A DNA stretch of 64,000 nt from Trichosphaerium sp. ATCC 40318 (Eukaryota > Protista > Tubulinea). The position numbers and the translations under genes are program-made. Shown piece by piece: positions 1-64,000 of the stretch (position 1 is its first letter; every line of letters starts with the position of its first letter). The notes beneath the pieces are model-generated. The model searched no databases. It worked only from the letters and a program-made list of their open reading frames with translations, and was not told the DNA's origin. The stretch covers positions 1-64,000 of the forward strand of contig JALMLS010000539.1 of the NCBI GenBank assembly GCA_038496445.1, in the 5' to 3' direction.

Positions 1-177
1 CAAGTGAAATGTAGCTGTCTTAGTTAAATCTCCAAAATTAACAACACTGTCTATTTCCATATCGGCAAAGAGAAAAAAGCGAGATACTCTTATATCGGCG
101 TCTTCAGCATCAGTACAACGTACTATTAATCAAGTCAATCAATCGTTGAAGTTAAACGTTATATTAAACCGTACATC

Positions 178-2344
178 CTACCCTGGAGCAATAGCCCAAG
201 ACCTAGAAAACATATTGTTTGGATCCCATACTCCTTTGACCCTTTCAAGTCGAGGCATATTTGTTCCTAATTATCTATAAGAGATATGACAGCATGTGAC
301 TTGTGAGTAGATTTAAAAAACGAAAATAAAAACGAAGAAAAAGTGTTAACGTACCGAGTGCGTCGTACTCTCTACCTGTTCTGATACTATTATAGTTTCC
401 GTAGAAGCCTCTGTTTTGTGCAATTGTTGTCATACGAAGTAGGAAAGGATCGTAGTAGGCTCTAGCTCTAGTTACCAATTCTGCAGTCTGGTAACTTAAA
501 GAGTAACTCCATAGAAATCCGAAATCTCTAGAATAGAATGCGTTCTCGCTTCTTGGAATCTCTGCAACACGTTTACCAGAGAGTGTAATTTCACCAAGCT
601 GGCCTCTACTTGAAGGCTCACTAAAGTTGAATCCTATCATGAACTGATCCAGTATAGCATCAAAAATACCAGGTTGTCTAATTCTCTCTTCAGAAATCAT
701 TCCTATTTATAAAGTCACGTGACTTGTTTACTGTTTTAAATACATACCATGTTTTCTGTATTGATGAAAGTTGGTGATTCTGGTACTGAATAGACTAAGA
801 AGAGAGTAAGGTAAAGAAAGAAAAGACATGAGTCAAAAAAAAAAACCGAAAAATGCAAAAACAAGAAAAAAAAGGAGCCATCCTTCAGCTGTATTCAAAT
901 ATCTGGCGCTCATTGTACGTACATAATGTTGCTTTCAAAATTATTGTTGTTGTAGAAGAAATAAGACACTGGCAATCTCTCTGGAATATCTGGGTTTATC
1001 CATTCAGGAAAAAAATCAACGTTATCAATATCAACCAAAGGTCTTAGTTTGGATTTCTTTGTTTCAACAGAATCAGGTCCCAAAAATATTATCTCAAGTT
1101 GAAGATCCATGAAATCCGCTCCAGTTAGTCTGTTTGTACGCAGAATAGGATTAATCCTCGTTTGAAAGAACTTGTTATCGATGAGATCGGGTAAGCTGAA
1201 GATACGTGTATACCACTCCCTAATGATTTGCTTTCCTTGATCAGTTGTATTAACCCTGTAGTTCAAGTATCCTCCAAAGAAGTTTGAAGTATCAAAAGTC
1301 ATTAACGTTATCTTGGTCGCAATACCGTAAGCAGGAAGTGCTCCTCTTAGTGCAAAGAACAGATCAGGGTTAGAGTCTTTGTTGACAATGACAATGTCTC
1401 CTGCTGCCGTAACAAGTTCATATTCTACTATAACATCTACTCCCATACCATGAAGTCTTGTCCAAAAGCCAAACCCACCAACTGACAGGTAGCCAGCTAA
1501 AAAAAAAAAGGTCAGTAACTAATTTTAGAAAAATCACGTGATTTTCGAAAGTTTGTGGTATTATTTTTTCAGTTTTCCGTTTAGCGTACTTGCGCCTATA
1601 CTGGGACAATTACCGACTGGGTGGCCTCTATTCAAAGGAGCTAAAGCCGCGGTGACATTACCAACCAACACTCCTAATAAAAGTTGGTTTGTGACAGTTT
1701 GAGTTGGTATAATACCTGGTTCTATAGTGGTGTAGTTATTCGCTGGATTAATAGTAATAGCAGTCATGAGTCCAAACTGAAGTTGAATGCCATTTAGCGG
1801 TAAATTAAAGCCGTCTCCATTGTGACCACCTAAAGACGTAAACAGCCGAATGTACGGAGTATTTTTGAAAAGATGGAAAGTTTTTCGAACAGGTGATATT
1901 TTCGAGTTTGAAAAAGATTTGGTATTGTTGGCGAAAAAAAAAAAGAAGAACTGAAGAAGCGCACCAGCTAAAGCTGTAACTTGGGGTATATCATTGTCTT
2001 TGGCAAATAGAATAGTAGATCTAACGTCTTGTGGGTTTGAGGGCTGTACAATAGCAAGAGGTTGATCGTCTGGTACGTCTGCATTGAGAGTTACAATTTT
2101 ATCCCTAAACAAAACAACTTGAGTACACAATCAAAACGATTTCGCTTTTCGTACCTGATATCATGATACCGTTGGTCTCCTGGAAGTAGTACGTTCCCGT
2201 TTATTGAAGCCTCAAGCGTCGCCCATGGAAAAGTGCTAGCTGAACAGCTTACGCATAGGAGAAGAAGAAGAAGCTAAGAATATATTGATTTTTATTATCA
2301 CCACAAATGATTTTACGTACTGTCAGACGTGTTGAAGTATTCAT
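178..2344 (-). CDS. Secreted FAD-linked oxidoreductase, berberine-bridge-enzyme (BBE/VAO) family, multi-exon
   Basis: Spliced N-terminus MNTSTRLT/LLLLLCVSCSAST (signal peptide). Contains PLAIVQP, GGHNG (FAD-His) and GNCPSIG (FAD-Cys), ELVTAAGDIV..N...NPDLFFALRG, and C-terminal BBE motif RLERVKGVWDPNNMF. TAG at 178-180. Confidence 0.85.
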
Positions 2345-3348
2345 AGCGCTCGATAGTAACAACATTTGTTATTTGCTATGAAGAGGAGGTCTCTCGCGCT
2401 TGTTGTGATCGTTACTAGTCTGTCAATTCACAATGTAGCAGTAATAATCATTATTATAACAGCTTACTCTTCGCAGTTCTGTAGCGTTATTGGACCTCTT
2501 TCAGGATATCTATCTAATTTTACTGTAGAAGCGCTTGCAAATCACTTAAATGCGAGCGCAATTTTGATGAGTAATTACGCGTGATTGAATGCCACGTGAC
2601 GTAACATTATATCTTACTATTGTCACAAAAACAATTTGAATTCGCTAGCGAATTAAAAGCTGAAAGTATTATAAATCTTTGCTTACCGCGACCATAAATG
2701 ATTACCATTGCGCGTGTTGGCTTATAGGTTCTTGGTGTTGTAAAATCTGGGTGAAAAGAAAAAAAAAACAATGAACTTTTTTCTAGCTGTGATTGCGTAG
2801 AACCTTTCCTGTTGTCATGACCCACTTTACGTTTTGTCAATGTGTGTTCTTTGAAACATAGTAGCGAAGTTCCAAATGAGATAATTGGTAGGTGAGCACC
2901 TCCTTACAAATAAAAACCACATCAAAGTCTATTTATTTTTTGGCCTAGATAGCAACCCCTTTGTTTTCCGTTTTCCATTTTAAAGAGTGGTACGCGTTCT
3001 ATAGAGCCACGTGTCGCGATCACCTGCGGTAGTTCACAAATAGAACAATAAGTGCCGTGTAGCTACAACCAGTAGAGAAGCACATTTTGAGAGAATACAA
3101 GAGATTTTCGCTTTAAGGCTAGTGTAGTAATATGAAGCGCCAATCTTGGCTCATCAACTACATCTACGTTGGTAGAGATATAAAAATCTACGAGCTTTAT
3201 CATACAAAATACCAAGTATTAGCTCCAAAAACTTATAGCGGAGAAACAGCACGACTTACTATAACGACATTCGCGAAAATTAATTCAGTTTTTATTTGAA
3301 ATGATTTATGTGTTAACAGTACAACAAAAAAAAGGCATGGTCATACAG

Positions 3349-4884
3349 TTATAAGCTGAAGAATACAGCTATTACGATAACAACCAAAGAAGCAATCAAA
3401 GACAAGTCACCGTTAGTGCTAGAAGAAGCTGTAATAGCGCTAACTTGGTTTGATTTACCAGACTCAACAACTTCATCTGTTTGAACAACTTTGTCTTTTG
3501 TAACTGTAAAACCGCTTGGAATATCCATTGTAAACTCATCTCCTGTTTGATTGATAACAATCTCAGTTGATGTGGCTTGTCTCTTTCTAGCAGAGGTCGT
3601 AATAGTGAATAAACCAACATCTGTGATGACGGTGTAGCCGCAATCTGGCTGTGAGCTTGGGATGCTGATACATCTTCTACCACCGGCACAATCGCATATT
3701 CCTCCGCCGCGAGCACAAAAGCACTCACAGATTTGGTTTGCGCAGTCGCAAGCGCTAGAAGCCTCGGCATCTTCTACACCACATCCACAAGTACCAGGCG
3801 CGATTTTCGCTGGATCGGTAGGACACTCATCGATACAATCTGGAGTTCCATCTTCATCTGTGTCGGTCTCGAGTTGACCACATCCGCAAAAGCCTGGAGT
3901 GACTTTTTCGCAGTCATCTGGACATTCATCGCAAATGAAGGATAGTCCAGTAATAGCGAAAGAAGCATCAGCTACAACATATGCGTACTAAAGGAAGAAA
4001 TAGAGTCAGAACAAACAGCCAAGAAAAACAAGGTTTTTTATCTTAAAGCATGAATTAGTGATTCTAGACGTACAGACACAGCATCTACATCAACAGCAAC
4101 GCTTTGGTATGAGTTGTCACCCAAGTCCTTTAATAAAAAATAAGCGTTTGAATTGCGTTGAAAAAAAACAAGGAGTTGAGCAAAATTTTTTTTTGCGTAC
4201 AATTGCGTTTGTTGAAGAAGTCTTGTTTCCGTCTACATCGAAGGTTTGGATCTTCCAGTTTTCTTTATCAATATCAAGGACATCGATACTCAATAGAGTG
4301 ATAGGTTGGCCAAAGGTAATTTTAATTGTACCACCGTTCTAGAAGCGAAAAAACTGTCAGCAAAAGCAAAAAAAAGTAAAAAAAATCGACTAAAAAACAC
4401 GCACGCCGTTGTCGTTTGGTTCAGCTGCATTACCGTCTTCTGATAAGATGAGGACGTTGTTACGAGGTTCCCTAGTTAAAAAATGAGTGGAGTTCGAGAA
4501 GAAAAATCACGTGCGAACGGCAAAAACTGCAAAAAAACGACTTTGAGAAAAATTACTAATTCTTTCCACTGCGTACGAGTTTGTCTCGCCAGCTTTGCCT
4601 TCGCCTGGACCTCCAAAGTCCTCGTTTGGTGTACCAATATCCAAATCTTTAGATGATGGATCCGCGCTATCGAATATCATAGCTGGGTTTGGAGGGTCAT
4701 CGTTCGATTTGCCCTCGAAAGTTACGCCAATAGCTAGAGATTCGTATTGATTTGTAATGATATCTCCTTTGGAAAGAGGAGAGCCAGAACCGTCTTGTTC
4801 AAAGTCGATGGTTATTTGATCAGATGTAGGGCATTGAGCAATAGTAGTCGCTAAAAACAGTGCGAAGAGTATAGTGTAAAGCAT
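3349..4884 (-). CDS. Cell-surface protein: signal peptide, acidic N-terminal domain, two bacterial-type thrombospondin-3-like repeats, C-terminal hydrophobic anchor
   Basis: Starts MLYTILFALFLATTIA. Last exon reads DECPDDCEKVTPGFCGCGQLETDTDEDGTPDCIDECPTDPAKIAPGTCGCG and ends SLIASLVVIVIAVFFSL*. GT-AG introns. Confidence 0.75.
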
Positions 4885-6116
4885 TTTCCTAAAACCGCGA
4901 TTAGTTTTTTCCTTCGTTCTCGCTTTTTAGCTTTTTGTTCATTACGTACCACGTGACTGATACAATTTATCAAAGCAAGAGATGTTGTATGTGTGGAATA
5001 GGAAGTACAGTATGAACGGAGCTTTTGTTCATCATGTGCACTTGTGAACAAAAGATTGTCGCGACAACCTTTTTTTGCGCTAGTAATTTTTTGGCTAACA
5101 AAAAGAGAATTATGTCGCGCTATCACGTTGTACGAATACCTTGCAATATCGTCTTTAATACTGCTAATCTCAAAGTACTAGCCATAAAAAAGTCACAATG
5201 AATTTCGTTCTGCCAACACTAGACATATCGCGTCGTCACAACAACAAACAGACGCTCGTACACTAATTTGGCTTCACATTGTCGAAAAAACTCCGAACAG
5301 TTTTTTTGCTTCCAAAACTTCGTGACACTTTTGAGAGTGTTCTAAGTAACAACCAAAAAACGCGTGTACTGCTATTGAGTTCTACTCTCACATTATCGGA
5401 TGAACCAGGAAAATTATGTGGAAGACAAAAGTGTAAAAACATTGAAAAGTTTCAGAACGTATACAGCAATGAACCTTGTCAACACTGTCAATGTATCACA
5501 TCATTAAGACGCTATTTAAATTATTGTAACAAACGCAAAACGGATAGCGACAGTAAAGTATAAACAACAGCTCCGACCAAATGTAAAAGCACGTGATTGC
5601 AAGAAAAGTCGTCAAAAGAGAAAGTTCAAAATTGTGTAGTAGCTTGTTAACGGTTCTCCGTGTGCTGTATTTGTGAAAATGTCCCCTTTTACAAAAACCT
5701 CCACGTACAACCAAACAAGGCTGAAGTATTTCAGCAGCTTTTTACTTTTTTATTGTCTTTTTTTTACGGATTTGTTATGGTATCACCAAACCTCTTAAAC
5801 ACCGAATTCGTTCGATACAGCACATGTGCGAAGTTTCAGTTTACAAGAGAGCACTTTAATTTTGTTACCACGCTTTTAACAATCAACAAATGCAAGTTTG
5901 ACATAACATCATGTATGAGTAGCCTTGCCATACCCGTAACTTTGTTGTTAACGTCAAATCCATTTACGGAGTTTTCATGGACAATTGCAACGCTGCTGTG
6001 GAGAAACTAAAAACACGGTAGTGTCCAGGAGGTATAGGCAAAGACCCAGTTGAAGCCGGCTATGTAGAGGATAGCACTTACTTGGAATGAGAATATCGAA
6101 AAAAAAAAAAAAAAAA

Positions 6117-6402
6117 GAGTTACAGGTATTACAACCCTGAGACATATCAAACCCTCCCGAGTCCCTTGAAGTAATACTACATTATATTACCACTGCTCCC
6201 AAACCGGAGGTATTAAGTCCAGTGAGCATGTTACCCGTTCCACCACAACAGTAGGGCGATACTGTTGCCCCCTGGGCCATATTTCCTTTGTACACCTTGC
6301 GTCGGGAATCTGGTGAAACGCAGGTATGATGATATCGCAAGTTTTTGTGTGTACTGGGTGATCAGATAAGGGGATGTTTGTGCGGAACGACCACTGGTAG
6401 CT
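6117..6402 (-). ncRNA. Candidate structured non-coding RNA (family unassigned)
   Basis: ~47% GC island (hand count) in an AT-rich intergenic region. Several hairpins, 5'/3' complementarity, and a T18 run immediately 3' on the minus strand. No convincing protein. Confidence 0.3.
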
Positions 6403-7641
6403 TTAAAAAAAAATTTCCTTTTTAACTTGCCAAATCTATGATCAACAATTATTGTGGTTTTCTCTAATTCTCTACAAATGCACCCACATAGCATCTAAAC
6501 CTTGTTTTGGAGGTATTCTGAGCGTTCGATAACGAAACGAAGAGTATTTTGTTGTGCCAGTAAAACGTGAAGTAATTTAGTTTTATTTTCCGAATACAAA
6601 AAAAACGAATAAAAATACGCATTGCGTATAAATCCACTTTTCCTACATGCAATTGTTATAACTGAGCAAGTTACTGCGCATGCTGAAGTGCGTCAGGTGA
6701 TCTGGTTGTTTAGTTTTCCGAACTGCCATTTAATGGTTCTTTACGCACGTTAAGACCAATTGCGAGTATTTCCGTCCGTTTTGCGTATTTCATGTCGGAT
6801 TATAATTTTAAAAGCTTCACAGCTTACTAAAACTCATCAAAACAATCCAACACGCCATTTTTGCTCTTTGTATATCTATTAGGAGCTATTACAGACGATA
6901 ACACGCAATTTGAATTAAAAGCGCGAAACGGCCGGCAGAACTTCAAACCTCAACAATTCACTCCGAAACTGCGGTCATAGTTAGGTGCCTAATGTCCAAG
7001 TTATAATGACGGAAAACTGCATGGCTTGAGTACCCTGGTATGTAAACCGTCGTATTATTGAGTAACTCAGCTCTTGATTCGCGACTCTGATTCTCCAGTC
7101 CAACGCCACAAGCGTCCTGAAACCAATGCAGTAGTACAATTAAATCTTCCTGAGCCAAATTCTACAAAGGCGTTAAACTATCAGGCTACCATTAGGTTAG
7201 CTTTGTCTGTGCGCCTAGATTTACCATGCTTAAATGAACAGAGTCTGATTATCGGCAATTCCAAAAATATCCTTGTACAGGCTGTGTTATTCGCAACGCC
7301 CTACTTATTTGCGTCTAAATTACAGTTTTTGTTGCTATTTAATGATTTTCCAGGCGTTTTGACCAAGTACAAACTCATAGCCGACAGTGCGCTTACTTAC
7401 AATAAGCGATAGCTTGTTTCGCGTTATCAGCCTTACAAACAGATTGCTACTGTGATTTCTAGCATCTACAAATATCTCAACTACTCGCGCCGACCAAAAT
7501 CGACTAGGATTAACAGCAATAGTACAACGACAGCATGAATATTTTCTTCGTAAGATGAGCGTAATGTATATTAAAAGGATTCAATCTCAAATGTCTTTAT
7601 TAAAACATACCATGCCCCGGCGTTGTCTTAGTATTAATCTA

Positions 7642-10600
7642 CTATTTACTATCCTTTTCTCCCTTGAACTTCGGTAATCTTTCTGGGTCTATCTGTATTA
7701 TATTGATAGGAACAATAACTGTCTGTCTGTGCTTATGAGTAACCGATGTTTTGGCTATAAACAAAGAGTAAGAACCAACAATAAAAAAATTCAAAAAAAC
7801 ACAGTCCCAAACAAGAAAGTCTTGCAGACAAATAAAAATACGTGTGTAAAGAAAGCAATAATTATGCAATAGATGAAATAACACGTGAAGCTTTTTACGT
7901 CCAAAGATAGGCCATCAAAAGGATAGAAAAAAAAAAAAAAAAAAATACGAAGGCGAAAATACTCCTTAACTCTTATTTAACGTACTTGTAGTGACAGAAA
8001 CATAGTGCTGTATGAATATACGCTTTCCACCATGAGCCTTGGTGATTGAAGGTTGATTGTAGTTCTTTGGTAAAGAGATATTGAAATCTTTCTGGAATTT
8101 TCCTCCCTTTGCAGGACAAACAGCGCCAAGGTTTCTACACACGAATAAGTTACAAAAAAACCCTTTAATAAAGTCTCTATACCTTTTAGCAAGGATATGC
8201 TCGTCTTGGAATACTTCACTGACGTTTGTAGAGATACCAAAACGTTTTTCAACAAACTTTATCTTCACCTTTCCGATATTGTGAGATGACGTGTTTGTCA
8301 TCTCCTACAACAACCGTAAGTACTCATCTATGTATAACCATAATATTAAAGTATGTAACTAACCATATGGAAGCCAACTTTCTTATCACGGCCAAGAAGA
8401 AGACACCAAGAACTCAAACGAACCAATACTTCAACGTTATGCTTCTTTATGACTTTTTGACATTTAGCAGGGTTAAACCTTGGTGCTAAAATGCCGGTAT
8501 GTGGTGAACTGACTTTTATAGGTAAACCTATAATATTATTAACAAGATATATAGTCTATATTGCAAGAAACCTCCAAAGAGAGCAAAGAAGCTTCTTTGA
8601 AGTGAAGAAAAAATATGAAAGAAAAGCAGCTTGTGATCCATATTACGCACTGTAGTAATACTTATTTCCTTTATCTACTGTAGCATACAATGCATAACGA
8701 ATATAACCAAAGAAATCAACAAAAGAAGGAGGCATAGGATCACTGTCAAGTGCGTTAGAGATAACCTCTTCTCGTTCTCTGAAAAAAATTTCAACGTACT
8801 GTAGTTTGACTGTAAACTTCCAGCTGTAGCGTCCAGGTCCAATTACTTTAGTAGAACCTTTCTCTGGTGTGACAACAGCATAAGCTTTTGTCAGAATATT
8901 ATTCTGGCCATACAGGCCAGCACCACGATAAACTACATCCAATTCTTCCTATTCATGTAAAGTCAACTACAAGCAAAAAAAATAGTTTCTTACTTTGCCA
9001 CTGAATCTAACATATAGCCCATCCTTGATTGTCACTGGAGGTCCGACACTAAACTTTACTTTACCAGATAGTGTTTCTCCAGCATAAGCTATTGCTTTGG
9101 ATACTTTGAGCCTGAGAAATATGAGAAACTTTGAATTCATGTATCAAAATGTTTTTCATTAAAAAAAAACAACTTTTAATAATTACCTGAGGCGTGGTAC
9201 GTGAATATAACTCTTTGCAGTTGTACCGGGTTGACGTGGCATAATACCGTCTATTTTGTAGATATTAATTTATAAGGCAATATTCATAAGATACGTGCCT
9301 GGTATCCACTTGCAAGACACTTTCATCGTTGCTTTGCTTGATACACCTCCTTTTAGGACAATAGTCTTTTCAACACGGTTGTGTGGCGCCAAGGCGACAA
9401 AGTTTAATACAGAAAAACCGATCTAAACACAGACATCAGCATTCTTGCACAGATGAAAAAAAAAAACAAAAAAGAGAGTTCACTTTTTCGAGGCAGTTCT
9501 TTTACGCTGACGAAACGATTTCATTGTGCATGAGTATACTGAATGGATGAAATACATAAAAGAGTACCCACAATAGTTATTTTAGTGGAAAAAACTGCGA
9601 GTTCAACGCCAAACAATGATTATCAAAACGAAAAAAAAACAAGTGAAAATCCGAAATAATAAAAAATCTGTAATAAAATCGTACATAGCTCCCAATGCGA
9701 GATTTATCCTTGGCCATAAAAACAAGTTGTTGTTGAGTGCGATCAGTAAAGTGAAACAAGAAATCTTCATTCCATGTAGGACTAGCTTTTGTCGAAACTA
9801 AAATACTGTCAGAACAATCCAACAATAAACATTATCATACCCTCACTGTGTACACCATGAGATTTTCCTAACGAGAGATTAATTAGATAGAGACTGGTAA
9901 GGAGGGGTAGAGGAAGAAAGGAAACAAACGGCTGTTTCTCGAGCTTGATTTATCCGTTAAGAAAAAATAAACAAAGAATTTCTCTTGTCAAGGCACCTCT
10001 GTACGTACCGTACATATAGATCTTAATATAAGATTGTACACCCTTTGGAAACCCTGTTCCTTCAAGAAGACGTACTTTGAGCAAACCTAAGAAACAAAGG
10101 CTAAGTAAAGAGATAAAAGACAAGAAAAACAAAGATGTGATGGTATTTTTGACGTCACGGTATCAATAATAAAAAAAATAAAAATACTGCAAATACTACA
10201 CACCTTGAACAGCCGTATCTACGGCAATATTATCATCAGCTATTTGTAAACTCTCAGCCTAAGTATATTATAAGTATATGAGTTCATTAAATGGTTCTAC
10301 AAGTAAGCAAATATAAAACGTTTAAAAAATCCAACAAAAAAGACATACCTCCGCTTTCAGTTTGTTAATTTCATCCTAAACCGTTCAAGCGTTAGCGTCT
10401 TAAATACCACAAGCGTAAACGAGCCAATACATACCAAAAATGGGTTCTCAGTGCCTTCTTCTTCTTCATCACTTTCTTCATCAGATGGAGCTTGGCCCAT
10501 AGTATTAGGGACTACCTTTGGCATTTGTTGAGGGCCTTTTACGTCTGGTGGAGCGCCACCAGTGGATTTTCCCTAAAATAAAATTAAAAACATAAAAGTT

Positions 10601-11145
10601 ATTTTACGTAAAATGTTCTTAGTTTGCGCCAAATGTGTTTGTTACCTTTTTTACGCTTTCTGTCTTTACCATTGCATTTGGTGTCGATTCAAATCGAGCC
10701 AACACGTCTGTTTCGTCTTCGTGTATAGCGCCATTATCAATTAATACGCCCTTGTTAATGGTTATGATGGGAATTAATAAAAATTTGTACAAATTAATAT
10801 AAAAATAACGAACTTGTCCTGGACCAGTCTCAAATGGGTTGAATGGGGTTGGTTGTTCTTCAGGGCGAAGACCGCGAGCGCTATTAGGTTGATCCGGTTC
10901 AGGGATGACTATTGTGTCTTCTTTCGATTCGTGCTGGTTAAAAAACCCAAAAGGGTTGTCTGAATCGGCGCCATGACTACTTGCTGGCGCATGGAAGAAA
11001 GAATCTTAATAAGATAGTTAATGACATGTACATAGTAGTGTATAGTAGTCTTTTAGCGCGTACTTCGTCCTCTAGAGCTATCTAGCCTGTAAATAGAAAA
11101 AGGATCAAACTGAGCGTCCTGTGCCTTCTTAAGGTCTAGCGACAT
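7642..11145 (-). CDS. C2-domain + arrestin-domain protein, multi-exon
   Basis: C2: LKVRLLEGTGFPK...SPTWNEDFLFHFTD. Arrestin_N: IAYAGETLSGKV, GPGRYSWKF, MPPSFVDFFGYIRYALYATVDK. Arrestin_C: PSITKAHGGKRIFIQHYV..VIVPINI. Acidic/Pro-rich N-terminus. Confidence 0.8.
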
Positions 11146-11364
11146 TGTTGTACAGACTGGTGGTGCGGACAAAATTGACCAATATTTTCTGGAGTAACTC
11201 ACACTTATTCTCCGTCATAAGTCAACCACAAGGCTTTTAAAAACAAACTACGCACTGTAGGACGATTTGTGATATTAATAGATAATGATAAAAACACTGA
11301 TAATTAATTTATTGGCGTTTTATAAGCTACAGAGTTATACATACATTTGTATCAATGCTTGAGC

Positions 11365-11960
11365 CTAGTTAGAGCGATGAAAATGTACATGTATCCATTT
11401 GCCCTTGAAGTACTGTTAGTTGGTCTCAAAAGTAGCTAACAACGTACATCACGCTTCTCAAATACTCTTGTCTCTTGTCCTGCGCCTGTGACTGGTGCAC
11501 CGCTACTAGTTACTTTTTGGCGCAATCTTACGTACGAAACTATTCCTACGTTGCCCATAACGCGAACGTGAGGCGAAGAGATTGTCATGTTTCGCAAAGC
11601 AGCGTTACCCTCTTTTTTAGGTGCACCTTTATACAAGTCAGTCCCAGCAAGCGTAAAAAACAAGCTTTGAACGTTTTTGTGTAGATCAGAGAACGTTTTT
11701 CGGTTTAAACAACGAACCTTTCATAAAATCGAAGTAGAACTTGTGAAATGGTAATCCTTCAACGAGGTGCCTGTATTGGTACGTTATGAAAAGAAAATTA
11801 TTTGGTGGCCATGTAAACGCGCATACCCTGATGCCTCAGGTTCAAAGGCTGTTAAACTAGCGTCACAGAGCGTTGAGTACGTTTCCCAGTCTCCAGTACC
11901 AATTGCTTGTATTAGTTTGTGTGTTGCGTCTAAGAGCTCTTGTTTGGCTGCTTCTGTCAT
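11365..11960 (-). CDS. Stand-alone CaMKII association (hub) domain protein, NTF2-like fold
   Basis: Spliced product MTEAAKQELLDATHKLIQAIGTGDWETYSTLCDASLTAFEPEASGHLVEGLPFHKFYFD...PHVRVMGNVGIVSYVRLRQ...QETRVFEKRDGKWIHVHFHRSN* matches the CaMKII_AD signature. Only 44 bp separate it from the next gene, leaving no room for a kinase domain. Confidence 0.88.
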
Positions 11961-12004
11961 TGTAACTGCTATTTTATGAAGTCAAGGTCAGTTCAAGTGT
12001 CATA

Positions 12005-14494
12005 ATGCAATCTTGGCTCTCACGTTCACGCTCGTGGCTTGCTCGTGCTACTGCACAAACACCACAAAAAAATAAACAACGCGTGGCGAGGAGCTTTTCT
12101 TCTGGAAGAATTGGCCAACCAACGCATAAAACGCATCCTCACTTGTTGAAAGAAGGAGAACGTAAGTTAGTAACTTAATTTTCTTTAATGTAACATTTGT
12201 TAGTTACGGTAGGCATACAAGCTTCAGAATACGCTCAAAGGCGCCAAAAACTTGCCAATGAGCTTCAAGATGATGATGTAGTTGTTTTATACGCGAACAA
12301 GCATGCGCAGATGAGCAATGATATCCCGTACGCTTAGAGATCATACTACACGCCTTTTAGCGCTTGAAATAATTTTTACAACATGAACAATGCCAAACGC
12401 CGTTTAACACGCTTCCTCTAGTTACTACTATCATCAAAATGTAGATTTATTGTACTACACAGGGTTTCAAGAGCCAGAGTCATTTGCTGTACTCGGTATG
12501 ACGTTTTTTTCAAACCAACTGATTGCCATTTAAAAAACCGCAAAGAGCTACTCTCCACGTTTTTTGATTTACATCTGACTTTAGAGAAGAGGTCTGGTAA
12601 GATCATATTTAACTTGTTCTTACGAGAGTACGATGCTACAAGGTAATTAAGAAGTGTGACATCTCAAACGAAATGACAGCAATTTGTATCATTTTGGCTT
12701 ATAGTTTACTGCAATTTGTTACATTTCTCGTGTAGTAGTGCTAATATGTTTATAAGAGAACTTTGGAATGGTCCATGTGCAGGTCTAGATCGCGCAGCTG
12801 ATATATTTGGTGCTGATAGGGTACGTTAAATGAAGAGAAACTTATCGCTTTGAAACTTATTGTTATTTGTAGGTATTTAAAAGCACTGGACCAGATGCTA
12901 AGAGAGCTCTTGATGAGCTTGTCAAACACAATAACACAGTTTACGTTAACACACCTATTGGAGGAGCACCAGAGAGTCAACCAAAAGTATCAATGAGCGA
13001 AGAAAACTGGCAAGATGGTGAGTGAAACCAACACGAAATGTTGTTATTTTAATTAACCAACGTTAGGTACGCCAGTCGTAGAGCGTTTAAGAATGATCAA
13101 GTCTCCTGCTGAGATTGAAGTTATGCGTAAAGCAGGTAGCATTTCCGCTAACGCTTTCAAGCAAGTACGTGCTCTCAACATCTATTACTCAACATTAATG
13201 ATAAAAAGGTAATGAAAGATACAAAGCATTTTAAGACTGAGCATCAATTATACTCTGCTATAGAGTATGAATGCATGAAGAGAGGATGTCAGAGATTAAG
13301 TTACCCTCCTGTCGTAGCTAACGGCGACAGTAACTTGATTCTACATTACATTGAAAATGATGATGTTTTAAAGTAAGCAAAATGAATTGAAAAAAAAAAT
13401 CAGCCTGATAGTTTTTGTTTTAACGTGACCTAGAGACAATAAATTAATTCTAATGGATGCTGGTGGTGAATATTGGAATTATAGTAGCGATATTACACGA
13501 ACATGGCCAGTTAATGGCCGCTTCACACCCGCCCAGCGTGAAGTTTATGATGCTGTACTCTCAGTAAGTTTTGTTATTTGTGTCACTTCATGATGTTTAT
13601 CCTTTCTTACTAGGTCAACCAACAAGTAATACAGAAAGTAAAACCAGGTGTAACTTTAAATGAGTTACATTCAGACAGTATATTTTCATTTTTGAAGCCA
13701 ATGCAAGACATGGGATTAGTTAAGGTAAATTCTCCTGTATTTGAACCTGCTTGAAAAGAAAAGAAAGAAAAAAAGAAAAAATGCGTTAATGTTATCTTAC
13801 AGGAGAGAACAAATGTTCAAGCTTCTTCAATCACAAGGTTTTATGTCCACTCTGTATCACACTACCTTGGTACGCTATACTAATATAGTTGGATAGCTGA
13901 AATTAACAAATTATCAAAATAGGAATGGACACACATGATACATCTACAATATCTCATAATATACCTCTAGAACCTGGAATGGTATGTTGTCTTTCTCTTT
14001 CTACGATCTTATTTTTGTTTAATTCTTTCCAAAACACCTATGTAGTTACCTTTAAGACGTTTGTCAAACAATGTTTTAAACAACAAACTTTTTCTTTGAT
14101 TTTTTTTTCTTTTTTACCTTGTAACTCTTTTATTCGTTTAGGTGTTTACAGTTGAGCCTGGTTTATACATAGGATATGAGGATGATATACCAGAAAGGTA
14201 CACAACATAATCTTCAACTCTAAAGAATTGTTTGTCGTTCAGTTTTTTCTTGAACTACGTCTGTTTTTCTGGACTTCTATTTTAAAATGGAAGTTTGTAG
14301 TACAGATTTGATTGATTCTTTCAGAAATTGAGCTTTGTTCTTGTAGAATAGCGCTCTTACACTTTTTCTATAGGTTACGCGGTATTGGCGTTAGAATTGA
14401 GGATAATATTCTAGTAACAGAGAATGGTTGTGAAGTTCTAACAAAAGAAGCACCAAAGGTTCCGGAAATGATAGAACAAATAATGAACAACTAA
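12005..14494 (+). CDS. XPNPEP3: Mitochondrial Xaa-Pro aminopeptidase 3 / Icp55 (M24B), multi-exon
   Basis: Arg/Ser-rich presequence, [85 protein letters not shown]. Confidence 0.92.
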
Positions 14495-14863
14495 AATAAC
14501 GCTAAAACACCAAAAACGCTGTTTTTTTTTGATTTTCGGACAAGTTTCTTAGACTTGTTTTTGTAATCGTGAGGCTAGCCGTGATTACCTCTATACCTTT
14601 ACGTTGTGTTTTGGGGCAAACCGACATAGTCCCAGAACGTATCGCGTTGACTGCTCCCAATTTAAGTAAGCGCAATATATACTTTATAAATCTGTGTACA
14701 ACACGCACGACGGGGTTTGGTATCAGTTTTGACTCGTTGACATCATCTACGCAATCGACAAATAAGGCATCAGACCTGAATTCTCCTTTTGACGAGGTAG
14801 CACGACTAGTATTAATTAGCGTATTTAACGCTCGTAGGTATTGTGTACAAATAGATAACTACT

Positions 14864-17800
14864 ATGAGCCGCATAACACTCGCCTGTGCCCGTAAATTGG
14901 GTATCATACTGTTAATAGCGCTTTGCATGGGTGCTACCAGTAACGGTTGCGCTGAGGTTCCAACAACCTTTTCCAGCATCAGCGACGCACTTGTACGTAA
15001 CCAATAAGAGAGCTTTACGCTAATATTGTATTATTACAGCAAGCTGGAAACGATTGTATTTTATATTTGGATACCGACCCTATCACTATAACCAGTCGTA
15101 GTAACGTCATAATATACAACAACGTAACGGTATGCGCTATTTAAGAGACTCGCCAGCCAAAAAAAATATAGAATCGGAAACTTACCTTTTGGTAGGATAC
15201 TTTGGATTCTATTGTTGTTGAAACATCTCAAAACATAACTCTCGTGGGGTTCAAGTCAAAATCACTTGTTGTTGAAGGCTCTATTGGTATAGTATTTGAT
15301 AGATTGTTGCTAAGAAAAACGACGTTTGCACCCAAAATTGCTGGTAGTATAGAAGATGGTACTTGCTATTCTTACTATTTGCTCTTCTTTTTTTGACTTT
15401 GTAGGTTCAAATGTCACCTTCACGAGAACTGTTATAGATGTAGCCCCTTCTAGTGTTGAAAGTATAGCAGTTATTTCAAGTACAGTGTATTTTGAGGATA
15501 CAGATATAGTAGCTAACTGCGTACGTGGATAAACTATAACGACATGATGGTTTTTTTTTGACTCACTTTTCTTCAATAGCTTGTTGCTGTTAATAGTGTA
15601 AACTCTTTTGTTTCGATGAACCATGTTATTCTTCGTGGCCTCGCACCAAGTAATAATACACATTATCATAACTTGAATGCTCACTTTAAGCTGTAGCACA
15701 TGTTATACTGCGGGATAGTAGTACTGGTGTTTTTGGTATGCTTTTCTTTCTTTTTTTTTTCTTCATTACTCATCATTAGTCTCTTACATCTTTATAGACA
15801 GATGCTCTTTTATTTCTTTAACGCCTTCTTACATTGGTATATAGTACGTTATATAAATTCATTCCCAGTTTAATGTGATAAGAAACAAAAAGTGAAAAAA
15901 AAAAATCACAACCAGATTTTGTTTTAGTCACTATTTCTCTTCATTAGCGACTTCGTTCATTATAATGTTAACTCCCTCTAATATTATAAAACAGTTGTCC
16001 AAATAATAATTCCGTAGAGGTGTACAATTCAGTTATTGACGGTCCTGGATTAGGTAAGTTATTCAATTTTTTTTGCATTGAGCTATTATGGCACTAATCA
16101 TTCTGTAGCTGTCTCGTCTTGTAGTGCAACTATGGAATCTGTTACAATAGGACATGGTACTATAATCAATATAACAACATATATGATAGCGTAGTTACCT
16201 TACTTTAAATTTAGGTGTAACTGACTTACCTTCCAATTACAGTTCATGGAAAAACATATTACTACTGAAGAACGAATCTTCCTACACTTCTTATTCAGAG
16301 CCAAACGAATCTTTTTTATTTTTAAATAATGAAGATGTATTCATAGACTACTTTACTTCGTTTGATTATAGATTAAATGGGTCAACAGCAGGAACAGTAT
16401 TTAACTTTACAGGTAAGCCATTTTTCTTTTCTTATAAATTTCCTGATTTTTCAATTAATTTTTTCTTCAGGTGCTGATACTTCTGTTCGTTTGTATGATC
16501 TTGGTACATACTCTGTTTCCATAAATTGGTTTTACTTATTATTTGGTAAGACAATAAAGTCCGAGATATATCAGTTATAGATGTCGGTGCTTTTCAATAC
16601 GTACAATCTTGATTTCGTCTTGCTTTCAAATTAATACCGATGTAATTGTTTATACTATCATAGCGTGATCCTCCACCACCTACTACTGAGTCTCCCACAA
16701 CTATGCCACCTACTACTAAGACACCGACTACTATGACTCCTACAACTCTACCGCCTACAACTGTATCGCCCACTGCGACCCCAACAAGGGCACCTACAAC
16801 AATTGTACCGAGCATATCTCCGTCAGGAGCGTCACTTCCTGTACCAACAAGTATGCCCACACAACCTCCAACGACAGGTATGTTTTCAAGAACTTTAACT
16901 CAGTATTTAACTCTATTAGCAAGCAACGCTTGCCTAGGAGATGCGCCCAATGAAAATGCCACGTGTTCCGATGGGAAATGGGCTATTTTTAACTTATCAC
17001 TACGACCTAATGAAGTATTCGTTTTGACTAACAATGTGATCATTGAAAACACTCTTGTGTCTACAAACACAAGTACTATTGTATTTAATGATGCCAACAT
17101 TGAGCTAAGAAGTATGAATTGTTCCGATAGTTTCTTCTTTTTTTCTATTTTTTTTTCTTTGGCATTTTGACGTTTGGATTTAGGCTGTACTGTTTTGAAT
17201 GGGCATGCTGTTCTTAATAGAACAACAGGTGTTTTAGACGGAGACAGAATATCCTTTGTTTCTTTTAATGAGTCACTTCGTAGTTGTATCACAGGTACAG
17301 CTTTTGATACAAAACCGAAATTCTCTGAACAGTTTTTCGTTTGGTTTGAGCAGCGAGATGATTGACGTCCTTGCCTATGATTTAACTCTTTGATTAGGAG
17401 ATTTTGTAACAGTTGATATTATTTCTCCTGATAAGGATTGTGAGACCATAACAGCAAAAGTAGAGCAAGAAACACGTGAGTACTTTTTTTTTTCAAACCT
17501 TTTTGAGTTTTTACCACTGCCTTACGTTTGCTTTCATTTGATTCAGTGCTGCTTTGTATAAAAGTAGTTTATTCCTTGTGTCTAATTCTCAGCCTATCAG
17601 ATCAACACGTGTTGAAGTTTTTATTTAGAAAGGATTGCTGCAATAGTAGATGTTGATAAATCATCATGTGGTTCATCAACTACCAGGAATATTGCTATAG
17701 CATGTTCGTGCATAATAATTATTATAGTAATAGTTGCACTTGTACTTATATTCCGGATTGATTGCTTGAGGCAGATTGTATTCCCTTATAGATACACTGC

Positions 17801-17951
17801 TGACGGAAGAAGACGTAAAACTGGAGCTGTTATGAATATACAGACACCAAGAGAGCATAAAGCAAATCCACCATTATCTAGAGAATCTGAAAAAGGATCT
17901 CTTATTGAGATGGAAAAAATAGAGAGGGAGATGCAAGCACAGGACGTTTGA
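14864..17951 (+). CDS. Type I membrane protein: signal peptide, beta-rich ectodomain, Thr/Pro-rich stalk, Cys module, TM, cytoplasmic tail; multi-exon
   Basis: Starts MSRITLACARKLGIILLIALCMG..VPTTFSSISDAL. PTT-rich mucin-like stalk at 16675-16877. TM IAIACSCIIIIVIVALVLIF followed by LRQIVFPYRY. Confidence 0.7.
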
Positions 17952-18909
17952 TGAAAAAACAAACAAGAGAAGAAGTAATTACAGATTGCAAAAGATTAAA
18001 TCAGTAATTACTTCTGAATCTGTCTCTACAACTTGACTTGTAATATAAATTGTTAGTGAATATGTTATAAACTTGTCATAAAACAAGAATGTTTGGCTTT
18101 TTTTTTTCAAAGAATTCCCACGCAGTTTTGTTCCCACTCTTATCGTTATTCTTACAGGGCTGGTTTAAAAACAGTTAGATCATGTAATAGTAGAAATGGA
18201 TCTACTGATGACAAAAAGGGAGATGAAGCCCCTGTTACCGATTTTAGAAGCGTTTTGAGTCGAAACAATTGAACTTTCGAAGAAAAAAAATAAAAAAAAA
18301 ATAAAGTCGGCACTCTCCTTTTTATCATCTATCACTGTTGCACAAGTACTGAATAAGAAAATTTATGCAATGAATCCACTATAAGGTTGATGTCCCAACT
18401 TACGCCATCCAATAGTAAAAACATAGTCGTAGGACTCAATATTGCAAGTGACATTGCGCTTGGTATTTTTTTTTTATTGCAACTGTACTTGTAGTTTATG
18501 TATGAAGTCCTATCTGGAAATTGTAATTTTTACAATAATATTTGTCGCACAATATCGCTTGGAAATAAGCGCTGGTTCAGATGGACATTTGGGTTAGGGG
18601 TGCTGAATAATACTTTGTTATTACAACTAGTTAGTATGTTGAAACAAAACTTGATAGGTGACACATGTTCATGTCAGTCATTCAGCAATGTCTTTGTTCA
18701 AAAGATAGTAGTACAGTATTTCACGGTCTCATTGAATGATTAACATTGGTTGCGCAATACTACATCCTAAATGTACTTATAGTAATATCACAGGTACTTA
18801 CACAATTGAATTCATAAGTTTATTGTAGTGTCACTTTGATTTGTGACGTTATTATTTATATATACGAGTTCCTTTTAATTCTTTTTCTAGTTCTCTTGTT
18901 ACTACAGTT

Positions 18910-20121
18910 TCAATTACGTTTATATATATGTTTTGTCCCAACAAGCGCTTTGATGCCTTCATTGGTTACTGGAGTATAGTTGAGGTAAATAGTATGAACG
19001 CCAACAAGTGCTTTAACACCTTCATCTGTTACTGAAGTGTTATTGAGGTTAATAGTATGAACACCAGCAAGTGGTTTGACACCTTCATCTGTTACTAAAG
19101 TGTTATCGAGGTAAATAATATGAACACCAGCAAGTGCTTTGACACCTTCATCTGTTACTAAAGTGTTATTGAGGTTAATAGTATGAACTCCAGCAAGTGC
19201 TTTAACACCTTCATCTGTCACTACGGTACGATAAAGGCTAATATAATGAACTCCTGCAAGAGCTTTGACACCTTCATCAGTTACTTTAGTATCGCCAAGG
19301 TGAATAGTATGAACACCAGAAAGTGCTTTAACGCCTTCATCTGTTACTGAAGTGCTATTGAGGTTAATTTTATGAACGCCAGAAAGTGCTTTTACGCCTT
19401 CATCTGTTACTGAAGTGTAACTGAGACAAATGGTATGAACGCCAGCGAGTGCTTTAACGCTTTTATCAGTTACTAAAGCGTTGGTAAGGTTAATAGTATG
19501 AACGCCAGCAAGTGGTTTGACACCTTCATCTGTTACTGAAGTGTTATTGAGGTAAATAGTATGAACGCCAGCAAGTGCTTTAACACCTTCATCTGTTACT
19601 GAAGTGCTATTGAGGTAAATAGTATGAACGCCAGCAAGTGCTTTAACACCTTCATCTGCTACTGAAGTGTTATTGAGGTAAATAGTATGAACGCCAGCAA
19701 GTGCTTTAATGCCTTTGTCAGTTACTGAAGTGGATTCAAGTACAATAGCATGAACGCCAGCAAGTGCTTTAATGCCTTCATCAGTTACTGTAGCACATTC
19801 GAGGTCTATAGTATGAACTCCAGCAAATTGTTTGATGCTGGTTTCGTCAAAATCACTTGAGCTAAGGTCTATCCAGGTGTTTTTCAGAATCCCACGATGT
19901 TTTACTACTGATTTTACTTGGTCTACAGTTTTAACCCTGATAGCGGTGTATCCGATAACGTCGTGAACAATAGAAGCGAATAAACGACAGGTTTGACAAG
20001 CTGCAAATCGTGATTTGAATGATGTTTGAAGCAAAATATGCGTTAATATCTCCGTAGGTAGATGCAACAAATTATTGCGTGCGATGTTGTCGATTTTATA
20101 ACGCGTTGAAATTAGAAGCAT
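18910..20121 (-). CDS. F-box + 21-aa leucine-rich repeat protein
   Basis: F-box LLHLPTEILTHILLQ..CQTCRLF followed by 14 tandem GVHTIxLxxTxVTDEGVKALA repeats in one open frame. Confidence 0.9.
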   Translation of the reverse strand: MLLISTRYKIDNIARNNLLHLPTEILTHILLQTSFKSRFAACQTCRLFASIVHDVIGYTAIRVKTVDQVKSVVKHRGILKNTWIDLSSSDFDETSIKQFAGVHTIDLECATVTDEGIKALAGVHAIVLESTSVTDKGIKALAGVHTIYLNNTSVADEGVKALAGVHTIYLNSTSVTDEGVKALAGVHTIYLNNTSVTDEGVKPLAGVHTINLTNALVTDKSVKALAGVHTICLSYTSVTDEGVKALSGVHKINLNSTSVTDEGVKALSGVHTIHLGDTKVTDEGVKALAGVHYISLYRTVVTDEGVKALAGVHTINLNNTLVTDEGVKALAGVHIIYLDNTLVTDEGVKPLAGVHTINLNNTSVTDEGVKALVGVHTIYLNYTPVTNEGIKALVGTKHIYKRN

Positions 20122-20830
20122 TGTATATCGTCTTTGTGATGGTATTAAGGACGTCTCTAATGGTTAAAATGTACTTTTATACGCCAATATCTAGAATGGA
20201 GGCGGTATGTGCTGCGAAAGGAGCGTTTAGGCTGTGATATTAAGGTACGAGTCAAGTTAAGCCTGTTCGTACAAAAAAAATTACGTAATTTTCACAAAAA
20301 CGTTGCCAATGACAACTGAAACGTGCAACGTCACCATGTTCAATATGCATGCTTTCCAAGTATTTCCACGAAGATATTCACAGCGAACTTTGACGAAATA
20401 CACAAATGTATTTTTTGATTGTGTATTTCTCTGAATGTACTAATGCTATCCTACATGTAAGGCAACGTCTCTCTTACACGTATTCTCATCTTTCGTGCCC
20501 TTTAACATTTCAACAACATTAATACCGCTACATTGGTTACCTATTCCAATAGTTTAAAAGTCAATTAGCACAAAATAAAACGCAGAAAGACGTTACAATG
20601 GTACTTATTGTCTTGTTTTGTTTTAAAACCAAGTTCACTCTTCAAACACTTCACTACACCGGTATGAGGTGAAAGACCTCCTATTGGAACTTCTTGTATC
20701 TATCAAGGATCCGAGTTGTATCAATCACGTCGAACCAGCAACACCAAAACAAAAAGTGGCTTCCTCACTATGTCGTATTACCACATGCAACGGCACAAAT
20801 GGGCATGGAGATATCAAGAAGTTGTATGTA

Positions 20831-21007
20831 GAAAAGTCGTTCACATATGATGAATTGATGAAACACTAATGATTCTCACGACTATCGTCAAATGATCAAG
20901 AATGTGCCTCAACTCATTCCAGGACCTGGTGGAAATCCAGGTGTATGGATTGACAATCCTTGGTGGGAGAAAGCATATTACAATTGGACCCAATTCTGCA
21001 TGTTACT
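20831..21007 (+). repeat. Left copy of ~180-bp inverted repeat (partner 24063-24242); frameshifted coding fragment
   Basis: Near-identical reverse complement of 24063-24242 (GAAAAGTCGTTCACA...TGGACCCAATT). Confidence 0.9.
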
Positions 21008-21305
21008 TCAAAAACCAAATTAAACATATCTTCTAGTACTGATGTACGTTCATCACATCGTGAAAGAGTGTACATCACGTGTATATTGTACCTTAATATC
21101 AGTCGATATGCTACTTACACATCACATGCCTTCACCATTTTACGTGCGATGGTACCCCAAAAGAAAACGTGAACTTAAGCAATTGCATTAAGTCTGTTTA
21201 AGAACAGTTTTGTCATTAAAGAATGACAATACTTACCGTTAATTTCGCGGGTTAATTTCACGTGTAAATAGTATTTAAAACAACATCTCTTGTACTTCAA
21301 TAGCA

Positions 21306-21849
21306 ATGCAACAATCTTCAAATATGTCCCAAGATTGTACTGTAGGCCAGATTATGTACTGATGGGATATTTAAGTTCCTACCGAATTATTACACCAGAT
21401 TATAGACCTTTCCGCAGAGGTATACATATTGTGGCTGCTACTTTGTTGTCAAGCTGCAGTAACAAGTAGATTTACTTTTAACTTGGAGAAACATGGCAAA
21501 TGGATTGGACATTGACTAAGGAAAAATGGTAGGATCATACAAAAGTTGGTACACTAATGGCGTGTTGAAAGAAACTTGCTTTTATGTCAATGGAGTCCGT
21601 GAAGGAGAGAATATAGCTTACTATGGTTGTAATCCTTACATAATTAGGGGTCATAACGGTCAATATATTAAGCCCTTGAAGCCTTTGCTAAAGAGAAAGT
21701 GCTTTTTTAGGAACGGATTACTTCATGGCGAAGTAAAGAGATGGTACAACAATGGTCGACTACAAAGACATTGCTTTTACGTTGATGGTAAGCTAGAAGG
21801 AGAGTATAATCAAAAACCCTTTTCTTTTATTGTTCTTTTTTTAATTTAA
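21306..21849 (+). pseudogene. Degraded MORN-variant (MORN_2) repeat gene
   Basis: GSYKSWYTNGVLKETCFYVNGVREGE and HGEVKRWYNNGRLQRHCFYVDGKLEGEY. The 5' part has stops and frameshifts; the 3' end runs into AT-rich sequence. Confidence 0.7.
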
Positions 21850-22543
21850 TTTGTAGATCGTTCAGTAATCTTATTTTAAGCTATTTCCGTCCTATTTGGA
21901 ATAGGGCAAGTACCAAAATGACTCCTTCCTCTGCAGAATCAAGTGTGTCTACTACAGAAACGCCCATGAATAATTTAATAAAACAGCAACAAGCAATACA
22001 AACTGTAGAATAAAAACGACAAATGTAATTTGTGTCATTAGTACGTAATATGTGAAACACAGAGTATGCTATGATCAAGTTGCGAAGTCAGTTTTGATAA
22101 TACGAACGTATCTCATAGTTGCAACATTCAAGCACTAGAGTGTAGGTGCATAAAAGCTCTTGGACAGCGCATGTAATCTCACATACTGAAATACGACTTC
22201 AGATCTTTTGTCTTTGTAGTCAAACTACAATTGCCAATCAGACCAGCGTGCTTACCTTTTCAAATATAACATTTCCAATAGCAACATGCACGCAGCACCA
22301 GCCAACAAGCTACTTTGACACATCGAAATATTTCCGCACGTGATAAACCGACCTATGCCTCAAAGCACGTGTAGGAGAGGTCATCGAACAATTTTAGCAA
22401 TTAACAAGGATACGAAACTAAGCCTCAGACAAAGCTCGAATTAATCAAAGCATGGCGAGGCTAAACGGTCATAAGCAATCCAGTGTTATTCGTAAATGTC
22501 GTCAAGCACTTTCTTGTTAACATTTGAAGCACTACCAAACGAA

Positions 22544-23843
22544 ATGGAGTCAACAGCAAGGTCAGTATTGACAATACATCTTTCCAAACTCTTGATTGCT
22601 AAAACCACGCAACAGATACGAAAATGAACCCACACGCCTTGTGGATCTCCCACCAGAACTATTAGCAATGCTTTTGGAGAAAACAACCGATAAAACGCGC
22701 TTCACCGTTGTAGCTTGTTGTCTAACACTCTCATCTATTATTCATAACATTATTGGGTTTAAAAGAGCAAATCTAACCAGAGTGTCAATGGTTTCAAATC
22801 TGTCGTCAATGCCAGGCGTACTCAAGAACACGAGACTTAAAATAAACCTCAAGTTTCTTAAATACGATAAAGCCGTAGAAGCTTTAAAGTATATTGAAGG
22901 TGTAAAACACGTTGACTTGTCACGTGGCATGGTAGTAGCTAAAGGACTAAAACACTTGTCCGGTGTTCATACTATTAGCTTGTCTTCAACCAAACTTAGT
23001 GGCTGGGGTCTAAAGTACTTGTCTGGCGTTCATGACATCAACCTTTCAAGTACCAAAATACGTGATCAACACTTAAAACATATATCTGGAGTCCATACAA
23101 TAGATTTATCTAACACGCGCGTAACAGAGTTAGCAGCACTTTCTGGAGTCCATACAATAGATTTATCTAACACACGCGTAACAGAGTTAGCAGCACTTTC
23201 TGGAGTTCATACGATTAACTTGTCACGTACAAAAATAAGTGGTTCTCAACTGGCGCATCTTGCTGGTGTTCATACGATTGACTTATCTCTTACACAAGTC
23301 GAAGATGTAAGCGCTCTCGCTGGAGTCTACTCTATAAACTTGAGACGTACAAAAGTAACTGAAAGTGTAAAGGCATTGGCTGGTGTTCATACTATCAATC
23401 TCAGTGACACTAAGGTAACTGATGAAGGTGTTAAGGCTCTTGCTGGTGTTCATACTATAAGCCTCGCTTATACTAAGGTAAGCGATGACGGTGTAAGCGC
23501 TCTTGCTGGAGTTTATTGTATAAACTTGAGACGTACAAAAGTAACAGATGAAAGTGTAAAGGCATTGGCTGGTGTTCATACTATCAATCTCAATGACACT
23601 AGGATAACTGATGAAGGTATTAAAGCACTTGCTGGCGTTCATGAGATATCTCTGAATTGTACTAGAGTTACAAATGCCGGTGTAAAAGCTTTAGCTGGTG
23701 TTCATACAATTGATCTCAGGTACACCAAGGTAACAGATGAAGGGGTACTTGCACTTATAGGTGTTAGTAATATACACCTTACAAAGACGGCTGTATCAGA
23801 TGATGTAAAGAAAGCTGTTAATGCCACAATCCATCAGTGGTAG
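22544..23843 (+). CDS. F-box + leucine-rich repeat protein (paralog of 18910-20121)
   Basis: ATG 22544 and intron 22561-22615 (GTCAGT..AACAG) give MESTARYENEPTRLVDLPPELL (F-box). Followed by tandem 19-21-aa GVHTIxL repeats. Confidence 0.88.
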
Positions 23844-24062
23844 GTAGATAAAATGTTAACTTTCGGCACCTTTATTTTTTTGTCAATTTTCTGTCAATGT
23901 GCTTTTTGATCACTTTGAATTTATTGAATTTGGTTGGTACTGTAAAACACAGTGCTTCTCAATACTGTATTCATCCATGTTGACATGTGTGATGTGAAAG
24001 TAATAGAAATATACAGTTTAGTGTGGTCTTTATTTGTGGCTTTAATTACAAGACGTTTCTAG

Positions 24063-24242
24063 AGTTACATGCACAAATTGGGTCCAATCGTAATATGCTT
24101 TCTCCCACCAAGGATTGTCAATCCATACACCTGGATTTCCACCAGGTCCTGGAATGAGTTGAGGCACATTCTTGATCATTTGACGATAGTCGTGAGAATC
24201 ATTAGTGTTTTTCATCAATTCATCATGTGTGAACGACTTTTC
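24063..24242 (-). repeat. Right copy of ~180-bp inverted repeat; lies in ORF 24042-24329, which resembles a Di19/RNF114-type zinc-finger remnant
   Basis: Reverse complement matches 20831-21007. Translation FRCPHCLEKSFTHDELMKNTNDSH...PGPGGNP. Confidence 0.85.
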
Positions 24243-24545
24243 AAGGCAATGAGGACATCTGAATGAGAAGTTTCTGAGTGTCTGTAGCCCTAAAGCAAGA
24301 GCCAACACGTGTAATAAGCGATGGCGCACACGTAAGGAGTGATAAACAATCTAATAACACGTATAACACGCCAATACTAATCATGGGACTACGGTATTAT
24401 TTTTTAAGTTGTTAACTAATAAAATGACACGTGACGTAGCTATTATCATTTAATTATAAAGTACACATCGCTAAAGAAACAAGGACAACCCCCACACCTT
24501 GTATACTACTTTGACGACTCTAGAAACGCTACAACAAAAGCCTTT

Positions 24546-25283
24546 CTAGAACGGGAAGGCGGACATGTTATAGACAGGTACAAATCGAAGTTTTTTAGAC
24601 TTGAATGATTTAGAACTGTTTTGTTTGAAAGACCAATAAATATCATTGTTAGCGTGAGAATTTAATGATACGGTTGTTAGATGCTTGTTGTTTTCTCCTA
24701 AGAACCTTAAAGCACTATTGAAGAATCCAACGTTTCCATTAAGTAAGAACGTTTTAACTTTTGAAAGTGACATGATGAACTGATCTGTGACGCTTTGGCA
24801 GCGCCTAACGTTCACGTGTTGAGCTTCAGTAAACGACATTAAATAGTCGAATTCTACCGGAAACGCAAGGAGCGTGTTGTTCAAGAACCCAGGCCTCTTG
24901 GCGATGTGTTTGTTTTCGTCAGTAACGAGCAACTGTTGGAAACTTGTGAAGTTAATATGACATATTAAAAAAAAAAAGTTTGCCTTCACAGTTTTTAACG
25001 CTTACCCAACAATGTTATTGATTATCTGGTTCCATAATCGACAAGTACGAATAACTGATTTTCTGGAGCCATCCACACGTGATAGTATATTTACGTTCAT
25101 CTCTGTAGGAAGTGATTGTATCGTAGTTTGAGTGACCTACAGACTTGTTAGCATAACGTGATTCAATTTGGAAAGGTTTAAAAGTACTCCAGGAGATATA
25201 GAACGCTTGGCGTCTGGCGTTATTTTCTAAAGGACAAGAAATTAACAACAAAGGGATACAAGAAGCCGTACTTGTTTTTCCAT
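24546..25283 (-). CDS. F-box protein with short divergent LRR region, 3 introns
   Basis: Spliced MEKQ/KITPDAKRSISPG/VTQTTIQSLPTEMNVNILSRV..RTCRLWNQIINNIVG/FQQLLV..PGFLNNT..HVNVRRCQSVTDQFI. Confidence 0.7.
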
Positions 25284-26356
25284 GGCTACGTGTGTACAAC
25301 GAAGGCTATTTATTGGATGTTTAAGTGATCTAATCAATCAAATTTTTAAGCATGATGTTGAAATCCACGGCTGGTTTACAACGTCAAACATGACATAAAC
25401 TATTGAAAACTATAACAAGGCTTAAACGGGTTGTTGAACACTACAAACTTGAACAAAAAAGCATCAAAAGAAAAAAGAAAAAAGAAAAAAAATCAATCAT
25501 TGCTGTACAGCATTGATAAATATCTGATCTTGTTTTCCATGTGCGAATGCTAGCATATACCTGTGGTTTTAGTGAATACCACAATATTTTTTAAAAGTGA
25601 TATGATTCTGTATTAAACTGTTTGAGTGAATGGGTATGTCACAAGAGTTATTCGAATATGATACTGTGCGGACTGCTATTGCATATCTGACATTGTGCTT
25701 TGGTATCGGCCCCCTGGGGAGTTAATTGAAGTTAATGGGAACTCAAGGAAATAAATGCCTGACTTGTACAAGTTCCAGAAGTAAGTGGCTCAGAGTGGAT
25801 CATATTCGAAATGGGTTTTTTTTGAAGAAAGAAAAAACAAAATCAATACTTTCAATTTCTGCTAAACAATGTGCTTTAGACTTAATCAATTATTCAAAAA
25901 TAAGTTTTAAGCCCATTTACAGTATGTAGAGCTCTTGAATAGCAAGTGGTGCAGTTTATTTTAGATTTTGCTGGAGTTCCTTGAGGACACACTACAATAA
26001 CCCTGACGTGAAAGCGATAGCATACTTTGCCTGTACTAGAAAAAAACATGGTGCAAATGAAGAATAAACTCTCACAAAAGATACCTTCTGAAGTGCAAAG
26101 TGGTATTCGAAACAGATATGTTGCTACCTGGTTCTTATAACAATATATTGTATGGAACGTACTGTCTTTTTCCAAAAGAATACAAAACAAGACGGTCTTT
26201 TTTATGTAATTTTTTTGTTTATTTGATAAATCACGTGATGACCGTAGAGTTTGAAGCGTTATTTATAAGAGGTTTGCTTCAGTAATATTTTGGTTTGTTT
26301 TACAACCCGTTTAAAAGAGGATCGGGATCACTATTAATTCATCTTCAAAGAACTCT

Positions 26357-27076
26357 TTAAAAAACTTTCTCTCCGCATCTACTGCAAAAAATTCCTCTGT
26401 AGGTGCCAGAATGTACAGCATTACCGCATTTAGGGCATGACGTATTTCCTTTTTGTACGAAACCACGCTCCTCTATGCATATAGGTTAATACAAAGCCCG
26501 AAAACTAACAGACAAAAGTAAAATGCAGAAAAGGAGTTTCTGAGATTTTTTTTTTCAAATCGATAACTTCGCTTGAAACTTACTGATTACGCCTTCTTTC
26601 GCCCACGTGGTACCAGCAGTTGATCCTGTCTTATGCGAATCCAATTGTGTACTTCCCAACACACCACTAGCGATAGGCGGTTAATAAAACGGTTTTTTAA
26701 AATAACAAAAAGGAATAAGCGCCAAACACGTGTTACGAGCAGACAATTAAAAAAACTCGCGAGATTAAAGTTTTTCGCCCGATTTTTGCGATAAGCTCGC
26801 GGTATAACGTAATAGAGAGCGTACCGGTATCCAGGAAGGGCTATATTACTTCCATAGCAAGCATTACAATATATTTTATCGCCGTGATTGCTTATTTTGC
26901 CAGGTGGTAGTGTTTTACTACAAACTACGCACTTCAAGCATACCTTGTGGTACACCTTTCCAAGGGCAGAAACGCGTTCTATTACGGAAAAGTTAAACGT
27001 TTTTTAACGATAAAGGGTAGAGTTTACCTGCGAAATATACTGTCTTTCCGCATGTAGGGCACTTTGGGCTGGACAT
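26357..27076 (-). CDS. CRIP/CSRP-like LIM-domain protein with C-terminal CxxC..CxxC zinc ribbon
   Basis: [52 protein letters not shown]; tail CPKCG..FCSRCGEKVF*. Confidence 0.88.
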
Positions 27077-27611
27077 GATGGCTTGTAAACTTGAGATTTA
27101 TAAAACTGAAAATAATACAATCCTCTGCCAGGGCTCTGGGTTTTTTACCAGGGCTATCTTACTAACGTTTACTGTGTACCAAAACTCCGTGTTTGGTGTA
27201 CTCAGTACAGTTGCGGTTAATTAATATTCAATCAAGTGGTGAGATGATCATAAAAGAGGAAATAAGGAAGAAAGCGAAAAAAATGTGGAGCATTTTCGTT
27301 TTTGTACAAATAATTGTTTTCACTTATCTGAAAATCGTGACATACTGCGGGTTGACGTTTCTAAAATAGTGTAAAATTATTCTTTTTGTGATTACTGATA
27401 TTTTTGAAGGGACAATCGAGTTTTCAAAAGAAAGAACTAAACAAAAGCCACCGTGAATTCTCGTTTCTTTTCAGGATTTCAGGAATACCAAAAAACCAAA
27501 GCTTACGTTTTCTGTTCTTGCGCGCTAGTAGTTATCCGATGACTTTATATATCGCAGTATAACTATCACTTATAGAAATCACCAAAATAGAGAATACAAG
27601 TTGGATTCCAT

Positions 27612-30600
27612 TTATTTCGCGTGTTGTAAAAAATTTGGAGTAGTACTTTTTGGTTTTTGAGAGTAAGCATACCAAGCAGTAGCCCCAAGACCTACAGCAA
27701 CAATTAAAGCTATACTTCCTATTGTAAATGACATTGACATCTTTGTAGAGTCAGGAACCATAGATACCTAAGTACGGAAAGTAAGAAAAGCGTCTAGTAA
27801 TTATTTGAAAAAAAACGAACAAAAAAAAAGTTACGGCATCAGGCTTGGCTTCCTACATTGAGTAATTACACTCGCAGGAAGCCAAACTTAGGTGCTTGTA
27901 ATACGTAAATGTTATATGATGAGAGCGTACTATTGTATAGCCGGACATTGGACAGAATTGATGTATCAAAGTTGTTGCCATCTCCCTTGTTACACCTTGC
28001 AGTTGAGTGCTGTCATTATTTGTGCTGTGTGTTAAGCTAGTTCGAGATGCATTTAGTACTTGCTCTGTACTTTTACCAAGCTCTGAAGTTGCCATGTCAT
28101 AAAGCGCTTCACGGAATTCAGTTTGAGAAGGCTAAACAGAACGTCAAACACAATAATCTTGGGGCTGACGTACGCCCTTTGCATGAAGGTCTTTCATTAG
28201 TTGAATAATCTTACTTATGACACTCCGTCTATGTGTTGTTTCACATGTGACCTCAATAACTAGCTCACCTTGAAGTGCATCTCTAAAAAAAGTAAGCCAA
28301 AAAGTCAAAACATTAAAACGGTTTTTTCTTCTGTTGTTAACAGAACTACTTGCCCTCAGGACTGAGGTAGTAAAGCCCAAGCGTAGTAAAATTTATGAAC
28401 AATAAAGTATAAAATAAATAAGTACCCAAACATGTAATGATGCTTTGCACTGACATTGTAAACCTTTTGAGCACCAACAAGAAGTATTGAAGAAAATCTT
28501 GCGTTCAGTAAATGTGAAACAAGTTCAAGCTCTTGCGGTGCTACCTCAAAAGCAGTGGGTATTGGCCAAGTTAATGATACATAAGAGTATGGTAGTTCAT
28601 GGTAAACTACTTTAGATGTAATGCCAGGCCGAAAAGTCAAGGAGCTTTTCAGCTGTCTTAATGATATACGATGTGTTGTTTCTGATCTTAGAGGGTGTCT
28701 ATTTGGCGACTTACCAAGGAACTCTTTCAATAGCTTTCCCAACTTTTTTACACCGCCTACGCATGGAAATCAATAAAAAAATTACATCTCATTTTTTTCC
28801 GGTTATTGCTATTTTCAAAGTCCTGCACGTGCTCTACAAACATAGAATTTTGTTTGTTGCTTCCAAGTATGTTTTCGAAGAATTTCACAGTGTGTATGAC
28901 GTTATTAAGTAGTGTAAAGTCTCAAAAGTTGGTAATGAATAAAATGTTTTTTTTTATGGTACCTGAAAAGTTCACTGAGTTTGTGATATAGAAAGTCATC
29001 TCTGAAGGGTTACCAAAGCATTGATCGTATATATCGTTTAGTATGTGAGCACTTAAATGACTTAAAATTGATTTACGATCAACATATATGAATGGATGCT
29101 CTCGCCAGTTCCATTTAATGCGCTTAATATTTTGTTAGTTTTACCAGGTATACAATATGGAAACTTACCTCTGTTGTCCAATCTACGTTGTCCGGTTTGC
29201 TTCTTATATCTCTAGCAAGCTTGGATCTTTCGTCTTCAACATCTTGATCGCTGAATGGTGATGTGATTATCATACACTGTCTTACCAAAGTCAACATATC
29301 AACTAATCCTTCTTGTCTTGTTGAGAAATTTATTGAACGTGATGTGTGAGATACCTTGATGAGTGTTTAAGTTGGAGGTGTTGGTGATTTTAGCGTACGT
29401 TTATATCAAGTTTATTTTGGGCTATTCCATATGTTTTTAACATTGTAGAGAGGTAATAAGCATTAACAAAGCGTTTGTAATCGGTAGAAGCAAAAGCCTT
29501 TCATAAAAATGTTAAACAGCTCAATTACCAACTGACGTACTTCTACGGTCCCACGTCCTTCTGCGTACCTTTTAAACAATTATGAGCAATTGTAAACACA
29601 TATAATAAGTACATAGTACTTTGTTGCGAGGACGTACATGTTTATGTGTATGGCTTCAGTGCCTGGAAACATATTTGTATCATACTCAACTTTCGCTCCA
29701 TTTGGAAGTGTCAGTGTTGTTGAAGGAGATGCCGTGAGATTATCAACTGCATCTAAGCTATTTCTACCATTTACTTCTTGTTCCAGAGGCTCTTCTGGCC
29801 TTGGAGTGAATACCTTAGACTAGCTTAACATTTAACTTGCTAATAGTAACATACTGTCTCATCAATAACAGTCTGTGTGCTACTCCATTCTTCTTTTGTT
29901 ATTGGTGCCTTCTGATCTTTTGGGTATCGAACAATAACTAAGAGCTGCTCTGAGTTAAAAATATCGCTAACACAAGCTCTTAAGTGCTCTGGTGTCATTT
30001 TATCTAGAAGCTACAGTTCCTTAGGTACATTTGGATGCTTATTGTTGTTCATACCTGAAGCCATGGGTGACTGTCATCAGCAACGTAGTCATTAGTATGT
30101 AATAATATACCAGACCATAATTGAATACATGACTCAGAAGAACTCTCAGCACCATCATCAACCTAGATATGGACATTAGTTGGAATGTTATTTTTGTTTG
30201 TATTTTCGTAGAACAATGTGAACGCACACCTTTGTGCTTTGCCAGTATGTATAAAAATACTCAAGCATGTTTGCAAATTCTGTATGAGAAAGAGCAATAC
30301 GTTTGTAGTAAGATATAGAGCTATAAACTTGGTGCATTGCAGCTGGTATACCTTCTACTAATGCATTAGAACAAAACTTCACTAAATTACTGCTTTGATA
30401 CCTGCTGGCCCTTCAAAATGTACACTAAATGTTGTTGTATGTTGAATAGTTTGTGGCCAATCTAAGCGTTGAGAGTTAAAAAAATCGAGGTACTGGCTTC
30501 CTCGAAAAAGAAAACATACCAACTACCACTGGAAAGTCGAGTTCTTTTTGAATCAGTGTAGTAACAATGAGTACTGAAAGGTAATTCTTGAGGCGTCGAA

Positions 30601-32236
30601 GTGTTGTTAATGGATGTAATGTACTTGCTCTATGCCTGTGGGTAAGTTAGTATCAAATGTGCTTTAAAATCACAAATTTTACTGTTCGTACTTGTATGTG
30701 AAAGCGACGTGTATGTTGTCCATATTAAGCCCTTGACATACAAAATTACTGTCAAGTGTAATAGGAGGTATTGGAGGAGAGAATACTTGATCGTGTTTAG
30801 CCATCTAGATAATTAAAAAAATAAGAAAGAAATGAACCTGACTTTTTTATTTCATCCACAAAAAAACTTTGAACGCACTTTACCAAAAGTCTGTTTCAGT
30901 AAATAGATAACATCCTTGTCTGATCGAATATCACCAGCAATACCAATACCCATTAAGTGAGGCTAATCATGTACACGTAAGAGAAATGAATTAATATTGT
31001 TAACCGTACTTGGTACCACTTTTTTTTAAAGCTAGATAAAGACTCAACTGTAGCATTTCCAATGGTCTCAGAAGTGCCATTCAATGGTCTACAGTATAAA
31101 CTTTCACTACCATATAACGCTCCATTGAAGCAGCGTTTAATCTCTGCAGTTGGACCTAATCATTAAGTCAGCAAAGTATGAAAGCGCTAAAAATTTTAAG
31201 TACCTTGTTGCTGGAGCTCATCTAAGATTATTTGTTGTTCTTCTCGGACATCTTCAGCTTTATAGTCTATTGTATTAACCCATTCATATAGTATACTAAT
31301 TGCTTTCTCTAATTTCGTCCATTCTTTTGACTCACGGCAAATCTCTCCGTTTTCTAACTTATTGCAAAGTCAATCAAAAATAGTATTCGTCTATCCTTCC
31401 AAACACGTGTTTAACGTACAGGTACACAAAAATCAAATCTGGTGAATTCCCAGTACGTCCAAGACATGTCGTTCCATTGTTCAAGGCCAATACTTTTAGC
31501 AAATTCAACCATTCTAAGGTTTAACTGCAATTAGTCATAAAACTTGACATCCAAAACAAAAATGGCAAACAACGTGACACTGGAAGTTTGAATAAGGCTT
31601 ACGCATTCTTGGAGATGTTTTTAGACCCATAGAACGCCATACGTTGTGCAAATCGAGCATAACCAAGTTCTTCCGGTGATTCGCATACAGAACCAACCTT
31701 GCTTGTTTTAATCCAACGAAAGCAAGGTAAAACAGATACGTACGCGTAATACAAGTGTTATATAAACGCATTGAGGTGGTGAAGCCGTTTTCCGTACATA
31801 ATATCTAAAACCGTTGGGAAACGATCCTAATATCGTTTGAGTACGTAAGAGAGCATTTTTAATCATTTTAGTACTAGATTTATTCGTGTCATCCTCTGGA
31901 AACAAATCGTCGTCTTCTAGGGGATTGTAATCGCGGCCAGCTTGTATCTAATGCGTAATAAGCAGCTGAATCCATTTTGTGCGGTTACTTTGCATTGCCA
32001 TGTGTCTACAATTGATGGATCACGCGCTATCTCTATGCTACGGCGTAACGCTCCTCCTATGCTACATAATGTAAGTTTACAATAACTTCTCAAAAAGCCT
32101 TTGTACTTTGGACGCAGTGGTTCAATGTTATCCTCGTCCTCTAAGCTGCGTAAGTATGCTACACAAAGCGTAATAAACTTTACTTTCCTTCACTGAGCGC
32201 TAATTCAGCAGAAGAGTTTAAAGCTCTGCCTATCAT
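27612..32236 (-). CDS. PqqL-like M16 metallopeptidase homolog, catalytically degenerate, C-terminal tail anchor; many exons
   Basis: GSFPNGFRYYVR..LVLRVGSVCESPEELGYARFAQRMAFYGS, TYWEFTRF, IGNATVESLSSFKKKWY.PHLMGIGIAGD, TLTLPNGAKV, FGNPSEMTFYITGN. Hydrophobic C-terminal segment. Confidence 0.8.
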
Positions 32237-32335
32237 ATGTCACAGGGTTAATACTACCAAGTTGCGACTATTACTTTGACATTCTTAACAATACGAAGTC
32301 AAAAATGTTCAGAAATTGTTTTAACGCTCTACACT

Positions 32336-33278
32336 ATGACAACTAAGGTTTATCTACCTGGTGAAGTCATATTTGACAATAACGAGAACACAATTAGAGC
32401 AGGACCTGGCATTACACAAAATAAAGATTTAAAAATCATCGCAACAAAGGCAGGAGTACTACAGAAGCGCGGAAAAGATTTACACTGGATAGAAAACTCA
32501 CAGAAAAGGGTATTTTATCACAGAGCTTCGTTTATGCTTATTAATACGCGTCAGTATGTTCCAGCCATCGAGGATATTGTAATTGGAACGGTTGTTGATA
32601 AACGCAGCGCGGATTGGTTAGTAGACATTGGCGCTCACCAACACGCCACACTGAGCATATACGCGTTTGAAGGTACAGGCATTTTATCAAAAAACCTCTA
32701 AACGCACCAATAGGCGCTACAAAAAAGAACAGAGCTAACCTAAACGTTGGCGATCTCGTTTACGCAAGAGTACGTGACATTGGTTTTTTAAGTGTCAAAA
32801 GTTTTTTTTTAAATCTGCTTTAGGTAACTGTAGCTAATAAGGATATGCAACCAGAGATTGTATGTGTATCATCTTCAGTACGTGTTGATTGCCGTTTTGG
32901 TTAAAAAATAACAAAATGTGAAAATAGAACAAAGCTGATGGTTTTGGTCCTCTACAAGATGGTTACGCTTTTAAATGCTCTATTGGACTAGCTAGACAGT
33001 ACGTTTAGGATGCTAGTAAACTTACAACACCTTCGAATGGAAACAAAACGATCACCTAACTGAGTTTATATAGATGCCTTTCAGACACTGTAGTTGTTTT
33101 AAAAGAGCTAGGAAAACGTATCCCTTACGAAATAGCTATTGGTATGAACGGTAAAATATGGATCAACTCTACAGAAGCACAACATACTATTATAATCGCA
33201 AATGCTGTTATGAATAGTGAGTTTATGAGTGATAGTGCGATCGTTAAGATGTGTAATGAATTGATTCAGAAAATTTAA
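32336..33278 (+). CDS. RRP40: Exosome complex component RRP40
   Basis: LPGE..GPGI..ATKAGVL..WIENSQKR/YVPAIEDIVIGTV..VDIG..A.LS..AFEGATKKNRANLNVGDLVYARV..YEIAIGMNGKIWI. Confidence 0.95.
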
Positions 33279-33509
33279 AAGTTGTTCAAGACTTCCACTC
33301 AGAGATAGCTCTTTAATGGAACATACACCATTTTCCATATGCCCTGGTATACTAGAAAATATACTAAACACTTTTTGAGTGTATGCCAGATTTCAAGGTT
33401 TTTGTACAAAGAAGAAAGGAAAAAAATAAAAAAGAATGATAACACGTTTTGTAGTTCAATGAATAGATTTCTTTTTTTCTTCGGCAGTTGTTTACTATTT
33501 AACAAGATA

Positions 33510-34184
33510 ATGGCAACATATCTAGTCATAATAGATTTGGAAGCTACTTGTACACCATCAAAGAGTATGGCTCAACCTGTTCCTCAAGAAGTCATCGAGT
33601 TTCCCGCTATTCTTCTTAATGCTAGTTCAAATGAAGTAATTTCTGAATTTCACCATTATGTTCGACCTACAATACACCCAAAATTGCATCCATTTTGTAC
33701 CAGACTGACAGGTATCAAACAAGAAGTTGTGGACAATAGTGCAATATTACAAGATGTACTAAAAGAGTTTGACGTTTGGATATCAAAACTTGGTTTTGAT
33801 GAAGATGACTTTGCTGTTGTGACGTGTGGTGATTGGGATATTGGTTGCTTACTTTTGAATGAATGTAATCATAAGCAATTAGATAATCTATTAACCAAGA
33901 AGTATTGGCAATCTTGGATTAATCTTAAAGCTGTGTTTAAAAAATGCTACAATAAGAAAAAGGAACATTCTTTTCTAAAGATGATGGATTTTTTAGCATT
34001 AAAGATTATTGGTAGGCATCACAGAGGTATTGATGATACGAGAAATATAACTAGAATAGTTCAACAAATGGTTAAAGACGGATTCTTGGATGGATTTGCA
34101 ATCACAAGTGCAACACGTTTAAAAACAGTGAAACAAGCAGTGTCATCTTCCAACAAAACGTACACAGGCTCTGTTAGAGTATAG
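33510..34184 (+). CDS. ERI1/3'hExo-family DEDDh 3'-5' exonuclease, intronless
   Basis: IIDLEATC..EVIEFPA..FHHYVRP..P.L..FCT.LTGI.Q..VD, VTCGDWD, WINLK, GRHHRGIDDTRN. Confidence 0.92.
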   Translation: MATYLVIIDLEATCTPSKSMAQPVPQEVIEFPAILLNASSNEVISEFHHYVRPTIHPKLHPFCTRLTGIKQEVVDNSAILQDVLKEFDVWISKLGFDEDDFAVVTCGDWDIGCLLLNECNHKQLDNLLTKKYWQSWINLKAVFKKCYNKKKEHSFLKMMDFLALKIIGRHHRGIDDTRNITRIVQQMVKDGFLDGFAITSATRLKTVKQAVSSSNKTYTGSVRV

Positions 34185-34414
34185 GAGAAGCTTTATATCC
34201 AAAGCCGCTTCCTTCTGATTTATAAAATGTCACCCAACAAAAGTGAGACTGTCACGTGAAATAATAAAACAACCACAATCCAATATATTCTTGTCTTCTG
34301 TATCTCTTTAAGTACTATCGGATGTATGTCCAATTTAAGGAATAGTGCTGTAGTACTTTTTGTAACTAAGAATTGCTTTCGAGCTCGTATGGAATTACAT
34401 GAAGAACTCCAACG

Positions 34415-34779
34415 TAACGCCCTTCCGTTATGAATGAATAATTTGAATATTCAAATACAGCCACATTCACAAATATTCACGACTAATAAAATTCATTCAT
34501 TATTCATGCACACAGTAAACGGTCGAAAATTGTGCAATTTGATGGCAGGTTTTGACTGGATTGGTGGCTTTTGGTGTTCTGTTGACTAGTCCGATTCGGT
34601 TTTCAAATGCAACTTGTTGAATCTATCCATTTGGTACATCGCTAGGTGCTACAAACCAAAAGTTCCTCAACATCCTGACTCACCAAACGCCCATGAATAT
34701 TCATGAATGAATATTAGTGAATATGGCTTACGGGACAATGAATATGAATATTGCTTGTATTCATAAAGGAAGGGCGTTA
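34415..34779. mobile_element. Non-autonomous hAT-type DNA transposon (MITE), 365 bp
   Basis: 21-bp TIRs TAACGCCCTTCC(G/T)TTATGAAT with 1 mismatch. Perfect 8-bp TSD CTCCAACG at 34407-34414 and 34780-34787. Subterminal GAATA/TATTC repeats. Confidence 0.92.
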
Positions 34780-35516
34780 CTCCAACGTGCTTTTTTATAA
34801 GGATTTTTTAGAAACCAAGTTGCATATCATTCAGTCAAAGTTCAAACATGAGGAAAGCTAGGGATTATTGTACAATCTATGGCATCTGAAGTCGTAACTA
34901 AATGCATTGGTTGGGATGGCTCAACAAACAAAATGGAGAAAATCATTTCTGTCTTATCCAGGATGGGTTGACTTTGTTACAAAATACAGAATTTTGTCCG
35001 AAATCTTTCGCAAACTTTTACAGCCACTCTATAATTCTGGTTTTGTGGGCTGTTGGAATTGTTAAAGGCACACAAAAGACGAGAATACGGGTACGAGAGA
35101 CGTGGCCTTAGTTGTAAGATAACATTTATTATTATTATGACGGGTCGTTACATAATTCAGAGAATACATTTTACCATTATCTCGATCGAGATGGCATGAT
35201 TAAAAGTAATCAGAGAATAGTAACGTATGCTGTTGCACGTTACTGTTGACTATTACGGATGTAGCCTTACACCACGTGATTATTTTGTTGATACCAATAA
35301 TTAGGAAACTCGTAGCTGTCATGAATGTAAAAGGTAAAAAGCTATTGCGCAATTATACGCTCTTATTAGCCACCTATCTCTCGTGTACGGATGGCTGTAA
35401 CGAACAATATTTTTCTACGATCATCTGTTTTTAGGCAAAATTAGCCTTCGCTTCACAGAATGGGGACGGAGGCTGTATAAGCAAACAGTAAAAAACACTA
35501 CAAACGAATACAACAC

Positions 35517-36463
35517 ATGCTAGACTCTATAAAAAGCTTTAACAAGGGTGAATTAAAGGAAACTGGTAAAACAGCCTTTAAATCAACAGCAACCGTTGAA
35601 GGAAGAAAGTTACTAGGCTCTATCCGTGGGTTTAACCGTAAAGAGTTGGCAGAACAAGATAAAAATATAAGAGGCGAGACATTGGTAGTTGCGAAGGGTA
35701 GATCGTGTTACGGCATGGATGGAGAGGATGCTACAGAATATTTCGACACAGACGAAGAAATAGCTCAAAAAGTAAAGAAACTCGCTGAATACGTCAAGCA
35801 ATCCAAGTACATGGTACGACAACGCGTACTGCGTAATAAACTCCGACGGTTTATTAATTACATTCACAGGTCGCTTTCACAGGCGCTGGTATATCAACAT
35901 CTAGTGGCATTCCTGATTTCAGAGGTCCCAAGGGTGTTTGGACGTTAAAGGAGCAGGGAAAGGTATATTTAGAAAAGAAAATGACAACTTTGTGCTAACG
36001 CGACTACTAGCATGCAAAGGGCGTCGATATGAAAAAAGCCAATCCTACAAAAGCACATGTTGCTCTAGCAAAGCTTGCCGATAAAGACATACTAAAATAC
36101 GTCGTTACAACAAATGTTGATGGGTTACATGAGAAGGGAGGGTTGCCTCCAAGTAAGTTTTGCGAATTACATGGCTCATTAAAGAAAGGGTATACGATAG
36201 CTTTTGGACAAGAGCTTCCAAAGGAAGAAATAGATAAGGCTATGAATCACTCAAACCAATGCGATTTGGCACTAGTTCTTGGTACATCTATGCGTGTATC
36301 TCCAGCAGCTAATTTACCAGAACATTCGTATAAAAACAAAGGTCACTTGGTTATTTGTAATCTACAAAAAACTCCTTATGATCGGTATGCTTCTATAGTA
36401 TTGCATGCGCGTACAGATCAAGTTATGGAGTTATTGATGAAGGAACTAGCTATTGACTTGTAA
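35517..36463 (+). CDS. Class IV (SIRT6/7-like) sirtuin with two N-terminal WH2/thymosin-like motifs and no Zn-binding subdomain
   Basis: Exons 35517-35813, 35870-35962, 36011-36463. Motifs [64 protein letters not shown]. Confidence 0.9.
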
Positions 36464-36516
36464 TAAAAAAATAAACTTGACTTAATTGAATTCAAATTCA
36501 ATTTTTTCGGCTACTG

Positions 36517-37491
36517 ATGAACACAAAGATGAAGCTGGTCGTTTTTATTTGTTAGTTGGTGTCTTACTGCTGTTCATAGACAAAGAAGCCAAAGAGCGCT
36601 CGAGAAGACTCAAATGGCAATGGTGATAAACGTAAAAAGCGCGTGGATGAAATACTGGGTGACGATAAGCTGTCACTGGCTTTTAAAGCCTTTTTACACG
36701 ATAGATACCAAGATGAAATATTTGAGTGCGTGAACTGTTCTTTGTCACCTACACGCGTTGTTCAGGCGATTAAAACCATTTCAAAACAGCTTGTATTAAT
36801 TTAGCAGTACAACGTATCAAATTTCTATTTACGTTACGCAATGCATTATAAGAAGCCAATTACTGAGTTTTATCGTATTTACTTTTTGTAATTGATGTAC
36901 GTTCTAACTTGCTTTAGCTTTTACGTTGAAGTCCTAGTGTTTGAAGAAACAAAAGAAAAGAATAATTTAAAGCGGTTGGGACTAGCTATTTACAGTCATT
37001 TTTTTTTGGAAGTATGTACTGTTTATAAGTCGTTTCTTTCTATTCTAATACTTACTTTAAAGGTTAAACTTCCTTGTACCAAGCGTGTGTCGGATAAGAT
37101 ATCGGCAGCAATACATTCAAATAGTTTTGATAATACGCTGTTTAATCTAGCTAAAGTAGAGGTCAGGCAATTGCTTGATACATATGCTATAGATTTTAAT
37201 GAAAAGGGTGATAAATCAGCTAAAATGAAGAAAGTTAAACAAGTTAAGAAATCAAAAGAAGCCGAAAGTGAAGACTTACGTGATATGATAAGTCAGTTAA
37301 AGTCTATTGTCTACTTGAGCTTTGATCATGTTCAACATGAGATTAAAAGCCTTGGACAAAGGCTTACGGCACTAGAACAGAACATGGACGGTGTTTTAGA
37401 TAAATTAGAAGATTTAGAGCAACATCAAACACGCCAAGCGCCAACAGAGAGTATAATGATGGACTTACTTGTTGATATGGACGCTGAATAA
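36517..37491 (+). CDS. RGS-domain protein with C-terminal coiled coil
   Basis: DEILGDDKLSLAFKAFLHDRYQDEIFDFYVEV..IYSHFF..V.LP..LFNLAKVEVRQLL, then heptads LGQRLTALEQNMDGVLDKLEDL. Confidence 0.8.
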
Positions 37492-38350
37492 ATAAATAAA
37501 TATACGTTGTATTTTGTACTTTTGATAACCAAGTTGTAGCGTTTAAAGTATAAAGGGGAACCTCTTTTGTTTATTGTAGAGGTCCTACACTGTATTTTTA
37601 TTCAACAGCAAGATATATATTTTGAGATTCTTTGAACTTTGGAAGTGTTGTGAATGAAAAACGAATTCGGTGTCTAAGAAACTTTCTCAAGTCAAGAGTA
37701 CCGTCATTTCTAGTTCTAGTTACGTTGTTTGTCTTTTTTAGGTATAAGTTACCTTGTATTAGTAAACTTTACTGAAAATATCACGTGCGAATTGATTCAG
37801 GAAAAACTCTCAAATGTTCGAGAAATTTGCCCGGTTTGAAACTTCATTATTTTAGATTGTATTTTTGATGACAACTACTCTTACTATTTTACTTAAACCG
37901 TGTTACAACGTCACCATAGAACCTGTGCGGTGCTTACGACAAACAACACAAAAGAAGAAAAAAACACAAAGAATCAAACCGAAATGTTGCACGAGAGTTT
38001 CTCTTACACCTATTTGTATTATACAGCCTAGAGAAACAAGATTGAATACCCGTATCATTACGTTAGGGTGACTGAATTTGTATGGAATCATTTTCCTTGT
38101 AATATTATTTGAGGGCGCAAAAAAATAAAGATATCTTGTACTTTACTATGAATCGTTATCAAATTGCAAGAACACTCCTCTTTTAGCGATCCAAACGTCA
38201 AATCACTTTACGCAATGTTAGTGAACGCTCTCATAAGAACACTAAGTGAAACATATCGAGAAATCGACCTCATTGAGCAAAAATGCAAGCTGGTTGCCTA
38301 AAAAGGAACAATCAACAGTTCATGTTTTTGACAATTTCTATGTTTATTTG

Positions 38351-38732
38351 TCATTTAGGAGGCGGAACAACACGCTGACTTGGCGCATCACATTGGTCAT
38401 TGCCACACATAATACGATGGAAGGGTAAATACTCTCTCAGGTACTTTTGATGTAATTGGTTGGCTATTTTGATTCCAACTCGGTTAGGACTCGTACCAGA
38501 CTCGTATTGAATGAATATATGCATTGCTGGATCGTTTGAACCGAGATAAAAAAGGTCTCCAGGTTCAAGAGCCAAAAACCTTATCATTACCAAGTGCGAC
38601 GCCACGGGTACTAGTTCTTGGAGTGTTTGAGCTATTGCGGCCTTAATCTTGTGGAAGCTCAAAATTGTATTGAATCTTTACAAATGCGGCACTTTTAGTC
38701 TTGAAATTCTTCTTGTGATGTTTACTACTCAT
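38351..38732 (-). pseudogene. Frameshifted small ORF with weak MIF/tautomerase-like pattern
   Basis: AAFVKIQYNFELPQ (frameshift) KIKAAIAQTLQELV..VMIRF..LFYLGSNDPAMHIFI..LREYLPFHRIM. The catalytic Pro-1 is absent. Confidence 0.3.
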
Positions 38733-38841
38733 ACAAATACAAATTTAATCAGACATTTCATTGAAAGTAAGAATTTAATTTAACGATAATTGATTGTGCT
38801 TTTTGCTTAGAATTACGTTTATCCGCTCGCCCACACAATAC

Positions 38842-39535
38842 ATGGAACAATCAGAGCATCAAGTGATCGAAACAGCAGTACCAGGCCTATTCCTTGTAAA
38901 AGACTTTCTAAGCGAACTTGAAGAGACTACACTCGTATTGGATATTGACAATGAGGTTTGGAAGCCAAACAGACAAGAAACTCGTCGTATTCAAATATAC
39001 GGTAACAACGAACAGTATAGCTACTATTCTTACGCGTCTTTTAGGCCCCTGGCACAATGAAAAGTACGAAAAAATCGTTCAGCTTTTTAAAAACGAGAAA
39101 CTAACGTAGCACTAGATTACACAAGACACAAAGGTTACACCACACCCAGGATTTTCAAAACAAATATGCACAAAGATAGTTACATTCTGCACAAAAAACT
39201 TCAAAAAAGCTAAAGTCATTGAAGGTAAACTAGGCCAAGATGAGTATACTGAACTATTTGTGAATGAGTATACACCATTACAGAGTTTACAGTTCCATAC
39301 AGATCATCGAAGTACATACAAAGAGACGATATTTGGTGTTAGTTTATTGTGTCCGATGATTTTTTCTTTCAAGCTTTCTGGAAAGACAACCAAGGTTACT
39401 TTACCTCCCAGATCGTTGTATCTGATGACAGGAGATTCAAGGTTTAAGTACAAACATGGTGTTCACACAAATAGCGTACTTGGAGAACGTAGAGTATCAT
39501 TAACATTCAGAATGGTCAATTATACTGATAAATAA
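38842..39535 (+). CDS. AlkB-family 2OG-Fe(II) dioxygenase
   Basis: PGLFLVKDFLS..EE, RRIQIYG, VNEY..FHTD (HxD), LPPRSLYLMTGDSRFKYKHGV, RRVSLTFR. Confidence 0.9.
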
Positions 39536-39896
39536 AAACTACACGACAGCTTGTTGTCCAATCCTAGTTATATCAAAATAGTTCTTATTTTATTCGCACG
39601 TTCTATGTGATATTATCCCACTTGGCTCTCGCGAAGTTTGGGATCTTGTAGTTTATAAATAGGAAAGTCGGAACATTCACACCACTTTTATAATGTGACA
39701 TATACTTATTCTGTTACAAAGATTAGTAGAACATCTTTTGCAGGTCTAATAAAACAGATATCATCAACCCTGGTTTGTGCTAAAACATAAATTTGTTTAG
39801 TTTACCTGATTGTTTTCACCCTTGAAGTCTAAGTGGTTCAAGAGAATTTGCTACAAAGACAGAGACCGAAAATCATTTTATTCAGTACGCTTTTGA

Positions 39897-40221
39897 TTTA
39901 ATACAACGAAGCTTTAAGTTTAGCAAAGCCTTTCCCTAATAGGGCTAGTTTCATTTGCTTTTCGAAATCAACTTTAGTTTCCTACTTAGCACATTCCTTA
40001 GCCCCTTCACATTGTTCATCTGCATTGATTGGTCTGACAACAGTGTAGCAATCTTTGGCACTTAAGCTGTAGGTTCCTGCGTTCTTTCGGAGAAGTTCCT
40101 TTATAAGCTTCACTTGTTCACCACGTGAAGCCTTTCTGACTGCATTTGAGAGAGCTTTCACCTGAGAATCTGAAATGCGGGGCCGTATTGGTTTCCAAAG
40201 GTTCTGTCCTACACGTGGCAT
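39897..40221 (-). pseudogene. Small helical hypothetical protein with an in-frame TAG at 39982-39984
   Basis: Protein-like frame continues past the stop (ETKVDFEKQMKLALLGKGFAKLKASLY*). Confidence 0.3.
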
Positions 40222-40688
40222 TCTGCTTGAGTTGTATGATGCTTGTTGTTTGTAAATTATGTTGATTATACGTACGTGTTTTAAGCAGTTTTTTGAGCCA
40301 GATAATGACTAGGTGTGCCGGTTCTGCTTTGGTGTAACTTCGTATTACATGGCATTAACTACTTATCCGTATAGTTCAAGTTGTGAGAGCGCACTGTTCA
40401 AGCAGTCAAGCTATCATTGTGTTTAGTGATTTTGTTACGTGATAACTTGAATTCCTTAAAAAAAGCCATACATGCTTGTCTGAGCAGAGGTATGCTAGCA
40501 CAAGAAATCAGCAGTCCATTTAATATGATTGATTGGATGTTTTTCAACGACAGGTGCCCAGAAGTCAACAAAAATTCACTTAACCATTGTTCGAAACTGC
40601 GGTTTACGGTTTTAATACAAGGCAAGTGATTTATGTTACTACGTAACTAGTACGCGCTGACAGCAAATTCAGCATGGAATAGAGCACA

Positions 40689-42070
40689 ATGGAGCCAAAA
40701 CCACACAAAAACAAAAAAAAAACAGTAAAACTACCGAATAATACGTGGATACGCATAGCGAACAATATACCACTATCATGCGCGCTATTTGCACTATCTT
40801 TAACTTGTAAATCTCTTTACAAAGTGAGCAGAAAGCGTGCATACGATTGCGTTCGTATTCTAGAACCTAAAGATACCATTCTAGTGGAAAAATCAGATAC
40901 AGGTATGAAACGAACACTGAGAGCTTTATTTTTACTTTTTGACATGATCTAGGCGTGTATATTCGAAGGTACTCATGGATTCAAGATGCTATGAGTACCT
41001 TAAAACCCTTGGAGGTTGCTGAAGCCAAGAAAAAAGGAAAAACTTCGTTTATGTCTAAAATATTCTCGAAAAAAAAGAAGTCTTCAGAGTTTCAACCTAA
41101 GAATACTGATACTCGTACTGATACTTTAGCTAAAAAAAGTACCCGTATTTTAGTTACTGTAGTTGGTGATGAGAACGCCGGTAATTATCTTGATGTCAAC
41201 AGTACTTGTCACGTGTTAAATCTATATTTAGGCAAACATACTCTCTTTTCATCTTTTTTCAAAGATAGGTTCACAAGTGGAAAGAATGAAAGGTTATACC
41301 ATGTACCTGTATAGAATGAGTTATGCGTGTTTTAACTGCAACCCATAGGAAGCAAAAACAGTGATGTTAAACGATATTGAAGGTAAAATAGCTGTTGTAC
41401 GTACTATAGAATTTGTGCTTATTCACTAGGCTTTTTGCACATCTTCTGGTTCATATTTACCTTAATCTCAGAATTGCCCACGCCCATCAAAGTGGAGTAA
41501 TACACGCTATCAAAAAAACACAAACATAGGGATCATTATGGTCGATCTTACTAGTACTGAAAGTACGTCTGCAAACAAACAGAAAAAGTATTTCTTATGA
41601 AAAAAAAAAGGTTGTTTTCTTAAGTTTTTGGTCGCTTGTTTGTACCTTCCAAATTGATTTAAAGCCCTGTTTTAATGTTATACAATTTACAAAAGTTGTG
41701 AGCGTTGCTCATGTCTTGTTCAGATGTTTGTAACTTTTTACTAGGTTGGGAAGACACAACAAATTATTTTAGTGAACTCCAACGTTACTGTATCCATGTT
41801 ACTTTCTATGTTATAGTATTTACAAAAAAGGACATGGACGAAGATCACGTTGTATCTGAGAGTGATATCAAGGTACCCAAAAAAAACATAAGCGGAAATA
41901 CAAGAAGGTAGCTCCTAATAATTTGTTTTGAATAGGAGTTCATGATGACTTCAATTACTGACTTTGACATTTGTTGTGTTGAGATTAATACTACATCAGT
42001 TCCAGATGTTGAACACTTATTCGAGTTTATACTTCATAGATGGATAAGTAAACAAAAGAAGATGATATAG
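40689..42070 (+). CDS. F-box + divergent Ras-superfamily GTPase domain protein, multi-exon
   Basis: F-box KLPNNTWIRIA..LSLTCKSLY. G1 VTVVGDENAGKHTL, GIIMVDLT, G4 IVFTKKD..HVVSE, VEINT..DVEHLFE. Confidence 0.65.
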
Positions 42071-42389
42071 GTGTTGTAAGATAAAACAGATTCCTGACGT
42101 GATGTGAACAGCTTACAAATACAAGCCACTATCTACCTCAGGTGAAGTTGTCTTCATCTGAATCTTGAGAGAAATCGTCCGAGAATTCAAATAAATAGTT
42201 GATTTTGATTGACGACATATTGGTTATTTCAAAAGAGAGTTTGAGTGTTCGTTAGGACAACTTGTATTTCATAAAAATTACATAAATTTGAACGTAGGAT
42301 AGATACAAACTCCACTTTTTTTAGTGCTTTTATTTTTGATACTTGCTTTTACAATTGTAGGCAGTATTGGTGATATTATTATTTCGTTC

Positions 42390-42959
42390 TCACTTTAAGA
42401 CATACTTTACAGTACAGTTATCACCTCCTCCTTGAATGACCAAAACACTGGGTGGTGTAGCTTCACTATGATTGGATCCAGCGAACGGGTTTGAAGTTGT
42501 CAAAACATACTCTTTGCCTGTCTTCTCGTCCTTGTACCATACTTTGGCCACTGTAACACCTGTCATAAATCCGTGGCTCTCACATCCATATGCTTCTTGA
42601 GTGTTTGCCTTGATATTAGAAGGAGGAAGAATCGAGCTACTCCATATGCCTAAAATAGATATATTGAGCAAACAAGTTAAATATAGTTTATCTTCGTTTT
42701 GTACCTGAGCCATCAGAGTTTTCTTTTGGTTGAGGCGCTTTTACAAGTGTTAGGTCGTTTCCTGTTTTATTGACAACAATAACATCGACACTTCGGGTCG
42801 CTCTACCATCCCCAAATAGATTTTTCTTTAACCTGGATGCAAGTGTATTACCAATATCGACAGCTATACAAATGCTGTTAGCTAAAAATAAGCTTAATAA
42901 ATGTGGTTTGATTTACCTTGTTCTGTTGCGAATGCTATTGCTGCTGCTTGAAATGCCAT
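42390..42959 (-). CDS. Aegerolysin/Cry34 (ET79)-like beta-sandwich protein, paralog 1 (2 introns)
   Basis: ATRSVDVIVVNKTGNDLTL..GIWS..LPPSNI..YGCESHGFMTGVT..SNPFAGSN..GGGDNCTVKYVL. Confidence 0.7.
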
Positions 42960-43492
42960 TTTGATCTGATGAGGTGCTTTGTTGCTTGTGATTTGTTGTT
43001 ATTTTTAATATTGACACAACTTGACCAGTAAATAAACGCATGAAAATACCATATTTGCCTAAATGTTTCACTACTGAATAAAATCGGTAAGCTTGAAACA
43101 GTATTCTTCACTGTATGAGGGAGATAGCACAACGAAAACTACAAAGTAGTGGACAATTTCGGGAGTTAATTAACAATACTACAGCGCTTTAACTATCTTA
43201 AAACCTATTTTTTCTACCCGTATTCACATATTTCCACGTCGAAGAGCATATTGAGAGGTTTAAGGAGCTTTTACCATATGCTATTTTTGTCTTTTCACTC
43301 AGAGCAAACTTTTGGGGTTACCAATTTTACGAAATGATGCTGATAACCAACCGAAAAAACGATGGTTTTTTAGTAGTATACAACCAATGCAAGCGACCAA
43401 ATGGCTCTGTTCGCTTTCGGTCTGGCAGTGTGCCAAAAACGTTGGCAAATTTCATAAACTAAATTTGAATACCAGTTTTCAGTTTGTTTCGT

Positions 43493-44975
43493 ACCGGCCC
43501 ATCGAGTCGTCATCAAAAAAGTCAACTTTTGTAAACCCAAAAATTGTGGATTTCACAATAAAGAATACGTAACTCCCCAATGTCGCAACAACGCCGTGGC
43601 TTTTCCAAGTATTATGACAAACGCCCAAAGGATCGCGTGTTGAAACGGTCAAACAGAGAATCCATACAGTATGTACTTCATAACATCTGCGATACTGGCA
43701 ACTAATATTTCTTTGGGCTCCGATTTTGACAGCAGCATTGAAGCCTTACGGATTTACCTATGTTGACTATCCCGTGTTAGACGTTTGGACTAAACTTAAA
43801 AAACAACGTAACGTTATTGGTATTGGAAAAGCCAAGACACCAATGGCATTTTTCACCTTCAAGTGGGATAATAAGATTTTTGAAAACTTGTTATTCACAA
43901 GCACATATGAACAACATCACACTGACCTAAAAAATGGGATCACTACCCATATGACGAACTTCTCTGGTATAGTGATATGGCATGGGATTATTGGAATACA
44001 GAATATTCGCACATTGTGGAGCACAGGTGAAGCACAAATTTTATTTACTGGGAAGACAGGTTTGTTGCAACTTAATCACTACTTCAACATCTCTGCCAAC
44101 ATGAAATTTGATGCTAACATGGTACATTCATTTCTAGTGATTGTCTTTAAGCGCCACATGGTACCAGGTTATTTCACTTGTGCTGATGAAATCTGTATTC
44201 CATCATAATATTTCAATTGCCATATAAAAACTCACAACACTAAGAAACCATACGCATGGGCCATAGAATTGAAGTGTCTCGATGATTCGAACTAGATATC
44301 TGATTGACTTTATCAATACTTTGATATAGCCTCATCTCACACCAAATGAATCCTTCTTTCATGTGCAAAATGGTCGAAAACAATTGGAAGGTGCCATTTT
44401 TTTACATGTGACTCTAATTTTTGTTCAGCCATGGATCTCAACAAGCCGGGGAATTTGACTTAGACGCTACTTCATCATGTAATACCAACCACTGTCAGTG
44501 GCCTTGCAGCAATCAATTGCAAAAAAAGTGCCTGTGGGATACACAAGATTGGCACCATTGGACAAAACTGTTGCTGTTGCAACAAATAGCAATGAAATCG
44601 TAAAGTTGGCCACCACTCTCTACTGTATGCATGATGACAAAAGTTCATTTGACAGTAGCAATAAAAGATATGTTCAAAAATAAAAATGATGACACCAAGG
44701 GAAATAGTGATCAATTTGGCCAGCTGGTCAAGTCCTATTGTACAGATAGGCGGTTCAAAAAATGGAACATGACACTTCTTGTTGGTTGGTTTTACTACAC
44801 CCTCACAACTGCTTTTATTCTGTATAAGTGTCAAGACGGAACCCTTACTCCCAAAGGTTTTTTACAAGAAATTGCAACGGAATTGCTTCTCACAGGGACA
44901 GGAAAATAACCTCCTAATATATTTGTGACAGTTTTTTTTTTCTTGTGATTTTTCATGACGACTCCTTTGGCCGGT
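43493..44975 (+). mobile_element. Decayed piggyBac-like DDE transposase with flanking imperfect inverted repeats
   Basis: PGYFTCADEICIP*..KKPYAWAIELKCLDD, KGNSDQFGQLVKSY..RRFKKW..TAFILYK..FLQEIATELL, with multiple stops and frameshifts. 23/27-nt inverted match between 43493-43519 and 44949-44975. Confidence 0.8.
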
Positions 44976-45304
44976 TATGTTTTCGGTATGGTTCGGTAGA
45001 TTTGCACTGCCCGTTTCTAAAAAGAAGTTTTTCTAAGGCCTCGTACCTGCACAAAACCTTTGAAATACACAGTAATGTTGTTAAACATTGTACTAGTGTA
45101 TCAGTCACGTGTGATCAAAATTGTAAACAGATTACTAGAAAGTAAGAGTGAGTCGTTTTCTCCCAATATCTTATGTACAGGGCTGAGTAAAAGAATGTGT
45201 ATTGCAAACAATAGCAAATAAGCTAGAGATATTTCTAAAGAAACGAGGTGCACGTTCAAATACAAATACTAAGAAATCAACTTGTAATAGAAAACAAACA
45301 CAAG

Positions 45305-46162
45305 TCAAACGCTTTTAGTTTGTTTTTTGCCATGTATCCACATGGACTGTTCCTTTAGTTGCCCATCCTCATACCATTCAGTGGACATGCTGTGTTGTTC
45401 ATTATTTACCCACAAAGAATGTTCCTTTTGTTGTCCATTTGCATACCATTCTTTAGTTTCACCGTTTAGTTTATCATCAACCCAAATAGAATATTCCTTT
45501 TGTTGTCCATTTTCATACCAATCTTTTCGTTCACCATGTTGTTTACCATGAATGGACATTAACTGGTACTTTAGTTGTCCATTATCATGCCATCCTTTGC
45601 GTTCACCATGTATTTTACCATCAATGGACATGTACTGGTATTTTATTTGTCCATTTTCATACCATCCTTTACTCTCGCCATGTTTTGTACCGTCAACCCA
45701 CATGCCTTGTGCTTGGATTTTTCCACTTTCATACCATTCTTTGCGTTCACCATGTTGTTTATCATCAACCCACATGAACTGGTACTGTAGTTGTCCATTT
45801 TCATACCATACTTTGCATTCACCTTGTTTTTTATCATCAACAAACATTAACTGGTACTTCAGTTGTCCATTGTCATACCATCCTTTGCATTCACCTTGGT
45901 TTTTACCATTAATAATCGTATGTTGGCTCTTCAATTGTCCAGTTGTGTGCCATGTTTTAATTGGACCATTCACCATGTGTTGATGCAAATAAACTTTTCC
46001 ACTTTTATACCATTGTATCCACATTCCTTTTCTTTGTAAAGTTTCATCAAAATGAGTATTAATTGCAGCTCTCTTTGATAGAGTATGAAACTTTGTGAAT
46101 ACCTCATTATTGAAAGTACAAATGTAAGTCTGAAGTTCACATGGAATATCCAATAAACTCAT
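45305..46162 (-). CDS. F-box-like + MORN-variant repeat protein, intronless
   Basis: MSLLDIPCELQTYICTF followed by ~8 24-aa repeats GQLKYQxMxVDxKxHGExKxWYEN. Confidence 0.85.
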   Translation of the reverse strand: MSLLDIPCELQTYICTFNNEVFTKFHTLSKRAAINTHFDETLQRKGMWIQWYKSGKVYLHQHMVNGPIKTWHTTGQLKSQHTIINGKNQGECKGWYDNGQLKYQLMFVDDKKQGECKVWYENGQLQYQFMWVDDKQHGERKEWYESGKIQAQGMWVDGTKHGESKGWYENGQIKYQYMSIDGKIHGERKGWHDNGQLKYQLMSIHGKQHGERKDWYENGQQKEYSIWVDDKLNGETKEWYANGQQKEHSLWVNNEQHSMSTEWYEDGQLKEQSMWIHGKKQTKSV

Positions 46163-46985
46163 AGTACCAATCGAGGCGCACTTTAAAAAAAAAGTTAGAA
46201 GGCAAATAAAAAAGTCAATTCTAGGTTACGCTAATTTTAAGATCAAAACAACACTAACAAGTCTTCATAAGAAGGATCTAAAAGATTTGCTATCTTCTGC
46301 AAGGGCGCCAAAACACGTGATTTCTCTGAAATTGTCGTAACCACTTATTGAAGCGACAAATGCAAAGGAAGCGCAAACCATGACCTTAACATAACGTTTT
46401 GTTTGAAAAAACAAAAAATGAAAGCCATTTCACTTGTAGCTTGTTAATCCCTGTAACTCAAATACCTGGTTTTTTTACGTACCATTATTATTGCCGTCGT
46501 TTTAAAAAGCGTTCAATTAGCGTAAGGCACTATCAGGCACGAACCTTGGCAATGTCGTAACAAAATTTTAAGTAGGTAATAATTTAGTTGACTTTTTTAT
46601 CAGCTATTGTCGCTGATATGTAACAATCTGTTTGAATATGGTAAAAAGCAACACAAGTTATTGAATTGATTTAGGTTAACAAGACAGGAAACGAGCTCGC
46701 ACTGTAAAACAGCCCAACGAATAGAAAACTCAGTTTTGCACAAACAAATTCACGTGGGACCAAATAGGAAGCAACTAACTACTTGGAGTAAAGGCTTGAG
46801 GCTCTACTTACTAGGTATCAAACTCGATGTGAGCTAAACAGAAAACAGTCAACACTTCTAAAGTTTATTCTTTGAGGACTAAAACGAGAATTTAGCTGCT
46901 AATAGTTTTAAGGAGTATTTATTCTTTGGATAACTTGACTTTCACAAGCACTTTTCGTGGTCATGTAGGAGTGATAGTATTGTTC

Positions 46986-47540
46986 TCACTTTAAAACAAA
47001 CTTTACAGTACAGTTATCACCTCCTCCTTGAATGACCAAAATAGTTGATGGATAAGCTTCGCTGTGATTGGATCCAGAATATGGGTTTGAAGTTGTCAAA
47101 ACATATTCTCCTCCTGTCTTCACGTTCTTGTACCATACTTTGGCATCAGTAACGCCTGTCATAAATCCGTTACTCTCACATCCATACGCTTCTTCAGTGT
47201 TTGATTTGATTTCAGGAGGAGGAAGAATATCGCTACTCCATACACCTTGAACAGATAGTCAGCAACTGCGAAGAAATGAATTGTCTTTTTGTTTTGTACC
47301 TGAGCCACCTGGGTTATCTTTTGGTTGAGGTGCTTTTATAAGTGTGAGGTCACTTCCTGTTTTATTGACGACCATAACGTCAATACTTCGGGTAGCTCTA
47401 CCATCACCAAATAGATTTAGTTTAAACCTATCCAATAGTGTAGTGCCAATATCGACAGCTATTGTTGTCAGTGTTAAAATGTAAAGGTTTGATTTACCTT
47501 GCTCAGTTGCGAATGCTATTGCTGCTGCTTTGAATGCCAT
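46986..47540 (-). CDS. Aegerolysin/Cry34-like protein, paralog 2
   Basis: Same exon structure as paralog 1; GVWSSDILPPPEIK..YGCESNGFMTGVT..SNPYSGSN..GGGDNCTVKFVLK*. Confidence 0.7.
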
Positions 47541-48495
47541 TTGATTTGATGAGGTGCTTTGTTGCTTGTTTGTTGTTGAATTATTCTGTTACTTTTTGAA
47601 AAGTGCACAAGAAAAAGTGCGATGAACTGCGAACTATTGACGTCATAAAAACTTACGTTAACTGTGCATGTCCTTTAGAAGAATGAATTCTGAATAGAGG
47701 TTATAATAAAAACCATTCACGAAGAATTACCTGAAAAAAAAATTCTCTAAAATCTTTTATAGTTGTAGTAGCCGCTCAGTAGTGTGTTTTAAAGTTGGTC
47801 ATGTAAAAATAATCATTGATGAGAAGTGACATGAGAGGTTGAGCGACAGTCTAACATGAAATACACCCAAATGATGTATTTTTATTTTTGACGTTATCTT
47901 TTGACGCTGTCACGTGTGTTCAAAAATTTTATCAGTTCGAGATATTTTGGACTTTCACAGTATTACGTTTGTAGGTGGATGCTTTCAAGCTTTTGCGCTA
48001 AAACCTCTTGAAAAAACGTGCGTTCGCAATCACGGAAGTATTGGGTACACATTGCTGGCGTATCTTTTATTTGTAGTTTTCTTTCAAAAAAAACTACCTT
48101 CTACTTTTAAACGTACTACACAATCTGTATCGTTCATCGTGTTCAATCTTGAGGAATGCCTAAAAAAAATCGTTATTGTAATGCTAAGTGAATGAAACAA
48201 AACAACAAGGACGTATAGTGTAAACCGGCCAAAGATTCATAGCAAATTGTTAAAGATATTCATCTTTCGTAGCACATTGCAGTTTTTCCTCACTTCACTT
48301 TTGGCTACTATCAGTTTAACTAGCGGCTCAGAAATTATTTATTCTAAACATCAAGGGTAAAAACACATGCTTGGTTACTGTTAGTTTTTATGACGTCAAT
48401 AGTTCGCAGTTCATTGCACTTTTTCTTGTGCACTTTTCAAAAAGTAACATTATTATTCAACAACAAACAAGCAACAAAGCACCTCATCAAATCAA

Positions 48496-49053
48496 ATGGC
48501 ATTCAAAGCAGCAGCAAAAAAGTTCGCATTAGAGCAAGGTAAATCAAACCTTTACATTTTAACACTGACAACAATAGCTGTCGATATTGGCACTACACTA
48601 TTGGATAGGTTTAAACTAAATCTATTTGGTGATGGTAGAGCTACCCGAAGTGTTGATGTTATGGTCGTCAATAAGACAGGAAGCGACCTCACACTTATAA
48701 AAGCGCCTCAACCGAAAGATAACCCAGGTGGCTCAGGTACAAAACAAAAAGACAATTCATCATCACTTCGCAGTTGCTGACTATCTGTTCAAGGCATATG
48801 GAGCAGTGATATTCTTCCTCCTCCTGAAATCAAATCAAACACTGCAGAAGCGTACGGATGTGAGAGTAACGGATTTATGACAGGCGTTACTGATGCCAAA
48901 GTGTGGTACAAGAACGTGAAGACAGGAGGAGAATATGTTTTGACAACTTCAAACCCATATTCTGGATCCAATCACAGCGAAGCTTATCCATCAACTGTTT
49001 TGGTCATTCAAGGAGGAGGTGATAACTGTACTGTAAAGTTTGTTTTAAGGTGA
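48496..49053 (+). CDS. Aegerolysin/Cry34-like protein, paralog 3
   Basis: Near-identical to paralog 2; differences cluster in the N-terminus (AAAKKFALEQ vs AAAIAFATEQ). Confidence 0.7.
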
Positions 49054-49283
49054 GAACAACACTATCACTCCTACATGACCACGAAAAGTGCTTGTGAAAG
49101 TCAAGTTATCCAAAGAATAAAACACCATCTTTACCACATTGTCGTTTTGTCAGAATAGATTTTTTAATGTAAAGGGAACTGAAGTACCAAGGCAGATTTC
49201 TTGGTAGATGTGAGACTAAATTAACCGCGGCTCGTAATATTCTGAGAACCAATCCACTAACATGGACCTGAAACTTTATTGAA

Positions 49284-50739
49284 TTAGACAACCAGCGAAA
49301 GAACACATAGTACAGCAGTAGCAACCCATGTCGTAGGATTTCCAGTGGTACTCGCACAGCTAGGAGCAGCTCTAGTTGGAGCAGATGTTGTTGGAGAAAT
49401 AGTTGAGTTCATAGAAGCTGTAGGAGTAACTGTTGTTGGAGCACTGGTAGGTACTGAAGGTGCAGTTGTGGTAGACGCCACTGTCGGTGCAGTAGTGGTT
49501 GGAGTATCCGTTGTTGGAGCTGATGTAGTAGGTGGAGGTGTAATACCTGGAAGGAAACGAGCATCCTCTGATACCAAACCATGGAAGGGAGCTGTTGGTG
49601 TAATCTCGAGTGTTATAGTATCGTACAAGTACGAGCTATTTGAAGTACATTGGATGAAGATTCGGGTATCATCATATCTTGCAAATGCTAAAAGGGGAAA
49701 AATAAACACCAACTATAAGAAAACAGTACAAACAATGTACCTCGTGGGCGATCAAATATATCCTGGCATTCGATAGGAAGATCTGTAGAGTTTTGAGTTT
49801 CACAAGCCATTGATGTGTTCGAAGGTATGCTGAGTTTAAGTACTTGAGTATAGGTGGCAGAGTAAAGTGTCCCATTTATTACAGCAACTAAAATGTTTTT
49901 AGAAAGACATTTACAACAAACTTCCTCAGGTCCTTGTGCGAAGAACAGATTATTATAAAGGTAGTTCGTACTGTAGTCTGCGCTTGGGTTTGATGTAACA
50001 TATGAAGTACACGCCTGTGTAGCCATGCATGTGTTTATATCAAAAGTGTACAAGCCAAGATCAACTGATGTATCAGTAGTACGAAGAGAGCCGTACATAG
50101 TATCTGTTACATAGTCATAGGCTAGTCCAGCGAATATAGTATTATCTAATGGACAACTGGACACCTAAGCATATAAGAATGGTATTGGGAAACATGTAGG
50201 AAACAAACATACCGGATTGCAGTCACTGATATTGTAGATATCTATTCCTCCCGACCTCATATTGAGAGGCGAGATACTGCTGTCATACCATGTAGCTATA
50301 AGAAGCTGACCATTTGGTAATGGTGAGATAGCTGTGTATTCCGCAAAGTAACTTGAGTTGTAAGCACACTCTACAAAGAAAAGTTACCGAAGTTGTTCTG
50401 AGTTCTTTACGAGAAACTTGGTGGCATAGCTATTGGAGTTTTTCAAAAGTATTTATCCAATTCACAAAAACATCTATTTTACGAACTCTCTTTGTTTAAG
50501 TGCATTGCGAGCAGACCACGCTATATACACACCGGTTCGGAGTAGTCACGTGACTATATTTTTTTATATTGCGTACTGTTTGTCAAGACTGTTGGATCAT
50601 TGCGATTAACAATACCAAAGAAGCTCTCTTGGAAAAAATCTCCTTTGAAAGTAATCATTTCATTACGATTCAAACTAAAGGAAGCAACAAATGGTATTGC
50701 TAAAAGAAACAAGAAGCATGTAGACAAGGTGCTAGCCAT
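49284..50739 (-). CDS. Surface protein with signal peptide, Thr/Pro-rich stalk and C-terminal hydrophobic (GPI-like) tail; multi-exon
   Basis: Starts MASTLSTCFLFLLAIPFVAS; GLAYDYVTDTMYG (propeller-like blade); PTTSAPTT repeats; ends WVATAVLCVLSLVV*. Confidence 0.7.
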
Positions 50740-51301
50740 GACGCGCCAGATTGTTTTTGGTGCTTAACAGAACAAAGCCTAAGTCAAGTTTGTTAGGGTA
50801 AATACTACAAAAAAACAATTAGATCGGAGGTTGTAACTGTTACAAGAATCATTCCTTATAGGAAAAGATGTCAGGCGGAGGTTTATGGGCCCAAATTGTT
50901 ATAAAATTTCCGTGTTACTACGTGCTCCATATTTACTACAAAATAAATTTATGGTTACCTAGCAACAGATGTAACTTGCACGGGCCGAACGGTTTTGAAT
51001 TTTCAGTGATCAGGTTCGGGAGGTTGCGAGATAATCTGAAAACAAGTAAAAATATGAGATCTCAGTAACACCAAATAACACGTTAAGCACTACAAATTTT
51101 TTTCTGAGCGATAGTGGAATACTAGTTGACCAAACACTGATTCCAAGATGAACAGCTTACTGAGAGTAAAGGCTATCTTTTTCATGGCTGTTTGCTGCGT
51201 TTTACACTTTTCGGTGTTAATAATTGTACGACAAAACAAGTTAAGCCAGTGTGGTTTTACCGATCTCTAGCACTTGAGTTGAATAATTGCAAGCTTTGGG
51301 G

Positions 51302-52527
51302 ATGAAGCATATAGCATTAACACTTGGTTTTGGGCTTTTTTTGGCTGTAAATGTAGTTGGTCTCGTATATGCTTCTGTGGAACTCCACAGGTGCGTAACT
51401 GGGTATTTTTCGGCGTATTAATCTTGTTTCAAGTCATTATTCGTCGTTAACGCTTCCTCGATCCTTGAGCGACTTGAAGGAGCTTAATAAGTTTATAGAC
51501 AAGTTTTCTGGTCCAGAACAAATATTAGTAAGCCTATGGGTAGTGACGTTCATTATTCTGTATCCACTACGCATAGAAACTCTTTTTTAACCATTCCTGC
51601 CTGTTTTCATATTAAATCTCACCTTAACTATCAGAAAAACCACCTTTGGCATTCCAGGTAAAGAAAAACGCAGAAATACTGAAAACACCGCAACATTTAG
51701 GATGTTTTAATTCGTTCTGCGCTTAACAGATGCAGTTTTTGCTTAAAATGTTCTTTTAAGGAAGCGTAATGCTTAATATCCTGGTTGGCCGCTTGTACGG
51801 TGTTTATGTGGGATTTATGATTTGCACTACAGTAAGTTTGTTTTTGGGTTTTTTTTTTGGAAATCACGTGATTTTTGTGTTTGGCGTGGTATATTTTAGT
51901 TGACCGTTTGTTTGTTTTTTATAGTTGATAGCTGTTGGATTCTGTTGTACTTATATAATGTCGTATTTGTTCTTTGAAGGACTTGTACGAAGGTATTTTG
52001 ATGAAAGAATCAAGAAACTTAAAAAAATTGTACGTTCTGGTATTTTTTACCATTTGTTCTACCCTTTTTTCGTTAATTCATTGATTATTCTGTAGGTAGA
52101 AGACAATAGATCAGATTTATTTTATTGGCTCATCTTTGCAAGACTTGCACCAATTGTGGTACAATATTTTTCGAAAAAGCTAAATACATATTAACACAAG
52201 TCCACTGTGATTCTTATTTTGGGGTTAGCCTAATTGGTTCTTGAACATAGCTTCTCCTATAGTGAATGTTCCTTTTATGCAGTTTATGATATCATCGCTT
52301 ATAGGTATAGCACCTGCCTGCTATAGTACGACCTTCTTGTTAAAAATGTAACTAATATTTGTTAAGTTACTACACATGCTGGGTCTCTTCTAGCTGAAAT
52401 TCAGTCAATAGAAGAAATAATGAATGTTTGGACAATGTTAAAGATATTAGGAATAGGATGTGTAGCATTGCTGCCAATAGTCATAAAGAGACTTCGAAAA
52501 ACCAAACCTTCAGAAAAAATCAAATAA
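51302..52527 (+). CDS. TMEM41: TMEM41-family (VTT/DedA) membrane protein; start uncertain
   Basis: LTLPRSLSDLK..KTTFGIPGSVMLNILVG.LYG..FARLAP..PNWFLNIASPIVNVPF..F. Confidence 0.85.
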
Positions 52528-52957
52528 ATTGTATTTTATCCAACTGCTTGTTCTTCCACAGGTGTTAGTGAATGATACCGATATAATATCAAGAGACTTA
52601 AATGTGCACAACTAGGGTAAAAGGGTTTGATAGTCTCAAAGAATCAAGTTGATGGAAGTTCAAGTTTTTGTTCTTTGAAACGTCTTGCTACTTTCAGCGC
52701 CTGATTCAACAAACTGTAGGCTGGTCTACCCATGTCTTGGCACCATACATGCGAGCTGTTGAGAACCGTTTAATGACTGAACAGCCCTGATATTTAGCCT
52801 ACTTGTTAATGATGTAACTTCAAATTCTGGTACAATGGCCTAGTGTAAGAATGAATACAAAATGAGACTTTCCAAATTTGTTTCAGAGAACCTCACCTTA
52901 TCTTCAATCCAAGTAAATCGTTCCAACAAGCACTCACAGTGCTGCCACTGAGCAAAC

Positions 52958-53839
52958 ATGGAATCCAAGCAAGAAGCAAGGGGAAAGCGACTATTTCAAG
53001 CAACTGACAATAGCAATTTCGCGCTTCCTACGGAAATAGTAGCTGGTATACTTGTTTATACTGACATTTCTCCTGTCAAACTGTTACTTCTCTCAAAGCG
53101 CATTAAAAGTGATTTGGAAGCAAATCCATCGTTTTGGAAGAAAAACTATCGTTCGTTGGTAAAACTAGCACACGAGGCGTCAGAAAAGCCGTTCAATTCA
53201 TTATCAATCGATGCTGGCGGTTTTTTCGCTAAAAACTTTACAATAACCGCTACAGGTTTTCTGAGCGTAGAGGAAGCCCCTGATATGAACGATATTGATA
53301 ATGAGCTTGCTCATTACAAGTCACTGTTTCAGAGTTTGTTGTTTGGTCGCCGCTTGGAGAAAATCATTGAAAACAGCATAGATGAAGAGATAGAGCTCCG
53401 AGACATTTTTGGATGTAATTATTGCGAGCCACGTCCTTTCGCTTTCAAGATTTCAAAAGCACGTGATGAAACACCAGATATTAATAAAGCTTTTCAAAGT
53501 GTTTGTGAGGATGGAAAAGTATTTGATGATGAAGACGATAATCTTTTTGATGTATGTGATCATAAAAAGTTTATGGATACTATCAAGGAAGAGTGTTTAG
53601 ATGATGATAGTGAAGATGATAATGATAATGATGACGATGACGATGATAGCGAAGACAGGGGTGTAGAGAAAAAATGTTTTCATTCTTTTAACAAGCTAAT
53701 CATTGCACTAATGAATAATCGTGATGATGTTTTACAGTGTGCTAATTATACTGGTGATGAAGTTGCTGTATGGGTACTTCACACAGTGGAACCTAAAACG
53801 CAAATATTATCTGGAGTTATGCTTGTAATGTCTTTGTAG
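52958..53839 (+). CDS. F-box-like protein with acidic tract, intronless
   Basis: FALPTEIVAGILVY..LLLLSKRI..PSFWK in a 293-aa open frame. Confidence 0.7.
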   Translation: MESKQEARGKRLFQATDNSNFALPTEIVAGILVYTDISPVKLLLLSKRIKSDLEANPSFWKKNYRSLVKLAHEASEKPFNSLSIDAGGFFAKNFTITATGFLSVEEAPDMNDIDNELAHYKSLFQSLLFGRRLEKIIENSIDEEIELRDIFGCNYCEPRPFAFKISKARDETPDINKAFQSVCEDGKVFDDEDDNLFDVCDHKKFMDTIKEECLDDDSEDDNDNDDDDDDSEDRGVEKKCFHSFNKLIIALMNNRDDVLQCANYTGDEVAVWVLHTVEPKTQILSGVMLVMSL

Positions 53840-54065
53840 AAATGGTAATACAATAAAATCATTAGTAGTAGAGTGGCCATCGTCTGCTTTGTTTGGAACA
53901 CTATAACATCGCACTTTGATTTTGTGGTGATAACAAATACCATCAATTTAGTACTGTGTAAGTCAAGTATTGTCTCGCCCACGTGATGTTGATGAGAGAG
54001 TGAAAATCCAACAACTACTGATACTTTTTTATTTTCATTTGATACAAATGTATGGTATCTCTAAA

Positions 54066-54761
54066 CTACTTTGAGGCAACCATTTCTTTCTGACAAATTC
54101 GTATTAAATCATGCAATAGCTAGAATCAAAATATTAATTAAAGCAGATAAGTCAAAAAGAGAACATACGTCTTCAATGTTAACGTTGCCTTTCGCTGAAA
54201 TCTCAACATGACTACAACCTAAGTTACGTGCTAACAATTCCCCGTGCTCTTTTAAGACTACCCGAGAATCGGAGAGGTCTGTTTTATTGCCTACAATGAT
54301 AGCTGGAGGCGCTCGTTCTTGGTTGTTCCTAAAAGACGTTAACTGCATTTGTTGCTGCCTTGAATACCTTGTAGCGAGTTGGTAGTGTTCGGTTATTGCG
54401 TCAAAGCTGTCTTTGTCCGTTACAGAGTAAACAAAGCAATAACAATCGGCCATTCTGCTAAAGGTATCAAGAAACACGCTAGTTTCGCCTGAACACACAT
54501 CGTGTATTTCGGCCATGACAACTTCACTTTAAAAAGTTAGTACTAGCTTTATATTAGTAATAATACGCACTTATCAACTTCTAGCTGCTTTCTGTACGAT
54601 TCTGAAATGGTAGGGTCTAGTTCTGTTACAAACTCGTTTTGTATCCATCTTATAACGGTTGAGCTCTTTCCGACGCCCTCAGAACCGTATACAACTATGT
54701 TTACTTCTTTTGGTGTTGTGCTGCAACATGATTTTGCTTTACTGCTTTTACTATTCCCCAT
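54066..54761 (-). CDS. Atypical Ras-family small GTPase (3 introns)
   Basis: GSEGVGKSS, DPTISESYRK, VYSVTDKDSF, IVGNKTDL, EISAK. N-terminus MGNSKSS..CC; ends ICQKEMVASK*. Confidence 0.88.
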
Positions 54762-55558
54762 GCCAACCAGACAACACAAAGGCCAGTTTATATTGGTTTC
54801 TATGTACAATAGACGACTGCAGAATGTACAAAAGCCAGTTCTATTTTAAAACTAATTAAGCTTCCAAGAAAAGTTAAGCGTACAATGAGTAAAGCTCTTT
54901 ATGCTCTATTCACCTTAAGCAGTAACTGTTTGTCAGCACCTATCATTGCAAATACATTGACACTATTGACAACACCTGAGATTTTTGTCCTGCCGGTGTA
55001 GCGTCACTATGTAGAAATACAAAATAAAAAAAACAAAAAACATTGAGCTTGTTTTAATCTTGGTGCGTATCCACAAAAGAGTCGCCTCCTAAAATTTATC
55101 CACGTGCTTCAAAGAAATTATAGAGTATGTACGCTTAGTAGCTTGCTTATATGGACCTCCTCAATCACTTTTTCTTGTTATTGAGCATTTATATAAGATT
55201 GTTACGCCCTACTCTTTTCATTTACATCCTTACCAGCAATGCCCAAAGAGCTATGCCCAGCCAAACATTTGATTATCGTAGCTTTTCATTTAGAGCAGAT
55301 TTTACCGAGAATCTGGATGTACAAAGCAACATTAGGACATTTTAACACATTGTCAGGTTCACCTACTGAAACATTGATACTACTTCATCGTGGCAAAGTG
55401 AGATTATGGAAAATTATTCAAATCTCGATGAGTGATCAATTATGACAGATTTTATGTGTCAGGTCAGTTTTGATAAAGATTACGAATTCCATAAAGTCAA
55501 CCACGTGATTTATTATTATTTCTAACTAATACAAGCAACGCAATGAAATAGTATGACA

Positions 55559-56030
55559 TTAGTCCACAACCAATATTGATACCATCATGTCAGGATAGTT
55601 GGAGGAGGAAACAGCTTCCCTCTTTTCTGTCAGTGCCGTAGCAATAAAACCATCCCTTGTAAAGCTTTCTGTTCTTAGCCAGGTTCTACAAAACTTAGCA
55701 CCGTGTACCTCACATAACCATATAGTTTACGTCATTACGTCTATTGACAAACGAGACAGTAAACTTATTTGCTTGTACAGATACTCTAAGCCCTCGTGAC
55801 GCATGTACAGTTCCATCAGCTGTCATACGAATAAATAGCTGCTGCTTGGGCGTTGATTGCTTCAGTGTACTTATTTCGTTATCGAGACGAGCTTGTAGGT
55901 CGTGAAGTGCCATTGACATTGGATCAGGCAAACAAGCCTGAAACACATCGTTTTGATCTAAATAGCCAATAGATACTCCACTGTTATCATAAATCTGTTT
56001 CCAGCCTGTAGGTAGTGTGGTTTCAGACAT
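55559..56030 (-). CDS. Hypothetical protein with degenerate WW-like N-terminus
   Basis: MSETTLPTGWKQIYDNSG..YL; one putative intron; 3' exon uncertain. Confidence 0.4.
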
Positions 56031-56269
56031 GTTAAGCCAAAAAATTGACAACTAAAGTTTTTCAAACTTAATAGTTCCTAGGAGGAACTCAAAAAAAAAA
56101 CGTGTTCACACTGTTTAACATGTGTTTTATTCAGCAAAAAGTGGCTAGTAGCAATGAGGTCAGGTATTGGCAGCAAGAACATACTCAGTAGTAAGGATAG
56201 GCTCAAATCCTCTGATCTAGTACTAATGAACTACGAAGAATGAATTTATTGTTCCAATTAATCTTATTA

Positions 56270-57348
56270 TTACGCAAATGATGCCTCAACAAAAAACTCA
56301 ATACCAAGAGCTTCAACAGCTTCTTTAGTTATTCTACCAATTGAGTGTTCATCAACGCAAATACTCTTTAGATTCTTGAGGTACTTTAAACAATCATTTG
56401 TCATCAACGACTCTGTAATAGAGAGGTGCTCTACAGTGACCAAATGTTTAAGACCTTCATCACTAATTTCTCTGCAACCAAAGAGAGATAACTCCTTTAC
56501 CTTCTTCAAATGCTTAATACCATCATTTGTAATATCTGCAAGCCATACTGTAATTTCATCAACATGTGTAAGTGCAGCAAGCCATGAATCTTTTGCTGCA
56601 CTTCCAACAGTTACGCTTTGTAAGTTTTTGAGCTCTCTTAGTCCTAGTGGTGTAATACAATTACATTCATTAAGAAAAAGTGAACGAGATCCCTTAAGTG
56701 CTCTAAGTGAGGCATCAGTGATATCTGTAAAATGAACAGATATATCAAGTTCAATGTTTCCATTATCTGTTAAAGCTAGCACGCTTTTATCCGTTATGTT
56801 GGTATGACCAAGGTCTATCCTTTTAATACCAACAAGAAATGATATAGATTCATCTGTTATAGCCTTGTTGGACGCTACACTAAGACTTTTAAGTCCAGTA
56901 CCAACAAAAAGTTTTACAATATCATCAGTTGCGTCCTTTGGTAATGTCAAGTGTTGAACGCCAATGAGTGCTTTGTATCCCTCCTCTGTTGCGTGTGTCT
57001 TACAGACACGTAAATGGAGTTTACGTACACCGGCTAGACAAAATAAATCCGCATCTGCCAGGTGCTCTGGTCATCACCATCGTGAAACTGGTTGTCGGTT
57101 ATAATTATTTCCGTGCTTTTAAGCAGTGGGCTTGACTTAAGCACAGAACAGTCCCAACGCTTGGTTAGGTGTATCACGCCAAAGCCTATATCATTGCGAA
57201 TGATATTATTGAAGCGATGCGATACTTGAGACGCTGTTATACAAGCTTTTCTAGGTAAAAACCGTAGAATCTCTGCTACAGTCTCTCCAGGGAATTCTAA
57301 TAGAGTGGCGGATACACTAGGCGCTATTGCACGCTTTTTAGCCGCCAT
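56270..57348 (-). CDS. F-box + LRR protein with one frameshift near 57070 (pseudogene or assembly indel)
   Basis: LLEFPGETVAEILRFL..VSHRFNNIIRNDIGF..LKST; the shifted frame EHLADADLFCLAGVRKLHL.. is continuous with LRR ORF 56270-56950. Confidence 0.75.
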
Positions 57349-59050
57349 TTTATTCTATACGGCGTTAATCGCTCGCTAGATGTACATTACGTACCGAAGG
57401 TGGCGTTACAGTTTGGTTGCGAACTGAAGAAATGAATAATTGGAAGGACTTTTTTTGACATTCGAACCAAATCGGAGAAATGAATCCCAATCGATTCAGA
57501 CAATGTAAAGAAGTTGTCTTTTCTGACATATTTGTACGTATTAAAATTAGCCTGGAAACTTGAGACACGTGGGCAACAGTGTTTTTTACCGTGAAGAAAA
57601 GCTAAAACATGTGCGAGTACGCCATTACAATAGAAGGATGTCGTATTTTTGAGAAGAATGTAGTTGGTGCAACAGCTGCACTCGCAGAAGTATAGCCTGT
57701 ATTCACATCGTGAAAACTAACAATGTCCTATTGAAGCAAAGCAAATCGCTGACATTGATAAAATACAGAAGGGATTGTGAAGTTGATACAAAGAATCTAT
57801 CACTCACAGATACAACCAATACATGCCTTCAAAAAAGTGCATCTTGTTGTTTGACCAAACACATTGTTTCTTGTTGATTTACTAACATGAGGTACTAGAC
57901 TATAACTGTTTTATATGCCTGTTTTGACCAGGCAAGTGTTAGTACTGTCCATACAATAAATGCAGTGTTTACTGCCATAGTAGCACTTGCATTAGTTGGT
58001 TTTTCAAAGCACATTACTAGCATTGTTTTACACAATAAACACAACTTTATAGCAACAAGTACAACCAACCATCCTATTAGAATATCGTTTTAGTTGAGTG
58101 TTTAGAAATAGTGCAATGAAGTGGTACACCATAGTAAACTGAAATGAAATTACAATAAAAATTGTAATTTAAGTTTGACCTGAAATAATGCTAATTCTTG
58201 CCAGCTTAAGTGTTTTTCGTAATAGTTTGTGAGCTGACAGGTAACCCACTATAGTACACAAGTTATATTGTTGATTTCCTTATGGAGTACTTTAATTGTA
58301 GGGCAGAAAGTTCGGTGCTTGCTAATGCCATTTATCGGGAAAACTAAACCGTGGTTTTAAGTTTCATCCCACTAAAAATAAAACCCTCGTAAAACGTGAC
58401 TAAACATACATGTTGTTTTTAAAAAAATTCCGATACTTGTGGCCACCTCGATACTCAGTACTGAGATCATACCAGTACAAGATAGTGTTGTTTTTACAGT
58501 CCGCTTATCTATTGGCTGAAACGCTAGTTGACATAAAAGACGAATACGTTACAAATGCATACGTGCTATCGACAATAGAGGTTGGTGTCTCGTAACATAG
58601 TGTTATTCTTTGGTGTCACTTTTCAATCAATGGCCTCAATAGATGGAGTTACACAACAAAAAGTTGGTTTTATTTCATTACGGAGGTAGACTTTAATGTT
58701 TAATACAACCATAATGAGCTAGAGTTCCTTGGCGAGTTGAAAGTATCACTGAAAAGAGAAAAATAAAGTATCGGCTTTGAGAGTGTTATTTATTATTCTT
58801 ACGATATATTTCAGCTATAAGCCCATCTGTTTAGTAACCACTCAAGGTTACAATGAAAAGACAAGGAATCTACACTTTCAGACTTTCACCGATTCTTTAT
58901 TGGTCTTCTCAAAGCATATCATGACCACTGCAACCACTTAGATAATATTGTAAATAGAGTAATAATATAGGGTGGGGCTACATTAATTGTTGCTTGTATG
59001 TGCAGAAAGCTATGTGTTTATTCTTAAAATACAAACTATTTACAAAGTTT

Positions 59051-59925
59051 TTAAGAGTCAGATTCAGAATCAGAATCAGAGTCATCGTCTTTCTTTTTGC
59101 CTTTAGGAGCTTCAGCGTTCTCAACAACTTGTTGATATCCTGCTTGTAGTTGTGGATCATCGAATTTTTGAAGAGAGGCACCAGTGAGGCTTGTTTTGTT
59201 CTTTCCAGCGAGTTTAGTGTACTTCCTTAACATCTTGGCAAAAGGTACAATATTCTTGCGTCCAACAGAGAAACATAATATCACTTTACTTACTCCTTTA
59301 TCACGAGGTACCAAACGGACCTTTACAACACAATGTTAGATGGCATACTAAGAGTGTTTTTAACAATAATTAACCAGCCTTACCATGTCTCTTTGGGTTG
59401 GACCTGTTGCCTTCTTTTGACCCATGACATACTTTTGATCACCGTTGAGGATGAGAGTGATACAGTGACTTGGAAAACCAATTGGGCCTACACCAAATAA
59501 ACAAACGTCTTTCTCAAGAATTACGAAGAACAGAAAAAATAATGTTTGTTTTACACTCACCTCTTTGACCACTGTAGATGATTAAGTAGACTGTTTCTGG
59601 ACGTCCGCCAGGTTTATTCTCAATAAGGAGATTCATGTAACTTGTTTTGTAAGCCGCTTGAACAAGAGACATGCCTATTTTGTATCTGAACTGATGAAAT
59701 GGCCAATAACCGATGGCTTGATATTCTGTCTTTCCTTTGATAGCTTTCGTTAATCTTTCGATTGTTGGTACAACTTCATGGATATTGTTTTGATTGTAGA
59801 AAAGATCTTTGCCAATCTATTGTATCATTGGTAAACAAACACGAATATGAAAAAAAAAAAAAAAAGCAACGAAATAAAACTGTTTTACCAAGCACGTGTT
59901 GATATCTATCACGTACTTGAGTCAT
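59051..59925 (-). CDS. Hypothetical protein with acidic DS-repeat tail, multi-exon
   Basis: Splice-compatible exons from MTQ to KKKDDDSDSDSESDS*; no family recognised. Confidence 0.6.
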
Positions 59926-60465
59926 TGTTCTTTATTGTTTGGAGGAGTTTGTTTTTGTTCTGTTGATGTGTTTGTCTTTGTGTGTAAGAGATTATGTAGT
60001 TAAGTTGACGCAAAAAAATACTCACGTGAAGTTCACCAGATTAAGGAAAAAAAATATCACATCATCCTCATGAAAAGAAAACAAAATGATTCCCGTGATA
60101 TTCCCCTGTACTCTTTAAATGAATATTAAACTGGTTTGGAGAAATCGTGTTTTATCGTGTAATTTATCACGCACATTATCTCAAAAGTCACGTGATGGCT
60201 TATATGGCGTAATTAAAGCCTAATCGAGTCCTTGAGTGGTTCAGTAGGTTCTACGTAGGTTTTTGAATGTGAAAGTTCGTGTGATCACTTTTTTGTGGAG
60301 AAGGCAAACGTTCAAAAAAACACCAAGACTAACATTGACTCATATACCTTGCGCTTAACAAAACATAAACAAAACACAACAACAACAACAACAACAACAA
60401 CCTCTTAACAAGTGCGAATAGAGAATACACTTTACATTCAAAAACTAACTTGCAGCGGATAGAAA

Positions 60466-61312
60466 ATGTCTCAAAAAGAATACACTAAACTGTACAAAGA
60501 AGCCCTAAAGGACAATTTGGAAAAAGCCATCAAGTTGTTTAAGGAAACTGTTCCTAACGCTGACAAAACAGAACTTGCACAAGCGATTGAGGAGCAAAAA
60601 AAGACATTAAAGGAAAAAGGGACTGAAATCACGAAAGTGAAACCAGTTACTGACAAAGATTTCGGCCAGGCACAACGTGGAAATAAATGCCAAAAAGCTT
60701 TGATCAAATTTGGTATTGCTACTTTTCGTAAGTACCCTTCTCCCTTTGCTTTCTCTAAAAGCGTTTATCACTGACTTTATATTGTCACTTAGGTATGGTC
60801 CTGAAAATGATTGGGATTCCTGACGAGATTGCTGGCGGAGCTGCTGAGGAACTCATGAATGGAGAGGAAGATCCTAAAGAAAAGTTCAAGAAAGCTTTTT
60901 TAGCTATCAAGAAAGTACGTAAATATACATTTGGTAGCACACTAACAGTCATCTGTTTAGGCGACAAGTGAAAAAGGAAAAGCTAAAGCAATCATTGGAT
61001 TCATAAAGGCAATATCAACGAAAAAAATACTCAAAGCTCTCAAGAACCAATTCAAGAAGCACTCAAAGAAAACAAAGTAAGTACACGATCGAAGCAGTTT
61101 TTTTTTATGTTGTTGCTAATCCTTTTTGTTTCAGACTCAAATGGTTGAAATGGGGTTTGATTCTTACTGCTAAACTGGTTGCCATTTTTGCAACTGATGG
61201 AGTCGCATTGATTGCTATGATTATATTGGCACTGTTTGATGCTGCAAAGTGGGTTACAGCTCTAAACGCTGTTAGAAAAGAATGCTTCAAAAAGAGTACA
61301 ACCACTACGTGA
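60466..61312 (+). CDS. Lys-rich helical protein with C-terminal hydrophobic hairpin, 3 introns
   Basis: Ends WLKWGLILTAKLVAIFATDGVALIAMIILALFDAAKWVTALNAVRKECFKKSTTTT*. Confidence 0.7.
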
Positions 61313-61977
61313 ATCAGCAAGCAACATTTTATTCAATAAAGCAATTTCCATTTACGAACAGTATAATTTCTGAGATGTGAAAAATCTCGAATTTTCAGTG
61401 CTGGTTTGGTTTGCGTCTGGCTGTTAATTCTTACAAGAGTACGGATGCCGAATTGCTTAAAGTAGAATTTTTTTCAGCAAGAGCTTTTCGGAGAGTGCTC
61501 AGGAATAAACTAACTAACACCAACTCAGTTTGCTGTATACACAAATACACAAAGCGGTTTTGTGGAGATTAGTGAAAAGCAAGAAATTGTCATGTGATAA
61601 GACGTCCTACGCATATTTTAGCTCAAGAATGTAGTGACTGTATTTACAGCTAAAAGTTATTTTGGTTAAACAGAGTGCGTGAGAGTAGTTTGGGTTAAAA
61701 AAAAGCGTCTGGTGGCTTCCAATGAAGCCTAACAACTTTCAATTTATCATAACCATAACGGTTATGTCGATAACCAGTTTTCTAAGACCTATAGTTTGTC
61801 ACCCGATTAGCCGATAAGAACCCATCACTACTTCGTACATAGTACCAAGGTGTCACATGCACAAGACTAGAGCATTTGTTGTGACAATATCACGGAACTG
61901 CGGTCCAAGCTTTTCAAGATAATTTACGCGCTTTACCAAATCTCATTTGGGAACATAAAAAATAGAATTCATAAATT

Positions 61978-62644
61978 ATGGTGTTGTACTCTCTGGTTGT
62001 TGTATTGGCGTGTATTGGCTGTATGATTAAAGGACAAATTACAGATGTCAACGACGCAAGTAATATTTGCCAACAAAAGCACGTGATACTACGAAACTTA
62101 CGTTATAATATAACTGTGATTTAGTGGCCACTTTAGGTACAGACTACTATTACACATGTAATAACCAAAACATAGGAGATGTCGTGTTTCTGGAAGATAC
62201 AGTGATTGTTGTTGGTTCTAACTCATCAATCTCAATAGGAGGATGTCCTATTTTTAAAGACAACATAGTCGTTGATACAACTGCAGTGAGTATTGACTCG
62301 TTGACATTGATGAACTTTAGAGATGATTGCGTAATTGATACACAAAACATATCACTTTCAGACATGAACTCATGTTTTAAACAAAGTGCGTAATAACAAC
62401 AAGTTGAAAGTGTTTCCTAACCTTCTCCCAAACAGTTGGAAGTTTATTTGTCTTATTTTCTTCATCCTGTTCAACACAATCAGACAGTGGCACTGATTTT
62501 CCAGTGTTATCAGTAGTGATAGCAATTATAGTTGTAGCTATTCTTGTAATTTTGATATTGGTGTTGACATTGATCATTCCATCAGGCGAGAGCACATTTA
62601 TCCTTACAATTGGTCAAACCATTCAAAACGAAAAAGGAATGTAG
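61978..62644 (+). CDS. Small type I membrane protein (signal peptide, Cys module, TM); probable frameshift after the TM
   Basis: MVLYSLVVVLACIG; SISIGGCPIF..LMNF..C..C..LFVLF..C; TM VLSVVIAIIVVAILVILILVLTLII. Confidence 0.6.
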
Positions 62645-63213
62645 TATCACAATAAATAGAAACGACATAAACACTTTTTGTGTACCTACATTATTATTAT
62701 GTTTCTCTTTGTTTATCCTCAGAAGCTTACAGATGGTAGGACAACAGCTTGGGATCTAGTCTAAAAACTATGACAACAACTTACCTGAATATGTCTTTTA
62801 GTGTTAGTTAAGTAGTAATAATAGAAGCTATGTCACCATCACGTGTTACAACTGTTACAACAATAGTTTGATCATCATCAACATACGTAACAGGACGTAC
62901 CTAATCCTTAAACTTGGCTACTAAAAACTTGGGTTTCGGTACCAACAGAAGTACGCATGTGACGAGACTGGTATGCACGAAAACTTAGCATCGTGGTGGC
63001 TCGAAGAAGCCTAGTAAGTTGTTAAGATTAAAGCATGCGCCAACCATCAGTAGTATACCTGTTACACTGTAAAGCTGCAAAAAACCAACTTACGTAGTAG
63101 ATAATTTCTGGCTTAGCCCTTTGGTAATTAAAGACACCTTTATAACAGGTAAAGAGAACTCCGTTTCTTTATTTCTTTTTTTGTACAACACAAATACTCT
63201 ATTATACAATGAT

Positions 63214-64000
63214 TTAATCATCGTCATCATCAAAGCTTGAACCTATTGAGAAAGTAAATAAACAAAAATCAAGCAAGACAAGAAAAAAAAAACTTGGTTC
63301 AATGAAAAATATTTCACGTACCCTTTTGTTGCTGTTGTACTGTAAGTGCTCTCTTAGTATCAAGCCACTTAAGTTCCCAATCAATTTCACGTTGCTTAGC
63401 CATTGGATCGCTATATTGCCAATGTCTAAACTCAGTTGGCATTTCCTCTGGTTGTCTAAAATCGGTAGGGAATGGTGAAGGGAAAATATTAGGCCTGTAA
63501 AGGCAATCAGATACTTCAACCCAACTTCCTTTTGGTCCAGGGATACTTCCTTTTACATATAATATATTTTTCTTGACATTCACTTTAATCAACTATAAAA
63601 ACGAAGGTGAGATACAACACAAACAAGAAAAAAAGAAAAAATTAAGAAAACCAAACAAATGGATAAACACAACTCATCACACAGTGATGCCACATGCGAT
63701 CTATACATGAAAATTTTACAGCATACATAGGTATCACACAATGTGTAGAGACTCATAAGGCCTTTCTGGATTGAAAAAAAAAAACTTCCGGAAAAAAGTA
63801 CCTTAATATGAGTCATTCTCTTTCCAACACCTCCATCATGTCCAGCCATACGTTTACCTTTCCATACTTTACCAGGCCACTGACAAGCACCAATACCACC
63901 GACTGCACGATGAGTTTTGGATACACCATGAGTAGCACGTTGACCGCTCATATTATGTCTTTGCATAACACCTTGAATACCAAAACTCTTGCTAACAAAA
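63214..64000 (-). CDS. MRPL3: Mitochondrial ribosomal protein L3, 3' part (5' end outside window)
   Basis: [70 protein letters not shown]. Confidence 0.93.

What the first reader, a model, noticed from the sequence alone, without database searches (positions are those of the whole stretch)
35517..36463. Sirtuin fused to two WH2/thymosin-like actin-binding motifs and lacking the entire Zn-binding domain
Seen: the N-terminus has two repeats, [16 protein letters not shown] and [17 protein letters not shown], in the same exon that runs into the sirtuin core. NAD-binding and catalytic motifs ([31 protein letters not shown]) are intact. However, ELHG is followed directly by [15 protein letters not shown] (about 36170-36220) with no intron. 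Known: SIRT6/7-class sirtuins carry a several-dozen-residue four-Cys zinc module at this position, and WH2/beta-thymosin motifs (helix + LKKT) bind G-actin. Inference: a minimal Zn-free, actin-targeted NAD+-dependent deacylase or ADP-ribosyltransferase, or an NAD+ sensor coupled to the actin monomer pool. I do not know of a described protein with this architecture.
Basis: partly seen in the sequence, partly recalled or inferred. Interest (0 to 1): 0.78.

Follow-up and report, generated by a model that had tools for sequence, protein, structure and literature searches.

The report
Zinc-less sirtuin with thymosin-type actin motifs
An amoeba-type gene that is transcribed and spliced encodes a small SIRT6/7-class NAD-dependent enzyme that has cleanly lost its zinc-binding module and begins with two beta-thymosin/WH2-type motifs, which suggests (untested) that it works on the actin monomer pool rather than on chromatin.

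Summary
The gene is 35517-36463 (+), with three exons and two short GT..AG introns, and encodes a 280-aa class IV sirtuin. Spliced contigs from two independent studies match it exactly, including the [15 protein letters not shown] junction, so the zinc-less form is neither an assembly collapse nor a silent pseudogene. About 44 residues are missing relative to human SIRT6, including all four Cys and the loop that docks SIRT6 on the nucleosome acidic patch. 44 of 46 other near-invariant class IV positions are kept.

The N-terminal motif is not a chance look-alike. About 40 of 265 related class IV sirtuins carry it roughly 68 residues upstream of GAGIS. The named members are all Amoebozoa. A profile built from 18 of them, excluding this gene and its closest relatives, finds beta-thymosins in the PDB at E 3e-8 to 2e-6. 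Many relatives add a polyproline tract or a CAP_C actin-monomer domain. Zinc loss is rare (3 of 265).

Actin binding and catalysis remain inferences. The scan flagged paralogues elsewhere in this genome (s1-411344, s1-378671, s1-372517). My result contradicts the earlier verdict that the thymosin/WH2 motif is unsupported. I found no paper describing it.

The parts
35484..35516 (+). 5' UTR; likely transcript start near 35484-35488
   Evidence: cDNA contigs of X1 and X3 begin at 35483/35487 preceded by template-switch-oligo-like letters; no ATG before 35517
35517..35813 (+). Exon 1 CDS (aa 1-99): two thymosin/WH2-type repeats, then the class IV N-terminal extension and first helix
35517..35564 (+). 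Repeat 1 (aa 1-16, [16 protein letters not shown]): extra copy unique to this gene, with an LKET equivalent of LKKT
   Evidence: 23.6 bits against independent profile A3, 0 of 20000 shuffles as high; absent from all aligned relatives
35607..35657 (+). Repeat 2 (aa 31-47, [17 protein letters not shown]): the copy positionally equivalent to the family motif, 68 residues before GAGIS; LKKT position degenerate (LAEQ)
   Evidence: AlphaFold2 helix over aa 27-37, pLDDT 70-90
35814..35869 (+). Intron 1 (56 nt, GT..AG)
   Evidence: skipped in contigs of 3 runs
35870..35962 (+). Exon 2 (aa 100-130): [19 protein letters not shown]-binding loop
   Evidence: Pfam SIR2 1.2e-6
35963..36010 (+). Intron 2 (48 nt, GT..AG, CTAAC branch-like site)
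   Evidence: skipped in contigs of 3 runs; sequence
36011..36463 (+). Exon 3 (aa 131-280 plus stop): rest of the Rossmann core, TNVDGLH, catalytic [15 protein letters not shown]; the protein ends directly after the core
   Evidence: Pfam SIR2 4.6e-18; SIRT6 E 3.4e-26
36170..36172 (+). Catalytic histidine codon (ELHG)
   Evidence: 100% conserved column
36176..36199 (+). Junction SLKKGYTI that stands in place of the ~44-50-residue Cys4 zinc module
   Evidence: identical in RNA-derived contigs
36470..36475 (+). AATAAA polyadenylation-type signal; longest cDNA contig ends at 36490

Best explanation
Shown: a transcribed, correctly spliced gene encodes a 31-kDa class IV (SIRT6/7-type) sirtuin. It keeps the NAD pocket and catalytic histidine but has precisely lost the Cys4 zinc ribbon. 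It starts with two beta-thymosin/WH2-type motifs, one inherited from a clade of sirtuins whose named members are all amoebozoan and one extra. Inferred mechanism: the N-terminal helix-plus-LK(x)T motifs dock on monomeric actin as beta-thymosins and WH2 domains do. This would hold the Rossmann-fold catalytic core, which begins only about 20-45 residues downstream, against actin or an actin-bound partner. There it would use NAD+ to remove lysine acyl groups or, less likely, to ADP-ribosylate. Loss of the zinc module removes the element that SIRT6 uses to clamp the nucleosome acidic patch, and no basic tail follows the core. This member is therefore most likely a non-chromatin, cytoskeleton-directed enzyme that couples NAD+ availability to the actin monomer pool.
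For: Expression and splicing. Core integrity. The AlphaFold2 model of the sister protein P0001, which has the same junction, has mean pLDDT 91 and matches SIRT6 at TM 0.80 and rmsd 1.2-1.5 A. Motif: it is conserved about 68 residues upstream of GAGIS in about 40 of 265 class IV relatives. Profile A1 hits only thymosin, ciboulot and N-WASP chains in the PDB, best E 6e-4. Independent profile A3 hits thymosin beta-4/beta-9 at 3e-8 and 2e-6. 12 of 18 members hit Pfam Thymosin, best 2.5e-5. The window's two repeats score 23.6 and 13.1 bits against A3 with 0 of 20000 shuffles as high. Actin context: polyproline tracts lie just upstream of the motif in sister proteins P0073, P0074, P0075, P0078 and P0084. 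A CAP_C domain occurs in 12 of the motif-bearing relatives, in both orders. Extra C-terminal PPP-plus-WH2-like copies occur in some relatives. The SIRT6 zinc finger is the nucleosome acidic-patch anchor (R172, R175, R178, K170), and these residues lie inside the missing segment (PMC10942634). Acetylated actin (K50/K61) complexed with CAP is a known regulatory species (PMC7555357).
Against: No binding or activity data exist. The window's repeats are below Pfam cut-offs, and repeat 2 has lost the basic LKKT residues (LAEQ). The constant spacing of the motif to the core could instead mean an intramolecular role. The zinc module is reported as required for deacetylation in canonical sirtuins (PMC12700824), so catalysis may be altered or lost. 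CAP_C-type beta-helices also occur in tubulin cofactor C and RP2, so that domain is not proof of actin binding (TBCC co-hits). Co-occurrence counts are not corrected for shared ancestry.
Confidence: 0.5

Rival explanations
1. The N-terminal motif only resembles beta-thymosin. It is a clade-specific regulatory, localisation or autoinhibitory segment that packs on the sirtuin core or binds another partner, and the enzyme is an ordinary class IV deacylase with other substrates.
For: The motif has a fixed distance of about 68 residues to GAGIS in all arrangements, including CAP_C-motif-SIR2. The motif helix in the P0001 model has a fairly high pLDDT of about 80. The window's repeats are below Pfam cut-offs. 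An earlier follow-up on a paralogue judged the motif unsupported (s1-372517).
Against: Profile-to-PDB hits are specific to thymosin and ciboulot, down to E 3e-8, and extend through LK(K/P)TET, beyond a minimal amphipathic helix. The motif co-occurs with polyproline and CAP_C, a combination otherwise typical of actin-monomer regulators.
Confidence: 0.27
2. Without the zinc ribbon the protein is no longer a protein deacylase. It is an NAD+ glycohydrolase, an NAD+ sensor, or a catalytically inert actin- or partner-binding scaffold.
For: The zinc module is described as required for deacetylation in canonical sirtuins, and naturally zinc-less sirtuins (ThsA, FAM118) process NAD instead (PMC12700824). 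The near-invariant Asn after HG is Ser here.
Against: 44 of 46 near-invariant class IV positions, the FG(E/Q) substrate-staple loop and the catalytic His are retained in two diverged copies (68% identity). This is stronger conservation than a scaffold needs. The protein is canonical PF02146/SIRT6-like, not of the SIR2_2 type. Ser/Thr after HG is normal in class I sirtuins (own knowledge).
Confidence: 0.18
3. It is a decaying gene copy or an assembly or gene-model artefact.
For: The zinc-less state is rare: 3 of 265 relatives, and only one single-stretch match among the best 150 of 1.84 billion representatives.
Against: Exact spliced cDNA contigs come from two studies with no frameshift, stop or alternative exon. 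The ORF is intact and invariant residues are conserved. A second gene shares the same junction length. The model of that sister is confident across the junction.
Confidence: 0.03

Closest known systems
Human SIRT6 (e.g. PDB 3K35, 8F86) and SIRT7 (9GMK)
   Same: Best solved relatives by sequence: SIRT6 E 3.4e-26, SIRT7 6.7e-17. Also best by fold for the sister model: TM 0.80, 37-38% identity. Same NAD and catalytic motifs and the same class IV N-terminal extension (..KG..YG...EYFD..).
   Different: Lacks the whole Cys4 zinc finger, including the acidic-patch arginine loop. Has no C-terminal basic tail. Carries two N-terminal thymosin/WH2-type motifs.
Unstudied amoebozoan class IV sirtuins with the N-terminal motif (Balamuthia mandrillaris 'sirtuin-7' P0078, Pyxidicula operculata P0074, Mastigella P0146, Pellita P0183)
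   Same: Same clade (support 85/95), with the same motif at the same distance from the core.
   Different: They keep the zinc module, have a single motif, and often have a polyproline tract in front of it.
P0001 (EukProt transcript, 257 aa)
   Same: Nearest relative: 68-69% identity, the same 9-residue zinc-less junction and an N-terminal motif.
   Different: Only one motif copy. I could not tell whether it is an orthologue or a paralogue because its source organism is not shown.
SIR8 (Gold and Sinclair 2022, PMC9486876) and amoebozoan CAP_C-sirtuin fusions (Arcella P0123, Pelomyxa KAH3745828.1, Balamuthia KAL6074483.1, Flabellula P0203)
   Same: Class IV core. Many of the amoebozoan ones carry the same thymosin-type motif. 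Arcella P0123 is also zinc-less.
   Different: This gene has no CAP_C domain. The paper mentions no zinc loss, thymosin or WH2 motif, or Amoebozoa.
Beta-thymosins, ciboulot and WH2 domains (PF01290, PF02205)
   Same: Hydrophobic L/I/F triad at i, i+3, i+6, then (D/N)K..LK.T(E)T. Tandem arrangement as in ciboulot or actobindin.
   Different: Here the motif is a leader on an enzyme rather than a free small protein or part of a nucleator. The window's copies are sub-threshold for Pfam. Actin binding is untested.
Naturally zinc-less sirtuins: bacterial ThsA/SIR2_2 and human FAM118A/B (PMC12700824)
   Same: No zinc-binding module.
   Different: Those belong to the SIR2_2 lineage, which has a seven-stranded sheet, never had the module, and acts as filament-forming NAD processors. 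This is a canonical class IV enzyme that lost the module secondarily.

Membership tests
Sirtuin, Pfam SIR2 (PF02146), class IV (SIRT6/7 type) | Pfam SIR2 match above the gathering score | tested here: met
   Exon 2 scores 29.1 bits and exon 3 scores 66.2 bits against a cut-off of 24
Sirtuin, Pfam SIR2 (PF02146), class IV (SIRT6/7 type) | NAD-binding and catalytic motifs (GAGxS, xNxDGLH, catalytic His, GxS, NLQxT..D) | tested here: met
   44 of 46 columns conserved at 90% or more are retained
Sirtuin, Pfam SIR2 (PF02146), class IV (SIRT6/7 type) | Closest solved relatives and fold are SIRT6/7 | tested here: met
   Sequence search. Fold search with the model of sister protein P0001, not of the window protein itself
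Sirtuin, Pfam SIR2 (PF02146), class IV (SIRT6/7 type) | Cys4 zinc-binding ribbon in the small domain | tested here: not met
   About 44 residues are absent, and all four Cys columns that are 100% conserved in relatives are gaps here
Sirtuin, Pfam SIR2 (PF02146), class IV (SIRT6/7 type) | NAD+-dependent deacylase or ADP-ribosyltransferase activity | not testable with these tools
   Needs an enzyme assay
Beta-thymosin / WH2 actin-monomer-binding motif (PF01290, PF02205) | Pfam match at the gathering score | tested here: not met
   Window exon 1: WH2 12.2 bits against a cut-off of 23.1, no Thymosin hit. Relatives: Thymosin hits in 12 of 18 with best E 2.5e-5, not checked against the cut-off except P0092, which is below it
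Beta-thymosin / WH2 actin-monomer-binding motif (PF01290, PF02205) | Significant profile similarity to solved beta-thymosin/WH2 chains | tested here: met
   A1 profile: all 8 PDB hits are thymosin, ciboulot or N-WASP, best E 6e-4. A3 profile: E 3e-8 and 2e-6. Both window repeats match A3
Beta-thymosin / WH2 actin-monomer-binding motif (PF01290, PF02205) | Amphipathic helix with a hydrophobic triad followed by an LKKT/V-type motif | tested here: inconclusive
   Repeat 1 has L2/I5/F8 then LKET, but its structure is unresolved. Repeat 2 has L33/I36/F39 in a predicted helix, but reads LAEQ in place of LKKT
Beta-thymosin / WH2 actin-monomer-binding motif (PF01290, PF02205) | Binds G-actin | not testable with these tools
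   No complex prediction or binding assay is available
SIR8 (class IV sirtuin with CAP-C, Gold and Sinclair 2022) | CAP_C (PF08603) domain fused to the sirtuin | tested here: not met
   No CAP_C hit, and the protein ends right after the core
SIR8 (class IV sirtuin with CAP-C, Gold and Sinclair 2022) | Nine-residue SIR8-specific motif | not testable with these tools
   The motif is shown only in a figure that is not held as text
SIR2_2 / antiphage-type and FAM118 zinc-less sirtuins | Membership of the SIR2_2 lineage rather than canonical SIR2 | tested here: not met
   The only Pfam family is canonical PF02146. The nearest structures are SIRT6 and Sir2Tm

The most novel reading that the evidence does not exclude
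A conserved family of class IV sirtuins, so far named only from Amoebozoa, is tethered to actin monomers by a beta-thymosin/WH2 leader, often reinforced by polyproline or a CAP_C domain. It acts as an NAD+-dependent eraser of actin lysine acylation, or as an ADP-ribosyl writer on actin. This gene is its minimal, zinc-free, two-repeat member, fully released from chromatin, and it links cellular NAD+ state directly to actin dynamics.
Probability: 0.3. Interest if true: 0.85.

Novelty: new variant of a known kind. Interest (0 to 1): 0.68.

Why it matters
Two points would interest specialists. First, the zinc ribbon is regarded as indispensable for canonical sirtuins, and in SIRT6 it is the nucleosome anchor. 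A naturally zinc-free yet otherwise strictly conserved and expressed class IV enzyme is a ready-made test of what that module is for. Second, which enzymes remove acyl marks from actin is still poorly resolved: HDAC6 is implicated in mammals, and CAP with acetyl-actin is a known regulatory complex. A sirtuin lineage that carries beta-thymosin/WH2, polyproline and CAP_C modules offers a direct, testable candidate for an actin-directed NAD+-dependent enzyme. Full-text searches combining sirtuin with WH2 or thymosin found no paper describing it.

Tried and rejected
- Pfam on the window's exon 1 gave only a sub-threshold WH2 hit, so I moved to family-level profiles.
- Rfam on the whole window found nothing.
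- The window protein itself is not in the protein collections, and a spliced product has no reference. Structure and word searches therefore used the sister protein P0001 and single exons.
- A word search with the CAP_C part of Arcella P0123 found only itself.
- A metagenome scan with exon 3 returned only sirtuins at 25-35% identity and no close relative or further zinc-less copy.
- The findings look-up by sequence with P0001 was blank, which is uninformative. Whether P0001 is an orthologue or a paralogue stays open.
- The AU test did not reject a single origin of the three zinc-less proteins (p 0.355), although the best tree separates P0123 from them. One loss versus two is unresolved.
- AlphaFold2 of exon 1 resolved a helix over repeat 2 but not repeat 1, because no relative covers repeat 1.
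- The protein-language-model atlas search put Thymosin and WH2 clusters nearest, but at 0.80-0.82, below the level that counts as more than a lead.
- All runs laid were contigs of unrecorded library type. Raw genomic reads were not checked, and expression level cannot be ranked.
- Neighbouring genes (RNase_T, F-box/LRR, MORN) gave no functional context.
- Rejected: a hidden intron supplying the zinc module. The contigs are continuous through 36009-36441 (X1, X3) and to 36490 (X2).

Full report
**1. What is in the sequence**

Reading 35200-36800 and translating gives a three-exon gene on the + strand:
- Exon 1 is 35517-35813 (99 codons).
- Intron 1 is 35814-35869 (56 nt, GT..AG).
- Exon 2 is 35870-35962 (31 codons).
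- Intron 2 is 35963-36010 (48 nt, GT..AG, with a CTAAC branch-like site).
- Exon 3 is 36011-36463 (150 codons plus stop).

The product is 280 aa. Pfam finds SIR2 in exon 2 (E 1.2e-6) and exon 3 (E 4.6e-18). In exon 1 it finds only a sub-threshold WH2 match (E 0.15, 12.2 bits against a cut-off of 23.1) over residues 32-41.

**2. Is it real and expressed?**

Contigs of three public runs from two studies (X1 and X3, 2023; X2, 2015) lie on the locus as one piece each. Both introns are removed exactly at the predicted sites.

Two contigs carry template-switch-oligo-like letters immediately before 35483/35487. They are therefore cDNA, and the mRNA starts about 30 nt upstream of the first ATG at 35517. 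No ATG lies in between. The X2 contig ends at 36490, just past an AATAAA at 36470-36475.

A collapsed assembly, a missed exon supplying CxxC...CxxC, and a silent pseudogene are all contradicted. One caveat: only contigs were available, not raw reads. This shows presence and structure, not expression level, and genomic raw reads were not inspected.

**3. The zinc module is absent; everything else is kept**

Against human SIRT6, the best solved relative (E 3.4e-26), exon 3 aligns in two blocks. Query residue 57 pairs with chain residue 136 and query 65 with chain 188, so about 44 residues are missing.

In a 98-row alignment of class IV relatives, the four Cys columns are 100% conserved and are gaps in the window protein. 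44 of the 46 other columns conserved at 90% or more are retained. These include T-GAG-ST, D.R, G.W, PT..H, N.DGLH, ELHG, the F of the FG(E/Q) loop, G.S..V.PA, I.NLQ.T..D and D. The two differences are Ser to Gly before a conserved Gly, and Asn to Ser just after the catalytic His-Gly.

The missing stretch contains SIRT6 residues K170, R172, R175 and R178. Cryo-EM and mutagenesis show these are the arginine anchors by which the SIRT6 zinc finger grips the nucleosome acidic patch (PMC10942634).

**4. Relatives**

A word search with exon 3 and then with its best hit gave these results:
- P0001 is a complete 257-aa ORF from a EukProt transcriptome, 68-69% identical. It has the same 9-residue junction (ELHG-NMFRGNTV-GFG) and one N-terminal motif.
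- Many class IV sirtuins are 45-55% identical and keep the zinc module. Those with names are Amoebozoa: Balamuthia mandrillaris, Arcella intermedia, Pyxidicula operculata, Mastigella eilhardi and Pellita catalonica.
- Arcella P0123 is also zinc-less and carries a C-terminal CAP_C domain.

I built a maximum-likelihood tree with the zinc columns removed. It puts the window protein next to P0001, inside a 16-row clade (support 85/95) of zinc-containing proteins that carry the motif wherever their N-terminus is complete. P0123 falls outside that clade. An AU test does not reject a single clade of the three zinc-less proteins (p 0.355), so one loss versus two is open.

I then ran a profile of the zinc-less cores against 1.84 billion representatives. 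Only P0123 among the best 150 was matched in one stretch. Every other hit was split in two around the zinc site. Among 265 fetched class IV proteins, only the window protein, P0001 and P0123 lack the module.

I could not tell whether P0001 comes from another species or is a paralogue. Its accession is not shown, and an earlier scan note reports a similar gene elsewhere in this genome. Either way, two diverged copies keep the junction and all catalytic residues, which argues for selection after the loss.

**5. The N-terminal motif is a beta-thymosin/WH2-type motif shared by a whole sirtuin clade**

Fourteen relatives carry I..F(N/D)(K/R)..L in their N-terminal region. I aligned these with the window's two repeats to make alignment A1. 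As a profile against all PDB sequences, A1 returned eight hits at E up to 10. All eight are thymosin beta-9 or beta-4, ciboulot or N-WASP, with a best E of 6e-4.

Searching all fetched proteins with that profile found the motif in 37 proteins. It sits almost always 67-74 residues upstream of GAGIS, including in many proteins not used to build the profile. Examples are ..EIQNFNKNKLQKTETVV....SFDKSSLKHTETKV.. and ..SFDKSKLNHSETKEK..

I made a second alignment, A3, from 18 of those new instances only. None is from the window gene or its closest relatives. Results with A3:
- It hits a thymosin beta-4 construct at E 3.2e-8, thymosin beta-9 at 1.9e-6, and an actin-thymosin fusion at 1.5e-4.
- 12 of its 18 members individually hit Pfam Thymosin (best 2.5e-5), and 5 hit WH2.
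- The window's repeat 1 scores 23.6 bits and repeat 2 scores 13.1 bits. None of 20000 composition-preserving shuffles reaches either value; the maxima are 14.5 and 7.8 bits.

Repeat 2 (aa 31-47) occupies the family position, 68 residues before GAGIS, but has LAEQ where beta-thymosin has LKKT. Repeat 1 (aa 1-16) is an addition unique to this gene and has LKET.

AlphaFold2 predicts a helix over the motif in P0001 (residues 2-10, pLDDT about 80) and over repeat 2 of the window protein (27-37). Repeat 1 is unresolved because no relative covers it. A protein-language-model search of aa 1-62 also puts Thymosin and WH2 clusters nearest, but at scores of 0.80-0.82, which count only as a lead.

This contradicts the earlier follow-up on a paralogue (s1-372517), which judged the thymosin/WH2 motif unsupported.

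**6. Context pointing to actin**

- In the closest zinc-containing relatives, a polyproline tract lies just upstream of the motif (P0073, P0074, P0075, P0078, P0084). That is the arrangement seen in WASP-, VASP- and CAP-type actin regulators (established knowledge).
- Seven of ten longer motif-bearing relatives scanned with Pfam carry a CAP_C domain. It is either C-terminal (motif-SIR2-CAP_C: P0197, P0199, and Flabellula baltica P0203) or N-terminal (CAP_C-motif-SIR2: P0192, P0200, Pelomyxa schiedti KAH3745828.1, Balamuthia KAL6074483.1).
- With a local CAP_C profile, 12 of 28 CAP_C-bearing proteins have the motif, against 30 of 237 without CAP_C. These counts are not corrected for relatedness.
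- Some relatives add a second, C-terminal PPP-plus-WH2-like copy.
- The CAP_C fusion was published as SIR8 of sponges and cnidarians. That paper noted CAP_C's role in actin binding but does not mention zinc, thymosin, WH2 or Amoebozoa (PMC9486876).
- CAP bound to lysine-acetylated actin (K50/K61) is a known regulatory complex, with HDAC6 as the implicated mammalian deacetylase (PMC7555357).
- CAP_C-type beta-helices also occur in tubulin cofactor C, and some of these proteins co-hit TBCC. This line of evidence is suggestive, not proof.

**7. Fold**

The AlphaFold2 model of P0001, which has the same junction and was built on a 98-row alignment, has mean pLDDT 91 and pTM 0.85, with values of 91-97 across the junction. 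Its best PDB matches are human SIRT6 chains at TM 0.80/0.75, rmsd 1.2-1.5 A and 37-38% identity. The Rossmann core is therefore predicted to stand without the zinc ribbon. SIRT6 already lacks the helical bundle of other sirtuins (PMC10942634), so this protein would have almost no small domain left.

**8. Most likely mechanism**

Shown: an expressed, zinc-free but otherwise intact class IV sirtuin with two thymosin-type leaders.

Inferred: the leaders dock on G-actin. The catalytic core follows within a few dozen residues and would be held against actin or an actin-bound protein, where it would carry out NAD+-dependent deacylation or, less likely, ADP-ribosylation. Loss of the zinc finger and the absence of any basic tail would remove chromatin docking.

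I put about 0.5 on this whole picture. The rivals are:
- The motif has a non-actin, possibly intramolecular, role (0.27). The constant spacing to the core fits this.
- The enzyme has become an NADase, an NAD+ sensor or a scaffold (0.18), because canonical sirtuins are reported to need the zinc module (PMC12700824).
- It is an artefact or a decaying copy (0.03).

**9. Novelty**

Full-text searches combining sirtuin with WH2, thymosin or Amoebozoa, and with loss of the zinc module, found no description of a thymosin/WH2-bearing or secondarily zinc-less class IV sirtuin. The known naturally zinc-less sirtuins (ThsA, FAM118) belong to a different lineage.

The protein is a sirtuin by every test except the zinc ribbon, so I rate it a new variant of a known kind. 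The scan had already flagged the same stretch (s1-400961) and paralogues elsewhere in this genome (s1-411344, s1-378671, s1-372517). This is therefore a small gene family rather than a singleton.

Noticed in passing
P0197, P0199, P0203 (motif-SIR2-CAP_C); P0192, P0200, P0253, P0281 (CAP_C-motif-SIR2): Class IV sirtuins fused to a CAP_C domain occur in Amoebozoa (Flabellula, Pelomyxa, Balamuthia, Arcella) in both domain orders, and many carry the thymosin-type motif. The 'SIR8' architecture published as arising near the origin of animals is therefore not restricted to animals; whether it is the same clade needs a labelled tree.
   Followed up: partly
P0107:334-355, P0144:268-289, P0105:341-351: Some relatives carry a second, C-terminal PPP tract followed by a WH2-like LL..I..F...L..V motif, in addition to or instead of the N-terminal one.
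   Followed up: no
P0265:1-35: A CAP_C-bearing sirtuin whose N-terminus reads ..LNHAETTEKN.., reminiscent of the LKHAET repeats of Acanthamoeba actobindin (from memory). My motif profile missed it.
   Followed up: no
P0085, P0087, P0089, P0093 and others; P0104, P0119, P0164, P0306; P0098: Sister clades of class IV sirtuins carry other targeting modules: N-terminal zf-UBP (PF02148), YEATS (PF03366) and ZZ (PF00569). This suggests modular re-targeting of this enzyme class; most of these proteins are unnamed metagenomic or transcriptome sequences. The YEATS fusions I saw (P0104, P0306) keep the zinc cysteines.
   Followed up: partly
window 33339-34184 (+): The upstream neighbour ORF has an RNase_T exonuclease domain (E 2e-25). 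It has no evident link to the sirtuin.
   Followed up: no
window 18910-20121 (-), 22596-23843 (+), 56270-56950 (-): F-box and LRR_6 repeat ORFs, already flagged by other notes of the scan (s1-404343, s1-401072).
   Followed up: no
window 45305-46162 (-): ORF made of MORN_2 repeats (E 5.5e-35), lying inside the stretch another note calls a triplicated aegerolysin-like region (s1-401006).
   Followed up: no
window 35462-35696: A 235-nt contig of run X6 (organism C, 2022) covers the 5' end with 2 differences and starts upstream of the cDNA 5' end. It may be DNA, or RNA of a related strain.
   Followed up: no
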